DNA from: Escherichia coli
Lineage (GTDB): Bacteria > Pseudomonadota > Gammaproteobacteria > Enterobacterales > Enterobacteriaceae
Reading direction: 5' to 3' (one strand)
NCBI RefSeq assembly: GCF_003334335.1
Contig: NZ_QOWQ01000224.1
Length of the DNA stretch: 290 bases
Part shown: piece by piece, positions 1 to 290 of the stretch
Position numbering within the stretch: the stretch's first letter is position 1
How the letters are laid out: each line of letters starts with the position of its first letter
Made by a program: the position numbers and the translations under genes
The notes under the pieces: model-generated
Databases searched by the model: none
The model's input: only the letters and a program-made list of their open reading frames with translations
Told to the model about the DNA's origin: nothing

Positions 1-42
1 TGAGCTCAGCCAGTCGTACTCGTTTTCCGGGTGACGGAACAT
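1..42 (-). CDS. 5' end of a downstream minus-strand gene (N-terminus MFRHPENEYDWLSS...), product unknown; partial, continues beyond the window
   Basis: ATG at 42..40 shares its A with the upstream TGA (TGATG). The frame stays open for 14 codons to the window edge, using preferred codons (CGT, CCG, GAA, CTG). There is no separate Shine-Dalgarno, as expected for a translationally coupled gene. Only 42 nt are visible, so this could be a chance open frame. Confidence 0.45.
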   Translation of the reverse strand, partial: MFRHPENEYDWLSS

Positions 43-263
43 CAGTTCAGGGTGACGCTCATCAGCCGGACATACGGGCCAAAACTGTCCTTACGGCGTT
101 CTGCAAATACAGCCAGCACACCGGGAATATCCTGCACTTCACGACCGGTATACGCTTCAGTGCCACCATGCCAGCGGTATTTGCCGGTACAGAACGGAAA
201 AAGACGGGATGCAGGATGCTGACGGTGAATACGCATGGCTTCACCACGGGTGATGATTTTCAT
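42..263 (-). CDS. Small basic hypothetical protein (73 aa), function unknown; probably a lambdoid prophage early-region protein, tentatively YdfC-like
   Basis: Complete ORF with ATG at 263..261 and TGA at 44..42. Codon usage strongly favours enterobacterial preferred codons (CGT x7, GGT x4, CTG, GAA, AAA, ACC, CCG). An AGAGG Shine-Dalgarno sits 9 nt upstream of the ATG. The stop overlaps the start of the next minus-strand ORF. The prophage/YdfC resemblance is from memory only and is not verified. Confidence 0.8.
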   Translation of the reverse strand: MKIITRGEAMRIHRQHPASRLFPFCTGKYRWHGGTEAYTGREVQDIPGVLAVFAERRKDSFGPYVRLMSVTLN

Positions 264-272
264 AGTGTGATA

Positions 273-277
273 CCTCT
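273..277 (-). promoter_or_regulatory. Shine-Dalgarno / ribosome-binding site for the 73-aa ORF
   Basis: The minus strand reads 5'-AGAGG-3' (plus strand cctct at 273..277), with a 9-nt spacer (272..264) before the ATG at 263..261. Confidence 0.6.
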
Positions 278-290
278 GAAGACAGAAGAT

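Follow-up and report, generated by a model that had tools for sequence, protein, structure and literature searches.

The closest described relatives of the gene analysed here are yeeT, ykfH and ypjJ of E. coli K-12, which sit on elements called the cryptic prophages CP4-44, CP4-6 and CP4-57. Their products are DUF987 proteins, and no paper in the literature assigns a function to them. Overexpression of YeeT, YkfH and YpjJ caused neither filamentation nor growth inhibition (bioRxiv 10.1101/2023.04.14.536235, Fig. S4). In the same study none of the three derepressed the DicA-controlled promoter dicBp, compared to a 165-fold derepression by Rem (bioRxiv 10.1101/2023.04.14.536235). Constructs with yafX-ykfG-ykfH or yfjX-yfjY-ypjJ plus the cognate toxin-antitoxin (TA) pair left toxicity and cell shape unchanged, and neither the CbtA nor the CbeA homologues autoregulated their operon (PMC5371832). 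In CP4-57, yfjXY-ypjJ-yfjZF ('lfgABCDE') forms one operon which is repressed by MqsA and induced by oxidative stress; here LfgB/YfjY was reported as a protease (PMC10846083). When overexpressed genes were screened for trimethoprim survival, ypjJ scored weakly (3-fold; PMC12924614). On plasmids, anti-defence genes cluster in co-directional early-entry or leading regions (PMC11541004).

The DUF987 gene and its predicted protein

The window, i.e. the whole stretch of 290 nucleotides that was analysed, contained a single ATG ORF in the ORF listing. It occupies positions 42..263 on the minus strand, with the ATG at 263-261 and the TGA stop codon at 44-42, and is a complete CDS of the YeeT/YkfH/YpjJ (DUF987) family. 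The product of 73 aa has a pI of 10.3 and a mass of 8.4 kDa; a recount gave 9 Arg, 3 Lys, 2 Asp, 4 Glu and 1 Cys. An earlier note, made from the letters of this DNA, had described a small basic protein of unknown function with six acidic residues and a single Cys. Position, sequence and counts were confirmed, and the protein can be assigned to DUF987. It matched the Pfam model of DUF987 (PF06174) over its full length (model positions 1-65 of 65, E=4.6e-39) and PHROG 14887 with E=5.4e-37. NCBIfam held no model matching it, PADLOC, which covers defence systems only, gave no match, and a sequence search of the PDB returned noise only (E>0.4). The whole window was 100% identical to the annotated CDS region of WP_001405861.1 from E. 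coli 2009C-3133, labelled 'DUF987 domain-containing protein' in RefSeq. The gene was thus already known: its family, a domain of unknown function, has been described, and an identical member is annotated. Judged by these matches, its identity as a YeeT-type DUF987 protein is near-certain.

The window protein is 94.5% identical to K-12 YeeT from CP4-44, with four differences (R14Q, A18T, G34S and T35A, counted from the DNA alignment), and the genes are set apart by about nine synonymous changes. Both genes have the same place between a radC-like gene and cbeA, the same upstream spacer and the same Shine-Dalgarno site. They differ in location, as the island of the window gene adjoins the gsp/yghD locus and not the CP4-44 site, and in the downstream flank, where CP4-44 lacks a 113-nt remnant ORF which here follows the DUF987 stop codon.

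DNA at least 90% identical to the window was present in 4810 of 5426 complete E. coli genomes, at a median of 3 copies and in up to 15 places per genome. Among the matches listed, 13 complete E. coli genomes were 100% identical. Few uncharacterised ('y-ome') proteins of E. coli are as widespread as DUF987. The length of the frame was exactly 73 codons in all 81 orthologues, drawn from about 60 Enterobacterales species. The median pairwise dN/dS of 77 unique genes was 0.084 at a median dS of 1.2, which shows that the gene is under strong purifying selection. By these measures the window ORF is a real gene, far beyond chance.

All seven near-invariant residues of the family, A9, Y29, A51, R57, D59, G62 and Y64, were found in the window protein, which is single-domain and within the family size of about 70-80 aa. 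The family motif reads GKYxWxGS...GVLAVYxERRxDxxGPYAxLMC, and 42 of 52 diverse members were basic. In the 52-member alignment two positions were split: position 25 was Cys in 24 and Asp in 21 members (C25 in the window protein), and position 69 was Cys in 34 and Ser in 16 (S69 in the window protein). An exhaustive HMMER search of 1.84 billion representative proteins returned no more than 231 clusters (E<=1e-3), and fragments or frameshifted E. coli copies made up many of these; full-length members reached down to about 33% identity. Pfam recognised no second domain in the 52 diverse members, N- or C-extended ones included.

Databases contain apparent fusions of RadC, ArdB/antirestriction, DUF932 or Ag43 with DUF987 (P0121-P0130 and P0258-P0310, from E. 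coli). These were rejected as true architectures. They are 90-97% identical to normal copies and are deletions or frameshifts, because the stop-free spacer between radC and the DUF987 gene lets frames read through. C-terminal extensions of about 75 aa, rich in Lys and Glu and without a Pfam match, were seen in P0189 and P0209, and P0218 (L096/L097:7001-7435) had an N-terminal extension of about 70 aa, also without a Pfam match. The Lys/Glu-rich extensions of these three proteins may be domains or gene-calling extensions. A natural tandem DUF987-DUF987 protein of 159 aa, P0141 (L093:7001-7480), was found on a metagenomic contig, surrounded by Mrr, RadC (1.3 kb away), HipBA, RES and two DNA methylases. 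The tandem hints that the functional unit of DUF987 may be a dimer.

Structure prediction and a Foldseek search, both proposed in the earlier note, were carried out. AlphaFold2 with the 52-member alignment yielded a model with a mean pLDDT of 96.9 and a pTM of 0.84. The predicted fold consists of β1 (2-4), α1 (6-15), β2 (19-30), a loop with a short helical turn, β3 (49-59) and β4 (62-72). The significant Foldseek matches in AFDB50 were DUF987 members only. DUF987 is thus confidently predicted to adopt a compact, basic β-α-β-β-β orphan fold with no structural relative outside of the family. As the predicted fold is without annotated relatives, it gives no mechanistic clue, and the earlier statement that no function can be inferred from the sequence alone still holds. 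DUF987 was taken to be non-enzymatic because it is too small for an enzyme and has no catalytic motif.

The genomic island and the five-gene block

The window gene lies at the edge of an island in the E. coli chromosome. At this locus (L001) it is part of a co-directional block that begins with genes for a GTPase, an HTH protein, a hypothetical protein, DUF905, DUF932, an antirestriction protein of the ArdB/KlcA type and RadC, and continues with DUF987, CbeA, CbtA, DUF5983, DUF957 and DUF4942. The block adjoins the yghD/gsp type II secretion operon. Within the block the window gene is the third in a tightly spaced operon, antirestriction(ArdB/KlcA)-radC-DUF987-cbeA-cbtA, with the ArdB/KlcA gene two genes upstream. 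A further 49 kb of the island contained IS elements, an autotransporter, YagK/YfjJ-type genes and genes for PTS and iron uptake; iron receptors are likewise encoded on the island. In the 30 kb of L001 and the further 49 kb we found no repressor/cro, exo/bet, recET, dicB, kil or phage structural genes. Because the flanks are free of lambdoid repressor, recombination and structural genes, the element is, by its gene content, a mosaic genomic island of more than 60 kb of the CP4 'cryptic prophage' type and not a lambdoid prophage. The earlier note had placed the gene in a prophage early-region cassette. The mobile element was correctly recognised, the equivalent elements of K-12 being the CP4 'cryptic prophages', but the lambdoid early operon had to be given up.

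Conservation of the gene order was examined by a synteny scan which used one genome per species and a 10-member alignment as a query. It returned 80 loci, the neighbours of which were identified by tblastn with the island proteins. All loci were from Enterobacterales apart from contaminated or mislabelled records. The order ArdB-RadC-DUF987-CbeA-CbtA was found in about 75 of the 80 Enterobacterales loci and in nearly all that had flanks. RadC was directly upstream of DUF987, never interrupted, in 75 of 75 Enterobacterales loci with a flank, and the median gap was 9 nt (-17 to 68 nt, n=75). DUF987, in turn, was directly upstream of cbeA in 77 of the 80 loci; here the median gap was 22 nt, extending to 710-740 nt where an optional gene for a 214-aa protein was present. 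Enterobacterial DUF987 loci also turned up in L004 (Mesorhizobium caraganae, a 464-bp contig with a coverage of 0.7) and in L044 and L063 ('Chryseobacterium sp. 18061'). Such loci in assemblies of unrelated taxa are most likely due to contamination or mislabelling.

Within the five-gene block DUF987 evolved slowest, with a mean pairwise distance of 0.18 versus 0.27-0.34 for the others. Slow evolution of this kind is unusual for a presumed conflict gene. Mirror-tree comparisons of DUF987 with ArdB, RadC, CbeA and CbtA gave correlations of r=0.40-0.69, with 0.58 for RadC and the highest value, 0.69, for CbeA. The correlations were similar for all four neighbours; the block is inherited as a unit and no partner is singled out.

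Distant homologues and candidate roles

Homologues with 40-46% identity were found without ArdB, CbeA and CbtA and mostly without RadC. They reside on plasmids or ICE-like contigs beside orphan DNA methylases; the marine and Vibrio-plasmid loci, like other distant ones, had no RadC within 7-8 kb. On a marine contig an orphan C5 DNA methylase is followed by DUF987 and a PAPS-reductase-like gene, with HipBA nearby. Vibrio plasmids carry DUF987 in long co-directional arrays of small genes which adjoin tra genes; these arrays (L096/L097, L091) comprise DUF3150, VWA/AAA_5, DUF2787, a C5 methylase and DUF3085 (L096/L097:14003-14435). DUF3085, which is reportedly enriched on plasmids with a broad host range, has been described next to RadC and predicted to form a complex with it (PMC12826799). 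In another distant lineage DUF987 adjoins a DUF4942 protein, and in another a Prim-Pol gene is near. The enterobacterial five-gene block, together with a methyltransferase, was also found on a conjugative IncHI1B plasmid.

DUF987 is also a phage gene. A homologue with 44-48% identity is encoded by about 69 lytic phages of Klebsiella, which belong to the genus Drulisvirus (Autographiviridae). In KpV71 this is gp07 (46% identity, E=8e-22), which belongs to the same family, PHROG 14887, and has kept the conserved C-terminal motif AVY-ERR-D-GPY-LMC, whereas the W-x-G loop residues are missing from the Drulisvirus homologue. gp07 is among the ten small leftmost ORFs, upstream of the genes for primase, helicase, DNA polymerase and RNA polymerase. 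In phiKMV-like phages the left-end region is the early region and is transcribed by the host RNA polymerase. The setting thus differs from that of the window gene: a strictly lytic phage, the left-end early region, and neither RadC, ArdB nor a TA pair. Indeed, the whole genome of KpV71 contained no homologue of RadC, ArdB, CbeA or CbtA, and no Klebsiella phage was among the matches for RadC homologues. When phages at the Drulisvirus level were defined by an RNA polymerase identity of at least 90% (about 247 records), DUF987 was present in about 28% of the genomes (~69/~247). This patchy presence marks DUF987 as an accessory early gene in Drulisvirus. Published work on Drulisvirus early genes does not describe the homologue. 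Flanks without phage genes, which the earlier note had named as an argument against its reading, are largely what was found for lambdoid genes, yet the distant homologues do lie in the early region of lytic phages. DUF987 is common to islands, conjugative plasmids and the early region of therapeutic-type lytic Klebsiella phages.

The DUF987 gene is under selection, operonic and carried by mobile elements, and it looks translated. Our preferred, though tentative, reading is that DUF987, without being an enzyme, helps mobile elements to become established or to counter host defence. Genomic islands, lytic Drulisvirus phages and conjugative plasmids or ICE-like elements would probably co-express it with entry or establishment genes. 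The stand-alone, non-toxic, basic α/β protein of 8 kDa would then most likely bind a conserved host component stoichiometrically; candidate targets are a host defence or DNA-processing protein, or nucleic acid. DUF987 would be neither part of a toxin-antitoxin pair nor an obligate subunit of RadC. Its autonomy from the neighbours follows from the 40-46% identical homologues that lack ArdB, CbeA, CbtA and mostly also RadC. The counter-defence part of the proposal is based on the neighbours, i.e. ArdB/KlcA antirestriction, orphan methyltransferases and TA modules. Further points are the non-toxic overexpression, the retained basic charge and the patchy accessory distribution. In Drulisvirus the gene lies in the left-end early region, and in islands and plasmids beside antirestriction and methylase genes, where it may belong to an early-entry or leading region. 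Strong purifying selection and the slowest evolution in the block would fit a conserved target. Orphan methylases and TA modules are repeatedly found near DUF987 in co-directional accessory arrays, which resembles the clustering of anti-defence genes; in sequence and structure, however, DUF987 is not similar to any known anti-defence protein. The association with mobile-element neighbours is weak evidence for a role. Two points argue against counter-defence. Anti-defence proteins are often fast-evolving whereas DUF987 is highly conserved, and in Enterobacterales DUF987 is never apart from RadC, so that a RadC-linked role is possible there.

Whether DUF987 even represents a new orphan-fold class of counter-defence or establishment proteins, common to islands, conjugative elements and lytic Autographiviridae, is rather doubtful. 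By direct binding, such a protein would inactivate a conserved factor of host immunity or DNA processing, which would explain why nearly all E. coli genomes have several copies. Should DUF987 indeed help mobile elements to establish themselves or to evade defence, it would matter for the host range of phages and for how islands and plasmids spread; otherwise it would be a passenger gene, conserved within an island module that bears a toxin-antitoxin pair. Because it is ubiquitous in E. coli, conserved, structurally an orphan and shared by islands, plasmids and phages, DUF987 is a reasonable candidate for anti-defence screening.

The invariable position behind radC raises the question whether DUF987 is a partner, i.e. 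an adaptor, inhibitor or substrate, of the RadC-like JAB protein YeeS/YfjY (= LfgB) and modulates its reported protease activity (PMC10846083). The short and sometimes overlapping junction at all 75 loci is in line with such a partnership, and so are the distant tandem DUF987 locus with its RadC 1.3 kb off and the small DUF3085, which is likewise adjacent to RadC and predicted to form a complex (PMC12826799). Yet the Drulisvirus phages checked, with KpV71 as a whole genome, have DUF987 without a RadC homologue, the distant loci have none within 7-8 kb, and the distance matrix of DUF987 correlates no better with that of RadC (r=0.58) than with that of CbeA. AlphaFold2 on a RadC-(G4S)6-DUF987 chain with a 29-row paired alignment gave a pTM of 0.59, roughly the value expected of two independent domains, and thus no confident complex; with its shallow alignment and no PAE this was a crude and weak negative. 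On balance, we consider a RadC partnership unlikely.

By the same token, from its position in front of cbeA, DUF987 could be a third member of the type IV CbtA/CbeA toxin-antitoxin module with an accessory or regulatory task, such as control of the activity or expression of toxin or antitoxin. The close spacing in 77 of 80 loci and the highest distance-matrix correlation, that with CbeA, agree with this, and a regulator is missing as neither CbtA nor CbeA homologues autoregulate the operon (PMC5371832). The five-gene constructs, however, left toxicity and cell shape unchanged, without neutralisation (PMC5371832). Moreover, the DUF987-cbeA junction is a variable breakpoint at which the 214-aa gene or a remnant of it can sit, and co-occurrence is not obligate since distant and phage homologues are without CbeA and CbtA. 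A function within the TA module is quite improbable.

A small transcription factor or antirepressor, which would bind a repressor of the island or of another prophage, or DNA/RNA directly, and switch on genes of the element, is a very doubtful alternative. It was brought up when YpjJ, YeeT and YkfH were found by a relaxed BLAST with the antirepressor FsoA of Fels-1 (bioRxiv 10.1101/2023.04.14.536235), and the largely conserved basic charge and an HTH regulator gene upstream in the island are compatible with it. The dicBp assay, in which none of the three paralogues was active, speaks against it. So does the protein itself: no HTH, RHH or zinc motif is present, as the earlier note had correctly seen for zinc-fingers and helix-turn-helix patterns, and DUF987 is the only Pfam family in 52 diverse members. 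Rem (Qin prophage) and the Gifsy/Fels antirepressors share with DUF987 a similar size and a short look-alike hairpin motif. The N-terminus of K-12 Rem, GLYAVCVENGNLVSHYRIMCL (rem, L102:4652-4903, minus strand), superficially resembles the C-terminal DUF987 hairpin GVLAVYVERRxDxxGPYAxLMCV. Homology to Rem was rejected, as the two proteins have the motif at opposite ends and hhalign of the 52-member DUF987 profile against Rem gave a probability of 0.4% (E=0.14). The look-alike motif probably explains the BLAST-based suggestion of an antirepressor.

Finally, the earlier note envisaged a modulator of host takeover or cell division from a lambdoid early operon, comparable to Kil or DicB. This is highly improbable and already largely refuted by published data. 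In its favour are the small size, the basic charge and the tight packing with other small genes, the antitoxin CbeA and the FtsZ/MreB-targeting toxin CbtA encoded by the two genes that follow, and the phage homologues, which are early genes. However, there are no lambdoid genes within about 80 kb, overexpressed YeeT, YkfH and YpjJ produced no filamentation or growth defect (bioRxiv 10.1101/2023.04.14.536235), and no Pfam family other than DUF987 is similar.

Flanking sequences and overlapping frames

A Shine-Dalgarno-like AGAGG at 273..277 (minus strand) is located 9 nt upstream of the ATG in a segment that is identical upstream of K-12 yeeT. Positions 264..290 (minus strand; L001:15001-15027) are the last 27 of the 68 nt of the spacer between radC and the DUF987 gene and are without an in-frame stop. 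The spacer at L001 is near-identical to the K-12 yeeS-yeeT spacer, and the operon is co-directional.

Frames overlapping the gene were considered. Two further long frames, of 63 aa on the plus strand and of 61 aa in the +1 frame of the minus strand, are not conserved as coding sequence. Of 76 unique homologues, 67 had no stop along the whole antisense frame that is in register with the gene; the +1 sense frame was also often open, for at least 60 codons. Overlapping or antisense coding was rejected; the open frames were attributed to an avoidance of TTA, CTA, TCA and ATA codons. Selection evidently operates on the sense frame since dS is high and dN low there. Rfam returned chance snoRNA-like matches only (E near 1) in the 2.5 kb around the gene.

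Downstream, the sequence departs from K-12 immediately after the DUF987 stop codon. Here an unannotated ORF of 37 codons begins, the first 14 of which are at 1..42 of the window (minus strand; L001:15249-15362 for the entire ORF); its ATG overlaps the DUF987 stop (TGATG). This 113-nt ORF is missing from K-12 CP4-44. Its product was 50% identical to the C-terminus of the 214-aa ORF of L008 (BLASTP, E=2e-8). Probably it is a deletion remnant or pseudogene fragment, the C-terminal part of the optional 214-aa gene. The latter, phrog_5162, has no Pfam or NCBIfam match; some species have it between DUF987 and cbeA (L008:8238-8882; also L019 and L064, near 8780), and these arrangements mark the DUF987-cbeA junction as a recombination or insertion hotspot. 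In L011 the 214-aa gene (near 9151) lies between cbeA and cbtA instead.

Follow-up and report, generated by a model that had tools for sequence, protein, structure and literature searches.

The 27 nucleotides ahead of a DUF987 (YeeT-like) gene of Escherichia coli: very probably a non-coding leader

The closest described relatives of the protein considered here are YeeT (CP4-44), YkfH (CP4-6) and YpjJ (CP4-57) of E. coli K-12, which belong with it to family PF06174 (DUF987), have the same length of 73 aa and the same MKII N-terminus, and are encoded in the same neighbourhood of antirestriction, RadC, DUF987, CbeA-type antitoxin and CbtA-type toxin genes. YeeT, YkfH and YpjJ have been proposed as candidate antirepressors but, unlike Rem, they did not derepress dicBp and showed no DicA antirepressor activity (PMC10448788). 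DUF987 proteins are multi-copy in E. coli, and the position of the gene start, which is the subject of this report, does not bear on their role.

Two familiar arrangements of a bacterial translation start offer themselves for comparison. In a canonical Shine-Dalgarno-led site in the spacer of a polycistronic operon an ATG follows a ribosome-binding motif, and likewise here the ATG has GAGGU 8 nt upstream; the only oddity that separates our site from the canonical one is that all three frames are free of stops over the preceding 27 nt, which chance alone would give in 27-44% of cases. With gene pairs coupled through ATGA or TGATG our site has in common the ATGA tetranucleotide at the start but, unlike in such pairs, no upstream ORF ends here, the RadC gene having stopped 68 nt earlier.

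The window, by which we mean the whole 290-nt stretch of DNA that was analysed, holds a 73-aa ORF at 263..42 on its minus strand (MKIITRGEAMRIHRQHPASRLFPFCTGKYRWHGGTEAYTGREVQDIPGVLAVFAERRKDSFGPYVRLMSVTLN). A match of at least 90% identity to the window was found in 4,810 of the 5,426 complete E. coli genomes (about 89%), with a median of three and a maximum of 15 copies of window-like sequence per genome and about 13,000 copies in total, and 13 complete E. coli chromosomes match it at 100% identity. These matches always lie under a coding sequence annotated as "DUF987 domain-containing protein", and in some records the close copies are labelled yeeT by PGAP. The features of the window on which the argument turns are the following.

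Window 42..263, minus strand: DUF987 (YeeT/YkfH-like) coding sequence, 73 aa plus stop, with a product identical to WP_001405861.1 as annotated in NZ_CP013025.1
Window 261..263, minus strand: ATG start codon of the 73-aa DUF987 protein, placed by the PGAP calls, Pfam, PHROG and the conserved ATG AAA ATC ATC
Window 260..262, minus strand: the TGA that closes the +1 frame and overlaps the start as ATGA; it terminates no gene and arises from ATG followed by AAA (Lys2)
Window 272..277, minus strand: Shine-Dalgarno motif AGAGGT, 8-9 nt before the ATG, with predicted pairing to the 16S 3' end
Window 264..290, minus strand: predicted untranslated 5' leader of the DUF987 gene, formed by the final 27 of the 68 nt that separate RadC from DUF987

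In locus L001, a record identical to the window, window positions 290..264 correspond to 4001-4027, between the end of the RadC coding sequence at 3959 and the start of the DUF987 coding sequence at 4028. The gene order of L001, all on one strand, is antirestriction, RadC, DUF987, CbeA antitoxin, CbtA-family toxin, DUF5983, DUF957 and DUF4942, and a second 100%-identical record (L002) has the same layout, so that the one-strand order of the CP4-44-type module was confirmed in both. The genes needed here are placed as follows.

L001 3483-3959, gene strand: RadC (RadC/JAB-family)
L001 4028-4249, gene strand: DUF987
L001 4412-4780, gene strand: cbeA
L001 4870-5244, gene strand: CbtA-family toxin gene
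L001 5241-5729: DUF5983 gene

The locus is thus a CP4-44-type genomic island module of E. coli which carries a CbeA/CbtA type IV toxin-antitoxin pair. The present allele, WP_001405861.1, differs from K-12-like YeeT alleles at few residues (e.g., R14 instead of Q14 and G34-T35 instead of S34-A35) and it adjoins yghD/gspL, whereas yeeT of K-12 lies at the CP4-44 site.

An earlier note on this DNA, made from its letters alone, had pointed out that the nature of the 27 nt at 264-290 and the true start of the 73-aa ORF could be read in more than one way, and its observations were accurate. Translation of the minus strand gives IFCLQRYHT-M(KIIT...) in frame 0, which is open to the edge of the window, and SSVFRGITL* in the +1 frame, which is likewise open and ends in a TGA at 262-260 that overlaps the ATG at 263-261. 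Of the codons named there as rare, AGG occurs in frame 0 and the other three (AGA, ACA, CTA) in frame +1, and AGAGG stands at 277-273, 9 nt ahead of the ATG on the minus strand. To these we add that the third minus-strand frame (LLSSEVSHYENHHPW*) is also without a stop across 264-290.

Open frames over so short a distance carry little information. Among simulated 27-mers the probability that one given frame is open was 0.65-0.78 depending on base composition, that both frames named above are open 0.42 (uniform composition) to 0.58 (spacer composition), and that all three are open 0.27-0.44, again depending on base composition. The openness of the upstream frames is what chance would give and is nothing unusual, since nine codons without a stop are the expected outcome and since the spacer, with little G and A, offers few chances for TAA, TAG or TGA. 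The TGA within ATGA has an equally simple origin, because the protein begins with Met-Lys, a pair that the family conserves and that ATG AAA encodes. An open ORF at the edge of the window, or an ATGA at a start, is therefore not evidence for a longer protein or for a coupled upstream gene.

A longer protein, the first of the readings raised by the earlier note, would have its in-frame start beyond the edge of the window (...IFCLQRYHT-MKII...), and the frame does continue for 69 open codons in L001, back to a TGA at 3818 inside RadC. In the Escherichia-type copies the in-frame stop lies as far off as -174 to -210, and initiation at a non-canonical codon is conceivable from the sequence, the only near-cognate codons of this frame in L001 being ATC at -27 and at -48. 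Neither ATC is preceded by a Shine-Dalgarno motif, however, and among the 69 upstream codons there is no ATG, GTG or TTG, nor is there a canonical start among the 57-69 open in-frame codons of any of the eight Escherichia copies. The extended frame would also overlap the RadC coding sequence out of phase with it, and the 69-aa peptide that it encodes matched no PHROG family. Among the homologues one rare entry, P0015 (127 aa, two members), has ...ITPVFTFIFCLQRYPIMKII... fused to unrelated upstream sequence, but its source is a 1,375-nt contig with a rearranged junction. In other genera the frame is closed near the start, in Klebsiella oxytoca (L005) by a TAA at -18 and in L014, a gut-metagenome contig of Citrobacter type, by a TGA at -30. 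Taken with the family profiles and the substitution pattern described below, these results refute a canonical start outside the window, and we regard the longer protein as most improbable. Were it nonetheless made, a peptide ...LQRYHTMKIITRGE would be expected, and with a start at 263 the GluC peptide (f)MKIITRGE.

The second reading had 264-290 as the C-terminus (...SSVFRGITL*) of an upstream gene coupled to DUF987 through ATGA, or, as a variant, as the end of a RadC protein extended by readthrough of its TAA. The +1 frame, open over the 27 nt and with its TGA on the ATG, does coincide in the Escherichia copies with the RadC frame past the RadC TAA (L001 3957), and spacers of 62 and 68 nt keep the same phase. 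That TAA, however, lies 68 nt before the ATG, and the RadC C-terminus (...FAEHGLL*, ...AEHGWL*, ...AERGWL*) and the position of its stop are conserved across lineages. From the TAA to the TGA run 23 codons (PVTVTTTSHLFSLLSSVFRGITL) without an ATG, GTG or TTG, no ORF of at least 20 aa ends at the TGA of ATGA in L001, and the 23-aa peptide, too, matched no PHROG family. TAA is the stop codon least prone to readthrough in E. coli, which counts against the variant. The claim of a coupled upstream gene is thus refuted, and in either form we find this reading scarcely credible. At L001 5241-5244, in the same island, a genuine 4-nt overlap is annotated between the CbtA-family gene and the DUF5983 gene; the ATGA at which YeeT begins is, by contrast, without function.

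As there is no canonical start codon in either upstream frame, no upstream gene ends at ATGA and the protein has no canonical extension. Of the two things that the earlier note had thought would secure the simple 73-aa call, an in-frame stop just beyond 290 did not materialise, as the stop sits 183 nt past the edge of the window, inside RadC, and the lack of an ORF ending at 260 did. The question of the start is settled despite the distant stop because of the missing upstream start codons together with the comparative data.

The homologues support the called start. Pfam PF06174 (DUF987) matches the protein with an E-value of 4.6e-39 and 132.6 bits, residues 1-65 aligning to positions 1-65 of the 65-position model, and PHROG 14887 matches residues 1-73 (E = 5.4e-37). 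Both alignments begin at the called Met, which argues against a longer protein. In a set of 277 homologues a length of 73 aa and an MKII start are shared by every large cluster (those of 123-1,914 members), and also by P0089, P0108 and P0112 (the last-named from Citrobacter amalonaticus), which are about 70% identical. The entries of 87-127 aa have only 1-7 members each, and each turned out to be a C-terminal run-on, a junction at an IS or a rearrangement, an internal duplication or, in one case, a frameshift fusion. In all eight E. coli paralogues examined PGAP places a 222-nt coding sequence with this same start. The comparison of start positions among homologues that the earlier note had recommended therefore bears out the called Met. 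No NCBIfam model matched the 73-aa protein, an 82-aa extended version or the 37-aa downstream ORF, PADLOC gave no match, and a sequence search of the PDB gave no significant match and hence no solved structure that would define the N-terminus. We found no published start-site or N-terminus data for yeeT, DUF987, ykfH or ypjJ in the literature, and the names yeeT, ykfH and ypjJ are absent from the TRAINSPOTTER supplements. Among the homologues of unusual length, an internal duplication is seen in P0001 (120 aa), and internal insertions of 26 aa interrupt P0036 and P0037 (99 aa each).

A search of genome contigs with the single protein returned four loci, two of which were unusable, one being a 464-nt "Mesorhizobium" contig and the other lying at the edge of a MAG contig. 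The former (L004, NZ_JAFCGY010000134.1; coverage 0.74) is filed as Mesorhizobium caraganae and carries an E. coli-like yeeT, and so does the latter, a Lachnospiraceae MAG contig (L006, CAKRJY010000038.1). The yeeT-like sequence in these two contigs has 92-100% identity, and it probably reflects contamination or mis-binning in the assemblies.

The DNA of the spacer was compared at two depths. Among eight sampled copies from E. coli and Escherichia albertii, the Escherichia-type RadC-DUF987 spacer is either 62 or 68 nt long, the difference being a 6-nt tandem copy of GTCACC, and in L001 (3960-4027) it contains CA-rich repeats. Within the 27 nt the E. coli paralogues vary only at -5, -2 and -1 (window 268, 265 and 264), and AGAGGT is invariant in the eight E. 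coli and E. albertii copies. Read in frame 0 the substitutions at these three sites would all be non-synonymous (H>P, T>I), a further point against a longer protein, and in frame +1 two of the three would be non-synonymous (T>P, L>S) and one synonymous.

The more diverged lineages were represented by L005 (K. oxytoca), L014 and L015, of which L014 has the order Antirestrict, RadC, DUF987, CbeA_antitoxin of a CP4-44-type module. All three share with L001 the codons ATG AAA ATC ATC, and the DNA upstream of these is unrelated: the spacers of the four loci cannot be aligned except for a purine-rich motif, which takes the form GAAGAGGAAGGG, GGAG and GGGAGAG in L005, L014 and L015, respectively. From the RadC stop to the ATG there are 15 nt in L005, 11 nt in L014 and 13 nt in L015, against 68 nt in L001, and in L005 and L014 another +1-frame stop (TAA or TGA) stands immediately before the ATG. 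The phase of the RadC stop relative to the ATG is 0, 1 or 2 by lineage and differs among L005, L014 and L015, and therefore RadC has no fixed frame relationship with DUF987, which tells against a coupled or read-through upstream frame. A conserved start and Shine-Dalgarno motif below upstream DNA that cannot be aligned and that varies in phase is the signature expected of a true start behind a spacer that would be non-coding.

The ribosome-binding site itself is of the ordinary kind. The part of AGAGGT that pairs with the anti-Shine-Dalgarno sequence is GAGGT (276-272), 8 nt before the ATG, and through GAGGU, at a spacing of 7-8 nt, the 20 nt that precede the ATG are predicted to pair with the 16S 3' end ACCUCCUUA at -7.1 kcal/mol, an energy that places them among the best 4% of 20-mers of the 8.3-kb locus. 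The Shine-Dalgarno motifs of the three Klebsiella- and Citrobacter-type lineages reach -8.7 to -9.2 kcal/mol, and no occluding structure is predicted at the start site of the present gene. The earlier note had preferred to read the 27 nt as a 5' UTR, with AGAGG serving as ribosome-binding site for a start at 263, and every test (frames, profiles, homologues, comparative DNA and pairing energy) supports it in this. An internal start at Met10 was also considered and rejected, having a pairing energy of -2.8 kcal/mol and no Shine-Dalgarno motif, and residues 1-9 are conserved at the protein level across genera and lie within the Pfam model.

We therefore consider it very probable, on the DNA and its homologues, that 264-290 (minus strand) is the non-coding 3' part of the RadC-DUF987 spacer, with the start at 263 and a 73-aa protein beginning MKII. 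The tightly packed, same-strand gene order makes it probable that the spacer belongs to a polycistronic mRNA shared with RadC. Translation of DUF987 would then probably begin independently at the ATG at 263, where the GAGGU 8 nt upstream would direct the ribosomes, as the sequence and its conservation suggest, and the product would be the 73-aa form beginning MKII. The start of this gene is already correctly placed by standard annotation, which makes the result ordinary and already known; it confirms the 73-aa annotation of the DUF987 gene and has little wider consequence.

A spacer that does not code might still regulate. It could control the yeeT-cbeA-cbtA part of the operon as a structured RNA, as an internal promoter or through a Rho-utilisation site, and we rate this as unlikely. 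Three features speak for it: the length of the Escherichia-type spacer (62 or 68 nt vs 11-15 nt in Klebsiella- and Citrobacter-type loci), its composition (C24, T22, A15 and G7 over L001 3960-4027), C-rich, G-poor composition being typical of rut sites, and its near invariance among paralogues. The paralogues are, however, 91-100% identical throughout, so that the conservation of the spacer is uninformative, the spacer is dispensable in other genera, and no Rfam, fold, promoter or terminator signal was found in the spacer. In Rfam (E-value mode) the best matches over L001 3800-4500 had 17-20 bits against gathering thresholds of 38-100, and were chance matches to eukaryotic or archaeal snoRNA models. 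The spacer with the first 33 nt of the coding sequence folds no better than its shuffles (z = -0.62), and a scan of L001 3400-4900 for sigma-70-like promoters and terminators gave as many hits as expected from shuffled sequence, and on the gene strand none of them fell in the spacer. That the longer, C-rich and G-poor spacer of Escherichia is a functional leader, be it a Rho-utilisation, RNA-processing or entry site, is accordingly a proposal to which we give little credence. If it were true, an element in the spacer could uncouple or silence the downstream yeeT-cbeA-cbtA toxin-antitoxin segment in horizontally acquired islands.

Several other ORFs overlap or adjoin the DUF987 gene. A 44-aa ORF in the +2 frame (L001 3916-4050, plus strand, GTG start) overlaps both RadC and YeeT; it was rejected as a gene, is missing from loci with a short spacer, and is found in databases only as a frameshift fusion to YeeT (P0016, 98 aa, three members). 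On the opposite strand, two antisense ORFs overlap the DUF987 coding sequence. One covers window 31-222 (plus strand; 63 aa, GTG start), and the other runs from window 168 to beyond 290 (plus strand; L001 3956-4123, minus strand; 55 aa, ATG start) and so covers 264-290; the latter is not conservable in the other loci because the spacer is only 11-15 nt long there. Within codons 4-8 of YeeT lies a perfect palindrome, TCACC-CGT-GGTGA (window 241-253, minus strand; L001 4038-4050), which was flagged as terminator-like on the antisense strand, where it is followed by TGATTTTCAT; sites of this kind are no more frequent in the region than in shuffled sequence.

Downstream, a 37-aa ORF, MFRHPENEYDWLSSDAAVDEALLINEYTFTEGGLRAG, occupies window 42..1 on the minus strand (L001 4249-4362), with an ATG that overlaps the YeeT TGA as TGATG. 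It is the 3' remnant (about the last 36 codons) of a DUF8835 gene, which is intact at 214 aa in the paralogue L013 (432-1076), and it has 93% nucleotide identity with intact paralogues over 166 nt. About 550 bp have been deleted, the left junction falling exactly at the YeeT TGA, and the ATG of the 37-aa ORF exists because the deletion junction at the YeeT stop creates it. The remnant follows the present allele, whereas copies of the K-12 type (L009) have a different short stub there, MSRIIATTGPFLADFL. The records at L010 689-831 and L013 432-1076 (NZ_OZ547038.1, WP_000086755.1) bear the product name "DUF8835 domain-containing pootine", an apparent typing error for "protein".
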